NCBI GenBank assembly: GCA_021201815.1 | Contig: JAJQEC010000056.1 | Coordinates: 5,926-69,925 of the forward strand | DNA length: 64,000 bases | Source of the DNA: Candidatus Azobacteroides sp. | GTDB lineage: Bacteria > Bacteroidota > Bacteroidia > Bacteroidales > WRGA01 | Direction of reading: 5' to 3' | In this document: piece by piece, positions 1 to 64,000 of the stretch | Numbering within the stretch: the stretch's first letter is position 1 | How the letters are laid out: each line of letters opens with the position of its first letter | Position numbers and translations under genes: made by a program | Notes under the pieces: model-generated | Told to the model about the DNA's origin: nothing | Database searches by the model: none | What the model saw: only the letters and a program-made list of their open reading frames with translations

Positions 1-1599
1 CGAAGCTATTGTATTGATTCTCTTTACCGAAGGAAGGATATTTGCTTTTTTCCTTGCAGCACGTACTTTTAAGGACTCCTTTTCTAAGTTACCCTCTCCG
101 TCTTCTACAAAACGGGCAATCTGAAAATCAGAGAAGCCAAGTCGTTTTGCTTCCTGTAATACATCTGCCGGAAGTTCATCTATTTTATTGTATTGTTTTA
201 ATACCAGTGAATAATCATAAATATTTTTCAGTCTCTGTAAAAACCAGGGATCAATTTTGGTGAGTTCGAATATTCTCTCTATTGTATATCCCTCTTCAAA
301 GGCCTTCGCAATAGCGAACATACGTAAGTCGGTCGGATTAGAAAGCTCTTCATCCAAGTTTCCGAATTCCAATTCATGATTTCCGACAAATCCATGCATG
401 CCCTGTCCGATCATCCTTAATCCTTTTTGAATAATTTCTTCAAAGGACTTCCCAATAGACATGATTTCACCTACGGATTTCATGCTTGAACCGATTAATC
501 TTGAAACACCTACGAACTTAGTCAGGTCCCAACGGGGTATTTTACAGATTAAATAATCCAGGGTAGGAGCAAGGTAAGCAGAGTTTGGTGTTCCCATTTC
601 TCCGATTTGGTCAAGGGTGTATCCTAATGCCAGTTTTGCAGCAACAAATGCTAGTGGGTATCCGGTTGCTTTGGATGCAAGAGCGGAAGAACGGCTTAAG
701 CGAGCATTTACTTCAATTACCCGGTAATCATCAGTTTCAGAGTTAAAAGCATATTGAATATTGCATTCTCCGATAATACCGATATGGCGAATTGCTTTTT
801 TAGAGATCTCCTGTAACATGCTTACTTCTTTTTCTTCCAGAGAGCAGGTGGGAGCAACCACAATACTTTCTCCGGTATGGATGCCCAGAGGATCCACGTT
901 TTCCATGCTGGCTACCGTGAAACAGTGGTCATTTTTATCACGGATTACTTCAAATTCTATTTCTTTCCAACCTTTTAGAGATTCTTCAACAAGAATCTGT
1001 TTAGAATAGGCAAAAGAGCTCTCACAAAGTGTTTTAAATTCTTCCCGGTTATTACAGATTCCACTTCCTAGTCCACCAAGTGCATATGCAGATCTTACCA
1101 TAATCGGGAAACCGATTCTTTCAGCAGCAGCAATGGCATCTTCCATTGTTTCTACCGCTTCACTGACCGGAGTTTTGATATCGATTTCATCCAGTTTTTT
1201 TACAAACAGATCGCGGTCTTCTGTGGTCATAATAGCTTCTACAGAAGTTCCTAATACTTCTACTCCATATTTCCGGAGTGTACCATTCAGATACATTTCA
1301 GTACCACAGTTTAATCCTGTCTGGCCACCAAAAGCTAACAAGATACCATCCGGTTTTTCTTTTTTAATGACTTCTTCTATGAAATAAGGAGTAAGTGGGA
1401 GAAAGTAAACTTTGTCTGCAATACCTTCGGAAGTTTGAATAGTAGCAATATTCGGATTGATTAAAACGGTTGATATTCCTTCCTCTTTTAATGCTTTCAG
1501 CGCTTGGGAACCGGAATAATCGAATTCTCCTGCCTGTCCGATCTTTAAGGCGCCGGAACCTAATACGACAGCTTTCTTAATCTTAGTGTTAATGGCCAT
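1..1599 (-). CDS. carB: carbamoyl-phosphate synthase large subunit, N-terminal part (partial, continues past window start)
   Basis: Absent from the ORF track because it is open at the window edge. Reading the reverse complement from the ATG (complement of 1597-1599) gives MAINTKIKKAVVLGSGALKIGQAGEFDYSGSQA..., the canonical CPSase large-chain N-terminus and ATP-grasp. The plus-strand ORFs listed here (761-1009, 1133-1387) are antisense artefacts. Confidence 0.9.
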   Translation of the reverse strand, partial: MAINTKIKKAVVLGSGALKIGQAGEFDYSGSQALKALKEEGISTVLINPNIATIQTSEGIADKVYFLPLTPYFIEEVIKKEKPDGILLAFGGQTGLNCGTEMYLNGTLRKYGVEVLGTSVEAIMTTEDRDLFVKKLDEIDIKTPVSEAVETMEDAIAAAERIGFPIMVRSAYALGGLGSGICNNREEFKTLCESSFAYSKQILVEESLKGWKEIEFEVIRDKNDHCFTVASMENVDPLGIHTGESIVVAPTCSLEEKEVSMLQEISKKAIRHIGIIGECNIQYAFNSETDDYRVIEVNARLSRSSALASKATGYPLAFVAAKLALGYTLDQIGEMGTPNSAYLAPTLDYLICKIPRWDLTKFVGVSRLIGSSMKSVGEIMSIGKSFEEIIQKGLRMIGQGMHGFVGNHELEFGNLDEELSNPTDLRMFAIAKAFEEGYTIERIFELTKIDPWFLQRLKNIYDYSLVLKQYNKIDELPADVLQEAKRLGFSDFQIARFVEDGEGNLEKESLKVRAARKKANILPSVKRINTIAS

Positions 1600-2002
1600 A
1601 CATTTAGACTGTTATAATAAATTTTAGGATATATGTTTTCATAAATTTAATTTTTAATTATTGGTTTATGTCATAACTAAACCGAAAAGGAAGTACAATC
1701 TTAACAGATTTTCAGAGTATTATTCATTTCTCTTGAAGAGATTTCGTTTGTTCAAGGAAATGGTTATTTTTACTCTGAAGAGTATACGTAACTTGTTCCA
1801 CATAATTTTTAGGGCTCAAAATTAGTTGTTTTTTTACATATAATTATGGATTTATTTCAAAAACAGAGTATTTTTTCTTTTCTTTTTAATAAAAAGAAGC
1901 ATCCTTTGCCTTCGTAATTGATTTATTCCAGAATTTCCCGGATTCTGGATAATAAGCATTATTCTTGTCAGCTTTTATTTATGGTATGACGCATAAAGAT
2001 AT

Positions 2003-2263
2003 GTGAGGACATGTATCAATCTTACTTTTGCGGTGGATATTTCCATTATTTCTACAACCACACCGATTCTGACTACGATTTTGGCTGCTTTTTTTCTAAA
2101 AGGACTATTTAACAAGAAAATAGAAAGGTTATTATTAGGAACTGTAGGTATTTTACTACTTATGACGAGTAACACACAGGGTGTTGCTTTTTCATTCGGT
2201 AAATATAATAATGGGGAAATTTATTATATGCCTTTCCTCAAGCTTCTTATTGCATTTATTTGA
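2003..2263 (+). pseudogene. possible remnant of an EamA/DMT-family transporter
   Basis: The 86-aa ORF has only two or three TM-like helices (DISIISTTTPILTTILAAFFLKG..LLLGTVGILLLMTSN). These resemble the end of an EamA domain. There is no intact N-terminus, and the flanking frames are broken by stops. Confidence 0.3.
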
Positions 2264-2547
2264 CAGTATAACCGGGGATTAATTGGTCGTTACTCTTCGA
2301 TCAGCCTTATGGATGGATGTTTGTTTATGCAAGTTTCTGTTTTATTTCTTTTTCTTACAGAGATGTTTTATTAATTGAGTGTGCAATTATTCCGACTGAA
2401 ATATGGTTAAAAAGGGGCTGTCTTGTTACTCAGAGTAAATCAAGAGCTCAAATGGATGTAGGAGCAAAAGCAAAAAACAAGACCGGAATTTTTTTTCGTC
2501 GCATTACTCATTATTATCCTCACCGTATCAGGTTTTAGAGATAAGAT

Positions 2548-3327
2548 TTATTTCTGAAGAATATGTAGATATTCAAGGGCTTTGTATATTCCGTCCTTAT
2601 CCACCGTATCCGTTACATAATCCGCCACTTTTTTTACTTTCTCTTCCGCATTTCCCATCGCTATACCATATCCTACATGCTGAAGCATATCTATATCATT
2701 TCCTCCGTCTCCGAATGCAAGAGTTTCTTCAATAGATATTCCCAGATGATGAATTATTTTTTCAATTCCTACGGATTTACTTCCTCCTTTAGGAATGATA
2801 TCTGTAAAAAGTGAATTCCACCGGGTGCTCTCACATTCCGGTAAATGGCTCATAATTGTTTTTTCTTGCTCTGTATGAAAAAAAGCTATTATTTGAAACA
2901 CGGGCGAATCCAGGGCTTTTTCCAGTGATTGAATTGGAGGAGGTGGGAAATTTAACAACTCGAATATTTCATATACGGTTTCATTATAATAATTAATGAA
3001 AAGTTCGTTTTCCTGAACAAAGACAACCGGAAACGATTCAATAGTTTTTTGATAATGAATAAGAGTTTCTATTTCAGTAGTAGGAATTGTATTTCTGTAA
3101 ATTACCTTCTGACCAAGTAAACAGAACCCTCCGTTAATTGTCACATATCCATCAAACCGGAGCTTACCCAGATTGTTGATTGCTAACGGATGTCTACCGG
3201 TTGCAATAAAAGTTTTGATTCCCTGACGTCTTAGGTTATGTATAGCTTCTACAGAAGAAGTTGGAACTTTGTGTGTTTTAAAACTTACTAAAGTGCCGTC
3301 AATATCGAAAAATACTGCTTTAATCAT
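2548..3327 (-). CDS. Cof-type HAD-IIB family hydrolase (sugar phosphatase-like)
   Basis: HAD motif I FFDIDGTLV at the N-terminus and motif IV GDGGNDIDML near the C-terminus. Length is 259 aa. Confidence 0.85.
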   Translation of the reverse strand: MIKAVFFDIDGTLVSFKTHKVPTSSVEAIHNLRRQGIKTFIATGRHPLAINNLGKLRFDGYVTINGGFCLLGQKVIYRNTIPTTEIETLIHYQKTIESFPVVFVQENELFINYYNETVYEIFELLNFPPPPIQSLEKALDSPVFQIIAFFHTEQEKTIMSHLPECESTRWNSLFTDIIPKGGSKSVGIEKIIHHLGISIEETLAFGDGGNDIDMLQHVGYGIAMGNAEEKVKKVADYVTDTVDKDGIYKALEYLHILQK

Positions 3328-3949
3328 GAGACAAAGATAACCTTAAAAATAAAGTAAATCAAGAAAGGAGAAGGAGTTTAATTTTCTATTTTATTAAGAT
3401 TTAGAGCTAATAAGAAAAAGGTATTTTATTATGCAAAATTTTTTTACTCTTTACTTTTTACCTTTTATTAGAATTAAATTTATTATTCTGGAATAGTAAG
3501 ATACATGCATACTAATAACTTATACGTAATTTCCATTTTAAAGTAATTATTTATATTATCTGTTGCAAAAATCTAAAAAACAAATATATAATTAATAAAT
3601 ATTCTCTATATTTGTCCTCGTGGAATCAAAAGGAATTTTGATTTTGTTAATTAAATGTTGAAAATTTGTTTGTAACTTCTTTAACGTAAGGTAAATTTTT
3701 TCAAATTGTTGAAAACTTATTTAAAACTTTTTTGTTTAATGGAATAAAGAGTTTTAACTTTTTCTTGATAATCAACGAATTATCTATTATGAAAAGAATC
3801 TTCTTTTATAGCTTAATACCTTATGTTACAGTACGATTACAAATTTCAAATCTTAGATTTATAAATATAAAGTTTTCTTGTTAATAATACTGTTGAAAAA
3901 TGACTGATAAAAGGTATATTTATTAAAATTTTTACTAATTAATAAGTGG

Positions 3950-3957
3950 TACTTTTG
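3950..3957 (+). promoter_or_regulatory. candidate Bacteroidetes -7 promoter element (TACTTTTG = TAnnTTTG)
   Basis: Exact TAnnTTTG match 22 bp upstream of the ATG at 3979. Confidence 0.4.
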
Positions 3958-3978
3958 TAAAGTTTAAAAAATTCAAAA

Positions 3979-5082
3979 ATGACCTTTATGAGGCAATTGA
4001 TTTTACATACAGAGTATTTATTAAGTATACATCCTTGTGTAATCATTCCCGGATTAGGTGGTTTCTTAAGCCATATTTCCCCAGCGCGTTTTGAAGAAAG
4101 TGTTTCTACGTGGTATCCTCCACAAAAACAACTTAGTTTCAATTCCAGCTTGTTTCACAATGATGGGTTATTGCTTGATTCTTATTCTCAGACCTATTCG
4201 GTTTCTTATTCGGAAGCTTTTGTCATGGTAGAAAAAGCTGTACTAGAACTGAAGAGGGAATTGAAGAAAAGCAAAGAAGTAGAATTCGGAAGAATCGGCA
4301 ATTTCCGATATGACGAGAATGGTGCTTTATTGTTTTCTCCGGCTGAATCATTACAACCTTTTTCGTCTTCTACTTATGGAATGCAACCGGTTAAGTTACC
4401 ATTACTGGAAGATCTGAAAAAATCTCTTATTACTTATAATGAAGAGGAATTGCCAGGAGCTTCCCCGAATGTGATAGAACATCCTGCAAAGAGAAAGGAT
4501 ACAATCTATATTCCTTTAAAGAAACGTTTTCTTTACAGGACAGTTGGGGTAATAGCTATTGTCACCTTATTTATGTTATTTTCTACTCCAATCTATGTGG
4601 ATAATACACATGCCACTAACTATGCCAAAGTATTGACTCCCCTTATTACCGGTATTGAAGGGAATCAGGATCCAAGTATGTGGGATATGAATGCGACGGA
4701 TCTTTCAGAAGCTGCTTTGGCTGTTGCAGAGCCGGTCATAGAAGAATCTATATCTGTTTCTGTGGTAGAAGAAACATCGGTAAAAGAAATTATTCCCGAA
4801 ACAGTACCCGAGAATAAGATTATAGAACAACCGGTAATCGCTACTAAAGATAATTTTTATATTATTATCGGAAGTTTTCCTAATAATAAAGATGCGCAGA
4901 AATATGTAGCGATTGCTAAAGCAAATGGATTGAGTAATGCAGGTGTAGTAGTAAAAGATAACCGGTATAGAGTATATGCGGAAGTTTTTGATAATAGGGC
5001 AGAGGCCAATCAATATATGAATAATTTTAAAGTTTCCTATCAAAACACTCATCCGAATGCTTGGCTATACAAAGAAAAATAA
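3979..5082 (+). CDS. SPOR domain protein with N-terminal HU-fold (HU-CCDC81-like) domain and a central TM segment
   Basis: The N-terminus LILHTEYLLSIHPCVIIPGLGGFLS is the HU-CCDC81 bacterial type. A TM helix follows (VGVIAIVTLFMLF). The C-terminal SPOR-like repeat is FYIIIGSFPNNKDAQKYVAIAKANGLSNAGVVVKDNRYRVYAEVFDNRAEA. Confidence 0.8.
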   Translation: MTFMRQLILHTEYLLSIHPCVIIPGLGGFLSHISPARFEESVSTWYPPQKQLSFNSSLFHNDGLLLDSYSQTYSVSYSEAFVMVEKAVLELKRELKKSKEVEFGRIGNFRYDENGALLFSPAESLQPFSSSTYGMQPVKLPLLEDLKKSLITYNEEELPGASPNVIEHPAKRKDTIYIPLKKRFLYRTVGVIAIVTLFMLFSTPIYVDNTHATNYAKVLTPLITGIEGNQDPSMWDMNATDLSEAALAVAEPVIEESISVSVVEETSVKEIIPETVPENKIIEQPVIATKDNFYIIIGSFPNNKDAQKYVAIAKANGLSNAGVVVKDNRYRVYAEVFDNRAEANQYMNNFKVSYQNTHPNAWLYKEK

Positions 5083-5110
5083 TATAAAAACTTTTTATTT
5101 ATCCAATTAG

Positions 5111-5142
5111 AAAAGAAGACTTATACTAGTCTTCTTTTTTGT
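5111..5142 (+). terminator. rho-independent terminator
   Basis: Perfect 11-bp stem aaaagaagact (5111-5121) / agtcttctttt (5128-5138) with a 6-nt loop, running into a T tract. Confidence 0.7.
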
Positions 5143-5349
5143 TTAAATACTTGACAGAAAGTAGATATGTATTGCAAGCATTAGTATATGGATGGATAAT
5201 AAAAGAAATACAAGACTATTTATAAATATATTGACTTAATGTGGTTTCTTTAAAATAAGTAATAAGGAGTTAATACGAAAAGAGGATGGTCCGGTTAAGA
5301 TTACAATTTACTTTTTTATACTTTCAGTGGTAAAAGAGGAAGATGGATT

Positions 5350-6132
5350 TTATATACTATATTCCAGTGTACCATTTTCATTGAAGTACAATAAACAATT
5401 CGGGAAAATATTTTTCAGGATATCTTTGGTAATTATTTCTTCCGGAGTTTTGTCGTATAAACCCAGGGTATTATCCATTAACCATATCCGATTACAAATT
5501 TTTAACGCGAGATCAAGTTCATGGGTGGAAAGAATAACAGATTTACCTGTTTTCTCACTAATTCTTCTTAAAAGAGAAAGTATTTCTATTCGGTTATTCA
5601 GATCCAGGTGAGCTGTAGGTTCATCTAAAAAAATAAAAGGTGTATCCTGAACAAGAGCTTTTGCTATCATTACCCGTTGTTTTTCTCCGTCTGAAAGTTT
5701 CATAAGTGAACGATCTTCATATCCTTCCAGTCCTATTAGTGATATGGCTTCCTCAATTTTTTCTTTATCTTTTTCTGATAAATTTCCAAGCCAGTTTGTG
5801 TAAGGAAAACGCCCCATAGAGATTAAATCCCGGACAGAAAGCCCGTTTGCCTGTATAGCATCTGTCAAGACAAAACTAATAAGTTTCGCTTTTTCTTGGT
5901 TGGAAGCTTTTTGAATGTCTTGTTTTCCTATCCTGATATTTCCCTCTAAAGGAAGAATCAGTCCTCCCAGTGTTTTCAGCAAAGTGGATTTGCCACAGCC
6001 ATTCGGACCGATAATAGCAATGAGATCTTTTGGATAAACGGATAAGTTCAGATTTTTCCTGATATATTTTCTTTGTTTGTTATGAGTATATCCAATAGAT
6101 AGTTCTGTTGTATATAGGGCTGCGTCTGACAT
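5350..6132 (-). CDS. ABC transporter ATP-binding protein (FecE/BtuD-like iron-chelate/cobalamin type)
   Basis: Walker A GPNGCGKST, signature LSDGEKQR and Walker B FIFLDEPTAHLD. I place the start at the internal MSDAALY (complement of 6130-6132) because the longer ORF would overlap rimM. Confidence 0.85.
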   Translation of the reverse strand: MSDAALYTTELSIGYTHNKQRKYIRKNLNLSVYPKDLIAIIGPNGCGKSTLLKTLGGLILPLEGNIRIGKQDIQKASNQEKAKLISFVLTDAIQANGLSVRDLISMGRFPYTNWLGNLSEKDKEKIEEAISLIGLEGYEDRSLMKLSDGEKQRVMIAKALVQDTPFIFLDEPTAHLDLNNRIEILSLLRRISEKTGKSVILSTHELDLALKICNRIWLMDNTLGLYDKTPEEIITKDILKNIFPNCLLYFNENGTLEYSI

Positions 6133-6142
6133 ATGTATATAT

Positions 6143-6673
6143 TTAAATATCCAGTAAGCCTTCAGGTATCTGAATGAAGAGTTCTTTCTTTTCTTCATTA
6201 ATTTTCAGAATAAGATCTATGTTGGCCGGAATTAGATAAGCAATGTGATCGTCTTTTCTAACTTCAAAGAGAATATTGGATGTACTATCTTCAATTCCCG
6301 TGATTTCACCTAATATACCAGCATTCTTATCTTTTATAATATATCCGGTAAAATTATGCCAGGAAGAACTTATTGTTTCCATATAATCGGATTCGGGAAT
6401 CAATTTCTTTGTTAAATAAACCTTTGTCCCGCTTAATAACCGGGCTTGCAGATCTGATCCGATATCCTGAAGAAGTATGAGGTAAGTAGTCTGGGATTTC
6501 GGACGGATATGTTCGATAAAAAAAGGAATAAAAATACCATCTATATTACATACTAAATACGGAATTTCTGAAAAATCAAGATGCAGATTTTCCGGTTGAA
6601 AAACCAGTTCTCCTTTTACACCGTGCGTTTTAAGCAGATTTCCTGCAATAATAAGTTCTTTTTCTGTTATCAT
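6143..6673 (-). CDS. rimM: 16S rRNA processing protein RimM
   Basis: N-terminus LIIAGNLLKTHGVKGELVF followed by a PRC-barrel-like C-terminus. Length is 176 aa. Confidence 0.85.
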   Translation of the reverse strand: MITEKELIIAGNLLKTHGVKGELVFQPENLHLDFSEIPYLVCNIDGIFIPFFIEHIRPKSQTTYLILLQDIGSDLQARLLSGTKVYLTKKLIPESDYMETISSSWHNFTGYIIKDKNAGILGEITGIEDSTSNILFEVRKDDHIAYLIPANIDLILKINEEKKELFIQIPEGLLDI

Positions 6674-6703
6674 ATATTTCTGTTTCCGGTTTATTAATAA
6701 CGT

Positions 6704-8413
6704 TTACCAGATAAAAGTGGTTTTGTATTCTGCTTCATTTCCGCAATTATCAGTCACAATCAAGTGAAAAGAATGCTTTTGACCTTTTTGGATTCGTTTG
6801 TTATTCAGACGGGTAGAAAGTAAACTGTTTTTTGCATCATATTCCAGTAAATAAAATTTTCCGTCTATTTCTGCCCAATAATCTTTAATGCCACTATCCT
6901 TGTCTGATATCTTACAACTAATTTTTCCGCTTGTTCCCCATTGCTCAGGTTTAAGAGGGTTAATAACCGGAGGAACAAAATCGGATGCAACAGTATAATC
7001 TCCGAAATCGCGGATCTTTGTTTCAAACCACCCGTTTTTATATTCACTTTTGCAATATATTTTCCGGTTATTACTGGTTATTCTGGCAATGAAGTATTTT
7101 GAAATATCTTTCATTGATTTTTCTTCCACTCGTATTTTTAATGGGCAATAGTCGTGTAAAGGATCTTCGTTATAATCGTGTAGGGTGTAAACAGGTGAAA
7201 GAAATTCCATGTTGTTTTTTATTCCATATTTAAAATCTATGTCCGTATACAAATTTCCTTTTGGGATATATAATTCCACATTATCCAGTACATATTTGTT
7301 GTTTTTATCGTAGCTCATTTTCATAGTATTTGGTTTTTCAGGATAATAAATATCTGATTTTTGTCCCTTTACTATAAAACTAAATTTTGTTTCATTTCCA
7401 AAATAATCAGATAGAATGTAAGTCAACTTATAATCTCTTTCTTCATCAATATTAATAATTCCGTTGTTTATAGGATTTCTGTAAATTCGTAACTTATTTC
7501 CCGGATCAATAAAAGATTTCATAAAAAATTCACTTTTTCTTCTCCAGCTACTATAATCAATAAAACTATTTAGATAGCGGGTTTCATCAAAAGAAAATCT
7601 ATCCATTTTACTTTCAAATACGTTTTCTTCGTCCACTAATAATTTTATAATATAGGGACCAAAGATATTTGTTACCTGATCCATGTAATCATAAGCCTTT
7701 ACTGCAATACCTATTTTCCCCCAGGCAATGATTTCTTTATCAATTGTTTTTCCACTATTTTTCTTATTTGTTACCAGCGGAAAAGTTTTTTTTGTTATAG
7801 AACCATTTACAATCCCTTCTTCATTAATAGGTACAACCATTATTTCCCGGATTTGGGGAGAACGATTATCAGCTAGGTAAGTTTCCAGAAAAGGAATAGG
7901 ATTAATAGGCTCTTCTGTTTTTGTATCCCGTATTTCAAAATGTAGATGCGGTCCTCCGGAACTACCGCTATTGCCACCATTACCAATATATTGACCTTTC
8001 TTTATCGGAATTTCATTTTCTTTCAGATAAAGGTCAGCCCGGAATGTCTCGTTGCTATATTGATAGTCTTCTACATATTTTGCAGCCTCATCGAAAAATT
8101 TGTCCATGTGTCCGTAAACTGTGGTATAGCCGGTTTCAGGATGTATAATATAAAGGGCGTTCCCATATCCACTGGGAGAAACGAATATTCGACTTATATA
8201 TCCGTCATCAAAACTATAAAGAGGCAATCCTATTTTTCCCTGGATTTTAATATCTATTCCGGAATGAAAATGATTGTTTCTTAATTCTCCGAAGTTCCCA
8301 CTTAGCAGCATGGGAATTTTTACCGGAGAGGTATCGATTTGTTGTGCATGTAAGGATGAGAAAACAACAAAAAATAAAAGAAAAAGAATATTGTTTTTTT
8401 TAATGTAATTCAT
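6704..8413 (-). CDS. M23 family metallopeptidase with signal peptide
   Basis: Signal peptide ILFLLFFVVFSSLHAQQ. M23 motifs HFHSGIDI and GGPHLHFEIRD. Long C-terminal beta-rich region. Confidence 0.85.
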   Translation of the reverse strand: MNYIKKNNILFLLFFVVFSSLHAQQIDTSPVKIPMLLSGNFGELRNNHFHSGIDIKIQGKIGLPLYSFDDGYISRIFVSPSGYGNALYIIHPETGYTTVYGHMDKFFDEAAKYVEDYQYSNETFRADLYLKENEIPIKKGQYIGNGGNSGSSGGPHLHFEIRDTKTEEPINPIPFLETYLADNRSPQIREIMVVPINEEGIVNGSITKKTFPLVTNKKNSGKTIDKEIIAWGKIGIAVKAYDYMDQVTNIFGPYIIKLLVDEENVFESKMDRFSFDETRYLNSFIDYSSWRRKSEFFMKSFIDPGNKLRIYRNPINNGIINIDEERDYKLTYILSDYFGNETKFSFIVKGQKSDIYYPEKPNTMKMSYDKNNKYVLDNVELYIPKGNLYTDIDFKYGIKNNMEFLSPVYTLHDYNEDPLHDYCPLKIRVEEKSMKDISKYFIARITSNNRKIYCKSEYKNGWFETKIRDFGDYTVASDFVPPVINPLKPEQWGTSGKISCKISDKDSGIKDYWAEIDGKFYLLEYDAKNSLLSTRLNNKRIQKGQKHSFHLIVTDNCGNEAEYKTTFIW

Positions 8414-8562
8414 ATTAAAAATTTATCAATAAAGAGAATAAGGTCTCTCAAGAAAGTTTATTCGCAAAGTTATTTCCTGGTTTAATTTATGGATTTCTCA
8501 AAATTACAGTTTTGCAATGGAATATGAAATTTTTTTACTGTTTTTAAGATATATTTATTGGA

Positions 8563-10002
8563 TTATATTTTCTTCATTCTTGAAAAAGTTTTTTCTATTT
8601 GTTGCTCCCGGTGTATTAGTCTTACTTCCACGTTAAATTTCTGATGAATATACTCTGCTAATTTTTGAGCAGAATAAACAGAGCGATGCTGACCTCCCGT
8701 GCAACCAAAACTAACCATTAAATGAGTAAAATCTCGTTCTATATATTTCCTGACAGAAGCTTCTATTAAGGAGACTGCATTTTGTAAAAAATCAGTCATT
8801 TCTTTTTCTTGAGAGAGAAATTGTTTGACAGGTTCATCAAGCCCTGTAAGTTGTTTATATTCTTCATATCGACCCGGATTGTGAATTGCTCTGCAATCAA
8901 AAATAAAACCACCTCCATTATCAGAAGGATCCTGTGGAATGCCCTTTTTGTATGAAAAACTATAAACAGTTACCACTAAAGGCAGATTTTCTGGAAAGCA
9001 GATTTTCTGTTCAGTAGAAATAAATTTATATAAAATCTCAGACAAGTAAGGATATTCCGGAAACCCTCCTTTAAGTAAAGAGGAAATATTCTTCACAGCA
9101 AAGGGAATGCTTTGAAGAAAATGTTCTTTCTTTTCAAAATATCCTCTGAAGCTATATGCTCCCAATACCTGTAAAGTCCTGAATAATACGAAATGAGGAA
9201 GAATAGTATAAAAGGAAGAAATATCTACAGAAGTTATTTTTTTCAGTTCATCCAGATAAAAATCAATTAATTTATTCCGTTCTTCTTCGGAAAAATCGGC
9301 TTTTGCCTGCCAAACGAAAGAAGCCAGATCATAATATATTGGTCCTCTTCTTCCTCCCTGAAAATCAATAAAGGATACGTTATGATCCTTTATCATTATA
9401 TTTCTTGACTGAAAATCACGATACATAAAGGTATTTGTATCGGATTGCAAAAGTATTTTTGTCAAACGTTCAAAATCATTTTCAAGCTTCGGTTCGGAAA
9501 AATCGATTCCGGAAAGCTTAAGAAAGCAATATTTGAAATAATTAAGGTCCCAACTAATACTTTTTGCATCGAAATTTTCTACCGGATAGCAAACTGAAAA
9601 ATCTAATTCTTGTGCTCCTTTAAACTGCAGGTAAGGAAGAAGACGGATGGTTTTAAATAATAATTCTTTTTCAGGAAAAGCAAAGGAAAGTTTTTTATCA
9701 CGTTTTTCTATAAGGTCAAATAAGGAAACATTTCCTACATCTTCCTGTAAATAATATTGCATATCATCTGATACAATATAAACTTCCGGTACGGGTAGTC
9801 CTTTTTTCTTAAAATGTTTAGCTAATGTGATGAAAGCATTGTTTTCTTCCGGAGATTCACCTTTTACACCAATACATGTATTTTTTTTTCCATACATCCG
9901 GAAATATTGTCGGTTAGATCCAGATCCCGTAATTTTTTCTGTCTTTTGAACTATTTCTCCTGTATGTAACAAAAATAAGTTATTAAGTTTTTCTATTGCC
10001 AT
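8563..10002 (-). CDS. fusion protein: APH/choline-kinase-like phosphotransferase domain + RapZ C-terminal-like domain
   Basis: Residues 1 to about 330 carry the kinase-like catalytic loop YRDFQSRNIMI and IDFQG. Residues about 340-465 (nt about 8563-8985) match the RapZ C-terminal pattern: VYSFSYKKGIP...FDCRAIHNPGRYEEYKQLTGLDEPVKQFL...VSFGCTGGQHRSVYSAQKLAEYI. Confidence 0.75.
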   Translation of the reverse strand: MAIEKLNNLFLLHTGEIVQKTEKITGSGSNRQYFRMYGKKNTCIGVKGESPEENNAFITLAKHFKKKGLPVPEVYIVSDDMQYYLQEDVGNVSLFDLIEKRDKKLSFAFPEKELLFKTIRLLPYLQFKGAQELDFSVCYPVENFDAKSISWDLNYFKYCFLKLSGIDFSEPKLENDFERLTKILLQSDTNTFMYRDFQSRNIMIKDHNVSFIDFQGGRRGPIYYDLASFVWQAKADFSEEERNKLIDFYLDELKKITSVDISSFYTILPHFVLFRTLQVLGAYSFRGYFEKKEHFLQSIPFAVKNISSLLKGGFPEYPYLSEILYKFISTEQKICFPENLPLVVTVYSFSYKKGIPQDPSDNGGGFIFDCRAIHNPGRYEEYKQLTGLDEPVKQFLSQEKEMTDFLQNAVSLIEASVRKYIERDFTHLMVSFGCTGGQHRSVYSAQKLAEYIHQKFNVEVRLIHREQQIEKTFSRMKKI

Positions 10003-10183
10003 TCTTTTCTCAGTAAGTCAATTTTATTTTAAGAATACAAAAATAGGATATTAATTGGAAAGAAGTTTTTAAATAAGACAAAATGAAGCAGATAAATAAC
10101 CAGGTTTTCCGGAAACAAAATATTTTCATTATTGTTTAAGATATTTAAAGATACATTTATTAAAATGCTGTAATCATTTTTTG

Positions 10184-10191
10184 TATTTTTG
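10184..10191 (+). promoter_or_regulatory. candidate -7 promoter element (TATTTTTG)
   Basis: TAnnTTTG match 28 bp upstream of the dcp ATG. Confidence 0.35.
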
Positions 10192-10218
10192 CGTACAGCA
10201 TAAAATAAAAATGAACAG

Positions 10219-12564
10219 ATGAGAAAGCATTTTTTTACACTATTTATTTTAATTCCAATCATTATGACCATGCAAGCAAATGACAATCCGTTTTTTTCAG
10301 ATTATGACACGCCTCATCAGACGCCTCCTTTTCATTTGATAAAAACGGAGCATTACGAACCGGCTTTTGAAGAAGGAATTATTCAGCATAATACAGAGAT
10401 AGAAGCAATAATAAATAATCCCGAAGAAGCTACTTTCTTTAACACGATAGAACCACTTGAACGATCAGGAGAATTACTCACTAAAGTTAGCAATGTGTTT
10501 TTCAATCTCTTAAGTGCGGAAAGTAATGATGAAATGGAAGAGATATCCCAGCGGATAAGTCCGAAACTATCCGAACATTCAAATAATATTTATCTGAATG
10601 AACAGCTTTTTGACCGTGTACGGGATGTATATATGAAAAAGAGTGATCTTGATCTTACAATTGAGCAGGATCGTTTGTTAGATGAAACATATGATATTTT
10701 CCTGAATAAAGGTGTAAATCTTCCTGCAGATAAAAAAGAGAAATACAGGGAATTAAGTGCGGAATTAAGTAAACTTACCCTTACCTTTGGACAAAATCTT
10801 TTAAAAGAAACAAATGCATATAGATTACATATCACAGATATCAGTCAATTGGCCGGATTGCCTCACAGTGCACTGGAAGCAGCAGAATATAAAGCAAAAA
10901 AAAAAGAATTGAAGGGATGGGTTTTTGATTTGTCAGCTCCCAGTTATGTTCCTTTCATGAAATATGCAGATAATAGGGAATTGCGAAAAGAGTTATATCT
11001 TGCCTATAATACCCGTTGTATTAAAGGGAATGAAACAGATAACAGAGAGATTGTATCCCGTATTGTTAATCTTCGTAGGGAGATTGCTCAACTAATGGGA
11101 TATGACGACTATGCAAAATATGTTCTTCGTCGTCGAATGGCAAAGACAGAAGATAGAGTATATAATCTTCTGAATGAATTATTAGCAGCTTATAAGCCGG
11201 TTGCCATGGAAGATTATAATGATGTGAACGCATTTGCAAATATGCAGGAAGGGGAAGATTTTGAAGTGATGCCTTGGGATTGGGCTTATTATTCCGATAA
11301 ATTGAAAAATTCCCGTTTTGACATTAATGATGAGATGTTAAAACCTTATTTTAAACTGGAAAATGTAATTAATGGGGTTTTCCGATTAGCAAATGAATTA
11401 TATGGTGTTGTTTTCAATAAAAGTATTGAAATTCCTACTTATCATCCGGAAGTGGAAGCATATGAGGTATTTGATACGAATGGTCGTTTTTTAGCTGTTT
11501 TGTATACGGATTTTCATCCTCGTGAAGGAAAAAGGGCAGGAGCATGGATGACTTCTTATAAAGGGCAGTATAAAAAAGATGGAATTGATAGTCGACCTCA
11601 GGTTTCCCTGGTAATGAATTTTACTCGTCCTACAGATTCCAAGCCCGCTTTGCTTACTTATGATGAAGTAAATACATTTCTTCATGAATTCGGTCATGGA
11701 TTACATGGTATGTTTGCAGAAGGTACTTATGAAAGTCTTTCCGGCACAAATGTATACTGGGATTTTGTAGAATTGCCTTCTCAGATTATGGAAAATTGGG
11801 GAAATGAAAGAGCTTTCCTTGATCAATTTGCAAAGCATTACGAAACAAATGAATTGATTCCGGCCGAAATGGTGGAACGTTTGAAAAAGTCTGAAAATTT
11901 CAATGTGGGGTATGCTTGTTTGCGACAATTGAGTTTTGGTTTACTGGATATGGCGTGGTACACAATGCAAAAGCCTTTTTCAGGTGATGTAATGGAATTC
12001 GAACAGGAAGCCTGGAAAGATGCCATGGTATTACCTGCGGTAGAAGGAACATGTATGAGTACTCAGTTCAGTCATATATTCTCCGGAAGATATGCAGCCG
12101 GTTATTATAGTTACAAATGGTCTGAAGTTCTTGATGCGGACGCTTTTTCAGTATTTAAGCAATATGGTATTTTTAATAAGAATATAGCTAATTCTTTCCG
12201 TCAGAATATTTTATCAAAAGGAAATACCGAAGATCCGATGACATTGTTTATAAATTTCAGAGGACAAGAACCTTCTATTCATGCCTTGTTGGAAAGAGAT
12301 GGTATTCTTTCTAGAAATCTGGATAAAATGTTGGATGAATATGAGGGCATTATGGAAAGCTACATTCAGCTTATAGATGAAATTAAAAAAGAGAAAAGTC
12401 GTAATAAGCGGGATGTAAAACTAAAAGAGTTAGGAGAATTAACTCCGGAAATTCAGAAAATAACCAGAAGTATATCAGAAATATCCGTTGGTCTGACTTT
12501 GGAGCAGACAGCTAAGTTAGAACGAATTTCTGAGAAACTGGAAAATGCAAAAATTTCCCAGTAG
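10219..12564 (+). CDS. dcp: M3 family peptidyl-dipeptidase Dcp with signal peptide and an extra C-terminal tail
   Basis: Zinc motif HEFGHGLHG and M3 signature blocks throughout. The family-typical end (...SIHALLERDGI) is followed by about 86 further residues. Confidence 0.85.
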   Translation: MRKHFFTLFILIPIIMTMQANDNPFFSDYDTPHQTPPFHLIKTEHYEPAFEEGIIQHNTEIEAIINNPEEATFFNTIEPLERSGELLTKVSNVFFNLLSAESNDEMEEISQRISPKLSEHSNNIYLNEQLFDRVRDVYMKKSDLDLTIEQDRLLDETYDIFLNKGVNLPADKKEKYRELSAELSKLTLTFGQNLLKETNAYRLHITDISQLAGLPHSALEAAEYKAKKKELKGWVFDLSAPSYVPFMKYADNRELRKELYLAYNTRCIKGNETDNREIVSRIVNLRREIAQLMGYDDYAKYVLRRRMAKTEDRVYNLLNELLAAYKPVAMEDYNDVNAFANMQEGEDFEVMPWDWAYYSDKLKNSRFDINDEMLKPYFKLENVINGVFRLANELYGVVFNKSIEIPTYHPEVEAYEVFDTNGRFLAVLYTDFHPREGKRAGAWMTSYKGQYKKDGIDSRPQVSLVMNFTRPTDSKPALLTYDEVNTFLHEFGHGLHGMFAEGTYESLSGTNVYWDFVELPSQIMENWGNERAFLDQFAKHYETNELIPAEMVERLKKSENFNVGYACLRQLSFGLLDMAWYTMQKPFSGDVMEFEQEAWKDAMVLPAVEGTCMSTQFSHIFSGRYAAGYYSYKWSEVLDADAFSVFKQYGIFNKNIANSFRQNILSKGNTEDPMTLFINFRGQEPSIHALLERDGILSRNLDKMLDEYEGIMESYIQLIDEIKKEKSRNKRDVKLKELGELTPEIQKITRSISEISVGLTLEQTAKLERISEKLENAKISQ

Positions 12565-12634
12565 TTTAATCCTTTGTTGTTTAAAATATTGATTGCAAAA
12601 AGAAGAGAAATATAGAACTATAATAAATTTGTAT

Positions 12635-13474
12635 ATGGGATTATTTGATAAACTTTTTGGAAAGTCAGAAAAGAAAAAAGAAAGTCCGGAGCCAGAAAGA
12701 AAGTATGTCGGACACAAACAAGAATGGGATTCTTATCTGACTCATGTGGATCAGGTAATTGGTTCTATTATGCTGGATCTTGGTTTGTATGAAATAGCTC
12801 CTCTAAAAGATAGATCTACATGTATCTGGTTGGCCGTGACAATGAATAATCCTAGAGAAGATGGCTTATCAAGCAATGAAGAAAGTAAAACTTTATATGA
12901 AATAGAAGATGAGTTGGTTTCCAATCTTGTAAAAAAACATAATGCTGTTTTTGCCGGTAGACTGACTTCTAATAAAGTAAGAAGTTTTTATTTTTATGTG
13001 AATGATCCCACATCTTATGACAGAACTATTGCTTCCTGTATGAATAAGTTTGCTAATTACTCTTATGATTATGGAAAAAAAACAGATAAAGATTGGGAAG
13101 GGTATTTTGACTTTTTATATCCGTTACCTGAGCAATATCAGTCAATGTTGAACCGGAGAGTTATTCATAATATGGAGAAAAATGGTGATGATCTTGTTAC
13201 CCCCCGGGAAGTCGATCATTTTTTATATTTTAAATCTGATAAAGATATGGGCGCTTTTTTGGCAGCTATTGAAGATAAAGATTTCAAAATTATAAACAAA
13301 GGAAAAAAAGAAGATGCCAGCGACGAGTATGCTTATCAACTGAATATTTCCCGAACAGATAAAATAGACTACCAAAGTATAGATGAGTATGTACTGGATT
13401 TATGGCACTTAGCAAGAGAAAATAACGGGATTTATGATGGCTGGGGAAGTGTCATTATAAAGAAGGAAGATTAA
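12635..13474 (+). CDS. DUF695 + RraB-like (regulator of RNase E activity B fold) domain protein
   Basis: The C-terminal half REVDHFLYFKSDKDMGAFLAAIEDKDFKII...YQLNISRTDKIDYQSIDEYVLDLWHLARENNGIYDGWG matches the RraB-type pattern. Start placed at ATG 12635, because the track start at 12593 is TTG. Confidence 0.6.
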   Translation: MGLFDKLFGKSEKKKESPEPERKYVGHKQEWDSYLTHVDQVIGSIMLDLGLYEIAPLKDRSTCIWLAVTMNNPREDGLSSNEESKTLYEIEDELVSNLVKKHNAVFAGRLTSNKVRSFYFYVNDPTSYDRTIASCMNKFANYSYDYGKKTDKDWEGYFDFLYPLPEQYQSMLNRRVIHNMEKNGDDLVTPREVDHFLYFKSDKDMGAFLAAIEDKDFKIINKGKKEDASDEYAYQLNISRTDKIDYQSIDEYVLDLWHLARENNGIYDGWGSVIIKKED

Positions 13475-13525
13475 TTTCTATTGAGAGTTTCTAATGTAAA
13501 TTTTAACCTGTTTTTCGAATATAAA

Positions 13526-14023
13526 ATGAAGCATCTAATCAGTTTAATGGTAGTATTTATTTATTTTTGTTTTTCTGTATGGGCAGCAGATACTGATTCT
13601 ACTATGATAAATTTTAAGGTAATAGTTCCGGATTCCGTGGAAGTAAATGAAACCTTCAGGATCGTATTTGAAATAAATACAGAGGAAGGAAAAGTAGTTA
13701 AATTCCCTGATTTTAAGGGTTTTAAAGTAATATCCGGCCCTAGTAAATCTTCTTCTCTTTCAACGATTATGCAAAACGGAATAATAACTAAAGATTTCAA
13801 AATTTCTTATACCTACATATTAATAGCTGAAAAAGAAGGAGAGTTCTTTATTGAACCGGCTTCTATCTTGGTAGATGATGTTGAATATGAAACAGAAAGT
13901 GTTTCTATTAAAGTGGTAAAAGAAATAACAAACAGACCCTCAGGAAATAGAAAATACAGAGAAGAAAGACCTCAGGAAAGAAAACGGGAAAAGAAAAATG
14001 ATCCGGATGTGATTTTTATATAA
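13526..14023 (+). CDS. short BatD-N-terminal-like secreted protein (possibly truncated)
   Basis: Signal peptide MKHLISLMVVFIYFCFSVWA. BatD-like block FKVIVPDSVEVNETFRIVFEIN...FKVISGPSKSSS...YTYILIAEKEGEFFIEPASILVDD. Ends in a basic tail after about 165 aa, whereas BatD proteins are several-fold longer. Confidence 0.5.
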   Translation: MKHLISLMVVFIYFCFSVWAADTDSTMINFKVIVPDSVEVNETFRIVFEINTEEGKVVKFPDFKGFKVISGPSKSSSLSTIMQNGIITKDFKISYTYILIAEKEGEFFIEPASILVDDVEYETESVSIKVVKEITNRPSGNRKYREERPQERKREKKNDPDVIFI

Positions 14024-14033
14024 TAAAGAAATA

Positions 14034-14079
14034 ATAAAAAAAGGCTGAAAATAATAAAATTCATTTTCAGCCTTTTTTA
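14034..14079. terminator. bidirectional rho-independent terminator
   Basis: Stem aaggctgaaaat (14041-14052) / attttcagcctt (14063-14074), flanked by an A tract on the left and a T tract on the right. It lies between convergent genes. Confidence 0.75.
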
Positions 14080-14101
14080 TGCAAGAAGACAATTGGTCTA
14101 A

Positions 14102-14434
14102 TTATAATTTGTCTTTTTCTTTTGTTGGGTTTTTGTGATATACTTTTCCTTCTACATATTCCTGTGCAGCAATGAGTGTTGCTTTAGGAAGTTTTTCGTA
14201 ATATCGTGAAATTTCTATTTGCTCACGGTTTTCAAAGATTTCTTCCAGATTATCATTATAAGAAACAAAATCCTGTAATTTTTTCCCAAAATCACTTTTA
14301 ATAGCTTCGCTTACCTGATTTGCCCGTTTACCGATAATACGTACTGTCTCATATACATTTCCTGTATCACTGGACAATTGCATCATATCCCGGGGAATAG
14401 TGCTCGTTGGAGCATTTGTTTTTCTGTAATCCAT
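14102..14434 (-). CDS. rpoZ: DNA-directed RNA polymerase subunit omega (Bacteroidetes long form)
   Basis: 110 aa. The block NVYETVRIIGKRANQV is the omega core helix. The position immediately downstream of bamD is consistent with this call. Confidence 0.7.
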   Translation of the reverse strand: MDYRKTNAPTSTIPRDMMQLSSDTGNVYETVRIIGKRANQVSEAIKSDFGKKLQDFVSYNDNLEEIFENREQIEISRYYEKLPKATLIAAQEYVEGKVYHKNPTKEKDKL

Positions 14435-14449
14435 ATAAATAATTTTATT

Positions 14450-15262
14450 TTAACTTTCTATTTCCAGTTTGCTGGTTATTTTTGATAGTATCTGTTCAGC
14501 TTCTTTCCTGTATTTTCCATCAGGAAATTCTCCTATATATACATAATATTCATCGACAACTTCTCTGTACCTGCTTTGTTCTTTTTCTTTCACGCTATGG
14601 AGTGCTTGCTGATATTTGGAACGCAGAATCAAAATGAAGAAATCTTCTTTGTACTTTGAATATGGGTAGTCTTTTAGTGCGTTTTGTGAAACAATAATAC
14701 AACTTATATAGTTATTTCCTCCATAATTTCCTAAGTTATAATATAATTGAGAATTCATTAATGCTTTTTTTGCTAATTTTTCCTGCAGATCAAAAATAAT
14801 ATCTAGCACTTCCTGTTGACGCTCACTATTCGGATAATATTCCAGAAAAGTTTGTAATTCACTGAGTGCCCTATAAGTTGTAGATTGATCTAATTCTGTC
14901 TGAGGAGAATCAAGATAATAACCGTATCCATTGTAGAATCTTGCTAATTCAGCATATTCTCCTCTCGGATATGTTGTAAAATAAGTTGAGAAATACTGGG
15001 AGGCAGTAATATAGTCTTTTTGTTCGTAATAACTACGGGCTAATAAATACAACGACTCTTCCGCTTTATCAGTACCTTTAAAATAAGGCACTAGTTCTGT
15101 GAGAATATAAGCGGATTTATCATATTTTTTTTCACTGAAATATTTTTTTGCGTAACTATATTTTAATTCAGGATCAGTAATTTTTAATACTTTATTATAT
15201 TCTCCACAAGAAGCAGTAAGCAATACAAAAATAAAAAAATAAACTAAGTTTTTAATTTTCAT
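14450..15262 (-). CDS. bamD: outer membrane protein assembly factor BamD (TPR lipoprotein)
   Basis: Lipobox LLTASCGEY and TPR-like repeats (YSYAKKYFSEKKYDKSAYIL, YLLARSYYEQKDYITASQYF). Length is 270 aa. Confidence 0.8.
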   Translation of the reverse strand: MKIKNLVYFFIFVLLTASCGEYNKVLKITDPELKYSYAKKYFSEKKYDKSAYILTELVPYFKGTDKAEESLYLLARSYYEQKDYITASQYFSTYFTTYPRGEYAELARFYNGYGYYLDSPQTELDQSTTYRALSELQTFLEYYPNSERQQEVLDIIFDLQEKLAKKALMNSQLYYNLGNYGGNNYISCIIVSQNALKDYPYSKYKEDFFILILRSKYQQALHSVKEKEQSRYREVVDEYYVYIGEFPDGKYRKEAEQILSKITSKLEIES

Positions 15263-15408
15263 TTGTTTTGTTGGTTATTCCTTTTGATTTTATTCTAACG
15301 GAAAAATATGCTTCCTGGTATATTCATATACCTACTGGCATAACATATGTTTAAATTGGGTGTAAAATTACTTAAATGAACTGAATAAATAAAATAAATC
15401 TGAAAAAA

Positions 15409-16425
15409 TTAAGTATTTTTCAACACTCCGATACCAGGAGCATCAGTCGGTATTACTTTTCCATTTTTTACTTTAGCTCCGGTAAAACAATCATTTGATA
15501 TTAATAGATTTCCATCCAGATCAATATAATCAACTAAAGAAGCAATCTGTGAAGCAGCTGATATAGCACAAGATGTTTCCACCATACAACCCAGCATGAT
15601 CAATAACCCTTCTTTTCTTGCTTCCTCGATAATTTTTCTTGCTTCACTTAAACCGCCACATTTCATTAGTTTAATATTAATTCCGGAAAAGCTATTTTTT
15701 ATTTTTTTTAAATCATCTAAATGTTGAAAGGATTCATCGGCAAAAGTAGGAATCGGACTGTGGGAAGTAAGCCATGCCATATCCTCTGCTTTTTCTTTAG
15801 GTAAAGGTTGTTCTACAAATACAATATTTTGTTCTTTGCACCAATGTAGCATATCCAGTGCATAAAATTTGTCACTCCATCCTTGGTTTATATCTGCACA
15901 TATCGGTTTATCAGTAACAGAACGAATTGTTTCTATTATGGTTTTATCCTCTTCAGAACCTAGTTTAACCTTTATTAAATCGTAATTTGCTGCCTCTTTT
16001 GCTTTTTCAATTACCCTGTGAGGTTTATCAATACCTATAGTAAAAGAAGTAGATGGAGCCATATCTGGTTTAAGATCCCATATTTCATAACACGGTTTTT
16101 CTTTTATTTTACCAAATAAATCATGCAATGCAATATCTAATGAGGCTTTTGCTGCATAATTTTCTGGTATAAGATGATGGATATATTCCAGAATTTCTTC
16201 CAGATTAAAATTAGAAGAAAAGGAAGAAAAATTTACTTTTTCCAGAAATAAAGATACGGATTCCGGAGTTTCTTTGAGATAGGGAGGGAGAGAAGCCTCT
16301 CCATATCCTGTGAAGTTTTCATAATTAATTTCCGTTAGTATAGTGGGAGTAAATTTTCTGGAAGATTGAGAAAGATTAAATACTGTTTTAAGTTCCAGAT
16401 TATAGGAATAATAAGTTAATTTCAT
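15409..16425 (-). CDS. dipeptide epimerase (L-Ala-D/L-Glu epimerase-like, enolase superfamily)
   Basis: KxK motif LIKVKLG, metal-ligand regions ADINQGW and FVEQPL, and C-terminal DLDGNLL. Length is 338 aa. Confidence 0.8.
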   Translation of the reverse strand: MKLTYYSYNLELKTVFNLSQSSRKFTPTILTEINYENFTGYGEASLPPYLKETPESVSLFLEKVNFSSFSSNFNLEEILEYIHHLIPENYAAKASLDIALHDLFGKIKEKPCYEIWDLKPDMAPSTSFTIGIDKPHRVIEKAKEAANYDLIKVKLGSEEDKTIIETIRSVTDKPICADINQGWSDKFYALDMLHWCKEQNIVFVEQPLPKEKAEDMAWLTSHSPIPTFADESFQHLDDLKKIKNSFSGINIKLMKCGGLSEARKIIEEARKEGLLIMLGCMVETSCAISAASQIASLVDYIDLDGNLLISNDCFTGAKVKNGKVIPTDAPGIGVLKNT

Positions 16426-16467
16426 TGATATTGGGGGTAAATAAATTCATTATAAAGTGTATACATA

Positions 16468-17172
16468 TTATATGGATTCCAGACTAATGAAAAAGGCACC
16501 TGTGGTTTGCCTTAATTTATTAAAAAGAGCCGTCAGGGATACTCTGCTAGGAACTGCGATCATAAAAGTTGCAGTTCCTGTGTTTGTTTCAAAATTTTCA
16601 GAAATGGAAGTTGAAAAAATAAATATATTGTTTTCTTTTAAAATCTTTTCAATGGAAGTTAGCTCCATATCGATATGATTAAATTGTATCAGAAGCTTTT
16701 TTCTGGAAGTATCAAGCTGCATTTTACTTTCAATACGTTCCAGACTGCTTAATATAAAAAGAAGCATGAAGCTGCTTATCAATGCAAGTGTATACAAACC
16801 TACTCCTATGGTAAGACCTATACCAGCCATCATAAAGATTCCGGCTGCTGTGGTAAGGCCTCTTATTACTCCTCCTTTATTCTGAAAGATAACACCCGCT
16901 CCTAAAAAACCTACTCCTGTAACTACTTGTGCTGCAATTCTTGCCGGATCACTGGTCAGTGAATAGGAGTTGGAGACATAAATAGAAACAATCATTATTA
17001 AAGTTGAAGCAAGACAAATCAGGGCAAAAGTTCTTACTCCCGCCGCATGATTTCTTAGTTGCCGTTCAAATCCGACAAGGCATCCCAGAAAAAAACTTAG
17101 AAGCATCCGGAAAATAGTGGTTGAGAGAGTTATTTCTTCACTTTTTATAATTTCAACTAACCAGTCTTTCAT
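16468..17172 (-). CDS. MgtC/SapB family membrane protein
   Basis: MgtC pattern GFERQLRNHAAGVRTFALICLAST, several TM helices and a soluble C-terminal domain. Confidence 0.8.
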   Translation of the reverse strand: MKDWLVEIIKSEEITLSTTIFRMLLSFFLGCLVGFERQLRNHAAGVRTFALICLASTLIMIVSIYVSNSYSLTSDPARIAAQVVTGVGFLGAGVIFQNKGGVIRGLTTAAGIFMMAGIGLTIGVGLYTLALISSFMLLFILSSLERIESKMQLDTSRKKLLIQFNHIDMELTSIEKILKENNIFIFSTSISENFETNTGTATFMIAVPSRVSLTALFNKLRQTTGAFFISLESI

Positions 17173-17304
17173 ATTATACGAATAGGAATTTGAGTAAAAT
17201 CATAAACAAAAATACAATAAAGTGTCTGCCTTGCCAAATATTATTAAATTTACAATTTTAAAAATAGAGCTTTCTCTACTAAAACCGGAATAGAAACATT
17301 TAAA

Positions 17305-18108
17305 ATGACAGAAAAGATAGAAAATAAAGATCGATATGTCTTAATAACAGGAGCTTCCGGTGGTATTGGGCTGGAATTTTCTAAGGTGGCAGCCCGGAAC
17401 CGGTTTAATTTAATCCTGATTGCCAGAAATACAGAAAAATTGACTGCTATCAAAAATCAGTTGGAGAATCAATATGAAGTTCAGATACATATTTTTTCAT
17501 GCGATCTTTCCTCAGTAAATGCTGTTTCATTAATTAAAGATTTTTTATTTCAGGAGAAGTTTAAAATAGATATTTTGATTAATAATGCCGGATTTGGTTT
17601 ATATGGGGAATTTAAGGATACAAATTCTGAAAAAGAGACGGAAATGTTACAATTAAATGTTGTGGCACTTACCCAGTTAACAAAAGTAATATATCAACAA
17701 ATGCAAAAAGAAAAGAAAGGAAAAATCCTGAATATTTCTTCTGTAGCTGGTTTTTTCCCGGGACCGTTAATGTCGGTATATTATGCCTCCAAAGCATATG
17801 TTCTTTCTTTTTCACAGGCACTGGCGGAAGAAGCAAAAGGTAGTGGCGTTACTATTACGGTTCTATGCCCGGGACCAACATTATCCGGTTTTGAAGAAAG
17901 GGCTCATTTATCTTCTTCTATGTTATTTAAAAGTTTTGGGAAATTACCTTCTGCACAGGATGTAGCAGAATATGGATTTAAAAAGATGCAGCAGGGTAAG
18001 CGATGCGCGATCTATGGATGGAAAAATAAATTAATGGTTTTCGGAAGTCATTTTTTATTCGGCAATACAATTTCTTCTATTGTAAAATATGTCCAACGAA
18101 CTATATAA
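17305..18108 (+). CDS. SDR family oxidoreductase
   Basis: Cofactor motif TGASGGIG, NNAG, and catalytic YASKA (YxxxK). Confidence 0.85.
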   Translation: MTEKIENKDRYVLITGASGGIGLEFSKVAARNRFNLILIARNTEKLTAIKNQLENQYEVQIHIFSCDLSSVNAVSLIKDFLFQEKFKIDILINNAGFGLYGEFKDTNSEKETEMLQLNVVALTQLTKVIYQQMQKEKKGKILNISSVAGFFPGPLMSVYYASKAYVLSFSQALAEEAKGSGVTITVLCPGPTLSGFEERAHLSSSMLFKSFGKLPSAQDVAEYGFKKMQQGKRCAIYGWKNKLMVFGSHFLFGNTISSIVKYVQRTI

Positions 18109-18146
18109 AAAACACCTGCTTTTAATTAAAAAAACAGGTGCTTTTA
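18107..18146. terminator. bidirectional terminator between SDR gene and tpx
   Basis: Hairpin cacctg(c)tttt / aaaa(a)caggtg, with an A tract upstream and CTTTT downstream. Confidence 0.6.
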
Positions 18147-18161
18147 TTATGTGATAAAAAA

Positions 18162-18660
18162 TTAAATTACATCAAGAGCAGCTTCATAATCCGGTTCATC
18201 GGTAATTTCAGATACTAATTCTTCATATATGATTTTTCCCTCTTTATCAATTACAAAGACAGCACGGGCTAATAAACCTGTTAAAGGTCCGCTTTCAATA
18301 AGTACTCCATAATCTTTTTCAAATTCGGTGTTGCGGAAAGTAGAAGCTGTAACTACATTATTAATTCCTTCCGTGGTACAAAAACGGGCGTGAGCAAAAG
18401 GCAAATCTTTGGAAATAGCTAATATCACTACATCTGTTTTTTTTTGCAGCTTCTACATTAAATTTTCTTACACTGGTTGCACATACACTAGTATCAAGGC
18501 TCGGAAAAATATTTAAAACTATTTTCTTTCCTTTATAATCACTAAGTGAAACGGGAGAAAGATCTTTTCCTACTAATTCAAATGCAGGAGCTATATCTCC
18601 TATTTGAGGAAATTTCCCTCTGATTTTAATCGGAGCTCCGGTAAATTTTACTTCAGGCAT
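18162..18660 (-). pseudogene. tpx: thiol peroxidase Tpx interrupted by a +1 frameshift in a homopolymer
   Basis: Two overlapping ORFs. The N-terminal part contains [26 protein letters not shown]. The C-terminal part contains [32 protein letters not shown]...ITDEPDYEAALDV. Removing one base from the T9 run at 18437-18445 (A9 in sense) restores [18 protein letters not shown]. Confidence 0.85.
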
Positions 18661-18780
18661 AATTAAATAAATGTTTATTAATAATATAAATTAAAAAATG
18701 CATACATAGTTTTGACTTTCTCCTTTTTTCCTCGCACTAACTTTCTAATCTTTTCCTAATTTAGACATTTTGATATCAGA

Positions 18781-19809
18781 TTAGTTATTTTCCATAACAT
18801 GGAGCTGCCACTTCCATGCGGAAAGCAACGTATCTTCTACAGATTCTTTCGCAGTCCAGCCTAATTCTTTATTTGCAAATTCCGGATCGGCCCATACCTT
18901 TTCAATATCTCCTTCTCTACGTCCTACTATTTTATAGGGTAGTTTTACACCGGTAACCTTTTCAAAAGTTTGAATAATTTCCAGTACAGATAACCCTTTT
19001 CCTGTACCCAGATTAAATATCTCTACCGGCTTTTTCATTTTATTTTCCAGCATTCTTGTTACTGCGATTACATGGGCTTTTGCTAAATCCACAACATTAA
19101 TATAATCTCTGATACAAGAGCCATCAGGAGTATTATAATCATCTCCGAATACACTTAATTCTTTACGAAGTCCGGCAGCAGTCTGGGTTACAAAAGGCAC
19201 TAAATTCTGCGGTACTCCTAATGGAAGTTCTCCGATTTCCGCAGATGGATGTGCTCCGATCGGATTAAAATAACGTAAAATAATACTTTTAAGAGAAGCT
19301 CCAGAATGTACTGTATCTTGTATAATTTCTTCGGCAATTTGTTTAGTATTACCATAGGGAGAAAGAGCCGGTTTAATAGGTGCATTTTCAGTTACCGGTA
19401 ATGTATCAGGCTGACCATACACAGTACAGGAAGAAGAAAAAACAAAAGACTCAATATTGAATTCTGGCATTAATTCCAATAAGTTTAATAATGAATCAAG
19501 GTTGTTTCTGTAATACAATAACGGCTTTTGAACAGATTCTCCCACAGCCTTACTGGCTGCAAAATGAATAATTCCGTTAATTCCCGGATATTGGGAAAAT
19601 AAATTTCTCATTTCCTCTTTGTCTGTACAATCTAATTCCTTGAAAATTGGTCGGATACCTGTAATTTTTTCAATGCCATCTACCACATTTTTATTGGAAT
19701 TAGACAAATTATCTATAATAATTACTTCATACCCGGCATTTTGTAACTCTACGACAGTATGAGAACCAATATATCCGGTTCCTCCTGTTACTAAAATTTT
19801 TCCTTTCAT
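18781..19809 (-). CDS. galE: UDP-glucose 4-epimerase
   Basis: Motifs ILVTGGTGYIGSH and catalytic YGNTKQ. Length is 342 aa. Confidence 0.9.
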   Translation of the reverse strand: MKGKILVTGGTGYIGSHTVVELQNAGYEVIIIDNLSNSNKNVVDGIEKITGIRPIFKELDCTDKEEMRNLFSQYPGINGIIHFAASKAVGESVQKPLLYYRNNLDSLLNLLELMPEFNIESFVFSSSCTVYGQPDTLPVTENAPIKPALSPYGNTKQIAEEIIQDTVHSGASLKSIILRYFNPIGAHPSAEIGELPLGVPQNLVPFVTQTAAGLRKELSVFGDDYNTPDGSCIRDYINVVDLAKAHVIAVTRMLENKMKKPVEIFNLGTGKGLSVLEIIQTFEKVTGVKLPYKIVGRREGDIEKVWADPEFANKELGWTAKESVEDTLLSAWKWQLHVMENN

Positions 19810-19816
19810 TTGATAA

Positions 19817-20287
19817 TTATTCTATATCTGATAATAAATTTTTTATGAAACTATCTAATTCCTTATCCAGGTCTTTTAATAATTTTTCTTCTGTATATAT
19901 TCTATCGGTATCCATTAAAATGAAATTTAATAAGACATGTTCTTCTTCATCTGCAATAAGTAAGGTCAGAGGAGGTAAAAAGTTTGCCTGTTCGAAAAGT
20001 TTTTTGCTTCTACAATTTATAGCAGCTTCTTTTATAAGTCTGACACCATTGGAGTAGAAAAAATCCAGATAATCCGAATTCTCAAATATTTCTTCCAGAT
20101 AAATTTGTTTTAAGAACTTTTTCTGGCCATCATAAATGGATAAAGTATTTCTGGATTTATTTATTTGAACATATAAATCATTAATAACAAGAGAAGAATA
20201 ATCTTTTTCTAATGATTTAATTATTTCACTTAATTTTGTTTCCAGTACAAATCTGATTTTTTTGGATTTTTCTTTCATAATACTCAA
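19817..20287 (-). CDS. hypothetical protein
   Basis: 156-aa ORF ending 8 bp upstream of galE on the same strand. No motif recognised. Confidence 0.55.
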   Translation of the reverse strand: MSIMKEKSKKIRFVLETKLSEIIKSLEKDYSSLVINDLYVQINKSRNTLSIYDGQKKFLKQIYLEEIFENSDYLDFFYSNGVRLIKEAAINCRSKKLFEQANFLPPLTLLIADEEEHVLLNFILMDTDRIYTEEKLLKDLDKELDSFIKNLLSDIE

Positions 20288-20321
20288 GTTTTAAAGATTT
20301 TTTCCAGTAAATAAAACTACT

Positions 20322-21371
20322 TTAAAGATTCACTTCATTCATTTTATTATTTTCCTGGAGATCTAAAAAATAATTTTCTTTTTTTCTATTAGACAAACGT
20401 TTTATGTAATCGTTTAAATAATATACTTCTTCTATTTCTTTTTTTGATCCGGCAGCGTTGAATTCTTCTAGAGATTGTGTTGCCCATGAAACAGCAAGAT
20501 CAAATTGGTTTTGTAATTCATAATATAAAGCAATGTTCGCAGCACATTGAGCTCGCTGACTAAGGCTATTACTATCAGCGTAAATTTTTTTCCACATTTC
20601 AAATGCTGCCTCCCAATTATCTTTTTTTACATATGCCGCTGCTTTTTTCATTTTACCGCTTTGGGAACTATAATATCTTCGGTATTCGGTTATCCAGTGA
20701 GGAATAATCTTTTTCATTGCGATTTCTCCTGTTCGTTCAGCTGCCGTTAATAACGCATCTTCCAGATAAGGTAACCGGGCTACTGCTGCCCCTGCATCTA
20801 TTCCATATTCATCCCAGAATATAGTATCATTTACCAGTACCGAATTTACTTTTAAACCATCCTCAGAAAAAATATTAAATAATGCTTTTGTATTTATTTC
20901 ATAAGTGGCTTGTATAATGCTGTAATCGGTTATTTCTTCTAATGTTAAGGTACTAGATACCTGATATAAATCTAAAGAAATAATACCATCGGTTTCTATT
21001 TCACTAAGAATGTTTTTTATATCCGGATATAAAAATGGAATATTTTCTGTAAAAGAAGATGTCCTAAAATGACTAACACTTTCAAAAAAATGCTCATCTT
21101 CCAGGTGATTCCATAAAGATTGGCATATAAGCTCCGGAATACTGTCCACCTGAACCTCAAGAATTTTTTCCTCTTTATTATAAATGAAAGAATGAGTCTC
21201 GTTTTTTTCCTGGATATTATTTTTTACAACGATATGTTGTATTTCTGAAGGTAAAACAATATTTGCGGGTTCTTTTACGTTAACTTGAATATAGGAAACG
21301 GTATCACATCCTGTAAGAAAGGATATATGCAAAATGAGGAAAAAGAGAATTTTATTTTTTACCACACACAT
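20322..21371 (-). CDS. hypothetical lipoprotein with C-terminal TPR-like helices (DUF6340-like guess)
   Basis: Lipobox ILHISFLTGCDT when started at the internal Met (complement of 21369-21371). The C-terminus DNWEAAFEMWKKIY...CAANIALYYELQNQFDLAVSWA is TPR-like. Confidence 0.6.
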   Translation of the reverse strand: MCVVKNKILFFLILHISFLTGCDTVSYIQVNVKEPANIVLPSEIQHIVVKNNIQEKNETHSFIYNKEEKILEVQVDSIPELICQSLWNHLEDEHFFESVSHFRTSSFTENIPFLYPDIKNILSEIETDGIISLDLYQVSSTLTLEEITDYSIIQATYEINTKALFNIFSEDGLKVNSVLVNDTIFWDEYGIDAGAAVARLPYLEDALLTAAERTGEIAMKKIIPHWITEYRRYYSSQSGKMKKAAAYVKKDNWEAAFEMWKKIYADSNSLSQRAQCAANIALYYELQNQFDLAVSWATQSLEEFNAAGSKKEIEEVYYLNDYIKRLSNRKKENYFLDLQENNKMNEVNL

Positions 21372-21642
21372 TCGAACCGGATCCATTAAGTTAGACATAT
21401 GTTACCTAAAAAGTTTTTCAGGCATGTCTTTGCAAAGATAAATTATTTCTGAGAGCTCTTTCGTTTTTTCTTTATTTTTTAAAAGATAAAATGAAGATAC
21501 TCATTACTTAAAACGTTTAAATTCAATATCAAATTCACAGTCGGTAAAAATTGTTAAAATAAATATTCTAATGAATTAATTATTTTAAGGCATATAATTA
21601 CATATAATCGGTTAATGTAAATAATAAGTTCCATTATTTTTT

Positions 21643-21650
21643 TACTTTTG
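21643..21650 (+). promoter_or_regulatory. candidate -7 promoter element (TACTTTTG)
   Basis: TAnnTTTG match 47 bp upstream of the ATG at 21697. Confidence 0.35.
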
Positions 21651-21696
21651 CCTTTCTCTTTTTATAACTTAAAATATGTACTTTTTATTATATAAA

Positions 21697-22596
21697 ATGA
21701 AAACAAAAATTAAATATTTTTTGCTTTTTCTCTTTTGCCCTTTTTTTTCTCTTTTTTCTCAGGAGTTAAATTGTCGAGTTACAGTCAATAGTGATAAAAT
21801 TCAGTCTACTAATAAAGATATTTTTACTCAGATGGAAACTGCAATCAGGGAATTTATGAATAATCAGAAATGGACAAATTATAAAATTTCCAATGCAGAA
21901 AGGATTGATTGTTCTCTTTTTATTACGATAAGTGAAATGCCGGCAGAGAATCAATTTGTCGCTGATTTACAAATTCAATCCGTGCGTCCGGTCTATAATG
22001 CTTCATACACCACTACAACTTTTAATTTCAGGGATGCATCTTTTGAATTTAATTTTGACCAGTATGAGCAACTGGAATTTAGAGATAATAATTTAACGAA
22101 CAATCTTACTGCAGTTCTTGCTTTTTATGCCTATATTATATTAGGGGTTGATTTTGATAGTTTTTCATTATATGGTGGTACTCCGTTTTTTGAAGTGGCA
22201 ATGAATATTGTTAATCAGGCCCAGTCTTTCGTTGAGACCGGATGGCGGGCATTTGATAAAAATAATAATCGGCATGCAGTTGCATCCGGGTATGTAGATG
22301 AACAAATGAAGCCTTATCGTAATATGTGGTATATTTATCATCGTCAGGGATTAGATGATATGGCTGCAAATGCCGAGCGGGGAAGAGGTAAGATTACGGC
22401 AGCACTCCCGGCATTGAAAGAGTCATATGATGCAAGACCCGGAAATGTGGTATTTACCATTTTCAGTGATACCAAAGCAGATGAAATATTGAATATATAT
22501 TCAAAAGCACAAACCGCAGAAAAACAAGAAGTCTATAAATTAATGACCGGACTTTTCCCTACACTTACTAATCGTCTAAGTGCTTTGCAACGATGA
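21697..22596 (+). CDS. DUF4835-family protein (family labelled T9SS PorD in some annotations)
   Basis: Signal peptide followed by ELNCRVTVNSDKIQSTNKDIFTQMETAIREFMNNQKWTN, which I recognise as the DUF4835 N-terminal block. The family call is from memory. Confidence 0.6.
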   Translation: MKTKIKYFLLFLFCPFFSLFSQELNCRVTVNSDKIQSTNKDIFTQMETAIREFMNNQKWTNYKISNAERIDCSLFITISEMPAENQFVADLQIQSVRPVYNASYTTTTFNFRDASFEFNFDQYEQLEFRDNNLTNNLTAVLAFYAYIILGVDFDSFSLYGGTPFFEVAMNIVNQAQSFVETGWRAFDKNNNRHAVASGYVDEQMKPYRNMWYIYHRQGLDDMAANAERGRGKITAALPALKESYDARPGNVVFTIFSDTKADEILNIYSKAQTAEKQEVYKLMTGLFPTLTNRLSALQR

Positions 22597-22652
22597 ACAA
22601 AATAGACTGAACACCTGTTGTTTGAGCAAAGTGCTTCTATATTTAAAAGAAA

Positions 22653-23882
22653 ATGCATTTACCTTTACTCATAGCCAGAAGATATTTATTTTCAAAAAAA
22701 TCTCATAGTGCGATTAACTTTATATCGCTTGTTTCGGTATGTGGCGTTGCTGTAGCTACTATGGCTCTGGTATGTGCATTATCTGTTTTGAATGGATTTC
22801 AGGATTTGATTTCAGGTTTATATAATCAGATAGATCCGGAACTGAAAATATACCCAGCTAAAGGAAAAGTTTTCAATTCTCAGGATGAAAAGCTCCTGGA
22901 ACTAAGAAATTGGGAAGAAATAGCCATTATTTCCGAAACTTTGGAAGATAATGGTTTAATAAAATATGCAGATCGGCAGGTAATAGGAACTGTTAAAGGG
23001 GTAGATAATAATTTTTTTCATTTAACGGATATGGAAGAAATTCTATATGCCGGAGATTTTATCCTGAGTGACAGTGTAGCGAATTATGCTACTTTAGGAA
23101 TAGGATTGGCAAGTAAATTAGGAATACGGGTAAATTATATGGACCCCGTGGAAGTTTATATGCCTAACCGAACTTCTAAAGTAAATATATCTAATCCTTC
23201 AACCGCTTTTAACTTTGATTACCTCTATGTGACCGGTATATTTTCGATCTATCAACCGAAGTATGATGACCATTATATTATTGTACCTTTGGCTGTCGTT
23301 CGGGAAATGTTGGATTATGACAATGAAGTTTCTGCTATAGAAATAAAGAGTAGCCCCAAGGGAGATATCGAGAAAACAAAGAAGAAACTTCAAAAATATC
23401 TGGGGGAAAATTATATAATAAAAGACCGGCAGGAGCAGCAGGAGGATGCATACAGGGTCGTACAGATTGAAAAATGGATGACTTTCCTGCTTTTGTTATT
23501 TATTTTGCTAATAGCTACTTTTAATGTCATTGGTTCGCTTTCTATGTTAATCATTGACAAAAAAGAAGATGTGCGAACTCTTAAGAATCTGGGAGCAGAT
23601 AAAAAATTGATATTCAGAATTTTTTTATTTGAAGGTTGGATGATTACTCTGGTAGGAGCTTTAATCGGAATAATTGCAGGAATTGGATTATGCCTTTTGC
23701 AGCAACATTTCGGATTTCTTCGTTTAGGTGACGGAACAGAAGCTTTTATTGTAAACGCCTATCCGGTTCAGTTACAGTTTTCGGATATTGTTATCGTATT
23801 TCTCACTGTTATTCTATTGGGATTAATAACTGCATGGTTCCCCGCTAAAAATGCTTCCGAAGGAGAGGTTGTTAGCCAATAA
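22653..23882 (+). CDS. ABC transporter permease, LolE/FtsX family
   Basis: N-terminus LLIARRYLFSKKSHSAINFISLVSVCGVAVATMAL, a periplasmic MacB-like core and C-terminal FtsX helices. Confidence 0.8.
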   Translation: MHLPLLIARRYLFSKKSHSAINFISLVSVCGVAVATMALVCALSVLNGFQDLISGLYNQIDPELKIYPAKGKVFNSQDEKLLELRNWEEIAIISETLEDNGLIKYADRQVIGTVKGVDNNFFHLTDMEEILYAGDFILSDSVANYATLGIGLASKLGIRVNYMDPVEVYMPNRTSKVNISNPSTAFNFDYLYVTGIFSIYQPKYDDHYIIVPLAVVREMLDYDNEVSAIEIKSSPKGDIEKTKKKLQKYLGENYIIKDRQEQQEDAYRVVQIEKWMTFLLLLFILLIATFNVIGSLSMLIIDKKEDVRTLKNLGADKKLIFRIFLFEGWMITLVGALIGIIAGIGLCLLQQHFGFLRLGDGTEAFIVNAYPVQLQFSDIVIVFLTVILLGLITAWFPAKNASEGEVVSQ

Positions 23883-23978
23883 AAATATGTCTTCTCTCTG
23901 TTTTTTATATTCAGAATTTTTTTATCTGAAGAATAATCTTCTTTTTGTGGAAAATAAGCACAAATTTTTCCTCTTCCA

Positions 23979-24010
23979 TTTGCCCACAATCACCTTTTCT
24001 TGTATCTTTG
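23979..24010 (+). promoter_or_regulatory. candidate nqr operon promoter (-33 TTTG, -7 TATCTTTG)
   Basis: TTTG at 23979-23982 and TAnnTTTG at 24003-24010, separated by 20 nt. The element sits 30 bp upstream of the nqrA ATG. Confidence 0.5.
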
Positions 24011-24039
24011 CGCAAATTTTTATTAAAACATAAAAGTAG

Positions 24040-25404
24040 ATGTCAAAGGTGATAAAAATTAAAAGAGGTTTAAACATTAAACTTCTTGGAAAAGCCGAGA
24101 AGAAACTTTCTGCAGAAACAATCCACCCATCCGTATTCGCTATATCTCCCGGAGATTTTCATGGAATTCCGCCAAAGCTTACCATAAAAGAAGGTGAAGT
24201 CGTAAAAGCCGGAACCACATTGTTTACTGATAAAAGACGTCCTGAAATTAAATTTGTTTCACCGGTAAGTGGAGTCGTAAGTAAAATCGTCCGTGGCGAA
24301 AAAAGGAAATTACTCACAATAGAAATAGAGGCAGAGCCAACAATTCAATATCAGGATTTCGGAAAGAAAAATATCACTTCCCTGACAGATATTCAAATTA
24401 AGGAATATTTACTGGAAGCTGGCGTATGGCCTTTTATCAAGCAACGTCCTTATGACCTCATTGCAAGTCCGGTGGATGTTCCGCGGGATATTTTTATTTC
24501 CGGCTTTGATAGTGCTCCTTTAGCTCCGGATATGGATTTCGTACTGGAAGGCGAAAAAGAAAATTTTCAAACAGGTATCAATGCATTGGCTAAGTTAACA
24601 AAAGGAAAAGTTTACTTGGGACTTTCTGTAAAAACTTCTTCTTCTGTCCTTAAAAATACAAAAAATGCTGAAATTATAGAGTTTGACGGACCTCATCCTG
24701 CGGGGAATGTAGGTGTACAGATTCATCATATCAAACCAATCAACCAGGGAGAAGTTGTATGGACAATCCATCCTGCTGATGTGGTAGTAATCGGACGCCT
24801 TTTCAATGAAGGAATTGCTGATTTTACCCGGGTGATTGCTTTTACCGGTTCCGAAGTGGAAGAAAGGATATATACAAAGATTCTTCCGGGTGCTTCTATT
24901 AAAGGAAAAATAAAAGTAAATAAGGGAAAGGAATTACGTTATATCAGTGGGAATGTGCTTACCGGAAAACGAATCCCGGCAGATGGTTTCCTGGGATTTT
25001 ATGATCATCAGATAACTGTTATTCCCGAAGGAAAAGAAAAGAATGATATATTGGGATGGATCAGTCCCGGATTTACTAAATATAGTGTGCATTCCAGCTT
25101 TGTTTCCTGGTTTCTTGATAAGTTCGGTAAAAACAGGGAATATGTAATAGATGCACGTCTTAAAGGCGGTGAAAGGGCTATTATTATGTCACATGAATAT
25201 GATAAAGTCTTTCCGATGGATATATATCCTGAATATTTGATAAAAGCTACCCTGGCTTTCAATATTGACCGGATGGAGCAATTAGGTATTTATGAAGTTG
25301 CACCTGAAGATTTCGCATTGTGTGAATTTGTTGATACTTCTAAGCTGGAAATTCAACGGATTATAAGAGAAGGACTGGATAAATTACACTCGGAAATGAC
25401 ATAA
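24040..25404 (+). CDS. nqrA: Na+-translocating NADH-quinone reductase subunit A
   Basis: N-terminus MSKVIKIKRGLNIKLLGKAEK and the block FDGPHPAGNVGVQIHHI. Length 454 aa. First gene of the nqr cluster. Confidence 0.9.
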   Translation: MSKVIKIKRGLNIKLLGKAEKKLSAETIHPSVFAISPGDFHGIPPKLTIKEGEVVKAGTTLFTDKRRPEIKFVSPVSGVVSKIVRGEKRKLLTIEIEAEPTIQYQDFGKKNITSLTDIQIKEYLLEAGVWPFIKQRPYDLIASPVDVPRDIFISGFDSAPLAPDMDFVLEGEKENFQTGINALAKLTKGKVYLGLSVKTSSSVLKNTKNAEIIEFDGPHPAGNVGVQIHHIKPINQGEVVWTIHPADVVVIGRLFNEGIADFTRVIAFTGSEVEERIYTKILPGASIKGKIKVNKGKELRYISGNVLTGKRIPADGFLGFYDHQITVIPEGKEKNDILGWISPGFTKYSVHSSFVSWFLDKFGKNREYVIDARLKGGERAIIMSHEYDKVFPMDIYPEYLIKATLAFNIDRMEQLGIYEVAPEDFALCEFVDTSKLEIQRIIREGLDKLHSEMT

Positions 25405-25466
25405 AAACAGTTTTGGTATTTCCTTAACCCATTCCATTGTTGTTTTCCTGTTTTCAGATATAATAA

Positions 25467-26213
25467 ATGAAAATAATAAAAATATTCATCTTTTTCTGGT
25501 TTGTTCCACTGCTGGTATTTTCTCAGTATATAGATGTAGTACAGAAAAACAATATAACAGGATTAAAAGAACAAACAGAATTTGAATATCTTTTTAATCC
25601 GGATACGGAAAAGTTAACTCCGGTAGCTATCCTGAGAGCATGGGGAAAATACAACATTTCTCAATTGTTCAACACAGTCAGAGAGGAAGCAAATAAGCTG
25701 GGAGCCAATTGCTTTATTGTAACGGAATATGTAAATGATGATATGACCAGTAAAAATTCTTCTTTGACATTGAATGTCTATTTTGCTGAAGAGAATATTT
25801 TAATGGAGAATGACCGGAAAAAGGAAAAAAATGTTGTTTACATTTTCGGCAAAGATAAAGCAGGAAAAGGGAAGACATCTTTTAAGTTTAATGGAGAAAA
25901 AACGGATATTCCGAACAGGGAATTTTTTCGTTATGAACCGGAAGCTTATGAGAATATAAATATTAAGAAAGGTGGCATTTTCGGTGCGGATTTACAGATT
26001 TCGGGAGTCACCATTAGTAATATTCCGGTATATCTGACTTTATCGGGTTTAGGAGTACAACAAACACTTCCTTTTGGTAATGAAGCGGTAGAAAGACCTT
26101 ATAATGGAAGTGCTTATGGAATAGCAATCAATACGGGAAGTATTAAATTTATGGAACCTGCTTTAGCCAATGTATTAATTCAGGTTTGGAAAAAGAAGGA
26201 TAATAACGATTAA
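25467..26213 (+). CDS. hypothetical secreted protein inserted between nqrA and nqrB
   Basis: 248-aa ORF with signal peptide MKIIKIFIFFWFVPLLVFSQ. It is co-oriented with the operon, 62 bp after nqrA and 30 bp before nqrB. No family recognised. Confidence 0.65.
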   Translation: MKIIKIFIFFWFVPLLVFSQYIDVVQKNNITGLKEQTEFEYLFNPDTEKLTPVAILRAWGKYNISQLFNTVREEANKLGANCFIVTEYVNDDMTSKNSSLTLNVYFAEENILMENDRKKEKNVVYIFGKDKAGKGKTSFKFNGEKTDIPNREFFRYEPEAYENINIKKGGIFGADLQISGVTISNIPVYLTLSGLGVQQTLPFGNEAVERPYNGSAYGIAINTGSIKFMEPALANVLIQVWKKKDNND

Positions 26214-26243
26214 AACAAGATCATACACACGTTCTGGATAAAC

Positions 26244-27449
26244 ATGAAATCATTAAGAAACTTTTTAGACAAAATCAAACCCAATTTTGAACCCGGAGGA
26301 AAACTTCAGGCTTTTCAATCTGTATTTGAAGGTTTTGAAACATTTTTATTTGTTCCGAATACCACTTCCAAATCCGGGGTACACATTCACGATAGTAATG
26401 ATAGTAAACGGACGATGTCCATGGTGGTACTTGCTCTCGTACCTGCGTTATTATTCGGAATGTATAATGTAGGATACCAGCATTACCTGGCAATTGGACA
26501 ATTAAGTACCGGTTTCTGGAATATTTTCGTTTTCGGACTATTGGCTGTTCTTCCTCAATTGATCATATCTTACGGAGTCGGCTTAGGAATAGAGTTTATA
26601 GTCGCTCAATGGCGCAAACACGAAATTCAGGAAGGATTTCTGGTAACAGGAATTCTTATTCCTTTGATTATACCGGTTGATACTCCATTATGGATGATTG
26701 CTGTAGCTACTGCTTTTTCCGTAATATTTGCCAAAGAGGTTTTCGGAGGAACCGGAATGAATATCTTCAATGTCGCTTTGATAACAAGAGTATTCCTATT
26801 TTTTTCTTATCCTTCAAAAATGTCCGGAGATTCAATATGGGTTCGCCTGGGAGATACCTTCGGCCTGGGAAAAGGTACTTCGGTAGATGCTTATACCGGT
26901 GCTACTCCACTGGGACAGATTGCAACCGCTGCGGAAAGTACAATCCAGCCAACCGATATAGTAGGAAATACGTTATCATTATGGGATATGTTCCTTGGAT
27001 TGATTCCTGGTTCCGTAGGAGAAACTTCTACATTAGCAATATTACTGGGTGCCGCTGTTTTGCTTATTACAAGAGTAGCAAGCTGGAAAATCATGTTTTC
27101 TGTATTTGTTGGAGGTTTTTGCATGGGAACAGTTTTCAATCTGATCGGTACAACTGCAGCTATGAATACCCCAGCTATTGAGCATTTATTATTAGGAGGA
27201 TTTGCTTTTGGTGCGGTTTTTATGGCTACTGATCCGGTAACAGGAGCACGGACTGAAACCGGAAAATATATTTATGGATTTCTCGTTGGTGTATTCGGAA
27301 TTATGATTCGTGTAATCAATCCCGGTTTCCCCGAAGGAGTAATGTTAGCTATCTTGTTAATGAATGTATTTGCTCCGCTAATTGATTATTATGTCGTACA
27401 GGCTAATATCAATCGTCGTCTGAAAAGAGCTAAAGTAAAAAATAATTAA
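26244..27449 (+). CDS. nqrB: Na+-translocating NADH-quinone reductase subunit B
   Basis: Polytopic membrane protein with the FMN-attachment region FMATDPVTGA. Length 401 aa. Confidence 0.9.
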   Translation: MKSLRNFLDKIKPNFEPGGKLQAFQSVFEGFETFLFVPNTTSKSGVHIHDSNDSKRTMSMVVLALVPALLFGMYNVGYQHYLAIGQLSTGFWNIFVFGLLAVLPQLIISYGVGLGIEFIVAQWRKHEIQEGFLVTGILIPLIIPVDTPLWMIAVATAFSVIFAKEVFGGTGMNIFNVALITRVFLFFSYPSKMSGDSIWVRLGDTFGLGKGTSVDAYTGATPLGQIATAAESTIQPTDIVGNTLSLWDMFLGLIPGSVGETSTLAILLGAAVLLITRVASWKIMFSVFVGGFCMGTVFNLIGTTAAMNTPAIEHLLLGGFAFGAVFMATDPVTGARTETGKYIYGFLVGVFGIMIRVINPGFPEGVMLAILLMNVFAPLIDYYVVQANINRRLKRAKVKNN

Positions 27450-27489
27450 TAGCACTATAAAGTACCTATAGGACTTAAATATTGAAAAA

Positions 27490-28185
27490 ATGAATAGAGA
27501 AGGAAATACATATACTATCGTATACGCTGCTGTAATGGTGATTATTGTTGCTGTTCTACTGGCTTTTACGGCAGAATCTCTGAAATCACGGCAGAATCAG
27601 AATGCAGAAATTGATAAAAAAACACAACTTCTTCGTTCTATTAGAATATCTTCTAATGCAGACAATGCAGATAATTTATATAATCAGAATATTACTGATT
27701 CGTATTTGGTAAATACAAATGGAGAAAGAGTGGATGGGGATGCTTTTGCTGTAGATCAGGAGTTTGATAAAGAAATGAGAAAACCGATGGAGGAAAGAAC
27801 ACTTCCGGTATATGAAGCTTCAGTAGAAGGCAGTAAAAAATACATTTTACCACTATATGGATCCGGTTTATGGGGGCCAATCTGGGGGTATGTGGCGTTA
27901 GATGAAGATAAATCAACCATCTATGGAGCGACTTTCGGGCATAAAGGAGAAACTCCGGGACTTGGTGCTGAGATTGATACCAAATGGTTTCAGGAAGAAT
28001 TTTATGATAAAAAGATTTCCCGTGATGGTAAATTTACTTCGGTTGCTGTGCTGAAAGCAGGCCAGACAAGAACTGATATGGATTATGTGGATGGTATATC
28101 AGGAGGAACCATTACCAGCCAGGGAGTGGATGAAATGTTAAAACATTCTCTGGAACAATACAAAGCATTTTTAGGATTACAATAA
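27490..28185 (+). CDS. nqrC: Na+-translocating NADH-quinone reductase subunit C
   Basis: Single N-terminal TM helix and FMN-binding motif ISGGTITSQGV. Confidence 0.9.
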   Translation: MNREGNTYTIVYAAVMVIIVAVLLAFTAESLKSRQNQNAEIDKKTQLLRSIRISSNADNADNLYNQNITDSYLVNTNGERVDGDAFAVDQEFDKEMRKPMEERTLPVYEASVEGSKKYILPLYGSGLWGPIWGYVALDEDKSTIYGATFGHKGETPGLGAEIDTKWFQEEFYDKKISRDGKFTSVAVLKAGQTRTDMDYVDGISGGTITSQGVDEMLKHSLEQYKAFLGLQ

Positions 28186-28250
28186 GGAATATTACATTTC
28201 CTTAAAAAATAAAGAAAAGAAAAATAAAACATATTTAACAAAAACTTATT

Positions 28251-28886
28251 ATGAGTTTGTTATCTTCAAGAAATAGAAAAGTATTAGTCGATCCGCTAAG
28301 TAAGTCTAACCCGGTTATAATTCTGGTATTGGGTATTTGTTCGGCACTGGCTGTTACAGCCAAATTAGAGCCTGCGCTGGTCATGTCAATTTCGGTAATC
28401 GTAGTAGTAGCATTTTCCAATGTGATTGTTTCGTTACTGAGAAATACAATTCCTGCCCGTATCCGTATTATTGTTCAACTCGTAGTTGTAGCTACCCTGG
28501 TTACTATTGTAAATGAAGTATTAAAAGCTTTTGCATATGATGTAAGCAAGCAATTATCCGTTTTTGTAGGGCTGATTATTACCAATTGTATCCTGATGGG
28601 ACGTCTTGAGGCATTTGCATTGGGAAATAAACCCTGGCCGGCATTTATCGATGGTATCGGGAATGGATTAGGATATGGCATTATTCTGGTGATTGTCGGT
28701 TTTTTCAGGGAATTATTAGGTTCCGGGACTTTATTTGATTATCAAATTATTCCTTCCTCATTCTATGAAGCAGGATATGAAAATAACGGACTTATGATTC
28801 TTCCTCCCATGGCATTGATTGTGGTTGCATGTATTATCTGGGTACATCGTATTATGAATAAAGACCTGCAGGAAGATAATAATTAA
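28251..28886 (+). CDS. nqrD: Na+-translocating NADH-quinone reductase subunit D
   Basis: NqrD/RnfE-type membrane protein (NPVIILVLGICSALAVT, ITNCILMGR). Confidence 0.9.
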   Translation: MSLLSSRNRKVLVDPLSKSNPVIILVLGICSALAVTAKLEPALVMSISVIVVVAFSNVIVSLLRNTIPARIRIIVQLVVVATLVTIVNEVLKAFAYDVSKQLSVFVGLIITNCILMGRLEAFALGNKPWPAFIDGIGNGLGYGIILVIVGFFRELLGSGTLFDYQIIPSSFYEAGYENNGLMILPPMALIVVACIIWVHRIMNKDLQEDNN

Positions 28887-28918
28887 AAGAGAAGCTCTAA
28901 AAGATAAAATAAACACGC

Positions 28919-29536
28919 ATGGAAAATCTTATTAATATATTTGTTAAGTCGGTTTTTATTGATAACATGGTATTTGCATATTTCTTAGGAATGTGTTCTT
29001 ACCTTGCGGTATCGAAAACCGTAAAAACGGCAATGGGATTAGGTATTGCTGTAACTTTTGTGTTGTTAGTTACTCTTCCTATTAACTATTTGCTTGAAAA
29101 TTATATTCTAAAACCAGGTGCTCTCGCCTGGGCAGGTGAATCTTTCGCTGAACTGGATTTCAGCTTTCTGAGTTTTATTATTTTTATAGCTGTTATTGCT
29201 TCCATTGTTCAGCTTGTAGAAATGGTTGTGGAAAAGTATTCTCCGGCTTTATATGATTCATTAGGTATATTTCTCCCTTTGATCGCAGTAAACTGTGCGA
29301 TCCTTGGAGGTTCTTTGTTTATGCAGGAAAAAAACTTTCTTAATATCGGAGAGGCTACTTCCTATGCATTAGGATCGGGAATAGGCTGGTTGTTAGCTAT
29401 CTTAGGACTGGCTGCCATCCGGGAAAAATTACAATATTCAAATGTCCCGGGACCATTAAAAGGATTAGGAATAACTTTTATTATTACCGGTCTTATGGGT
29501 ATTGCTTTCATGAGCTTCCTGGGAATAAAATTATAA
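28919..29536 (+). CDS. nqrE: Na+-translocating NADH-quinone reductase subunit E
   Basis: NqrE/RnfA-type membrane protein (FLGMCSYLAVS, IAVNCAILGG). Confidence 0.9.
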   Translation: MENLINIFVKSVFIDNMVFAYFLGMCSYLAVSKTVKTAMGLGIAVTFVLLVTLPINYLLENYILKPGALAWAGESFAELDFSFLSFIIFIAVIASIVQLVEMVVEKYSPALYDSLGIFLPLIAVNCAILGGSLFMQEKNFLNIGEATSYALGSGIGWLLAILGLAAIREKLQYSNVPGPLKGLGITFIITGLMGIAFMSFLGIKL

Positions 29537-29601
29537 GATAGTTCTTAAGAAGGCAAGTCAATTAAAATGATAAACAATTATTATAATAAATCACATACAG
29601 T

Positions 29602-30870
29602 ATGTTTTTATTGATATCTAAAGGAGTACTGACCATTGGTATAAGTATTATTGTTTTCCTGACACTGGTAATGATACTGGTTGCTTTGCTGTTACTTGCA
29701 AAACAGAAATTAATACCACAGGGAGATGTTAAACTGACTATTAATGGGGAAAAAGAAATTATTACAAAACCCGGTGGAAATGTATTGAACACATTGGGTA
29801 ACAATCAGATTTTTCTTCCGTCTGCATGCGGAGGAGGAGGAACATGCGGTATGTGCCGTTGCCAGGTGCCTGAAGGTGGAGGAGGCATACTTCCTACCGA
29901 AACAGGATTCTTTTCCCGGAAGGAAATTCAGAATAACTGGCGGTTAGGTTGTCAGGTGAAAATTAAAAATGATATTAAAGTAGAAATCCCGAAGGAGATT
30001 CTTGGTATTAAAAAATGGGAATGCGAAGTTATTTCTAACAAAAATGTCGCTTCTTTTATTAAAGAATTTGTCGTAAAACTACCGGAAGAAGAAACATTGG
30101 ATTTTATTTCAGGAGGATATATTCAAATTGATGTACCTAAGTATTCCATGAAGTTTAAAGATATCCAGGTAGAAGACCGCTTTAAAGCCGAATGGGATAA
30201 ATTTAAAATGTGGGATTTGGAATGTACTAATGAAGAAGAAACTTACCGGGCATATTCCATGGCTAATCACCCTGCAGAAGGAAATATTGTCATGTTGAAT
30301 ATACGTATTGCTACACCTCCTTTTGATAAAGCTACCGGAGGATGGGCTAAAAATATTAAACCGGGTATTTGTTCTTCCTATATCTTTAATTGTAAACCAG
30401 GAGATAAGGTAACGGTTTCCGGACCTTATGGAGAATTCCACCCGATTCTGGATTCTAAAGCAGAAATGTTATATGTGGGTGGTGGTGCCGGTATGGCTCC
30501 TCTTCGTTCGCACATTTTACACTTATTGGATACACTGAAAATTACGGACCGGAAAATTTCTTACTGGTACGGAGCCCGTTCAAAAGGGGAGATCTTCTAC
30601 GAAGAAAAGTTCCGGGAACTGGAAAAGGAATTTCCTAACTTTAAGTTTAATATTGCTTTGTCCGAGCCATTGCCGGAAGATAACTGGACCGGGTATATCG
30701 GATTTATTCATCAGGTTTTATATGATAACTATCTGAAAGATCATGAAGCTCCGGAAGATATAGAATATTACATGTGTGGTCCTGGTCCTATGGCAAAAGC
30801 TGTAGAAAATATGCTTGACAGCATTGGAGTACCACCTAATATGCTGATGTTTGATGATTTCGGATCATAA
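29602..30870 (+). CDS. nqrF: Na+-translocating NADH-quinone reductase subunit F
   Basis: N-terminal TM helix, 2Fe-2S motif CGGGGTCGMCRC, and FAD/NADH domain motifs RAYSMAN, GGGAGMAPL and MCGPGPM. Confidence 0.92.
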   Translation: MFLLISKGVLTIGISIIVFLTLVMILVALLLLAKQKLIPQGDVKLTINGEKEIITKPGGNVLNTLGNNQIFLPSACGGGGTCGMCRCQVPEGGGGILPTETGFFSRKEIQNNWRLGCQVKIKNDIKVEIPKEILGIKKWECEVISNKNVASFIKEFVVKLPEEETLDFISGGYIQIDVPKYSMKFKDIQVEDRFKAEWDKFKMWDLECTNEEETYRAYSMANHPAEGNIVMLNIRIATPPFDKATGGWAKNIKPGICSSYIFNCKPGDKVTVSGPYGEFHPILDSKAEMLYVGGGAGMAPLRSHILHLLDTLKITDRKISYWYGARSKGEIFYEEKFRELEKEFPNFKFNIALSEPLPEDNWTGYIGFIHQVLYDNYLKDHEAPEDIEYYMCGPGPMAKAVENMLDSIGVPPNMLMFDDFGS

Positions 30871-30892
30871 GAAATAAAGATAATTGTTTTTA

Positions 30893-30930
30893 ATGCCAGA
30901 ATTTTATTTAAAACTCTGGCATTTTTCTTT
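30893..30930 (+). terminator. rho-independent terminator of the nqr operon
   Basis: Stem atgccaga (30893-30900) / tctggcat (30915-30922), followed by TTTTTCTTTT. Confidence 0.7.
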
Positions 30931-31129
30931 TAGTCTTTCAAAAACTATTCTTATATGTAATTAAAATCCGTAAGAAGTACTTATAAAAACGAATGGTGTA
31001 GTTATTATTTATTATTTGTCTCATTCTTATGCTATTGTTTAGTAATTTTAAACAGGATTAAAACTTTATATCATAGATTTTGTTTTTCTTTGTGGTTTCT
31101 AATGTCTTTAGCATTCAAAAACAACTAAA

Positions 31130-31756
31130 ATGAAAAAAAGCCTTTTCTTTTCTTATATATTTATTTTTCTCTTCTCTGTTTCTGTTTCAGCACAAACGAT
31201 GGAACAATTGTTTATTTCCATGCCGGATTCCTTGTTACCACTTCTTAACCAGGAGAAAAAGGTGGAATTGACAGAGCATCTCAAAAACGGGCAGGAGGGA
31301 AAGGTCGTAAATAAGCTTCAGGGGGAAACCGTATTAATAGCATTAACAGATACCTATTTTTTTCTTCAGTCTACTCAACAGACTACATTAGAAGCTAAAG
31401 TATTACCTATCAATGAATATTATAATATAATTTGTTTAATTAAAACTTGTTGTGGGCCGGCCTGTGAAAGTCAGGTCAGTTTCTATACTCCGGATTGGAA
31501 ACCATTAAATAACACCTATTTTAAAGGAACAAAGCCGGAGGAGTTTTTTAACGATATCTCTTCAGAAGAATGTAAAATTAAAAAAGCACAGATAGATCTG
31601 TCAACTATTCAGTATAAACTGGAAAAAGATTCTGACCGGTTAACAGCTAGCTTTACGCTTAAATATTATTGGAATAAGGAAGAATATGAAAAAATAGCTC
31701 CTTGCCTTCAGGAATATATTTCTTATAGCTGGCAAGGCAATGGTTTCTACCGGTAA
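31130..31756 (+). CDS. secreted hypothetical protein (DUF3256-like guess)
   Basis: Signal peptide FIFLFSVSVSAQT followed by MEQLFISMPDSLLPLL, which resembles the DUF3256 N-terminal block. The family call is weak. Confidence 0.65.
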   Translation: MKKSLFFSYIFIFLFSVSVSAQTMEQLFISMPDSLLPLLNQEKKVELTEHLKNGQEGKVVNKLQGETVLIALTDTYFFLQSTQQTTLEAKVLPINEYYNIICLIKTCCGPACESQVSFYTPDWKPLNNTYFKGTKPEEFFNDISSEECKIKKAQIDLSTIQYKLEKDSDRLTASFTLKYYWNKEEYEKIAPCLQEYISYSWQGNGFYR

Positions 31757-31959
31757 TCAAAGAACAATAGCTTAATCTCTTAGTATGTTTGTTATCATTA
31801 GCTCTCCTTATCAGTTAAAATGATTCTCTAAAAGAGAAGTCCTTTTCTACAAGAAAAAGGAAACTGGTAAAAATAACATACATATCCCAGCTACATTCTG
31901 ATTTATAAAAAAAAACTTTCCATTGGCTCCTTTTATTTCTTCTTTTTTTGATTTGTTGT

Positions 31960-33393
31960 ATGAAAGTAATACTGGGAATATCGGCTTATTATCATGATAG
32001 TGGAGTAGCTCTTCTGATAAATGGAAAAATTATTGCTGCAGCACAGGAAGAGCGGTTTACAACAAAGAAACATGATGAATCTTTTCCTGTGAATGCACTG
32101 GAATTTGTTTTAAGAGAAGCCGGACTCACGGGTGCGGATGTAGAATATGTGGCTTTTTATCCGTCTCTTTTCGAACGGTCAGCTATTCTTACGGTGGATA
32201 GAGTGGGAGAGTGGGCAACTCTTACCATAGGCCGGGGAAATAAAAATCGAATAGAAATCATCAGGGAACTATATTTTCCTCATTCGCTGGGTTTATTATA
32301 TTCGTCATTTACTTATTATTGTGGTTTTAAAGTAAATGAGGGAGAGTATAAACTGATGGGACTGGTCCTTTATGGAAATTCAACTTCTGAGCGGAGACAA
32401 AAGTATATCCATTTGATTAAAGAGTATCTGGTAGATATCCGGAAAAATGGTTCTTTTCTGCAGAATATGCGTTATTTCGATTATGCAACCGGATTGCGAA
32501 TGACGAATAATAAAAAATGGACAATGTTATTCGGGCTACCTCCACGACAACCGGAAAGGGAACTGCTACAGGAATATATGGATACAGCCGGCAGTTGGTG
32601 ATGCCGGAGGAAACATTGGTACAGCTTATGCGATATGGAATATATTTCCGGGGAGAAAAAGAAGTGTCATCTTTCCGGATTCTATGTGCGGTTCTTATCT
32701 GGGACCATCTTTTTCGGAGAAAGATGTGCTGAATTTAATCCGTAAGACCGGTGCACAGACAGAGAAAAAAAGCGAGGAAGAATTTATTATCTACTGTTTC
32801 CCGGTTAATAAAAGAAGGAAATATAATTGGTTGGTTTCAGGGAAAAATGGAATTTGGACCCCATACGCTAGGTAATCGTTCCATTCTTGCTGATCCCGGA
32901 AATGAAGAAATGCAGAAGAGATTAAATCTGAACATAAAATACCGGGAAAGCTTTCGTCCGTTCGCACCCAGTGTATTAGAAGAAGATGCGCAGGTATATT
33001 CTGATTTAAACCATTTATCTCCTTTATGCTTTGTAGGATTAGTAAATCCGGATTACAGACTTCCCTTACCTGAAAATTACAAATCTCTTCCTTACATGGA
33101 AAAACTTTATTGTAAGCGTTCTTTATTTTTTCTATTACGCATGTAGATTTTTCAGCTCGTATACAAATAGTTTCAGAAAAGACAAATCCACGCTATTATG
33201 CTTTGCTGAAGGAATATAAGAAAATTACCGGATACACGGGATGTTAATTAATACCAGTTTAATGTAAGGGGAGAACCCATTGTCTGCACACCGGAAGATG
33301 CTTATCGGATGTTTTATAACTACTGAGATCGATTATTTAGTAATAGGAGATTGGTTATTTTATAAAAATTATAAACTGCAAAAGCTTATATAA
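31960..33393 (+). pseudogene. NodU/CmcH-family carbamoyltransferase, heavily degraded (multiple frameshifts, stops and an internal deletion)
   Basis: The N-terminus MKVILGISAYYHDSGVALLINGKIIAAAQEERFTTKKHDESFP is canonical. The homology then hops through ORFs 31948-32601, 32517-32732, 32684-32875 and 32751-33146. An unlisted tail (VDFSARIQIV..NPRYYALLKEYKKITG..LINTSFNVRGEPIVCTPEDAY..EIDYLVIGDWLFYK) ends at the stop at 33391-33393. Confidence 0.85.
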
Positions 33394-33994
33394 CTTCCTT
33401 TTGTACCTATGTTTTCTTTGCAGTTTAGTTATATCTGTCAGACGCCGCTGAATCTACTGAATCCATCATCCACAGGAATACTACTCCTGTAATAAATTGA
33501 CGACATCACTTTAACTTCCCTATCTTACATAGTAAGTTCTTTTATGTGGGAATCTAATTGCTTTTTTATATGTTCAAGGCAACGACTTTAGCACCTTCCT
33601 ATACGAAACTTTTAGCAATGCTGACTCCCGATTGCTCCGATTCCGGTGCTTCTTAAATAAACAAAGCAAGCTCAGGTTACAAACTCTGTTGCCAGCATAA
33701 AGAATTTCTTATTATTTGGATAATTGTAAATATCAAAAAACAAATAAGGTCTGAATTTTATTTCAAACCTTATCGTCTTATTTAGTGTAAACTGATATGT
33801 AACTATCATAATATATTAATAAAGCATTATATCTTCATAATAACAACTCCTTAAATATTTCTTTTAAATACTTATAAAAAGATAAAGAAGTCCACTTTTG
33901 CTTTTTGGATATTTTTACTACTTGTAATCAAACCCCACCCCTTTGGCGGAGCAAAGGTACTCCTCTTCTTCGAGGGGAGAGTAGGTGGTGCACA

Positions 33995-34050
33995 GAATAA
34001 TAAACCATTTAATAGGGAAGTAGTAGAATTTGCTCGGAATAATAAACCAT
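33995..34050. repeat. perfect 14-bp direct repeat GAATAATAAACCAT x2
   Basis: Copies at 33995-34008 and 34037-34050, 42 bp start-to-start. Confidence 0.8.
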
Positions 34051-34121
34051 AAAAATAAAGCTACAAGGTATACCTAATTATACTCTTAGCTTTGTCAAAC
34101 ATACCAACTGGCAAATCAATT

Positions 34122-34209
34122 TTTAGTACTAGAGTGGATTCACTTTAGTACTATAGTGAAACAACTTTAGTACTAAAAATCCTCCACTTTAGTACTAAAG
34201 TAGATAGAT
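34122..34209. repeat. four phased boxes TTTAGTACTA (palindromic core TAGTACTA) at exact 22-bp spacing
   Basis: Copies start at 34122, 34144, 34166 and 34188. The units are TTTAGTACTAGAGTGGATTCAC, TTTAGTACTATAGTGAAACAAC, TTTAGTACTAAAAATCCTCCAC and TTTAGTACTAAAGTAGATAGAT. Confidence 0.9.
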
Positions 34210-34279
34210 TCTAACTAAAAAAACGGCTTTTGTGCCGTATTAGTTAACCAACTATCCCGTATTCACTGGCTGATTTTTG

Positions 34280-34329
34280 AAAATAAAAAAATAGTTTCCG
34301 GCAGAAACACAATGCGCTTCTGCCGGAAA
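34280..34329 (-). terminator. rho-independent terminator of the HU-like gene
   Basis: Perfect 12-bp stem tttccggcagaa (34295-34306) / ttctgccggaaa (34318-34329). On the minus strand it is followed by a T tract (complement of the A run at about 34283-34291). Confidence 0.75.
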
Positions 34330-34340
34330 TTATCTTCTAC

Positions 34341-34781
34341 TTAATATTGTTCCCGTTCGGCTTTTCTACTTTCTTCGCGGGTTTTTACAGAAACCACATT
34401 TTCAAAATCCAGGTCTTGTAGACTGGATTTGAGCAGTTTTCCGGGCCGGAATCGAATCCGGGCATCCCGGATATATAACCTGGGAGACTGCACAAGGGCA
34501 TCGAAAGAAACCGCTCCGTCACTAGAGAGCTGGTACTGAAACCTGCCAAAATCCCCCAGATCTACCATATCTCCATCCGAAAGGTGTCCTTTTATATTGG
34601 CTATCAGACCGTATAAGACGCTCAGGATATCATTTTCTTCAAGGGAACTTCTTCCTCCTAACTCTCTGGCAATTCTATTCAGGTTTATTTTTTCTCTGAC
34701 TTGTGCTTTCGCGTAAAAGCGGGCAGCTTCATCCGGTTTGAACGGGTTAGGGAGCTGTGCTACAGAAAATTTTATACTCAT
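34341..34781 (-). CDS. HU-family (HU_HIG-like) DNA-binding protein
   Basis: Started at MSIKFSVAQLPNPFKPDEAARFYAKAQVREKINLNRIARELGGRSSLEENDILSVLYGLIANIKGHLSDGDMVDLGDFGRF, typical of Bacteroidales HU-like accessory proteins. The 70-aa upstream extension in the ORF track is probably not translated. Confidence 0.75.
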   Translation of the reverse strand: MSIKFSVAQLPNPFKPDEAARFYAKAQVREKINLNRIARELGGRSSLEENDILSVLYGLIANIKGHLSDGDMVDLGDFGRFQYQLSSDGAVSFDALVQSPRLYIRDARIRFRPGKLLKSSLQDLDFENVVSVKTREESRKAEREQY

Positions 34782-35210
34782 AATTTGTTGTTTTAAATAA
34801 TTAATACTGTAAAAATACAATGGAAAAATGCATGGTGTTGTTACATGCCGGGTCATTTTCTTAGCGAACGTTCTATTTAAACCAAGTGAAATGAATGTAT
34901 ATAGTGTTGTAGCGCCTATCAATAAAGAAAGAGCACCTATAATTAAGAAGCTAAAGGATGGAAGAAGAAATAAGAATGTATTGTTATTCATATTATTATT
35001 GTTTTATGTGTACAAATATACAATTTAAAACTGCAAAATACAACTGTTTTTGTTTTTATTTTGGTAAGTATTTTTCTTATTTTTTACTTATTATTTGGGG
35101 AAAGGCTTGTGGGTAGGGTTATTGTGGCGTAGATAAATGCGATTGTTATTTTAATTAATGGAAGATACCAGACATGGGTAACCTCTACTGATGTTTTAAT
35201 ATATGGCTTG

Positions 35211-35740
35211 TCAACTGTGGGTTAACCCTACTTCTTTTTGCGGCAAAAAAGTAATTCCTTTCTCAGAAGGGAAGAGCTGGTGAAATACTAGACAACTCTC
35301 CTCTGGAAGAGGGAAAGCACCTTGGATGAAGTCAAAGGGGAGGGGTTGGTAATAATCAGTTGAACTATCCGAATAAAAACTCTTCAACACCTTGTATCTC
35401 CTATGTGCTTCAGCAACATCACATCGCGAATATGCTTCTTGTCCGGAAGAACATTTCCTGTTCTGTTGTAACACTGATGACGGTTGGTACTGATAAGTTT
35501 ATATGCTTTTCCGTTCAGTATAAATCCTTTATCTGTTGAAAATTCAAACCAGCGGATGCCTAGTGGCTGCATTATTTCATCCGGCAGTGTATTATTTTGC
35601 ATCATAGAGGTGGTTATATACACCGTATACGGTTCCGGTGATTCGGACTTCATAACCGGGGAGTTAAAAAGAAGCTGTTGTTCATTTTCCAGTACATTTT
35701 CTTCAGAGGGTAATGTGGTGTACTTCTTCCGGAAAAACAA
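35211..35740 (-). pseudogene. fragment of a glycoside hydrolase family 2 (beta-galactosidase-like) gene
   Basis: LGIRWFEFSTDKGFILNGKAYKLISTNRHQ matches the GH2 sandwich-to-TIM-barrel junction. The frame then breaks (two overlapping ORFs). Both the N-terminal and C-terminal several hundred residues of a normal GH2 are missing. Confidence 0.7.
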
Positions 35741-35876
35741 TTTTCTATCATTATTTATATCCTAACAGGCTCTATCAACATATCCCGGAAAATGGATGTT
35801 AATAATCTGGTGGAAAGTAGCATGTATGCAAAGAAATCAGGTTTGTTAATATAAATAAAAAGAATGATTCAACGAA

Positions 35877-36770
35877 TTAATAGACGTTCCTTAAAGGAGG
35901 CTTCAGACAAATACCTACCCGTACCATGGAAGAATAGTCTTTGTAGTCGATAAGTGTTTCTCCGTACCCATTATACCATTGCAGGAAAAGATAAGGATTA
36001 AGTTTTTGATTTATTTTATAATTTAATTCGATCTTGGTGTTATAACCCCGGAAATAATCCCTTGGGTAAATAAGTGCGGATACCCAGAACTTATCATTCG
36101 TAGTCTTGTAATTGCAAGCTAATAAACCATATCCCCGGTATCTTAATAAGTCTTTATTTTCATCACCCATGGAACCTGCCCAGACTTTACCCTGGAGGGA
36201 AAAGTTTATATTGAAGAAATAAGCAGCGGAAAGTACGATATAATTCCAGCTACGGGAATCCGTATCCTGTTTCCCATTTGATTCATGTTCTATGGAAAGT
36301 GAAGCAAGCCCTCTAAGCTCATCTTTGAATATAAGAGGTTTTCCTAATAAAAGTGCCGGGTTGTAATTATTTTCGGAAAAAGGAGATGAACTTTCATAAA
36401 TTTTTCCGAAAGACCGTTGACTGTAAGTTAACAACAGGAAAGTATTCCAGGGTAATATTGTTTTTGTAATTCTATATTGGATACTGATCTGGAATAAAGC
36501 ATCCGCTGTATGACGGGTTATTTTTTTATTAGTTGGGATTCCCGTCATAATATAATTATCCCGGTACATCCCGAAAGCCGGTTGTTTATCGAATATATTG
36601 ATTATTTCCTCTTCCGGTAAATGTAGGTACAATGGTTTTTTAAAGTCAATATCGGATGTATCTGCTTGTTCCATAATTGCTTCCTCAATATTCTGGTTCT
36701 GGGAATATAGTTGAAAAGACAACAGGAAACTTAGTGTAATAAAAAGAATAGTGCTAAAACATTTTTTCAT
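35877..36770 (-). CDS. pldA: outer membrane phospholipase A (OMPLA)
   Basis: Signal peptide, YRDNYIMTG, and the catalytic block IEHESNGK (HxSNG). Confidence 0.8.
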   Translation of the reverse strand: MKKCFSTILFITLSFLLSFQLYSQNQNIEEAIMEQADTSDIDFKKPLYLHLPEEEIINIFDKQPAFGMYRDNYIMTGIPTNKKITRHTADALFQISIQYRITKTILPWNTFLLLTYSQRSFGKIYESSSPFSENNYNPALLLGKPLIFKDELRGLASLSIEHESNGKQDTDSRSWNYIVLSAAYFFNINFSLQGKVWAGSMGDENKDLLRYRGYGLLACNYKTTNDKFWVSALIYPRDYFRGYNTKIELNYKINQKLNPYLFLQWYNGYGETLIDYKDYSSMVRVGICLKPPLRNVY

Positions 36771-36854
36771 TGCCGGATAAACGTGTTTTTATCTTTTGTA
36801 TAATCAACACATTAACAAAAGCCGGCTTAAAGAAGTTCATTCCATACCTGCTCA

Positions 36855-36906
36855 AAAGAAAAATCTTGTGAGAAATAGAAGGTATCTATTAAAACCCACA
36901 AGATTT
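36855..36906 (-). terminator. probable uvrA terminator
   Basis: 10-bp stem aaatcttgtg (36861-36870) / cacaagattt (36897-36906). On the minus strand it is followed by TTTTCTTTTG. The loop is long (26 nt). Confidence 0.5.
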
Positions 36907-36929
36907 CCCGGATATGGATAAATATAAAA

Positions 36930-39776
36930 TTATTTTTCTTTCTTTCTTTTTTTGTCCGCCTGCAATTCCTCTTTTAAATACTTCGCAGTATATCCTTTTT
37001 TGCTTTTACTTACTTCTTCAGGAGTCCCTGTAACTAAGACTTTTCCTCCGTTTTTTCCACCTTCCGGACCCATATCAATAATATAATCGGCAGATTTGAT
37101 TACATCCATATTATGTTCAATAATAATGACTGTATTTCCTTTATCTACAAGACGATTGATAACTTTTAACAGTACCCGGATATCTTCAAAATGTAAACCT
37201 GTTGTCGGTTCATCCAGGACGTAAAGAGTTTTGCCGGTATCCCGTTTGGCTAATTCGGTAGCTAATTTTACTCGTTGGCTTTCTCCTCCGGATAAGGTGG
37301 TAGAGGATTGTCCGAGTTTAATGTAACCTAATCCTACTTCCTGTAATACTTTTATTTTTTGTAAAATGGAAGGTACATTCTCAAAAAACTCTACAGCCAT
37401 GTTGATAGTCATATTCAGCACATCAGCAATTGATTTCCCTTTGTAACGAATTTCCAGAGTTTCTCTGTTATAACGTTTTCCCTGACAGTCTTCACAAGGA
37501 ACATATACATCCGGAAGGAAATTCATTTCTATGGTTTTATAACCGTTTCCTTTACAGGTTTCACATCTTCCTCCTGTTACATTAAATGAAAACCGTCCGG
37601 GTTTATATCCTCTGATCTTTGCTTCCGGCAATTCTACGAACAGTTTCTGGATGTCAGCAAAAACACCGGTATAGGTAGCCGGGTTTGATCTTGGAGTACG
37701 TCTTAGAGGTGCCTGGTTTACATCAACAATTTTATCGATATTTTTAATTCCTTCTACAGAAGAGTAGGGGAGAGGATCTTTCAGAGAATGGTAAAAGTGC
37801 TGGCTAAGTAATGGCTGTAGGGTTTCGTTGATTAAGGTGGACTTACCACTGCCGGAAACTCCGGTAACACAAATAAGAGTTCCTAAAGGAAATTCTACGT
37901 TTACATTTTTCAGGTTATTTCCTTTGGCTCCTTTTATTACTAACTTCTCACCATTTCCCTTTCTTCGTTCTTCCGGTATTTCTATAGTCCGTTTACCGTT
38001 CAGAAATGAAGATGTCAAGGTGTCCGTTTGAATCATTTCCTGAGGGGTACCTTCGAACACGATTTCACCACCGAATCTTCCGGCTTTTGGGCCAAGATCT
38101 ACCAGGTAATCCGAAGATAACATCATATCTTTATCATGTTCAACAACAATTACGGAATTACCAATGTCCCGGAGATTTTTCAATGAATTAATTAACCTGT
38201 CATTGTCCCGTTGATGTAATCCGATACTGGGTTCATCCAGAATATATAATACGTTTACAAGTTGTGAGCCGATTTGTGTTGCTAATCGTATTCGTTGACT
38301 TTCACCTCCTGAAAGAGATACGGAAGCGCGATTTAACGATAAATAATTTAATCCTACATCCATTAAGAATCCGATGCGGGAACGTATTTCTTTCAGAATT
38401 TCCGTAGCAATTCTGGTTTGCTTACTAGATAAATTTTCTTCCAGATTATTTGTCCATTCAAACAAATCACTGATATCCATGGAAGCTATTTCGGCAATGT
38501 TTTTTCCATTTATACGGTAATGTAAGGCCTCTTTGTTTAATCGTTGTCCCTTACATTCGGGGCATGTAGTTGTTTTAATAAATTGTCCTGCCCATTTCTG
38601 CTCTGTAGCAGAAGCATCGCCTTCATGCTGTAGCTCAATATATTTGATCACACCTTCATAAGACATGAAATAATTGGAACTTCCCAATGCATTATTTTTA
38701 ATATTAAGCCGCTCATCCGTTCCGTTTAATATCTCATCCATCGCTTCTTCCGGGATTTTCTTAATCGGATCTTTAAGCGTAAATCCGTATTTATCGCCAA
38801 TTGCTTCAATTTGCCAGAAGATAAATGAATTTTTGTATTTTCCCAGTGGTACAATTCCTCCCTGATAAATGGATAGGTTAGGGTTTGGAATAATTTTCTC
38901 AATATCAATCTGATTTACACTTCCTAATCCTTTACATTTCGGACATGCACCCTGAGGAGAATTAAATGAGAAATTATGCGGAGCGGGTTCGCTATAGGAA
39001 ATCCCTGAAGTCGGACACATTAAAAGCCGGCTATAATAACGTATGTCGTCTGTTTCCGCATCTTGAATCAATATTAATCCTTCCCCTTGCTTCATTGCTG
39101 TTTTTACACTGCTTTTCAGCCGGCGTTCATCTTTTTCATTTACAATCAATTTGTCAATAACTACTTCGATACTATGGTTTTTGTATCGGTCTAGTTTCAT
39201 TCCCGGAGAAATTTCCTGAATTTTTCCATCTACCCGAACATTCAAATATCCTTTTTTCCGTATATTTTCGAATAATTCTTTGTAATGACCTTTTCTGTTT
39301 CTTACCAATGGAGCTAGCAGATATATTTTCTTATTCTGATATTTCTCCAGTATAAGGCCAATTACCTGTTCCTCCGTGTATTTTACCATTTTTTCGCCGG
39401 AAACATACGAGTAAGCTTCTCCTGCTCTTGCGTATAACAAACGAAAGAAGTCGTATATTTCGGTAGTAGTTCCTACTGTAGAACGGGGATTCCGGTTTGT
39501 TGTTTTTTGTTCAATTGAAATCACAGGGCTTAAACCTGTTATTTTATCTACATCCGGACGTTCCATATTCCCCAGAAAATGGCGTGCATAAGGTGAAAAT
39601 GTTTCGATATAACGTCGCTGTCCTTCTGCAAATATTGTATCGAAAGCCAAAGAGGATTTACCACTTCCGCTTAATCCTGTAATAACAGTCAAACTGTTCC
39701 TGGGAATAGTAACATCTATATTTTTTAAATTGTGCACACGGGCACCAATTACTTCTATTTGTTCTTTTTCTTCCAT
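36930..39776 (-). CDS. uvrA: excinuclease ABC subunit A
   Basis: GLSGSGKSSLAFDTIFAEGQRRY, two ABC modules, zinc-finger cysteines (CPKCKG, CPECKG, CETCKG..CEDCQG). Start placed at the ATG (complement of 39774-39776), because the track start at 39794 is TTG. Confidence 0.93.
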   Translation of the reverse strand: MEEKEQIEVIGARVHNLKNIDVTIPRNSLTVITGLSGSGKSSLAFDTIFAEGQRRYIETFSPYARHFLGNMERPDVDKITGLSPVISIEQKTTNRNPRSTVGTTTEIYDFFRLLYARAGEAYSYVSGEKMVKYTEEQVIGLILEKYQNKKIYLLAPLVRNRKGHYKELFENIRKKGYLNVRVDGKIQEISPGMKLDRYKNHSIEVVIDKLIVNEKDERRLKSSVKTAMKQGEGLILIQDAETDDIRYYSRLLMCPTSGISYSEPAPHNFSFNSPQGACPKCKGLGSVNQIDIEKIIPNPNLSIYQGGIVPLGKYKNSFIFWQIEAIGDKYGFTLKDPIKKIPEEAMDEILNGTDERLNIKNNALGSSNYFMSYEGVIKYIELQHEGDASATEQKWAGQFIKTTTCPECKGQRLNKEALHYRINGKNIAEIASMDISDLFEWTNNLEENLSSKQTRIATEILKEIRSRIGFLMDVGLNYLSLNRASVSLSGGESQRIRLATQIGSQLVNVLYILDEPSIGLHQRDNDRLINSLKNLRDIGNSVIVVEHDKDMMLSSDYLVDLGPKAGRFGGEIVFEGTPQEMIQTDTLTSSFLNGKRTIEIPEERRKGNGEKLVIKGAKGNNLKNVNVEFPLGTLICVTGVSGSGKSTLINETLQPLLSQHFYHSLKDPLPYSSVEGIKNIDKIVDVNQAPLRRTPRSNPATYTGVFADIQKLFVELPEAKIRGYKPGRFSFNVTGGRCETCKGNGYKTIEMNFLPDVYVPCEDCQGKRYNRETLEIRYKGKSIADVLNMTINMAVEFFENVPSILQKIKVLQEVGLGYIKLGQSSTTLSGGESQRVKLATELAKRDTGKTLYVLDEPTTGLHFEDIRVLLKVINRLVDKGNTVIIIEHNMDVIKSADYIIDMGPEGGKNGGKVLVTGTPEEVSKSKKGYTAKYLKEELQADKKRKKEK

Positions 39777-40097
39777 ATGTTGCTTTGAATACAAACTTTC
39801 AGGTAATATAGCAATTATCTTTTACCTGTTCTTTTTCTTTAAATAATTTCTTATATTTATATATACTAAAAAATATCCCTTCTATCATTTTAGGTTAAAA
39901 TAACAGAATGATTTCTATTATGAATAAAAAGTAGAATGAATAAAATTAACTTGAAAATTAGGATATTACAAATATAAAAAGAAATATTAGATGATAATCA
40001 ATCCAAACTTATAATTTTTAATAATAACTATTTTAAAAATTATAAAATAATTATAATTTTGAATATTTAAATCGTTATAAATTAGATATATGAATAT

Positions 40098-40122
40098 AAA
40101 AGAGTAGGGGAGAGCCTCCCCT
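40098..40122 (-). terminator. short GC-rich hairpin terminator
   Basis: aggggag (40106-40112) / ctcccct (40116-40122), 5 nt after the stop codon of the transglycosylase gene. On the minus strand it is followed by a T-rich run. Confidence 0.5.
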
Positions 40123-40127
40123 TTATT

Positions 40128-41105
40128 TTAATTTACCCAACGGGGATCATATACTTTTGCTTTTTCACCTTGTTTATAATACATATCTTCTTTTAATGGG
40201 ATCCTGATTTTATAGGATTTACCGGATTTATTTAGTAACGATGTATCTCTCAGCCAAACATTAAAATCTTTTAGTTGAGCATACGTGATTCCGTTTTTCT
40301 GTGCAAAATTGGTCCAGCTATTCACAGAAGAACTGACGGTGACTTCTTTCCATTCAATAGGCTTATACAATTGATGAGGTTTTATAACAAAACCATAGCG
40401 ATAAGGATTTTCAAAAATTTCTTTTATTGCCAGGATCCGGAAAAAATATCGGGATGTTTCTTCTACTAATAATAAATCCAATGCTGTGGATACATTTTGT
40501 TTATTTAATTCAGAGGAAATTCTACCCATACCACCATTGTAAGAAGCTGCAACAGATGCCCAGTCTCCATATCTGGCATAGGCATCCTTAAGATATTTAC
40601 AAGCTGCCACTGTCGCTTTTTCAATATGATACCTTTCATCTACTTCTGTGGAAATTTCCAACCCGTATTGTTTTCCGGTTGTTTGCATGAATTGCCATAA
40701 TCCGGCTGCTTTTGCAGAAGAAATAGCTCGTTCATTAAGTCCGCTTTCAATTGTCATTAAATATTTAAAATCCTCGGGAATACCATTTTGTTTGAGGATA
40801 GGAACGACGATAGGAAATATCCTGTTGGCCCTTTTAAAATAAAGTAATGTTGTAGAATGAAGATAAGTAAAAGAGGTCAGTTCTCTGTCTAACCTTTCAT
40901 ACATATCATATCTGCTCATGTCAAATTCCTGGTCTGCAAATTGTAATTTCAGAGGCACTTCCGGAGAGTTTGTCAATGATAACATTCCGGAACGTTGTTG
41001 CTCTGCTTCTTGAGCACTGTTACTACTGGCTGTCCATAGTAATGCTCCTGTTAATAATCCAACTAAAGTAAATGTCGGAATTATATATTTATAAATTTTC
41101 TTCAT
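40128..41105 (-). CDS. lytic murein transglycosylase (SLT domain, MltD-like)
   Basis: SLT block TIESGLNERAISSAKAAGLWQFMQTTG and a signal/anchor sequence. Length 325 aa. Confidence 0.8.
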   Translation of the reverse strand: MKKIYKYIIPTFTLVGLLTGALLWTASSNSAQEAEQQRSGMLSLTNSPEVPLKLQFADQEFDMSRYDMYERLDRELTSFTYLHSTTLLYFKRANRIFPIVVPILKQNGIPEDFKYLMTIESGLNERAISSAKAAGLWQFMQTTGKQYGLEISTEVDERYHIEKATVAACKYLKDAYARYGDWASVAASYNGGMGRISSELNKQNVSTALDLLLVEETSRYFFRILAIKEIFENPYRYGFVIKPHQLYKPIEWKEVTVSSSVNSWTNFAQKNGITYAQLKDFNVWLRDTSLLNKSGKSYKIRIPLKEDMYYKQGEKAKVYDPRWVN

Positions 41106-41116
41106 TGTTTGTTATG

Positions 41117-42481
41117 TTATTCTTCAGAAAAACGTTTATCGTAAATTAAGTTGATATCACCTTTTAACTTATGAGGCATGCCATCGGTACCTTTTGCTTC
41201 TATTACATAAAAATATACACCGGGGGGAACTAACTTTCCGTCTTTTTTACCATCCCATCCTTCAGCAGGATCCGTAAACTGATAAATCTGATTTCCCCAA
41301 CGGTTAAATATGGTACACTTAAATTCGGCAATTGATTTATATACTACTTTAAATTCATCATTTACTCCTGAAGAAGAATTAGGGGAAAAATAATTAGGTG
41401 CATCAATAAAAGACTCCGAGGTAGTAATAATAAATGGTTCACCCGGGGCTGTCACAGAACATTCATTTCTATAATCACTCGCTACCATTCTGACATACGT
41501 TGTTCCACTTTGATTGAATGTGTAAGTTAATTCCTGATCCGGATAAGAAGCCAAGAGTACAGAAAAATCTTCTCTGGCTGAAAATTCCCAGGAGAAATGT
41601 CTGGCTGCTTCCGTAGCATAACAAATAAAATTTATTACAATAGGAGCAGATCCCGTATATTTACCGCTTTCATCAATTCCAGGCGGATCTTTTTCATTCT
41701 GATTATCCCTGTCTACTATTTCTGCTTCCACCTGTATTTCTATTGCTTTTGTTTCATACTTTTCCGAAATAAAAGGCATGGGAGCCGCATTAAGGAATTC
41801 TGCAAATTCATCATTTTCAGCTATTTCAAAGGTTGTATCCATTAATGGTGCCCGTACACGGATTTCAGACAAGATATCTATATCCAGATCACTGAATTCA
41901 ACCGAATTAAGAATTTCTTTGTATTCTTTATCAGTCCGGTTCCATTGCATTGTATTGTAAGTAATTGTATAGGACCTTGGAATACTGGCTTTATTTCCAT
42001 TAGGAAAAGTGTAATAAGTTATTTCCGGTACATTTCCGGTTAATTGTAAGTATACATACTCACATGCATTATCTTTTTCTATTACGTCCAAACCATCAAA
42101 GTCAACGGAATAAGTGTTATAATTAATTACCCATATGGCATATTCTTCATTACCATCAGTAACAATGTAACCTTTATTATACGATATATTGGTAATATAA
42201 GAAACAGAATCATTTTCTTTTGTACTACTTACCGCTATCCTTTCCGCAGGGTTCTCTTCATAACTATACCAGTTAATGACAGAGTTTTCATTCGGAGAGG
42301 TATAGGATATTCTGGGCGTAACAGCATTATAAAACATAAACACGCTATTAAGTCCGGAGCCGGTAGGGGGTGTCTGTTCATATACTCCTGAAGGATTTGC
42401 AGTGGTAGCAGTAAAGACTTGTGCCTGAATATTAAATGAAAAAAATAAGAATATAAAGAGTAAACTAAAAGCTTTGCTCAT
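41117..42481 (-). CDS. T9SS type B sorting domain (gliding-motility C-terminal domain) protein
   Basis: Signal peptide plus the C-terminus NYFSPNSSSGVNDEFKVVY...FNRWGNQIYQF...GWDGKKDGKLVPPGVYFYVIEAKGTDG. Confidence 0.8.
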   Translation of the reverse strand: MSKAFSLLFIFLFFSFNIQAQVFTATTANPSGVYEQTPPTGSGLNSVFMFYNAVTPRISYTSPNENSVINWYSYEENPAERIAVSSTKENDSVSYITNISYNKGYIVTDGNEEYAIWVINYNTYSVDFDGLDVIEKDNACEYVYLQLTGNVPEITYYTFPNGNKASIPRSYTITYNTMQWNRTDKEYKEILNSVEFSDLDIDILSEIRVRAPLMDTTFEIAENDEFAEFLNAAPMPFISEKYETKAIEIQVEAEIVDRDNQNEKDPPGIDESGKYTGSAPIVINFICYATEAARHFSWEFSAREDFSVLLASYPDQELTYTFNQSGTTYVRMVASDYRNECSVTAPGEPFIITTSESFIDAPNYFSPNSSSGVNDEFKVVYKSIAEFKCTIFNRWGNQIYQFTDPAEGWDGKKDGKLVPPGVYFYVIEAKGTDGMPHKLKGDINLIYDKRFSEE

Positions 42482-42704
42482 GAGTTTTTATTTTCTAAAC
42501 GAATATTATACAAAGGTAGTATTTTTATTTGGAAAAAATTTAGTTCATGGAATATGCTTCTTATAAAAACTGTTATAAAAACTCTTTTCTTTGGCTGATT
42601 TATATATATATTAACAATAATAAAGAGTGGAAGGGGAGTATTAATTTATTTTTGTAGTTATTTTTGTCCTGTCAAAATTTGAGAAGATAAACTTATTAAA
42701 ACGT

Positions 42705-43280
42705 ATGATGATGAAAACTTTTACTAAACTCTCAATTCTGGTTTTATTTTTCCAGCTTTTTATTTCCTGTAGTAAAGATAAAGATGATTATCTTATATAT
42801 AACGATATAAATAAGTTAACTGGCTTTTATGAAGAAGGAACCAGAACTATTCTTATTAAGGGAGATATAATTCCAGAAGAAAATAACAAGCCATACAAAG
42901 TGTATATTACCAATGGGAATACAAAAAATCAGCTTAAAGCTAATTTAAATTTTCCTCAACCGGAAGATGTGCTGGATCATGAGTTAATATTCTCAGGATT
43001 TAAAGTAAAAGGAAATAGTTCCAGTGTGGAATTCAGTATTAATACTACTTTATCACGTTCCAGTTTGAAAGGTGACCAGATTCCTCAATTTATCATAGAT
43101 TATTTTCAATTTCCGGTCGTTGAGATAAGAGACCTCTATATAACATATGGTGTTGGAAAATATGACCCATTAAGAGAAGAAATTACTTTTGAGGGAACAG
43201 GTTCCTTTATTCCTTATTTTGAAGATGGTTCTCATATAACTCCGGCAACATCTATCACTATTGTATATACTATAAAATAA
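42705..43280 (+). CDS. hypothetical lipoprotein
   Basis: Lipobox LFISCSKD. Length 191 aa. No family recognised. Confidence 0.6.
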   Translation: MMMKTFTKLSILVLFFQLFISCSKDKDDYLIYNDINKLTGFYEEGTRTILIKGDIIPEENNKPYKVYITNGNTKNQLKANLNFPQPEDVLDHELIFSGFKVKGNSSSVEFSINTTLSRSSLKGDQIPQFIIDYFQFPVVEIRDLYITYGVGKYDPLREEITFEGTGSFIPYFEDGSHITPATSITIVYTIK

Positions 43281-43302
43281 ATAAAATTCTTTTCAAGATC
43301 CT

Positions 43303-43342
43303 AAAAACGAATATTCATCAACAGAATATTCGTTTTTTATTT
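43303..43342 (+). terminator. rho-independent terminator
   Basis: Perfect 14-bp stem aaaaacgaatattc (43303-43316) / gaatattcgttttt (43324-43337), running into a T tract. Confidence 0.75.
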
Positions 43343-43757
43343 TCCTTTTTTAGAAAAGAAGTATATATAAAGGAAGGGATTTCAATGGAGTATATAAAAG
43401 TTTAAGGATTTATAATTAAACATAATAGTAATTATAAGTGGTTTTTATAAATAATAATGCAGTATTTGATTGCAAGACAATTTAATGGTATGCAGCTAAG
43501 GTAATATCATCCCGGATGATGATATTATTTTTATTTTTTATCTGGAAAAATTTATATCCATCTTTAGTATAAGTTCAAGAATATTTTTCCTGTATAAAAG
43601 TTTTTGTTATTTCAGATTTTGTTTACATTTGCTTTCTGTTTTTCAGGAAAAAAATAACCAAGTAATTCTGTTGATAAGATTCTATCTTTACTTTTTGGAA
43701 GTATTTGTTTTATAAAGGTTTATCTTTTCAATAGCATTAAAATTAAAATAGCTGAAT

Positions 43758-44888
43758 ATGAAATTTGTTGTCTCAAGTACTGCTTTATTAAGCCATTTGC
43801 AAGCTATCAGCAAAGTCATCAACTCTAAGAATACAATTCCTATTTTGGATAGCTTTTTATTCGAATTGGATAATAATTCATTGAAAATGACAGCTTCTGA
43901 TGGGGAAACAACCCTTATTACTTCCATGGAAGTTTCGGATGTAGAGGGAAGTGGTAAATTTGCAGTATCAGCCAAGTTACTTCTGGATCCTTTGAAAGAA
44001 TTTCCGGAACAACCTCTGAAGTTTGATATCAATGATGAAAATATTGATATATTTATTTATTTCCAGAATGGAAAATGTAATTTCATTGGTCAAAAGGGGG
44101 AAGAATATCCACAAATGCCTGAAATTAAAGAGGGTCTTCAAACTCTGACAATGCCTGTCGATCACTTACTGGACGGATTGAACCGGACTTTCTTCGCTAC
44201 AGGAGATGATGAGTTACGTCCTATTATGAATGGGATATATCTTGATATTACTCCTGAGGATGTGACTTTTGTTGCAACTAACGGACATAAATTAGTCCGA
44301 TATAAAATGCTGGACTTAACAGGTAATGAGACTTCTTCTTTTATTTTACCTAAAAAACCAGCTACTTTATTAAGAAACATTCTTCCAAAAGAATCCGGGG
44401 ATGCTAAAATCGAATTTGACGACAAAAATGCCATGGTTACCATTGATAACTATAAGATGATTTGTCGGTTAATTGAAGGTAAATTTCCTAATTACAATTC
44501 GGTCATTCCAACGAACAATCCTTTTCTTATTACCGTAGACCGGGTGAATTTTATGGCAGCTATGAAACGTGTTTCCGTTTTTGCTAATCAGGGGACCTGC
44601 CTTGTAAAACTTGCTATTAGTGAAAATAATATTATTTTAACAGCTCAGGATATCGATTTTTCAACTTCTGCCGAAGAAGTTATTGCCTGTCAATATAGTG
44701 GAGAGGATTTCTCTATAGGTTTTAAAGCGGATTTCTTTATTGATTTGTTAAATAATCTTCCGGCTTCGGACATTGTTATAGGACTGTCGGATCCTTCTCG
44801 TGCAGGAACTGTGATACCGTTGGAGAATGAAGAAAATGAAGACTTATTGATGTTACTGATGCCAATGATGCTTAATGATGATATTTAA
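43758..44888 (+). CDS. dnaN: DNA polymerase III subunit beta (sliding clamp)
   Basis: N-terminus MKFVVSSTALLSHLQAISKVINSKNTIPILDSFLFEL. Three-domain length of 376 aa. C-terminus LLMPMML. Confidence 0.92.
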   Translation: MKFVVSSTALLSHLQAISKVINSKNTIPILDSFLFELDNNSLKMTASDGETTLITSMEVSDVEGSGKFAVSAKLLLDPLKEFPEQPLKFDINDENIDIFIYFQNGKCNFIGQKGEEYPQMPEIKEGLQTLTMPVDHLLDGLNRTFFATGDDELRPIMNGIYLDITPEDVTFVATNGHKLVRYKMLDLTGNETSSFILPKKPATLLRNILPKESGDAKIEFDDKNAMVTIDNYKMICRLIEGKFPNYNSVIPTNNPFLITVDRVNFMAAMKRVSVFANQGTCLVKLAISENNIILTAQDIDFSTSAEEVIACQYSGEDFSIGFKADFFIDLLNNLPASDIVIGLSDPSRAGTVIPLENEENEDLLMLLMPMMLNDDI

Positions 44889-44981
44889 TTACATATTTTA
44901 TCGATATAATGTGAATGCCGGAGTAATCTGTTCCGGTATTTTTTATATTTTTACCTCAATTTTAATTTTTACCCATTTGTT

Positions 44982-45752
44982 ATGGAACTGAACCTTAAAA
45001 ATCCTTTGATTTTCTTCGATCTGGAAACAACCGGCATGAATATTGCCAAAGATCGGATTGTAGAACTTTCTTATCTGAAAGTATATCCGAACGGTAAAGA
45101 AGAATGTAAAACGCTTCGTATTAATCCGGAAATACCCATTCCTGCTTTTGCTACAGCAATCCATGGTATTTCAGACGAAGATGTGGCGGATGCTCCTACT
45201 TTTAAATCCATTGCAAAAAACCTTGCAAAGGAATTTGAAGGTTGTGACCTGGCAGGCTATAACTCTAATCGTTTTGATATTCCTTTACTGGCAGAGGAGT
45301 TTTTACGTGCGGATATTGATCTTGATATGCGTAAGCGTAAATTTATTGATGTTCAGACAATATTTCATAAAATGGAGCAACGTACTTTATCTGCTGCTTA
45401 TAAGTTTTATTGTAGTAAAGAACTGGAAGATGCACATACTGCGGAAGCAGATACGAAAGCCACTTATGAAGTTCTCAAATCACAATTGGACCGTTACTCG
45501 GGTTTACAGAATGATGTGGCATTTCTGGCAAATTATTCTACTTTTACTAAAAATATGGATTTTGCAGGTCGTATTGTATATAATGAAAAGGAAAAAGAAG
45601 TATTTAACTTTGGTAAATATAAGAATCGTCCTGTAGCAGAAGTTTTGAAAGAAGATCCGGGTTATTATGGCTGGATTATGCAGGGAGATTTTACCTTGGA
45701 TACAAAAAAAGTACTTACAAATATTAAGCTAAGAGAATTTAATAAAAAATAA
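44982..45752 (+). CDS. 3'-5' exonuclease, DnaQ/DEDDh family
   Basis: ExoI motif FFDLETTG, ExoII-like GYNSNRFDIPLL, and ExoIII HTAEADT. Confidence 0.85.
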   Translation: MELNLKNPLIFFDLETTGMNIAKDRIVELSYLKVYPNGKEECKTLRINPEIPIPAFATAIHGISDEDVADAPTFKSIAKNLAKEFEGCDLAGYNSNRFDIPLLAEEFLRADIDLDMRKRKFIDVQTIFHKMEQRTLSAAYKFYCSKELEDAHTAEADTKATYEVLKSQLDRYSGLQNDVAFLANYSTFTKNMDFAGRIVYNEKEKEVFNFGKYKNRPVAEVLKEDPGYYGWIMQGDFTLDTKKVLTNIKLREFNKK

Positions 45753-45755
45753 CGG

Positions 45756-46958
45756 ATGTCTTTAGCTGGAAAAAAAATTGTTTTGGGGGTAACCGGTAGT
45801 ATTGCCGCTTATAAAGCGGCTTATCTGGTACGAAGTCTGATAAAGGAAGGAGCAGAAGTACAGGTATTGATAACAGCAATAGGAAAACAATTTATAACAC
45901 CTGTAACATTATCAGCCTTAAGTGGAAAACCGGTATTAAGTAAGTTTTTCAAGGATGAAAGCGGAATGTGGAATAGCCATGTAGACCTTGGTTTATGGGG
46001 AGATGCCATGCTAATTGCCCCTGCTTCTGCCAACACCATTGCAAAAATGGCAAACGGTATTTGTGATAATTATTTACTCACTGCTTATCTTTCTTGCCGT
46101 TGTCCGGTTTTTGTAGCACCTGCTATGGACTTTGATATGTTTTTGCATCCGGCTACCCAAAAGAATCTGGAAACATTAAAATCTTATGGAAATATAATTA
46201 TTGAGCCAGCCAGCGGTGAACTTGCTAGTGGTCTTCAGGGAAAAGGACGAATGGAGGAACCGGATAAGATCACTTCCCTCCTCTCCCACTTTTTTACAAA
46301 GCAACAGGATTTAAATAAAAAAAAAATCCTGATAACAGCAGGTCCGACATTTGAAAAAATAGATCCGGTTCGTTTTATCGGTAATTATTCTTCCGGAAAA
46401 ATGGGGTATGCTATTGCAGAAGAATGTGCAATACGTGGTGCCCAGGTTACTTTGATTTCAGGACCGGTAAGTATAAAAACTACCCATCCCGATATAAAGA
46501 TAATATCTGTAGAAAGTGCGAATGAAATGTACGAATGTGCATTAAAATATTTTCCGGATAATGATATCGCAATTTTAAGTGCAGCAGTGGCGGATTATAA
46601 ACCGGCTTTAATGGCTTCCCATAAAATTAAAAGGGAGACAGATAATCTGGAACTACTGTTGGAATCTACAGTAGATATCGCTGCTAATTTAGGTAAATTA
46701 AAAAGGAATAATCAGCTTCTGGTCGGATTTGCACTGGAAACAGATAAAGAAATTGAAAATGCAGATAGAAAGCTGAATAAGAAAAATCTTGATTTTATTG
46801 TAATGAATTCTCTCCGGAATGAGGGTGCCGGTTTTCAGGTAGATACAAATCAGATTACTATCTTAAACAAAACAGGAGAAAAGAAAGAATTCTCTTTGAA
46901 AAGCAAAAAAGAAGTAGCAAAAGATATTATTGATTATTTGGTAAATAAGTATTTATAG
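45756..46958 (+). CDS. coaBC: bifunctional phosphopantothenoylcysteine decarboxylase / phosphopantothenate-cysteine ligase
   Basis: Flavoprotein N-terminus VLGVTGSIAAYKA, CoaB block ITAGPTFEKIDPVRFIGNYSSGKMG, and AAVADY. Confidence 0.92.
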   Translation: MSLAGKKIVLGVTGSIAAYKAAYLVRSLIKEGAEVQVLITAIGKQFITPVTLSALSGKPVLSKFFKDESGMWNSHVDLGLWGDAMLIAPASANTIAKMANGICDNYLLTAYLSCRCPVFVAPAMDFDMFLHPATQKNLETLKSYGNIIIEPASGELASGLQGKGRMEEPDKITSLLSHFFTKQQDLNKKKILITAGPTFEKIDPVRFIGNYSSGKMGYAIAEECAIRGAQVTLISGPVSIKTTHPDIKIISVESANEMYECALKYFPDNDIAILSAAVADYKPALMASHKIKRETDNLELLLESTVDIAANLGKLKRNNQLLVGFALETDKEIENADRKLNKKNLDFIVMNSLRNEGAGFQVDTNQITILNKTGEKKEFSLKSKKEVAKDIIDYLVNKYL

Positions 46959-47023
46959 GAATTCGACTTTATTGTGGTTTTGATTTAATCCTCCTTATAT
47001 TTTTATACAGAAGAATATTTTTT

Positions 47024-47947
47024 ATGAGGCATTTAAAAGAAAAAATATTAAATAAAGAATCCGGAATTATTCTTTATGGCTTAACTCCTCCGAAAATTTG
47101 TAGTGAAGAAGAAAAAAATCATCAGATTGCCACAAAGCAGATAGAAAGGCTTACTGGTAGTCCTATTGATGGATTGATTTTATATGATTTGCAGGATGAA
47201 TCAGCAAGGAATAATTCTTCAAGGCCTTTTCCTTTTATACCTACCCTGGCTCCGGAAATTTACAGCAATAATTATTTATCAGCATTAGATGTTCCCAAAA
47301 TTATTTATAAAAGTGTAAGTAAATTTACTCCTGAGGGTTTTGAGGATTGGATTCGGAAAAATGATGATGAATATATTGTCTTTGTGGGGGCTCCTTCGGG
47401 AAATTATACATCAGGAATATCTCTGAAACAAGCTTATGAAATAAGTAAAAAATACCATAATTCTTTTGTTTTAGGAGGAGTAACCATCCCGGAAAGACAT
47501 TCTGTAAAAAAGAATGAACATATTCGTGTCTGTGGTAAAATAGAATCCGGTTGCCACTTTTTTATTTCTCAATGTGTTTATGATGTAAATGGTACAAAGA
47601 ACTTTTTATCGGATTATTACTACAATTCTATCAATAATAATAAGGAACTTGTTCCGATTATTTTTTCGCTTACACCTTGTGGATCACGTAAAACACTGGA
47701 ATTTATGAAATGGTTGGGAATTCAGATTCCGGATTGGCTGGAGAATGATTTAAGTCATTCAAACAATATTCTTTCAAGTTCTTTGAAAGCATGTAAAAAT
47801 ATTGCAACAGAATTAATTGAATACTGTTCGGAAAAAAATATACCTATCGGATTTAATATTGAAAGTATAGCGATACGCAAAGAAGAAATTGATGCCTCTA
47901 TTGAGCTTTTGCATTGGTTCCAGTCAGTAAGAAATGAATTTAAGTAA
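47024..47947 (+). CDS. MetF/MTHFR-like TIM-barrel protein (putative)
   Basis: The pattern LGGVTIPERH...GCHFFISQCVYD...PIIFSLTPCGSRKTLEFMKWLGIQIPDWL parallels methylenetetrahydrofolate reductase family blocks. The assignment is by eye only. Confidence 0.5.
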   Translation: MRHLKEKILNKESGIILYGLTPPKICSEEEKNHQIATKQIERLTGSPIDGLILYDLQDESARNNSSRPFPFIPTLAPEIYSNNYLSALDVPKIIYKSVSKFTPEGFEDWIRKNDDEYIVFVGAPSGNYTSGISLKQAYEISKKYHNSFVLGGVTIPERHSVKKNEHIRVCGKIESGCHFFISQCVYDVNGTKNFLSDYYYNSINNNKELVPIIFSLTPCGSRKTLEFMKWLGIQIPDWLENDLSHSNNILSSSLKACKNIATELIEYCSEKNIPIGFNIESIAIRKEEIDASIELLHWFQSVRNEFK

Positions 47948-47985
47948 AGGTATATATTTTTAATTTGAGTTCTGTAAAACAAAAA

Positions 47986-48030
47986 AATAGGATGTCACAT
48001 GCTTTAGGCTTTGGAGACATCCTATTTTAT
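47986..48030. terminator. bidirectional terminator between convergent genes
   Basis: Stem aataggatgtc (47986-47996) / gacatcctatt (48016-48026), with an A tract before and a T tract after. Confidence 0.7.
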
Positions 48031-48044
48031 ATATTATAATACTA

Positions 48045-48881
48045 TTAGAAGCTAAAATTATCCGGATCAGCACCGAATCTGAATCCCTGATTGAGCTTAT
48101 TGATAATTTGCATATCTTCAGCACTTAATTCAAAATCAAAAATTTCAGTGTTACTTTTGATTCTTTCAGGATTGGATGATTTTGGTAAAGTAATTACATT
48201 ATTTTGTAAATCCCAGCGTAATACTACCTGTACGGCACTTTTCCCATACCTGGCACCTATATCATTAAGAATCTTTACTTCCATAATGTGTCCTTGCATC
48301 AAAGGAGACCAGGCTTCCGGATGAATATCGTTCTTCATGCAGAATTCTATTAATTTCGGTTGGGTAAGATAGGGATGGTACTCAATCTGATTTACCATAG
48401 GTTTCACAGTACAGTGGCCTAATAAATCTTCCAGATGGTGCTGTAAAAAATTACTTACACCAATTGCTTTTACTTTTCCCGACTTGTATATTTCTTCAAG
48501 TGCGCGCCATGAATCAAGATATTTCCCTTTTACCGGCCAATGGATAAGATAAAGATCAATATACTCTGTTCCTAACGCTTGCAGGCTTTTTTCAAAAGCT
48601 GTGAATGCACTTTCGTATCCCTGATCACTATTCCATAGTTTTGTTGTTACAAATATTTCTTCTCTGGGAATATTACTTTCCCGGATTGCTTTTCCTACTC
48701 CTGCTTCATTACGGTATACGGCTGCTGTATCAATACTTCGGTATCCTGATTCCAAAGCTGCTTTTACCGCATCTTCTACCTCGGTTCCTTCCTGCATTTT
48801 AAAAACACCTAAACCAAAATAAGGCATTTTTACTCCATTATGCAGGATTACCTGTCCTTGTAAATCTGTAATTTTCATCAT
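48045..48881 (-). CDS. aldo/keto reductase (2,5-diketo-D-gluconate reductase-like)
   Basis: Motifs GYRSIDTAAVYRNE, LYLIHWP and KAIGVSNF. Length 278 aa. Confidence 0.88.
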   Translation of the reverse strand: MMKITDLQGQVILHNGVKMPYFGLGVFKMQEGTEVEDAVKAALESGYRSIDTAAVYRNEAGVGKAIRESNIPREEIFVTTKLWNSDQGYESAFTAFEKSLQALGTEYIDLYLIHWPVKGKYLDSWRALEEIYKSGKVKAIGVSNFLQHHLEDLLGHCTVKPMVNQIEYHPYLTQPKLIEFCMKNDIHPEAWSPLMQGHIMEVKILNDIGARYGKSAVQVVLRWDLQNNVITLPKSSNPERIKSNTEIFDFELSAEDMQIINKLNQGFRFGADPDNFSF

Positions 48882-48905
48882 TTATAAATCTTATAATGAT
48901 AAAAA

Positions 48906-49481
48906 TTAATACCGTTCTCCTGCTACATCCCAATTAATTAACTTCCATACTTCTGCTACATGGTCTGCCCTACGATTGCGATAATCGATATAATAAGCGT
49001 GTTCCCATACATCAAAAGTAAAGATAGGAGTATACCCTTTCGTCAATGGGTTACCGGCATTACTTTCCTTTACGATCGATAATTTTCCTTCATTGTCTTT
49101 TACGAGCCATGCCCAACCTGAACCGAACAAGGTAGTTGATGCTTCGTTAAATTCTTTCTTAAAATTATCAAATGAGCCGAAGGTTGTATTTATTGCTTCT
49201 GCTAATTTTCCCTGAGGAGTATTGGAACCACCCGGTAAAAAAGTATCAAAATAAAAATTATGATTCCATACCTGTGCGGCATTATTAAATATTCCACCAT
49301 CCGATTCTTTTATAATTGTTTCCAGATCGGAATTTTCAAACTTAGTACCTACGATAAGTTTATTCAAATTGGAAACATACGTGGCTAAATGTTTGTCATG
49401 GTGATACTCAATAGTTTCTTTACTTATTACTGGTTCCAGTGCATTTGAAGCATAAGGAAGGGGTTTTAATTCGAATGTCAT
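48906..49481 (-). CDS. sodB: Fe/Mn superoxide dismutase
   Basis: Motifs YHHDKHLATYV and DVWEHAYYIDYRNRR. Length 191 aa. Confidence 0.92.
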   Translation of the reverse strand: MTFELKPLPYASNALEPVISKETIEYHHDKHLATYVSNLNKLIVGTKFENSDLETIIKESDGGIFNNAAQVWNHNFYFDTFLPGGSNTPQGKLAEAINTTFGSFDNFKKEFNEASTTLFGSGWAWLVKDNEGKLSIVKESNAGNPLTKGYTPIFTFDVWEHAYYIDYRNRRADHVAEVWKLINWDVAGERY

Positions 49482-49716
49482 AATTATTATAATTTTAAAT
49501 TAATACTAAAATTCCTCTGTCAAAGATATAACATTTTAACAAACGTAATTTGTCCTTGTAACAATTATAACAGTTCTTTAAGTTATTGGTTAAAACCTTA
49601 ATTTTTTTTAACCAACATACACGCAAAAAAATAACATAATATACACAATAAATAAAAAAAGGAATTATCTTTGTAAAATATTTTAGGATTATTATATACT
49701 CAAAGAAGCAAATAGC

Positions 49717-50019
49717 ATGAAACATATTATACTTACTATATTTTTTGTATTCACCATGATGGGGGTTGCGTTTTCTCAGGAGGGAATGCAGAAAGCATCC
49801 TTAGATACCGACCAACCTGCGGTTTCAATATCAGATACTAACCGTCTGTATGTATATAACGTGAAACCGGGAGATTTATTGCAACTATATAGTATCGTGG
49901 GAGTTAAGGTGCTGGAGGTAAAGATGGATTCTTCTTCTAAGGAGATATCCTTAAATGTACCTAAAGGCTATTATGTAGTCAAAGTTTCCAGCTTAGTTAA
50001 AAAAATTGCAGTTAAATAA
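49717..50019 (+). CDS. mini-protein: signal peptide + T9SS type A C-terminal sorting domain only
   Basis: Signal peptide ILTIFFVFTMMGVAFSQ. The C-terminal roughly 65 aa (LYVYNVKPGDLLQLYSIVGVKVLEVKMDSSSKEISLNVPKGYYVVKVSSLVKKIAVK) fit the Por_Secre_tail pattern. Only about 20 residues lie in between. Confidence 0.65.
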   Translation: MKHIILTIFFVFTMMGVAFSQEGMQKASLDTDQPAVSISDTNRLYVYNVKPGDLLQLYSIVGVKVLEVKMDSSSKEISLNVPKGYYVVKVSSLVKKIAVK

Positions 50020-50040
50020 GAAAAATAACTGAACTTTTAA

Positions 50041-50076
50041 AAGGGACTGTCTGAATAAGGCAATCCCTTTTTTATT
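50041..50076 (+). terminator. rho-independent terminator
   Basis: Stem aaggga (50041-50046) / tccctt (50065-50070), followed by a T tract. Confidence 0.6.
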
Positions 50077-50116
50077 TCATATTAAGTAGATAAATATAGA
50101 TTTATAAATTATAGGA

Positions 50117-50605
50117 ATGAATATAAACGACTTTTACACCAGTGAACCCATAAGAAGAAAAGACAGGGTGCTAGAAGAACAAGAAACAGGCAATTTAGTT
50201 GAAACCGGTGAATATGGAATTTTATCTACTATCTCTTCTTCAGGCCAGCCTTATGGAGTTCCATTATCTTATGTATATGCAGAAGGTGTGTTATATTTTC
50301 ATTGCGCGACAGAAGGTGAAAAACTCGAAAACATTCGGTATGAACCGAATGTATCTTTTGTAATTGTAGGAAAAACAGAAGTATTGGAAAAAAGCTTTAC
50401 TACAAAGTATGAAAGTGTAATTGTTTTTGGAATGGCTTCTATTGTTGAAGAGGAAGAAGAGAAAATAAATGCCTTAATGCTTTTAAGTAAAAAATATTGC
50501 AGTCCGGCTATGGAGGTTGCGCCTTTGTATATCCGGAAGTCTCTGGACCGCACTTGTATCGTAAAAATAAAAATTGAAAAAATAACCGGTAAATCTAAAA
50601 AATAA
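50117..50605 (+). CDS. pyridoxamine 5'-phosphate oxidase family (flavin-binding split-barrel) protein
   Basis: The blocks GEYGILSTISSSGQPYGVPLSYVY..GVLYFHCATEGEKLENI fit the Pyridox_ox_2-type pattern. Confidence 0.75.
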   Translation: MNINDFYTSEPIRRKDRVLEEQETGNLVETGEYGILSTISSSGQPYGVPLSYVYAEGVLYFHCATEGEKLENIRYEPNVSFVIVGKTEVLEKSFTTKYESVIVFGMASIVEEEEEKINALMLLSKKYCSPAMEVAPLYIRKSLDRTCIVKIKIEKITGKSKK

Positions 50606-50776
50606 ATAATTTATTATATAAATTTGCTTGCGTTGTTTCTATTTTATTTAGCAGATAAAAATCGTGTAGATATTCTTACCGTAACGTAAACGTTGAAATT
50701 ATAAGACTTATCCGCTTTTATTACTTTATAATAATAGATTCAAAATAAATTAAATATAACCCAACTATCAAAAACT

Positions 50777-52300
50777 ATGTTTACAGCACAAGATCTTCAA
50801 CTTCTTGCAGAAAAAGGGATAACAAAAGAACAGGTGGCCGGACAACTGGAGAATTTTGTAAAAGGATTTCCGTTTCTGGAAATAATATCTTCAGCTTCTG
50901 TAGAGAAAGGCATTAAAGTAGTTAATGAAGCAGAAAAGCAACAATATTTAAAAATATGGGATAAATACCTGGAAAAAAATAAAGATGTTGTAAAGTTTGT
51001 TCCTGCTTCAGGGGCAGCCAGCAGAATGTTTAAAGATTTGTTTGAATTTCTTGAAGCAGACTATAAACACCCTACTTCTGAGTTTGAAATTAAGTTTTTC
51101 CAAAATATAAAGAAGTTTGCTTTTTATAATGACCTGAATAAGGTGTGTATTAACAATACAGGAAAAGATATTTTTACTTTGCTCATTGAAAGTGATTACA
51201 AAAAAATTGTAGAGAATTTACTTTTGTTTTCCGGGTTAAATTATGGCAATCTTCCTAAGGGATTACTTAAATTCCATTCCTACCCGGACGGTAACCGGAC
51301 AGCTATGGAAGAACATTTGGCAGAAGGAGCTTTGTATGCAAAAAATAAAGAAAAGAACGTCAATATTCATTTTACGGTTTCTCCGGAGCATCGGGAGCTA
51401 TTTCAGGAATTAGTAAATGAGAAAAAAGCAAAATTTGAACAGTTGTTTGATGCGCGATATAATGTTTCTTTCAGTGAGCAAAAAGCTTCCACAGATACTT
51501 TAGCAGCAGATAAAGACAATAAGCCTTTCCGTGATACAACCGGGAAAATGTTTTTTCGTCCGGGTGGACATGGAGCACTGATTGAAAATCTGAATGATAT
51601 TATGGCTGATGTAATATTTATAAAAAATATTGATAATGTTGTACCGGATCATCTGAAAGAAGAGACTGTAATTTATAAAAAACTAATAGCCGGGATTTTA
51701 ATTGATGTACAACAAAAAATCTTTGAATATCTGGAAATAATAGAAAGTGGGCAATATACTCATGATAAAATATTGGAGATTATTTATTTTGTACAAAATA
51801 CCTTGAATATCAGAAATTCCGAAACAAAAAACTTAGAAGACGGAGAATTAGTATTATACCTCAAATCAAAATTAGATAGACCTTTACGGGTTTGTGGAAT
51901 GGTGAAGAACGTAGGAGAACCGGGTGGCGGACCTTTCTTTACTGTAAATCCTGATAATACGGTTTCTTTACAAATTCTTGAAAGTTCTCAGATTGATTTA
52001 AAAGATCCGGAAAAAGAAGCAATGTTTAAAACAGGAACGCATTTCAATCCGGTAGATCTTGTCTGTGCTGTTAAAAACTATAAGGGAGAAAAATATCATC
52101 TTCCTGACTATGTAGATAAAAATACCGGATTTATTTCCATTAAATCCAAAGATGGAAAAGAATTAAAAGCAATGGAATTACCGGGCTTGTGGAATGGTGC
52201 CATGTCCGATTGGAATACGATTTTTGTAGAAGTACCTATCAGCACTTTTAATCCGGTTAAAACAGTAAATGATCTTCTTCGAAAAGAGCATCAGGCATAA
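50777..52300 (+). CDS. DUF4301 family protein (UDP-sugar pyrophosphorylase-like fold)
   Basis: N-terminus MFTAQDLQLLAEKGITKEQV...FVPASGAASRMFK and RPGGHGALIENL, which resemble UDPGP-type nucleotide-sugar pyrophosphorylase motifs. The DUF4301 name is from memory. Confidence 0.65.
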   Translation: MFTAQDLQLLAEKGITKEQVAGQLENFVKGFPFLEIISSASVEKGIKVVNEAEKQQYLKIWDKYLEKNKDVVKFVPASGAASRMFKDLFEFLEADYKHPTSEFEIKFFQNIKKFAFYNDLNKVCINNTGKDIFTLLIESDYKKIVENLLLFSGLNYGNLPKGLLKFHSYPDGNRTAMEEHLAEGALYAKNKEKNVNIHFTVSPEHRELFQELVNEKKAKFEQLFDARYNVSFSEQKASTDTLAADKDNKPFRDTTGKMFFRPGGHGALIENLNDIMADVIFIKNIDNVVPDHLKEETVIYKKLIAGILIDVQQKIFEYLEIIESGQYTHDKILEIIYFVQNTLNIRNSETKNLEDGELVLYLKSKLDRPLRVCGMVKNVGEPGGGPFFTVNPDNTVSLQILESSQIDLKDPEKEAMFKTGTHFNPVDLVCAVKNYKGEKYHLPDYVDKNTGFISIKSKDGKELKAMELPGLWNGAMSDWNTIFVEVPISTFNPVKTVNDLLRKEHQA

Positions 52301-52303
52301 AGA

Positions 52304-53977
52304 ATGGAAAAAATAATTATTTATCAGGTATTACCGCGTTTATTCGGAAATCTGAATGAGCATTGCAAACAAAATGGGACATTGGAAGAAAATGGTGTGG
52401 GTAAATTTTCTGATTTTACTACTCCTTTATTAAAGAAAATAAAGAAGATGGGATATTCCCATATCTGGTTTACCGGAGTGGTGAGACATGCCACCAAAAC
52501 AAATTATTCTTCTTTCGGAATACCTCCCTCCCACCCGGCTGTTGTAAAAGGAAATGCCGGTTCTCCTTATGCGATATCCGATTATTATGATATCTGTCCG
52601 GATTTGGCAGATAAAGTAGAAAACCGCATGGAAGAGTTTGTTGCATTAATTGACAGAGTTCACAAACAAGGACTTAAAATGTTAATGGATTTTGTTCCCA
52701 ATCATGTTGCCAGACAATATAAATCAATCAAAAAACCAAACAGAATTTCAGATCTGGGTGCAAAAGATAATTCTTCTTTATTCTTTGCTCCGGATAATAA
52801 TTTCTATTATATCCCTAATGAAAAGTTAACTTTTGTTGGAGATGGAGAAGAATACACTGAATTTCCGGCAAAAGTAACCGGTAATGATTGTTTCAATGCT
52901 CATCCGTGCCATAATGACTGGTACGAAACTATTAAATTAAATTATGGTATTGACTTTCTGAATGAACACACAAAACATTTTGACCCTGTTCCTGATACAT
53001 GGAAAAAAATGTATGATATTCTCAGTTTCTGGGCATCAAAAGGTGTGGATGGATTCCGGTGTGACATGGCAGAAATGGTTCAGGTAGAATTCTGGAACTG
53101 GTCTATTTCTAAAATAAAGGAAAAACATAAAAACATTCTTTTTATTGCTGAAATTTATAATCCGGGATTGTATCGGGAATATATACAAACCGGAAAGTTT
53201 GATTATTTATATGACAAAGTTGGGTTATACGATACATTAAGAAACGTAATCTGTGGTTATGAGGATGCAGGAGCTATTTCCCGCTGCTGGCAGAATTTAG
53301 GGGATTTGTATCCTTACATGCTTAATTTTTTAGAGAATCATGATGAACAACGGATTGCCTCTGATTTCTTTGCCGGAAATCCATTTGCCGGAATTCCCGG
53401 AATGATTGTAGCTGCTACGATGAATATTAATCCTTTAATGGTTTATAGTGGACAGAAGTTCGGAGAAAAAGGGATGGATGCAGAAGGTTTCAGTGGAAAG
53501 GATGGCCGTACAACCATTTTTGATTACTGGAGCATAAAAACACTTAGAGATTGGGCAAATGAAGGGAAATATAATGATGAAAACTTATCTCCGGAACAAG
53601 TAAAGTTGAGAGATATGTATCTGCGTATACTAAAGATCTGTAACAAAGAAAAAGCAATTACGGATGGTTTGTTTTATGATCTAATGTATGCTAATTACGA
53701 GAATTCTGAATTCAATTCCCGAAAATTGTATACTTACCTTCGGGCAAATGAAGAATATGTACTTCTGTTCGTTATAAATTTTGACTCGTCAGATATACAG
53801 ACTAAAATCAATATTCCACAACATGCCTTTGATTTTTTCCGGATTCCGGAGAAAAAGCAGATTTCATGCCTTGAATTGTTTTCCATGGAAAGAATAAGAC
53901 AGGATATCTTTCCCGGATGTCTTTTTGAAACCGATATTCCTGCTTATTCAGGAAGAATATATAAATGGAAAAAATAA
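52304..53977 (+). CDS. GH13 alpha-amylase family glycoside hydrolase, cytoplasmic
   Basis: Motifs DFVPNHVA, GVDGFRCDMAEMV, IAEIY and FLENHDEQR. No signal peptide. Confidence 0.85.
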   Translation: MEKIIIYQVLPRLFGNLNEHCKQNGTLEENGVGKFSDFTTPLLKKIKKMGYSHIWFTGVVRHATKTNYSSFGIPPSHPAVVKGNAGSPYAISDYYDICPDLADKVENRMEEFVALIDRVHKQGLKMLMDFVPNHVARQYKSIKKPNRISDLGAKDNSSLFFAPDNNFYYIPNEKLTFVGDGEEYTEFPAKVTGNDCFNAHPCHNDWYETIKLNYGIDFLNEHTKHFDPVPDTWKKMYDILSFWASKGVDGFRCDMAEMVQVEFWNWSISKIKEKHKNILFIAEIYNPGLYREYIQTGKFDYLYDKVGLYDTLRNVICGYEDAGAISRCWQNLGDLYPYMLNFLENHDEQRIASDFFAGNPFAGIPGMIVAATMNINPLMVYSGQKFGEKGMDAEGFSGKDGRTTIFDYWSIKTLRDWANEGKYNDENLSPEQVKLRDMYLRILKICNKEKAITDGLFYDLMYANYENSEFNSRKLYTYLRANEEYVLLFVINFDSSDIQTKINIPQHAFDFFRIPEKKQISCLELFSMERIRQDIFPGCLFETDIPAYSGRIYKWKK

Positions 53978-54004
53978 ATACATAAATGATAGTTGATTAA
54001 TCAA

Positions 54005-54042
54005 GAAAGGGATATATCCAAAATCGGATAAATCCCTTTTTT
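54005..54042. terminator. bidirectional terminator
   Basis: Stem gaaagggat (54005-54013) / atcccttt (54032-54039), followed by a T tract. It lies between the convergent GH13 and nhaC-like genes. Confidence 0.65.
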
Positions 54043-54067
54043 AATGTCTATTATCCGCCTATGTATT

Positions 54068-55399
54068 TTACTGATTAGATTTGATTTTTGTCTGTTTTTC
54101 TTCTGTATATTTTTTAGGATATTGGAAAATAATAGCAGCAATAGCAGCTAATCCAATTAAAAACGAATAATAAAGGTAAGGAATGATTTCTACAGGATTA
54201 ATTCCCGCAATACCGGAAGCAATTAATAACTGGGCTCCGTAGGGGATTATTCCCTGTGTAAAACAAGAAAAAGTATCCAGCAGACTGGCTGTCCGTCGTC
54301 TGTCTATATGAAATTTATCACTTATATCTTTTGCGATAGGCCCGGTAATAATGAGTGCAATGGTATTATTAGCAGTGCACAGGTTTGTAAAACAGGTTAA
54401 TGCTGCAATACTTCCTTCTGCTTTTCGTTTCGATTTTACTTTCTTTGTCAGTTTTTCAATCAACCAGTTAATTCCTCCGTTATACCGGATTACTTCAAAC
54501 AAACCACCGGCCATCAGAGAAACAATAATCAGTTCCCCCATATCATTTATAATTCCTCTGTTAGCTGCTTCCATCCAATTCCAAACAGTAAAATCGGTAC
54601 TTAATAGTCCGATTATCCCGGATAAAAGAACTCCCAGAAGAAGTACTACCACTACGTTTATTCCCATCAGGGCAGTTGCTAATACAACAATATAAGGGAT
54701 AACTTTTATCCAGGCTATTTCGGAATGACTGATTTCTCCGGTTAATCCATATCCCTGATATATATAGATAAGGGTTACCAGAATAGCAACAGGAAGTACA
54801 ATGCGAACATTTACTTTGAACTTATCTTTCATTTTTATTTCCTGAGTCCTTGTGGCAACAATTGTTGTATCGGAAATAAAAGACAGGTTATCACCGAACA
54901 TTGCTCCTCCTATCACAATGGCAACCATAGCGGCAAGATGTATATCAATCTGAGAAGAAATACCTGCAGCAATCGGAGTTAGGGCTGCAATAGTTCCGGT
55001 AGAAGTACCCATAGCCATTGAAATAAAGCACGCTGCTATAAATATACTGGCGGGAATCATATTTTGAGGCAGTAAATACAATATCATATTTACTGTTGCA
55101 TCTACAGCGCCCATTGCCTTTGCCGTTCCGGCAAAAGCTCCGGCAAGGATGAAAATAACAATCATCAACATGATGGTATTGTTAGCCGCTCCTTTGCAGA
55201 AAATATTTATACGGGTAGATATTTTTCCCCGGGAAAGAAGAATCGCAGTTACTGAAGTTAATAAAAAGGAAATTGAAACCGGGATCTTACTCAAATCTCC
55301 TGTAAGAAAATAGGTGACAATATATAACAAAAAGAACACACATAATGGAATCAAAGCCCGGAAATCAGCTTTTGGTAAGTTATCGTTTTTAATATCCAT
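54068..55399 (-). CDS. Na+/H+ antiporter NhaC family protein
   Basis: Polytopic 443-aa membrane protein. The NhaC-type blocks were recognised by eye only. Confidence 0.8.
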   Translation of the reverse strand: MDIKNDNLPKADFRALIPLCVFFLLYIVTYFLTGDLSKIPVSISFLLTSVTAILLSRGKISTRINIFCKGAANNTIMLMIVIFILAGAFAGTAKAMGAVDATVNMILYLLPQNMIPASIFIAACFISMAMGTSTGTIAALTPIAAGISSQIDIHLAAMVAIVIGGAMFGDNLSFISDTTIVATRTQEIKMKDKFKVNVRIVLPVAILVTLIYIYQGYGLTGEISHSEIAWIKVIPYIVVLATALMGINVVVVLLLGVLLSGIIGLLSTDFTVWNWMEAANRGIINDMGELIIVSLMAGGLFEVIRYNGGINWLIEKLTKKVKSKRKAEGSIAALTCFTNLCTANNTIALIITGPIAKDISDKFHIDRRRTASLLDTFSCFTQGIIPYGAQLLIASGIAGINPVEIIPYLYYSFLIGLAAIAAIIFQYPKKYTEEKQTKIKSNQ

Positions 55400-55570
55400 C
55401 TGTTTTTTATTTACTCTTATCTCTAGTCTGAGTATGTATAAAATTAATATCTTGCAAAATTATAACAATTCAGGAAATACAACTATCAAATAAGAACTTT
55501 GAATTTAAATTTTCTATACAATAGGTAGTTTGTAAACTCAAAAAGAAACGGAAGAATTAAAGAGAAAGAT

Positions 55571-55642
55571 ATTTAAACTAGTATAAAAAGAAACTCTGCT
55601 GAATATTTTTTCAGCAGAGTTTCTTTTTATACTAGTTTAAAT
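55571..55642 (-). terminator. perfect 33-bp-stem hairpin (72 nt) abutting the DUF1015 stop codon
   Basis: The left arm ATTTAAACTAGTATAAAAAGAAACTCTGCTGAA (55571-55603) is the exact reverse complement of the right arm at 55610-55642. The loop is tatttt. Confidence 0.7.
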
Positions 55643-56886
55643 TATATCAGTTTATGAATTACTAATCCTGATCTTAATTTGGGTTCAAACCATGTTGTTT
55701 TCGGAGGCATGATATTGCCGGTATCCGCAATATCGATTAACTGCTTCATGGAAACCGGATAAAGAGCAAAAGCAACTTTCATTTCTCCACTATCCACCCG
55801 TTTTTTTAATTCTTCCAGTCCACGGATTCCACCTACAAAATCCACCCTTTTATCTGTTCTGAGATCTTTGATTCCCAGAATTTCATCCAGAATAAGAGTA
55901 GAAGAAATTGTTACATCCAGAATTCCGATAGGATCATTGTCATTGTAGGTACCCGGTTTTGCAGTTAAAGAGTACCATTTTCCGGATAAATACATAGAGA
56001 AATTATGTAATTTTTCCGGATTATAAATTTCCGTACCTTTTTCTTCGACAATAAAATTTTTACTCAGTTTCTGTAAAAATGTATCTTCATCTAATCCATT
56101 CAGGTCCTTCACTACCCGATTATAATCAATAATTTGCAGTTGATTATCCGGGAAACAAACTGCCAGAAAGTAATTGTATTCTTCCTCACCTGTATGGTTG
56201 GGATTTTGTTTTGCTTTTTCAGCTCCTACCAATGCTGCTGCTGCTGTCCGGTGATGACCATCGGCTATATAAAGAAAAGGCATGGAAGCAAATAATTCCG
56301 TAATACGATTAATTGTTGTTTCATCTTCTATCAGCCAGAAATGATGTCCGAAGCCATCCGGTGCCGTGAAATCATATTCCGGTTGATTTTGAGTCACTGA
56401 AACAAGAATCTCGTCCAACTCTTTTTGTGCGGGATAAGCAAAAAATACCGGTTCAATATTTGCATTATTAATGCGGACATGCTTCATCCGGTCCTCTTCT
56501 TTGTCCTTGCGGGTTAACTCGTGCTTTTTAATAACCCCATTCAAATAATCATCCACATTAGCACAAACGACAAATCCATATTGTGTACGTCCGTTCATCG
56601 TTTGGGCATATACATAATATAGTTCTTTTTCGTCTTGTTTCAGCCAGCCTTTTTCCTGAAATGACAGAAAATTTTCTACAGCCTTTTCATATACTTCCGG
56701 AGCATGCTCATCTGTGCCAGGAGGAAAATCTATTTCAGGCTTAATAATATGATATAATGATTTTGCATTTCCTTTGGCCTCTTCCCTCGCTTCTTCCGAA
56801 TTCAATACATCATAAGGACGGGAAGCAACTTGTTCCACTAATTCTTTAGGAGGACGAATGCCTTTGAAAGGTTTAATCTTTGCCAT
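55642..56886 (-). CDS. DUF1015 domain-containing protein
   Basis: N-terminus MAKIKPFKGIRPPKELVEQVASRPYDVL and the block YIADGHHR. Length 414 aa. It is adjacent to serA and serC. Confidence 0.8.
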   Translation of the reverse strand: MAKIKPFKGIRPPKELVEQVASRPYDVLNSEEAREEAKGNAKSLYHIIKPEIDFPPGTDEHAPEVYEKAVENFLSFQEKGWLKQDEKELYYVYAQTMNGRTQYGFVVCANVDDYLNGVIKKHELTRKDKEEDRMKHVRINNANIEPVFFAYPAQKELDEILVSVTQNQPEYDFTAPDGFGHHFWLIEDETTINRITELFASMPFLYIADGHHRTAAAALVGAEKAKQNPNHTGEEEYNYFLAVCFPDNQLQIIDYNRVVKDLNGLDEDTFLQKLSKNFIVEEKGTEIYNPEKLHNFSMYLSGKWYSLTAKPGTYNDNDPIGILDVTISSTLILDEILGIKDLRTDKRVDFVGGIRGLEELKKRVDSGEMKVAFALYPVSMKQLIDIADTGNIMPPKTTWFEPKLRSGLVIHKLI

Positions 56887-56974
56887 ACGTATTTATTTAA
56901 AATAAAAAGGTGAAAAGTAAAAAGTATAACAATACATTTCCTTTTACTTTATACCTTTCGCCTGCTACTTTTTA

Positions 56975-57895
56975 TTATTTGTTTACTCTGAATTTTTCGT
57001 TGCCGTTTTTAAGAAAATCAACAATCTGATTGGCAGCAGCTATCCCGGCGTTACTATTGGCTTCAGCAGTTTGTGCTCCCATTTTTTTCGGAGTAGAGAA
57101 ATATCTGTCCGGAAATTTTTCCTGCATTTCTGTATTATTAGCAGGAGGAATATCCGTAAGATATTTAAAGTCAGTCCTTTCTTCCATGAAAGATACCATT
57201 TCTGCTTCATTAATCACTTCTTTGCGTGCAGTATTAATCAGTACGCTTTTTGCTGGTAAGTTACTTAACAATATTTTATTGATAGATTGCTTTGTTTCAG
57301 AAGTCGCAGGAATGTGAAGAGAAATAAACTGACAGGTAGAATACAACTCCTCTACAGAACTTACGGCTTTCACACCTTCTGATTCTATCTTATCAGCAGA
57401 CAAAAAAGGATCGTATGCATACACTTCCATACCAAAACCCTTTGCAATTCTGGCAACGTTTCTTCCTACATTTCCATACGCATGAATTCCAAGTTTTTTT
57501 CCAAGTAACTCAGAGCCGGATGTTCCGTTGAAGAAATTGCGGACAGCATATACCATCAACCCAAGGGCAAGTTCAGCTACCGCATTTGCATTCTGTCCGG
57601 GTGTATTCATAACACAAACATTTTTAGCAGTAGCCGCTTCCAGATCGACATTATCATATCCGGCTCCTGCTCTGACAACTATTTTCAGATTATCGGAAGC
57701 ATCTATCACTTCTTTATCGATAATATCACTCCGTATAATTACAGCATCAGCTGTTTTTACAGCTTCTATTAACTGTGATTTCTCGGTATATTTTTCAAGT
57801 AGTGCTAATTCATATCCGGCTTTTTCGATCACATCTCTGATACCTTTTACAGCTTCCGGAGCAAAAGGTTTGTCGGTTGCTACTAAAACTTTCAT
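56975..57895 (-). CDS. serA: D-3-phosphoglycerate dehydrogenase-like 2-hydroxyacid dehydrogenase
   Basis: NAD-binding motif GIHAYGNVGRNVA and the catalytic region of D-isomer-specific dehydrogenases. It sits next to serC. Confidence 0.8.
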   Translation of the reverse strand: MKVLVATDKPFAPEAVKGIRDVIEKAGYELALLEKYTEKSQLIEAVKTADAVIIRSDIIDKEVIDASDNLKIVVRAGAGYDNVDLEAATAKNVCVMNTPGQNANAVAELALGLMVYAVRNFFNGTSGSELLGKKLGIHAYGNVGRNVARIAKGFGMEVYAYDPFLSADKIESEGVKAVSSVEELYSTCQFISLHIPATSETKQSINKILLSNLPAKSVLINTARKEVINEAEMVSFMEERTDFKYLTDIPPANNTEMQEKFPDRYFSTPKKMGAQTAEANSNAGIAAANQIVDFLKNGNEKFRVNK

Positions 57896-58019
57896 GTTAT
57901 TTTGTTTTTATAATAAATGTTTTTCCAGGAATTTTTCAGATTAACCTATAAATAAACAATACATCATTTTAGAAGATGAAATACTAAAATGATGTATTGA
58001 AAATAGTTATAAAAAAGAA

Positions 58020-59087
58020 TTAATGAGCCTTTTCGAATTCTTTCATTACATCAACCAGAGCCTGTACACTTTCTATTTTCATGGCATTATAAATAGAAGC
58101 TCTGAAACCACCCACCGAACGGTGACCTTTGATGCCAACCATACCTTTCGAGGTAGCGAATTTAGCAAACTCATCTTCCAGATCTTTGTATTCGTCATTC
58201 ATTACGAAGCAGACATTCATTACAGAACGATCTTCAACAGCAGCAGTACCTTTAAATAACTTGTTGCGGTCTATTTCATTATATAATAAAGTAGCTTTTG
58301 CTTCATTTAACTTTTGAATAGCTTCAATACCTCCGAGTTGTTTGTAATACCGCAATGTTTGTAATGCGGCATATACCGACACACAAGGAGGTGTATTGAA
58401 CATACTTTCCTTTTTGATATGAGTGCGGTAATCCAGCATAGTCGGAATCTGGCGGGATACTTTTCCCAATGCATCTATTTTTGCAATAATGATAGTTACT
58501 CCGGCTGGTGCCAGGTTTTTTTGTGCACCTGCATAAATTAAGTCATATTTTGAAACATCTATCGGACGGGAAAAAATATCGGATGACATGTCACTTACCA
58601 ACGGTACATTTACATCCGGATCATTTTTTATTTGCGTTCCGAAAATAGTATTGTTGGAAGTAAAATGGAAATAATCGGCGTCTGACGGTACTTCGTAATT
58701 TTTTGGAATAAAGTTATAATTGCTTTCTTTTGAAGAAGCTACCACATCTACTTCACCAAAAAGCTTTGCCTCTTTGATCGCATTTGAAGCCCAGGTCCCG
58801 GTATCGAGGTATGCTGCTTTTTTTTCCAGTAAGTTGTAAGGAGCCATACAAAATTGTAAGCTTGCTCCGCCACCCATGAAAATAACATCATAACCTTCCG
58901 GTACATTCAGGAGTTCTTTTGTCAAAGCACGTGCTTCTTCCATTACAGCAATGAATTCTTTGCTTCTGTGCGATACTTCCATCAATGATAAACCGGTTCC
59001 TGCAAAATCAAGGATTGCGTCAGCGGTATTTTTGATGGTGTATTGGCTCATAATAGAAGGGCCAGCGTAAAAATTATGCTTCTTCAT
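58020..59087 (-). CDS. serC: 3-phosphoserine/phosphohydroxythreonine aminotransferase
   Basis: N-terminus [11 protein letters not shown] and the PLP-lysine block [14 protein letters not shown]. Length 355 aa. Confidence 0.92.
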
Positions 59088-59314
59088 TGTGAAAAGAGTT
59101 TAATAGAATATTATGTTTTATTAAAAATGTCCTCTGTTTGAAATTCTTTTTATAGACTGCGAAGATAATACTTTTTTTTACTCATTTCACTTTTTTAAAG
59201 AATTTATTCGTCAAATTAATAACCATTTTTTTTGAAAAATAAACATCTTTCTTTACAAAATGCTCTTTCTTTTTCATTTTCATGTCTTTTATCTTTTTTC
59301 GGGAAGATTCTGAA

Positions 59315-59347
59315 ATGGAAAATTAAAGGAAGTAAGATGTCTTCCTT
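59315..59347 (-). terminator. weak hairpin terminator after the HKD gene
   Basis: Stem aaggaag (59326-59332) / cttcctt (59341-59347) overlapping the stop codon. On the minus strand it is followed by TTTAATTTT. Confidence 0.4.
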
Positions 59348-59870
59348 ATTTAATTCTGTCTCCACAAAATTGTTTTCTTTTACATGTTGTACAGAATTTC
59401 CCTATCCAGATATCGTCAAATTGGTTCACAGCATTTTCCACCAACAGGGAATCGGAAGAAAGAATACCGGATTCAAAATTCCGGTTGTCTTTGCTTTTCA
59501 TACCTATTCCCGCCCCGGTTAAGTTTGCGGAACCTATATACACGGTTTGAAGGTCAAAAAGAAAAATCTTAAAATGAACGCGTGGGCATAAAGTACGTTC
59601 CAGCCTTTCCGCCAGAATGGGATATTTATCGAAATCTCTCCTGAAATTCGGTCCTGGTTCCTTCGCATGCATTAGTCTTATTTCTACTCCCCGGTAAAGA
59701 AGGTCTGAGAGAATTTTAAGAAAAGAAACGGAACTATCGGTGTTTTTCATATACACATCTTTAATATCTGCTGTCCCGATCCATAAAACCTTTTGTACTT
59801 TTTTTATTTTTTCAAGCACTAAGGTATAATGTTCTTCATTAGAAATGTAAATTGTTTTTTTATCCGTCAT
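59346..59870 (-). CDS. minimal single-HKD phospholipase D superfamily protein (Nuc-like nuclease candidate)
   Basis: Complete HxKx4Dx6GSxN motif HFKIFLFDLQTVYIGSAN (residues 99-116, nt 59523-59576). 174 aa. C-terminal cysteine cluster CTTCKRKQFC. Confidence 0.8.
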   Translation of the reverse strand: MTDKKTIYISNEEHYTLVLEKIKKVQKVLWIGTADIKDVYMKNTDSSVSFLKILSDLLYRGVEIRLMHAKEPGPNFRRDFDKYPILAERLERTLCPRVHFKIFLFDLQTVYIGSANLTGAGIGMKSKDNRNFESGILSSDSLLVENAVNQFDDIWIGKFCTTCKRKQFCGDRIK

Positions 59871-60119
59871 TTCTTTGTGAATACTATGAATGCATTTTTT
59901 AACAAAGATATAGTTTTTCTTTTCTTTTAAAGGAAAAGAAGGAAGTTATCATTTTTTGTCCTTTGCCGAAAAATAAAAACAGGACTGTTTTATTTCTTTC
60001 AACAAATTTACCGGTGAACAATAAGGACTTTCAATGGGTTTTAAGATTGCAGTTTAAAATATAATTTAAAGAATACGTGTTTGATCGTATCTTCCTCAAG
60101 TATTTATACAATATATTTT

Positions 60120-61169
60120 ATGGAATATGAACGTTTAAGAAATAAATTAAAAACAGTTACGGTTTCTGCACCCTGGAATACCACGCCGAAAGAAATTGTC
60201 CATTTGGCCGGATGGAGTCGTAGAAGCTGGCATCTGATTGAAGATATTGAATTCTTACTGGCGGAATATGACCTGGTATCTTACCCTGCTTTTTCCAATA
60301 CCTATTCAAATGGACAAATTGTGATCAGTAAAAAAACGGAAGAGGCTGAAAATATAAAAGTGAATGATACCCATCCTTTGGTGTGCCATATCAATGAAAG
60401 AGGCATTTCCAGTTGTGATCCTATTCCGAGGTTAAGCCGGCTACGTTCTGCCAATTTACGTTCTATGGAAGACAGAAATCACACTGCTCTTGTATCCATT
60501 AATCGGGAAGCAACCATTGAAGAAGCCATAACCCTGATGATAAAGTTTAATTATTCCCAACTTCCCATTATGAATGGAAACAGAAAAGTAGAAGGATTGG
60601 TAAGCTGGAAATCAATAGGGAAAGCCAAATGTTTAGGGAAAAACCTTATGCGGGTGTATGATTGCCGGGAGGAAGTAGAAATCGTAAGTATTAATACTCC
60701 GTTGCTGGAGGTTGTGGAAAAAGTATTGAAAAAAGAAGTAATATTAGTAAGGGACACCGATGAAGTCATTTGTGGAATCATTACAGCCACGGATATTACA
60801 GAGCAATTTCTTACGCAGGCAGAACCTTTTTTCCTGATTGAACAGATTGAAAAGTTACTGCGCATTATCCTGATGCGTTCTTCTGTTTCCATAGAGGAAA
60901 TGAAATCTTTGCTGGACCCGGAGAAACTGGACAAAGAAATAAGAGGAGTTTCTGATTTTACTTTCGGACAGTATTTATTGATCCTGGAAAATGAAAATAT
61001 GTTCCTGAAAATGAATTTGACTGCCTGCAGGATAAGGTTGCTGGAGTATTTAAGGAAAATTAATGAGATCAGAAATGATGTCATGCATTTCAACGTAGAT
61101 GAAACATCAGAAGAAGATGTCCGGCATTTGAGGGAAACTCTTCATCTATTATCAGAGATAATGGGATAA
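60120..61169 (+). CDS. N-terminal unknown domain + CBS pair + C-terminal HEPN-like domain (Rx4H)
   Basis: The CBS pair spans roughly residues 115-230 (ATIEEAITLMIKFNYSQLPIMNGNRKVEGLVS...NTPLLEVVEKVLKKEVILVRDTDEVICGIITATDI). The all-helical C-terminus FFLIEQIEKLLRIIL...FTFGQYLLIL...LEYLRKINEIRNDVMHF carries R318-N-D-V-M-H323 (nt 61071-61088). Start taken at ATG 60120, because the track start at 60081 is TTG. Confidence 0.7.
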   Translation: MEYERLRNKLKTVTVSAPWNTTPKEIVHLAGWSRRSWHLIEDIEFLLAEYDLVSYPAFSNTYSNGQIVISKKTEEAENIKVNDTHPLVCHINERGISSCDPIPRLSRLRSANLRSMEDRNHTALVSINREATIEEAITLMIKFNYSQLPIMNGNRKVEGLVSWKSIGKAKCLGKNLMRVYDCREEVEIVSINTPLLEVVEKVLKKEVILVRDTDEVICGIITATDITEQFLTQAEPFFLIEQIEKLLRIILMRSSVSIEEMKSLLDPEKLDKEIRGVSDFTFGQYLLILENENMFLKMNLTACRIRLLEYLRKINEIRNDVMHFNVDETSEEDVRHLRETLHLLSEIMG

Positions 61170-61309
61170 ATGAATCTTTTTATTTTTCGTATCTACTTGT
61201 GAATGTGACTTTTCTACTTTTATCTCTTTTGAAAAATATTTATTAACTATTCAGAATTATTATTACAAGAACAAATTCATTTTCTTTGTACTGTAAAATT
61301 TTATATCCT

Positions 61310-61927
61310 ATGGAAGAATTTTTGAATGAAGGACAAGATCCTAAAACGATAGAGAAAATATATCATCGTCTGGAAGACTTATTACTTCCGGAAGAACACT
61401 TGCTATATATTGCTGTTCAGAAAAAACCGGCTGTGACTATTTCTCCCAACAGTGTAGCGCTAACGGACCGGCGACTCATTCTTTTTAAATCAAAAAGCCT
61501 GGGATTATTAATGGATTTTGAAGAATATCTGTGGTCTACTATTTTTAATTTTACTATAAAAGAAACAATTTTCGGTGCGGATTTTACTTTTAAAACTACC
61601 TACGGACTGGAAATTAAAGTAGATTATTTACCAAAAGCTCAGGCAAGAAAGTTATACCAAATTTCCCAACAGCAGAAAATAAACCGGGAAGAAGCCGAAG
61701 AACCAGTACAAAATCCGACTTCCATAACTGAAAAGGAAGAACCATTATCTGAGTCAGTCTCTCCACAGGAAAAAATAATAGAAGAAATTAAGAATCCTGA
61801 AATTGAGGAAGCGCACGAAGAAGACCTGATGAAAGCTTTGCAGAAACTAAAAACGCTTTTAGACAATGGACTTATTACCCAACAGGATTATGACGAGAAA
61901 AAAGCCGAAATTTTATCGCAATTGTAG
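61310..61927 (+). CDS. bacterial PH (bPH, YokE-like) domain + acidic linker + SHOCT domain protein
   Basis: bPH pattern LLPEEHLLYIAV...VALTDRRLILFKSKSLG...FNFTIKETIFGADFTFKT. C-terminal SHOCT pattern LQKLKTLLDNGLITQQDYDEKKAEIL. Start taken at ATG 61310. Confidence 0.7.
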   Translation: MEEFLNEGQDPKTIEKIYHRLEDLLLPEEHLLYIAVQKKPAVTISPNSVALTDRRLILFKSKSLGLLMDFEEYLWSTIFNFTIKETIFGADFTFKTTYGLEIKVDYLPKAQARKLYQISQQQKINREEAEEPVQNPTSITEKEEPLSESVSPQEKIIEEIKNPEIEEAHEEDLMKALQKLKTLLDNGLITQQDYDEKKAEILSQL

Positions 61928-62194
61928 TATAGGAACAAAAATCAGGATTTTTTATAGGATGGACATAGAAAATCGGTTATCTTAAATCAAAAAAGGTACC
62001 GATAGTTATCCTTAAAAAAGAACAGAAAAAATTTGCTTTTACTGCAAAAACAATTATATCTTACATACGTGGTTAACAGGGATATTCTCTCCTTTATAAG
62101 TAGAAATTAAAGGATATACCCATGTAGAAAAGTTATACCGAAAGAATATTCGGAGTTTCCACAAAATAAAAAAATCTCTTCTTTAATATTTCAC

Positions 62195-62392
62195 CGTTCA
62201 ACCAAAGGTAAACATTCGCTCAACCAACGATAGACGAACGCCCAAGCAACGGTAAACGAACGTTCAACCTGCGTTGGGCGATAACATCTTCCTTTCATTT
62301 GTATAACATTGTCCTTTCAATTACACGACTATAAGCAGTCGTTTATATAACATCAGCTTTATATTTTTCTTACATTAAGCAGTCAAAAAAGT
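62195..62392. repeat. nine consecutive 22-nt phased units (degenerate tandem array)
   Basis: In a 22-nt register from 62195 the units read CGTTCAACCAAAGGTAAACATT / CGCTCAACCAACGATAGACGAA / CGCCCAAGCAACGGTAAACGAA / CGTTCAACCTGCGTTGGGCGAT / AACATCTTCCTTTCATTTGTAT / AACATTGTCCTTTCAATTACAC / GACTATAAGCAGTCGTTTATAT / AACATCAGCTTTATATTTTTCT / TACATTAAGCAGTCAAAAAAGT. Confidence 0.8.
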
Positions 62393-62478
62393 GTGGATCG
62401 ATTTTATGTACATAATCATATATTTGATATCAGGTAAAATATGTTGGAAATAAAAAGAATAAAAGTAATCCAAGCAAT

Positions 62479-62508
62479 CCGTTTTTGACTTATTTTGTTC
62501 AAAAACGG
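62479..62508. other. perfect 10-bp hairpin (terminator-like, strand uncertain)
   Basis: Stem ccgtttttga (62479-62488) / tcaaaaacgg (62499-62508) with a 10-nt loop. The plus-strand reading is followed by CTATTTTC. Confidence 0.45.
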
Positions 62509-62630
62509 CTATTTTCAATAAAAGAAAATGATAATATATTTTTTAGGTATTAGAGATAAATATCATAAATTCAGTAAATTGATCTTGAATATCTTTTAAG
62601 GTAAAGTCTGACTATTCTTAACTCTATCAA

Positions 62631-64000
62631 TTATTTTTTCCAGAAGCCGGGGAGGAAGATTATTAAAAGGGTGAATAATTCCAGCCTTCCTACGATCATA
62701 TCAAAACACAACACCCATTTTGCAAAAACCGGAAGAGAAGCATAAGACCCGGAAGGACCGGTTTGGCCTAAACCCGGACCGGTATTTCCCACACAGGAAA
62801 TGACAGAGCCAATTGACTCTTCAAAACCAACACCGGAAATGGTAAGAAGAAGGGTACTTATGACAAGAACTCCTACATATACCAGAGCAAAAATCATCAC
62901 ATTTTCCATTACATCCTGAGGAATAACAATTTTATTAATCCTTACCGGTAAGATAGCACGAGGATGAATCTGACGGTTAAATTCATTTAAAATATTCTTT
63001 ACCAATGTTCCGGAACGTACTATTTTCATCCCTCCACTCGTAGAACCGGCACAGGCACCGGAAACCATCAACATTAACATTAAAATCCAGAAAAATGGTC
63101 CCCAGGAGATGTAATCGGATGTAGAAAAGCCTGAAGAAGTAATAATGGAGGTGACCTGAAAAAAAGAATCCCGAAAAGTGTTTTCTATATTTCCACTTTC
63201 TATTGGCTGAGAAATAAGTAGACCCATAAATACCACAAAGGTAAATCCTCCTATAGTCCAGATATACCATTTAAACTCATCATCCTGTTTCATGCGTTTA
63301 AAATCCATGTGAAAAGCATGGTAGATAATGATAAAGTTGGTACCACCCAGAAACATAAAGGCAATAAGAATATACTCGATATAAGCAGAATCCCAGAACA
63401 AAATGCTTTCCTGTTTGGTAGAAAATCCACCTGTTGACACAGTTGTCAGGGAGTGACAAACCGCATCAAAGAATTCCATTGGACCCAACCATAATAAGAG
63501 AAAAAGAATAAAAGTCAGTCCTAAATAAATAAGCCATAATTGTTGTGCTGTCTCTTTTATTCGAGGGCGTATTTTTTCATAAGTGATTCCCGGAACTTCA
63601 GCTCTGTAAAGATGCATTCCACTTCCTCCGAAGAAAGGTAAAAGGACTAAAGTAACGACAATAATACCAATTCCTCCCAGCCATTGAAGAATACTTCTCC
63701 AGAACAGTAAACTTTTAGGCAAAAATTCAATGTTGTCAAGCACGGAAGCACCGGTAGTTGTAAAACCGGAAATTACTTCGAAATAAGCATTTGTAAAATC
63801 AGGAATATAATTGCTCAGATAAAAAGGCAGTAAACCGAAAAAAGAAAAAATAATCCAGATAGTCGCTACAATAAAGAAGGATTCCCTCCTACCCGCTTCT
63901 TCACTGGCTTTTTTCCCTATCAGGAAAAATACAAGTCCGGTTCCGGCCGTAATTCCGATAGACAACAAAAAAGTTTGCCAGATAGGTTCTTTGTAAATCC
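62631..64000 (-). CDS. trkH: TrkH-family potassium uptake protein (partial, N-terminus beyond window end)
   Basis: Polytopic membrane protein with repeated TrkH blocks (GFTTTGASV, TTVSTGGFST, ITSSGFST, GNTGPGLG). The frame stays open upstream of the track's TTG start through position 64000. Confidence 0.88.
   Translation of the reverse strand, partial: IYKEPIWQTFLLSIGITAGTGLVFFLIGKKASEEAGRRESFFIVATIWIIFSFFGLLPFYLSNYIPDFTNAYFEVISGFTTTGASVLDNIEFLPKSLLFWRSILQWLGGIGIIVVTLVLLPFFGGSGMHLYRAEVPGITYEKIRPRIKETAQQLWLIYLGLTFILFLLLWLGPMEFFDAVCHSLTTVSTGGFSTKQESILFWDSAYIEYILIAFMFLGGTNFIIIYHAFHMDFKRMKQDDEFKWYIWTIGGFTFVVFMGLLISQPIESGNIENTFRDSFFQVTSIITSSGFSTSDYISWGPFFWILMLMLMVSGACAGSTSGGMKIVRSGTLVKNILNEFNRQIHPRAILPVRINKIVIPQDVMENVMIFALVYVGVLVISTLLLTISGVGFEESIGSVISCVGNTGPGLGQTGPSGSYASLPVFAKWVLCFDMIVGRLELFTLLIIFLPGFWKK

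Follow-up and report, generated by a model that had tools for sequence, protein, structure and literature searches.

DS-11 is a one-protein anti-phage system in which CBS and HEPN domains are combined, and it was validated by phage challenge in E. coli (DefensePredictor, bioRxiv 2025 / Science 2026). In the same study, the point mutants Y157A, R330A and H335A of the E. coli protein (accession WP_000257686.1) lost defence, the authors' HHpred search matched it to HEPN_Swt1 with a probability of 0.98, and AlphaFold3 predicted a DS-11 dimer with ATP. DefensePredictor explicitly recovers defence systems located outside defence islands. The NCBIfam family NF053863, named "DS11_antiphage", carries the title 'CBS domain-containing anti-phage protein'. 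CBS-HEPN fusions had been catalogued before by Anantharaman et al. 2013, who proposed that nucleotide ligands control RNA cleavage by these proteins. The ORF at the E. coli locus L021 agrees with the published DS-11 in the printed portion of the sequence, in its length and in residues Y157, R330 and H335.

We analysed an interval of three ORFs in a 64,000-nucleotide stretch (the window) of a 'Candidatus Azobacteroides sp.' MAG. The interval is flanked by serC, which ends at 59087, and trkH, which starts at 62631. A sequence-only reading had delimited these ORFs, their spacers and the HxKx4Dx6GSxN and Rx4H motifs; all of them could be read directly from the sequence with the same coordinates. 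The features are:

59346-59870, minus strand: PLD-superfamily ORF, 174 aa, single HKD
59871-60119, no strand: intergenic region separating the divergent PLD and CBS-HEPN genes, 249 bp, AT-rich, GC 0.26
60120-61169, plus strand: CBS-HEPN ORF, 349 aa counted from the ATG
60120-60344, plus strand: N-terminal domain of the CBS-HEPN protein, residues 1-75, conserved family-wide, no assigned fold family
residues 76-98: disordered linker after the N-terminal domain
60432-60785, plus strand: CBS pair, about residues 105-222, Pfam CBS 1.2e-14 in two stretches
60552-60554, plus strand: codon of Y145, aligned with Y157, which is essential in E. coli DS-11
60786-61166, plus strand: C-terminal putative HEPN domain, residues 223-349, all-helical
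61071-61088, plus strand: putative HEPN catalytic motif R318-N319-D-V-M-H323 (RNxxxH, Rx4H)
61170-61309: spacer from the CBS-HEPN to the bPH-SHOCT gene, 140 bp, both genes on the same strand
61310-61927, plus strand: bPH_3 and SHOCT ORF, 205 aa

The three ORFs are real genes and not chance reading frames, since their domain matches lie above curated cut-offs, the homologues of each number in the hundreds to thousands, and a separate gene call of the same genome (locus L005) gave the identical three genes. For the CBS-HEPN gene, an alternative TTG start at 60081 would yield a protein of 362 aa; the N-termini of homologues match the ATG start instead. The 249-bp divergent region contains no significant repeat and no significant RNA family, and promoter-like matches are rarer in it than in shuffles. 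Insertion boundaries sought around the CBS-HEPN gene (flanking repeats, RNA families, terminators) yielded nothing beyond chance matches in AT-rich sequence and a single Rfam match below threshold. Base composition was set aside as a signal of horizontal transfer: the GC of the CBS-HEPN gene (0.383) is near that of its neighbours (0.358-0.387), and its slightly higher GC3 (0.38 versus 0.28-0.35) is not decisive.

Judged by its sequence, the 349-aa protein belongs to the DS-11 family and is the predicted sole defence component of the interval. It scores 300.2 bits against NF053863, for which the curated equivalog cut-off is 260 (E 1.4e-89), and the match runs from residue 25 to residue 344, that is, over profile positions 2-305 of 305. 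Residues Y145, R318 and H323 align with Y157, R330 and H335 of E. coli DS-11; R318, N319 and H323 are invariant among 30 homologues, and all 24 of the 24 invariant family positions are retained, including catalytic and ligand-pocket residues. The ORF is of full length (349 aa; family range 320-370 aa) and can be aligned from one end to the other, and its AF2 model has a mean pLDDT of 87.5. This analysis thus establishes family membership and the conservation of three residues whose need in phage defence has been published for E. coli. Both proteins comprise an N-terminal domain, a CBS pair and a HEPN region with RNDVMHF, and both are encoded by solo genes. They differ in sequence (34% identity by BLASTP over 236 aa of the CBS-HEPN part, E 1e-43), in length (349 versus 365 aa, with a shorter linker), in host (Bacteroidota, not Enterobacteria) and in surroundings, which are core genes here and include an integrase-like neighbour at the E. 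coli locus. Protection against phage by the 349-aa protein would be carried over from E. coli DS-11, the sole protein shown to be protective.

The sequence-only reading had deduced a CBS pair joined to a HEPN domain and a role in defence, and both are upheld by the NF053863 match and by the conservation of the residues essential in DS-11. Its guess that comparative-genomic catalogues contain the CBS+HEPN fusion was also correct (Anantharaman et al. 2013). It knew of no named defence system and no experimental characterisation, a statement overtaken by DS-11, for which phage challenge and point mutants are published. The PADLOC check that it had suggested for a named system gave only weak or generic matches with the 2023 release, which has no DS-11 model; those of the CBS-HEPN protein were to a Cas13a HEPN (E 0.0045) and to CARF_HEPN (E 0.017). 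Neither the CBS-HEPN nor the PLD protein has a match in PHROGs.

Within the protein, the N-terminal domain is modelled by AF2 with a pLDDT of 85-95 and the element order H-E-H-H-E-E. It has no sequence match in Pfam or PDB profile searches, and R35, L47 and P56 are invariant in an alignment (A4) that includes E. coli DS-11. The main-text description published for DS-11 leaves this conserved domain and its invariant arginine unmentioned. For the CBS pair, the fold is confirmed: the best Foldseek matches of the full-length model are CBS pairs with bound AMP, ATP, SAM or c-di-AMP (E ~1e-7), which crowd out all else, and the position of Y145 is Y or F throughout the family. For the C-terminal domain, sequence and model suggest a HEPN assignment. 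In the AF2 model, R318-x4-H323 falls where helix 304-322 ends, in an all-helical domain (pLDDT ~90), and 12 of 19 family C-termini match HEPN_Swt1 of Pfam weakly, none of them reaching the gathering score (best E 6e-4). In the Pfam searches proposed by the sequence-only reading, PLDc_2 and CBS were above their cut-offs and the HEPN matches sub-threshold for each protein alone. A PDB sequence-profile search with the C-terminus found no solved relative. Foldseek with the isolated domain gave no match at E <= 0.001; the structures that superposed best were the HEPN proteins HepS, 1wwp and HepT. HepS, an anti-phage HEPN protein, superposes best on the C-terminal domain, with a TM of 0.45-0.47 and an rmsd of 4-5 Å over ~105-112 columns, a match that is non-significant (E 1.4-2.1, probability 0.41-0.44). 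It has no CBS domain, and PDB entry 9oij names it as a Gifsy-1 prophage protein.

Other described proteins share parts of this architecture. The CBS-HEPN fusions assigned to the Swt1/Abi2 HEPN family (Anantharaman et al. 2013; alr3009 and Pelobacter propionicus gi 118580987) likewise combine CBS with an active, Swt1-like Rx4-6H HEPN domain; some of the fusions catalogued in 2013 add an HD phosphohydrolase domain that is absent from the 349-aa protein, as compared by description only. The CARF-HEPN effectors Csm6/Csx1 of type III CRISPR offer an analogy, in that a nucleotide-binding sensor would again be joined to a dimeric HEPN RNase. However, the 349-aa protein would sense with a CBS pair instead of CARF, and it has no linked cyclic-oligoadenylate synthase. 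The CARF_HEPN match mentioned above, near RNxxxH, is its sole similarity to these effectors and makes the resemblance one of analogy, not of membership.

It is very likely, in our view, that the interval holds one stand-alone DS-11-family defence gene between two unrelated resident genes; its likely mechanism is taken over from the E. coli homologue. By this analogy, the 349-aa protein would dimerise, and two HEPN domains would form a composite RNxxxH RNase site. The CBS pair would bind an adenine-containing ligand in a pocket that includes Y145, a change in ligand during phage infection may turn the RNase on, and cleavage of RNA would stop phage replication, probably with arrest of host growth. 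The dimer, its activity as an RNase, the kind of ligand and the abortive outcome are our inferences. As part of the same explanation, and with the same high confidence, we group the PLD gene with serC and the bPH-SHOCT gene with trkH-trkA-dxs, both being neighbours of the CBS-HEPN gene through position alone.

The PLD protein has one complete HxKx4Dx6GSxN motif (H99-F-K101-IFLF-D106-LQTVYI-G113-S114-A-N116) and passes the Pfam cut-offs for PLDc_2 (6e-12, 46 versus 27 bits) and PLDc (24.5 versus 21.9 bits). This motif, the PLDc_2 fold and the small size are shared with single-HKD nucleases of the Nuc/DrmC/DpdK type. Unlike these, the 174-aa protein is strongly conserved and found in housekeeping-like contexts, and the invariant positions of its family include, besides H99 and K101, four Cys and a second HxK. 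It may act on DNA or on lipid. Its homologues number at least 7,936, the best being 64-72% identical across genera, and elsewhere the gene lies in housekeeping-like operons. It occurs in five distinct contexts devoid of CBS-HEPN, and in one relative (L105) its linkage to serC is kept while CBS-HEPN is absent. It is a conserved resident Bacteroidales gene upstream of serC and lies outside the defence system. Identification as DISARM DrmC was rejected (30.5 bits versus a cut-off of 133, and no DISARM genes in the neighbourhood; PADLOC gave generic DrmC-like matches only), as was identification as DpdK or NucT (16.3 versus 100 and 16 versus 297 bits at equivalog cut-offs, with no Dpd partner genes).

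The bPH-SHOCT protein passes curated cut-offs for bPH_3 (7.6e-15) and SHOCT (8.5e-9) and has 2,219 homologues, of which the closest (59% and 55% identity) adjoin trkH-trkA-dxs in two relatives (L012 and L015). Its PHROGs matches are confined to the SHOCT region, to families without assigned function. The gene is a resident, convergent with trkH, that goes with trkH-trkA-dxs and is outside the defence system. The sequence-only reading saw three ORFs lacking housekeeping character between two core genes, which is not an apt description of the interval: in relatives, serC is the linked neighbour of the PLD gene and trkH that of the bPH-SHOCT gene, and both are conserved residents.

The sequence-only reading had treated all three proteins, with the PLD one as a nuclease, as a single defence or toxin module of three genes. 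The layout invites this view, as the genes are adjacent, the first two diverge over 249 bp and the third follows 140 bp downstream with no terminator predicted in between; moreover, defence systems include PLD-family nucleases, and the 174-aa protein shows weak DrmC/DpdK-like matches. Comparison of neighbourhoods gives the opposite answer. No PLD-family, bPH-family or HKD-motif ORF was found near CBS-HEPN homologues at 89 + 6 loci (~95); on a given side, the flank is shorter than 800 bp in about a third of them, so that the absence of a partner can be scored at only ~56-62 loci per side. Conversely, CBS-HEPN was found in none of the five other PLD contexts and none of the four other bPH-SHOCT contexts. 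The 140 neighbours sampled at 70 CBS-HEPN loci fall into 107 Pfam families, each present in at most three loci, and the largest neighbour cluster covers 4 loci of ~89, which supports the CBS-HEPN gene as solo, with no conserved partner gene. T5orf172 was considered as a partner, being adjacent in two contexts, and discarded at 2/140 sampled neighbours. Against a module stand also the unequal family sizes (237 versus at least 7,936 versus 2,219), the conservation of the PLD protein across genera in housekeeping-like operons, the PLD-serC and bPH-trkH linkages found without CBS-HEPN, and the function of E. coli DS-11 as a single gene. The co-occurrence test largely refutes the three-gene module, which we hold to be highly improbable; with the middle gene already known as DS-11 and its two neighbours unrelated residents, there is no new module here. 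Absence elsewhere is evidence against an ancestral module, though compatible with a local, recent coupling of the DS-11 and PLD genes through the divergent region, in the Azobacteroides lineage only. Such a coupling may exist, with a very slim chance in our estimation, and if true would be a lineage-specific RNase and DNase pair absent from all other sampled genomes. An empty site, that is, the same locus minus the CBS-HEPN gene, was not found in close relatives: the bPH gene has just 67 bp of contig upstream of it in L012 and 120 bp in L015, and in L105 the place upstream of PLD is taken by another gene. We therefore infer the insertion of a single gene from discordant synteny, as opposed to seeing it directly.

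The distribution of the CBS-HEPN family resembles that of accessory defence genes. It is patchy (237 matches, versus thousands for both neighbour families), the closest relatives (64% identity) are at unrelated loci, one of them (L003) being broken across three frames, one member sits in a type I R-M operon of a Mob/integrase element, and six viral contigs carry family members. These observations argue against a housekeeping regulator that would tune RNA stability to the adenylate or energy state in this host instead of serving immunity. That role would fit the ligand-regulated RNA stability proposed for CBS-HEPN fusions in the HEPN census (Anantharaman et al. 2013), the position of the gene among core metabolic genes and not in a defence island, and a GC resembling that of its neighbours. 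Nevertheless, the E. coli homologue is validated against phage and DefensePredictor finds systems beyond defence islands, and we regard a housekeeping role as unlikely. The broken homologue could also suggest that what is left of the gene is a remnant, decaying or already inactive, with no present function. The host here is an Azobacteroides MAG, and the Azobacteroides lineage includes endosymbionts with reduced genomes. Yet the full-length ORF, with every invariant position kept and a confident AF2 model, makes decay extremely improbable. We thus retain a stand-alone DS-11-family defence gene as the explanation of the interval.

The functional inference made from sequence was right and is no longer new. 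As a discovery the locus carries little weight, since the architecture was predicted in 2013, DS-11 was validated in 2025-26, and an NCBI family model already names the 349-aa protein. It serves as a worked example that genes adjoining in a single genome, however suggestive their domains, do not thereby form a module. It also provides a DS-11 member from Bacteroidota, found amid core genes in an Azobacteroides MAG, which fits the claim that many defence genes sit outside defence islands, and it draws attention to the CBS ligand of the DS-11 family, its RNA target and its conserved N-terminal domain with an invariant arginine.

Three ORFs lie between serC and trkH, with the coordinates and motifs that the sequence-only reading had assigned to them:

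58020-59087, minus strand: serC, flanking the ORF trio on the PLD side
59346-59870, minus strand: PLD protein, 174 aa (ORF and Pfam PLDc_2, 6e-12)
60120-61169, plus strand: CBS-HEPN protein, 349 aa (ORF and Pfam CBS in two stretches, 1.2e-14)
61310-61927, plus strand: bPH-SHOCT protein, 205 aa (ORF and Pfam bPH_3, 7.6e-15, and SHOCT, 8.5e-9)
from 62631, minus strand: trkH, flanking the trio on the bPH-SHOCT side

Direct reading of the translations places HxKx4Dx6GSxN at H99...N116 of PLD and Rx4H at R318...H323 of CBS-HEPN, and the spacers measure 249 bp between PLD and CBS-HEPN and 140 bp between CBS-HEPN and bPH-SHOCT. Gene calling done independently on a different assembly of the window's genome (L005) yields the same three genes, and each of the three proteins has a 100% identical database entry in a "Candidatus Azobacteroides sp." MAG. 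An AT-rich spacer of ~700 bp (61928-62630, GC 0.29) separates bPH-SHOCT from trkH; it contains no ORF of at least 50 aa and no Rfam match, and may represent a decayed gene or some unrecognised element. This spacer is just 8 bp in L012 and 62 bp in L015, two relatives with bPH-SHOCT beside trkH.

The middle protein matches the NCBIfam model NF053863 ("DS11_antiphage - CBS domain-containing anti-phage protein") from end to end with 300.2 bits (E 1.4e-89), the cut-off of this equivalog model being 260 bits. DS-11 was reported in the DefensePredictor study (bioRxiv Jan 2025; Science 2026; PMC13092281), in which the AlphaFold3 prediction is an ATP-bound dimer, and defence is lost when the CBS domain carries Y157A or when HEPN catalytic residues are mutated; the supplements list the protein as WP_000257686.1 (365 aa), with the mutants R330A, H335A and Y157A. 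We retrieved the E. coli gene via a tblastn hit; the 365-aa ORF so recovered agrees with as much of the DS-11 sequence as the supplement prints, and its residues 157, 330 and 335 are Y, R and H. BLASTP aligns the window protein to it with 34% identity over 236 residues (E 1e-43), pairing Y145 with Y157, R318 with R330 and H323 with H335. In an alignment of 30 homologues (32-64% identity), R318, N319 and H323 ("IRNDVMHF") are invariant, together with E244, R248 and the CBS signature S146, Q147, P149, G159, W163, G219, T222 and D225. The family comprises 1,214 clusters (50% identity) at E <= 1e-30, and profile coverage is near-complete among the best 150 of them. Judged by sequence, then, the gene is a new Bacteroidota member of the known single-gene DS-11 family. 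The match above the cut-off and the retention of the residues essential in DS-11 bear out the proposal of a CBS-sensing HEPN defence protein; the accompanying description of the system as undescribed has to be dropped, since the family is published. "CBS and HD (alr3009), active" had indeed been listed among Swt1/Abi2 HEPN-family fusions (Anantharaman et al. 2013, PMC3710099), and the functional inference is correct but not new, as it agrees with that 2013 prediction and with the 2025-26 validation.

An AlphaFold2 model built from the 30-homologue alignment is confident (mean pLDDT 87.5) and divides the plus-strand product as follows:

residues 1-75 (window 60120-60344): N-terminal alpha/beta domain
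residues 76-98: disordered linker
between the linker and residue 223: CBS pair
residues 223-349: all-helical C-terminus

When the full model was compared with the PDB using Foldseek, the matches were CBS pairs with AMP, ATP, SAM and c-di-AMP (E about 1e-7). The C-terminal domain modelled separately (pLDDT 89.9, pTM 0.83) gave no significant PDB match with Foldseek, nor did its sequence profile find a solved relative; its best superpositions, all non-significant, were with HEPN proteins, namely HepS 9oij (TM 0.45-0.47), 1wwp (0.42) and HepT toxins. Sub-threshold matches to HEPN_Swt1 were obtained for 12 of 19 family C-termini, single members matching other HEPN-clan models, and HHpred run by the DefensePredictor authors on E. 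coli DS-11 returned HEPN_Swt1 at probability 0.98 (PMC13092281). The predicted structure backs the HEPN assignment in part. Our own fold search gave no independent demonstration of it, and we consider the HEPN identity of the C-terminus well supported because of the motif, the profiles and the published mutagenesis.

The main-text account of DS-11 names CBS and HEPN domains only (PMC13092281). The N-terminal domain matches nothing in Pfam or among PDB sequences, carries a 'GxxRRG' motif, and has R35, L47 and P56 invariant throughout the family, E. coli DS-11 included; AF2 models it confidently, with a winged-helix-like H-E-H-H-E-E order of elements.

By analogy, a CBS-HEPN dimer would most likely form a composite HEPN RNase site while its CBS pair binds an adenine-containing ligand, and a change in ligand caused by infection would switch on RNA cleavage, which would in turn halt phage replication. 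This scheme draws partly on general knowledge of HEPN and CBS domains, besides E. coli DS-11. What has been shown is the requirement for the three residues, in E. coli only; RNase activity, ligand, target and an abortive outcome are inferred.

The three genes had also been proposed to act together as one defence or toxin module. In one database, their families number 237 hits for CBS-HEPN, at least 7,936 for PLD and 2,219 for bPH-SHOCT. We sampled CBS-HEPN loci from genomes (L001-L003), exact-protein look-ups (L016-L020), 80 metagenome loci and 6 viral contigs, and screened every ORF in them using HMMs of the PLD and bPH-SHOCT families (120 homologues each). The sole sampled locus combining CBS-HEPN with either family was L005, the window's own genome, the scoring of absent partners being limited by flanks that reach at least 800 bp at 56 loci upstream and 62 downstream. 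All other ORFs near CBS-HEPN family members in these loci lacked the HKD motif. No recurring partner emerged either: the largest cluster from 500 neighbour ORFs spans 4 loci, and the 107 Pfam families detected among 140 neighbours (70 loci) occur in 3 loci or fewer each, R-M components and integrases being the commonest. Reverse look-ups agreed. PLD homologues at 68-72% identity occupy five different contexts (among them the vicinity of ABC transporter and TonB-receptor genes, a ksgA-corA-PLD-LigT array whose genes are 3-15 bp apart, the flank of an inserted methylase/ATPase cluster, and the position upstream of serC), all without CBS-HEPN or bPH-SHOCT, and the four contexts of bPH-SHOCT homologues all lack PLD and CBS-HEPN. 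Four lines of evidence, that is, unequal family sizes, no co-occurrence, no recurring partner and agreeing reverse look-ups, thus indicate that the three genes are not a module.

PLD belongs with serC, and bPH-SHOCT with trkH, because these linkages recur in relatives. In L105 (69-73% DNA identity to the window), PLD and serC share a strand, with PLD upstream, as in the window; the gap between them (L105:1210-2358) holds an HTH_3 and SocA_Panacea antitoxin-like gene with a 114-aa partner, where that of the window is just 258 bp. No CBS-HEPN gene is present in the L105 PLD-serC region, and since its cargo differs from that of the window, the serC/PLD neighbourhood carries lineage-dependent accessory cargo. 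In L012 and L015, the two nearest homologues of bPH-SHOCT (59% and 55% identity) are convergent with trkH-trkA-dxs, an arrangement identical to the window. No empty site was seen in the relatives, whose contigs either stop a short way upstream of the bPH gene or have another gene upstream of PLD. From their synteny, the CBS-HEPN gene appears as an accessory element between resident PLD and bPH-SHOCT.

The conservation of PLD is unusual for a defence nuclease, 81 of its 174 positions being at least 95% identical among the 120 best homologues. It falls far short of the equivalog cut-offs for DrmC, DpdK and NucT. Outside the HKD motif, the invariant residues of PLD include a second HxK, H68-x-K70 ('HAKEPG'), and four cysteines (C95, C160, C163 and C169) which may form a zinc site. 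The ksgA-corA-PLD-LigT arrangement is frequent for this family. One PLD homologue is immediately preceded by a divergent cluster of HTH, DNA methylase and HATPase_c_3 genes and a 432-aa gene (L010:886-5818), which resembles a separately inserted cassette of R-M-like or defence type.

The closest CBS-HEPN relatives (63-77% identity, Bacteroides MAGs) lie at a locus unrelated to that of the window, following genes for ferritin and a PAP2 phosphatase; one such homologue (L003:6001-7059, Bacteroides MAG) is broken into three reading frames, through either pseudogenisation or misassembly. The L016 homologue (47% identity) is embedded in a type I R-M operon with the order HsdM-HsdS-[CBS-HEPN]-T5orf172-Abi_C-HsdR; Mob and integrase genes lie on the same element. 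A T5orf172/MUG113 gene adjoins CBS-HEPN homologues in two unrelated contexts (L016:5176-13504 and L018:6292-9011); with just 2 of 140 sampled neighbours, T5orf172 was rejected as a general partner. Six IMG/VR viral or prophage contigs (L108-L113) encode DS-11-family proteins (29-33% identity), which suggests that some members are carried by phages or prophages. Such a scattered, context-hopping distribution is as expected of a stand-alone defence gene.

Follow-up and report, generated by a model that had tools for sequence, protein, structure and literature searches.

The window, by which we mean the whole stretch of 64,000 nucleotides of Candidatus Azobacteroides sp. DNA that was analysed, carries on its plus strand a genuine open reading frame at 60120-61169 that encodes 349 residues plus a stop. 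An identical protein of 349 residues (P0001) is present at NCBI from a Candidatus Azobacteroides MAG, on 3 contigs. A TTG codon 39 nt upstream would extend the protein by 13 residues. Two observations favour the ATG at 60120 as the start: P0001 is also 349 residues long, and the homologues begin at the same alignment column.

Two small genes lie close to the reading frame. One is divergent and located on the minus strand (59346-59870); it encodes a PLD-like protein of 174 residues with a single HKD (PLDc_2, 5.9e-12) and weak DrmC-type matches in PADLOC. The other, on the plus strand (61286-61927), encodes bPH_3 and SHOCT domains according to its domain annotation. Further out, serC, serA and a DUF1015 gene follow in one direction and trkH in the other, and the arrangement recurs in an independent assembly. 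The gene is thus surrounded by housekeeping genes (serA, serC, trkH), with no mobile-element gene nearby, and the GC content across 54-64 kb is flat (0.30-0.40), giving no signal of horizontal transfer. A promoter scan returned fewer sigma-70-like sites than the shuffled expectation. The Bacteroidetes -7 motif TAnnTTTG was not enriched in the window (86 found vs 90 expected), and none was found on the plus strand upstream of the gene.

The whole AF2 model, computed from a 46-sequence alignment, had a mean pLDDT of 90.4 and a pTM of 0.77. The predicted parts were an N-terminal α/β domain (residues 1-77), a linker (residues 78-100), a CBS pair (about residues 122-222) and a set of C-terminal helices (residues 223-348). 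The linker, set at residues 79-99 (60354-60416) from pLDDT and alignment, was modelled with low confidence, the pLDDT being 52-66 and falling below 50 at residues 80-85, and varies among the homologues in both length and sequence. Among 46 homologues of 30-64% identity, 21 positions were invariant: R35, M140, S146, Q147, P149, W163, G167, G219, T222, D225, F237, I243, E244, R248, F282, G283, Y285, R318, N319, H323 and F324. A Foldseek comparison of the whole model with the viral structures of BFVD found one giant-virus CBS protein and no counterpart of the N-terminal or HEPN domain.

The CBS pair and the C-terminal domain

The sequence-only reading had proposed two CBS-like repeats and had named profile-HMM significance as a check. 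Both were borne out. The Pfam CBS model (PF00571) matched two stretches of the protein with an E-value of 1.2e-14 and 54.8 bits, above the cutoff of 24, the best stretch being residues 123-166, and it matched all 46 homologues tested. The CBS pair, or Bateman module, was assigned to residues 100-222 (60417-60785) from Pfam, Foldseek and the invariant positions. When the whole model was compared with the PDB by Foldseek, 326 structures matched at E<=1e-3; all of the 50 that were listed are solved CBS pairs with an rmsd of about 2-3 Å, and isolated CBS-domain entries gave target-normalised TM scores of 0.53-0.77. The hits listed include CorC/CNNM, OpuCA, DarB/CbpB and MJ0100, and several of the matched structures were solved with bound AMP, ATP, SAM or c-di-AMP. 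The window protein shares the Bateman-module fold with CbpB/DarB, OpuCA and CorC/CNNM, proteins that bind AMP, ATP or c-di-AMP. What these regulate is transporters or Rel, whereas in the window protein it would be a fused nuclease. The NCBIfam CbpB model matched at 2.9e-8, far below its cutoff.

In the alignments, S146-Q147-x-P149, W163, G219 and T222 are invariant positions of the CBS pair. An aromatic residue occupies position 145 in 115 of 116 sequences (F in 74, Y in 41). G219 and T222 are present in all 116, and D225 in 115 of them. The motif G-h-h-T/S-x-x-D/N is the ribose-binding motif of CBS domains. The stretch G219-I-I-T222-A-T-D225 of the second CBS repeat (60774-60794, reading GIITATD) fits this motif, which suggests one canonical adenosine site per protomer.

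The C-terminal domain (residues 223-349, 60786-61166) was assigned from the AF2 model, HEPN hallmarks and weak profile matches. HEPN domains are defined by an R-x4-6-H motif in which the arginine is followed by a polar residue, N, D or H, and by an E-x3-[KR] motif upstream (PMC3710099). All of these hallmarks are present. The auxiliary motif is E244-K-L-L-R248 (60849-60863, reading EKLLR), and the R-x4-H motif is R318-N-D-V-M-H323 (61071-61088), with the polar N319 after the arginine. The codons at 61071-61088 read RNDVMH, confirming the residue positions that had been given for R318 and H323. The motif had been described as lying near the start of the last long helix, and this part did not hold. 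The AF2 model has helices at residues 304-322 and 331-348, the latter the last, joined by a loop at residues 323-330. R318-N319-x3-H323 is at the end of the penultimate long helix, entering the loop before the last one; this corresponds to the end of core helix 3 and the loop to helix 4, the canonical HEPN site. Conservation of R318 and H323, which had been named as a check, was nearly complete: R318, N319 and H323 occur in 115 of 116 homologous sequences, the remaining one being gapped there, and all three, with F324, are invariant in the 46 homologues. E244 and R248 are present in 116 of 116.

The comparison of folds gave a less definite result. Structure prediction followed by Foldseek, as the earlier reading had advised, recovered CBS pairs for the whole protein and, for the C-terminal domain, HEPN proteins as the best superpositions at levels short of significance. 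The domain-only AF2 model (residues 223-349) had a pLDDT of 90.3 and a pTM of 0.83. Against the PDB, HEPN proteins superposed on it with TMq 0.41-0.49 and rmsd 4.5-8.4 Å, all with E>0.4 and a probability of at most 0.41. The best were Gifsy-1 HepS (9oij), Thermus thermophilus Csm6 (8jbb/5fsh), PbAbiF (8vz6), 1wwp and SO_3166 (5yep), none of them significant. Rows with nominally better E-values were unrelated helical bundles with an rmsd of 13-18 Å. A profile of the C-terminal alignment found no match among PDB sequences even at E<=10, and the window protein itself did not reach significance with the Pfam HEPN models. Within the family, HEPN_Swt1 gave weak matches in 10 of 46 members (best E=0.004), and the PADLOC CARF_HEPN model gave weak matches in 16 of 46; Csx1, Csm6 and Cas13a models were matched as well. 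The weak PADLOC matches of the window protein were solely to the HEPN-bearing Cas13a and CARF_HEPN models. The C-terminal domain is predicted to be helical and carries the sequence hallmarks of HEPN, and its similarity to the HEPN fold is suggestive, not significant; the hallmarks are clearer than the Foldseek evidence.

Relation to DS-11 and to other sensor-HEPN proteins

The sole strong match of the protein in NCBIfam was to NF053863.1, the DS11_antiphage equivalog, described as "CBS domain-containing anti-phage protein". The match had an E-value of 1.4e-89, its 300.2 bits exceeding the curated cutoff of 260, and residues 25-344 aligned with model positions 2-305 of 305, the full length of the model. 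DS-11 is a single-protein CBS and HEPN phage-defence system reported by DeWeirdt et al. with DefensePredictor (bioRxiv 10.1101/2025.01.08.631726; Science 2026, PMC13092281). The supplement gives the protein as WP_000257686.1, of 365 residues (PMC13092281), and the exact protein was found in E. coli KE47 (NZ_CP141089.1) at L081:7491-8588. Phage protection was shown for E. coli DS-11 only, where one cloned gene suffices (PMC13092281). E. coli DS-11 itself matches nothing in PADLOC 2023, a release without a DS-11 model.

BLASTP aligned residues 99-333 of the window protein with E. coli DS-11 at 34% identity (E=1e-43) and left the two N-termini unaligned; the overall identity in the 116-sequence alignment is about 28%. 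For each of the three domains an HMM was made from the family sequences, with the window protein included and E. coli DS-11 left out. E. coli DS-11 matched the N-domain HMM at 8.6e-22 (residues 5-75), the CBS-pair HMM at 5.5e-38 (residues 122-235) and the HEPN HMM at 9.3e-52 (residues 236-361), and the three domains are collinear with those of the window protein. Residues Y157, R330 and H335 of E. coli DS-11 align with Y145 (60552-60554), R318 and H323. The substitutions Y157A, R330A and H335A each abolish defence (PMC13092281, including Table S11), and in the published AlphaFold3 dimer with ATP (ipTM 0.59) Y157 is predicted to lie against the adenine (PMC13092281). The HHpred table of the same paper assigns residues 252-359 of E. 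coli DS-11 to HEPN_Swt1 with a probability of 0.98 (PMC13092281). At the level of sequence, membership of the window gene in the DS-11 family is established by three independent routes.

The window protein resembles E. coli DS-11 in the order of N-terminal domain, CBS pair and HEPN domain and in being encoded by a single gene without a conserved partner. It differs in a shorter linker between the N-terminal domain and the CBS pair and in its host, which belongs to the Bacteroidales and not to the Enterobacteria.

CBS-HEPN and CBS-HD-HEPN fusions were noted in 2013 by Anantharaman et al., for example Pelobacter propionicus gi 118580987 and alr3009 (PMC3710099). Set beside these by description, the window protein shares with this Swt1/Abi2-like HEPN assemblage a CBS region fused to an active-type R-x4-6-H HEPN domain and the predicted link between nucleotide sensing and RNA degradation (PMC3710099). 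The affinity of DS-11 by Pfam and HHpred is likewise to HEPN_Swt1. Unlike some of the 2013 fusions, the window protein has no HD phosphohydrolase domain.

The earlier comparison with the ancillary RNases of type III CRISPR-Cas was partly upheld. As in Csm6 and Csx1, a ligand-sensing domain precedes a C-terminal HEPN domain that is predicted to act as a dimeric RNase; the R-x4-H helix weakly matches the CARF_HEPN, Csx1 and Csm6 models, and T. thermophilus Csm6 is among the best-superposing structures (TMq 0.46-0.49, not significant). The sensor-plus-HEPN logic therefore stands. The part of the analogy that failed is the signal, there being no signal-making enzyme linked in cis. Unlike Csm6 and Csx1, the window protein has an extra N-terminal domain and, as had been anticipated, a CBS pair in place of CARF: Pfam and Foldseek identify CBS, and the PADLOC CARF_HEPN match spans just residues 304-338, the HEPN helix. 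It is not a member of the Csm6/Csx1 family.

The N-terminal domain, of about 78 residues with elements in the order H-E-H-H-E-E (60120-60353), was delimited from AF2, conservation and a domain profile, and its pLDDT is about 87-95 over residues 1-70. R35 (60222-60224), within a G-x-x-R-R-[GS] loop, is an invariant position of the domain, as is L47. This region had been described as matching nothing recognisable, and the searches agreed: there was no Pfam match in this part of the window protein, and the N-domain profile found chance-level matches alone among PDB sequences (CodY, uL30m; E about 1). The secondary-structure elements of the model follow one another as in a winged helix, and this order at most suggests a winged-helix fold.

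The N-domain profile (residues 1-78) was also searched against 1.84 billion representative proteins and returned 1380 matches at E<=1e-3, 679 of them at E<=1e-10. Architectures were classified with local domain HMMs for 144 new proteins among the best 150 of the 1380 matches. Of these 144, 41 had the N-CBS-HEPN architecture and 18 a tandem duplication, N-N-CBS-HEPN; many were fragments, and at least 6 were long proteins with two N-domains without CBS or HEPN. In two proteins (P0129 and P0147) a pair of N-domains is fused to TerB (Pfam E=8e-15 and 5e-17). In P0152 the fusion partner of the pair is a MIT_C PLD-like domain (E=1.3e-44), which is also recognised by the C-terminal portion of the PADLOC BrxL model (E=1.2e-40), and in P0148, P0228 and P0249 the pair is C-terminal in otherwise unannotated proteins. 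The N-domain is a portable conserved module of about 75 residues common to DS-11, TerB and PLD-like fusions. It is not discussed in the DS-11 paper (PMC13092281).

Genomic setting and alternative explanations

Relatives of the protein were present in at least 497 genomes in a scan of one genome per species, and the phyla include Bacteroidota, Acidobacteriota, Planctomycetota, Chloroflexota, Proteobacteria and Verrucomicrobiota, with others. The distribution is patchy; DS-11 occurs in 129 of 5426 complete E. coli genomes (about 2.4%). The E. coli DS-11 locus adjoins a recombinase fragment and an IS3 remnant, whereas the chromosomal context of the window copy is free of integrase or IS remnants. 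Gene context differs even in the closest relative (L001).

At 81 homologue loci, tblastn with the window neighbours gave one weak match to the PLD-like protein and none to the bPH-SHOCT protein. When 660 neighbour ORFs within ±6 kb of these loci were clustered all-against-all, no family was present in more than 3 loci. A multi-gene system was rejected on these grounds. Among the 81 loci no signal-making enzyme is conserved in cis; DS-11 differs in this respect from Csm6/Cas10, CBASS, Pycsar and Thoeris. A link to Cas10 and cOA was likewise not seen, as there was no conserved neighbour in the 81 loci and the families met most often beside the homologues do not include cas genes. The commonest immediate-neighbour families of the homologues are of defence type (ResIII 5, SWI2/SNF2 4, Eco57I 3). 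Other neighbour families are type I restriction-modification genes and methylases, GmrSD, TIR and BrxL, and PADLOC applied to the neighbours adds PbeA, type I methyltransferases and PDC candidate systems.

The possibility was considered that the protein is a housekeeping or stress RNase whose CBS pair reads the adenylate energy charge (AMP/ADP/ATP) or SAM and tunes bulk RNA stability, with no specific phage role in this host. Adenylates are common ligands of CBS pairs, AMP, ATP, SAM or c-di-AMP is bound by the best structural matches, and such a reading was proposed for CBS-HEPN fusions by Anantharaman et al. in 2013 (PMC3710099). The position of the window copy between serC and trkH in DNA of flat GC would be in keeping with it, and, with no synthase for a signal linked to the gene, an ordinary metabolite could serve as ligand. 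However, the E. coli orthologue protects against phage (PMC13092281), the gene is accessory, being found in only a small share of complete E. coli genomes, its context changes even in the closest relative, and restriction, TIR and BREX genes are enriched next to the homologues. We regard this explanation as unlikely, and sensing of energy charge and phage defence are not mutually exclusive.

It is much less probable that the protein is the toxin of a toxin-antitoxin-like pair, in which the HEPN RNase would be restrained by the PLD-like or the bPH-SHOCT neighbour and not by a small ligand. Many HEPN proteins are indeed toxins paired with MNT or other antitoxins (PMC3710099), and two small genes closely flank the reading frame, but neither of them recurs at the homologue loci, no neighbour family is shared by more than 3 of these 81 loci, and E. 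coli DS-11 works as a single cloned gene (PMC13092281). Least credible of all is a C-terminal helical bundle that lacks catalytic activity and serves only to dimerise or to bind RNA, making the protein a regulator and not a nuclease: the Foldseek and PDB profile searches and the Pfam HEPN models would allow it, in that none gave the window protein a significant HEPN match, but R-x4-H (R, N and H) and E-x3-R are near-invariant in 116 sequences from many phyla, as expected of a catalytic site, E. coli DS-11 loses defence through either R330A or H335A, and this orthologue has an HHpred probability of 0.98 to HEPN_Swt1 (PMC13092281).

Proposed mechanism and significance

We place a probability of about 85% on the reading that the window gene belongs to the DS-11 family and encodes a stand-alone, single-protein anti-phage system, a putative ligand-gated HEPN RNase. 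The sequence-only reading had reached a CBS sensor fused to HEPN as a ligand-gated RNase, and it agrees with what was found, as the equivalog cutoff was passed, published DS-11 is described in this way and the residues essential for defence are kept. The idea was right, yet already published: the fusions were flagged in 2013 (PMC3710099) and DS-11 was validated in 2025/2026 (PMC13092281).

In a DS-11 protein of this kind, the CBS pair would bind an adenine-containing ligand, with Y145 stacking on the base and the G219-x-x-T222-x-x-D225 strand holding the ribose. Ligand binding would change the packing of the two protomers. As is general for HEPN domains, dimerisation would form a composite active site, a view that the published AF3 dimer supports, and the change in packing would assemble or release that site, made up of R318, N319 and H323 with E244 and R248 assisting. 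The HEPN domain would then cut RNA without metal ions, and the cleavage would stop translation, arrest growth and block phage replication, probably by sacrificing the infected cell. For the conserved N-terminal domain, additional sensing or targeting is the most likely role. For the DS-11 family as a whole, we infer that the protein is an RNase, that it is gated through its dimer, what its ligand is and that infection is abortive. That the Bacteroidales copy defends its own host is an extrapolation, as it shares only about 28% overall identity with the validated protein.

With no synthase linked in cis, general metabolism or the phage is the probable source of the signal. E. coli K-12 has, to our knowledge, no diadenylate cyclase. 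Since DS-11 works in that strain, c-di-AMP is unlikely as the universal ligand. A further, tentative possibility, which we consider less likely than not, is that DS-11 proteins are two-input devices in which the N-domain acts as an undescribed portable sensor of phage or nucleic acid while the CBS pair reads an adenine nucleotide. With the same reserve, that nucleotide may be the product of no cis-linked enzyme, the candidates being the Ap4A alarmone, the ATP/AMP balance or a phage-derived nucleotide.

The window gene adds no new principle; the family to which it recognisably belongs is already published and curated. What is added beyond the DS-11 paper is that the N-domain is conserved, is duplicated in longer variants and is fused elsewhere to TerB or MIT_C. 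The annotation "CBS domain-containing protein" can become DS-11-type anti-phage protein, and a system validated in E. coli is extended by homology to the Bacteroidales, including a Candidatus Azobacteroides MAG. The absence of a cis-linked synthase and the N-domain as a portable module are useful by-products, and both narrow further testing. If the two-input reading were true, DS-11 would be an immune effector under the control of a general metabolite of the cell and not of a dedicated second messenger.

Genes around DS-11 in the window

The DS-11 gene is one of three small genes placed between flanking housekeeping genes (54068-59087 and 62631-63968). These comprise a 443-aa ORF for a membrane protein without annotation, a DUF1015 gene, and genes for a 2-hydroxyacid (phosphoglycerate-type) dehydrogenase, for a class-V aminotransferase resembling serC, and for TrkH. 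The GC content of the DS-11 region is flat, at 0.30-0.40, and no integrase, transposase or tRNA was found around the three small genes.

The first of these genes (59346-59870, minus strand) is transcribed divergently from DS-11 and encodes a single-HKD, PLD-like protein of 174 aa (PLDc_2, E=5.9e-12). Its PADLOC matches were weak (~5e-5), to the PLD domains of DrmC, MkoB and DpdK. Such a gene is not conserved in the neighbourhood of DS-11 homologues, and the PLD-like gene is therefore probably independent of DS-11. Directly downstream of DS-11 lies a gene (61286-61927, plus strand) for a protein that combines a bacterial PH domain (bPH_3, 8.2e-15) with SHOCT (9e-9), the middle part of which is acidic and of low complexity. 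Conservation of this gene beside DS-11 was not found outside the window.

The validated E. coli locus

In E. coli KE47 (NZ_CP141089.1, 3326000-3342000; locus L081), the validated DS-11 gene adjoins a tyrosine recombinase that is truncated, genes for hypothetical proteins, and the remnant of an IS3 element, with ypjA upstream. The E. coli system was found in 129 of 5426 complete E. coli genomes and was chromosomal in every case. The RefSeq annotation of the validated protein is still only 'CBS domain-containing protein'.

The N-terminal domain and longer variants

The N-terminal domain of DS-11 (aa 1-78; 60120-60353) matched nothing in Pfam or the PDB, and it is not discussed in the paper describing DS-11 (PMC13092281). 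A profile of the domain matched 1380 representative proteins, and relatives P0121-P0264 were among the best 150 of these. Within the same 150, longer DS-11 variants carry the domain as a tandem duplicate, with the architecture N-N-CBS-HEPN. The metagenomic P0159, a long variant of 694 aa with additional N-domain copies, has the divergent HEPN motif EIRRGVAHH instead of EIRNDVMHF; the R-x4-H spacing is retained and the polar N following R is substituted. This protein is possibly a DS-11 copy that has shifted in function or is decaying.

The N-terminal domain is a portable module. Also among the best 150 of the 1380 matches, two copies are fused to TerB in P0129 and P0147, two copies are joined to a MIT_C/BrxL-type PLD-like domain in P0152, and a pair stands at the C-terminus of the unannotated proteins P0148, P0228 and P0249.
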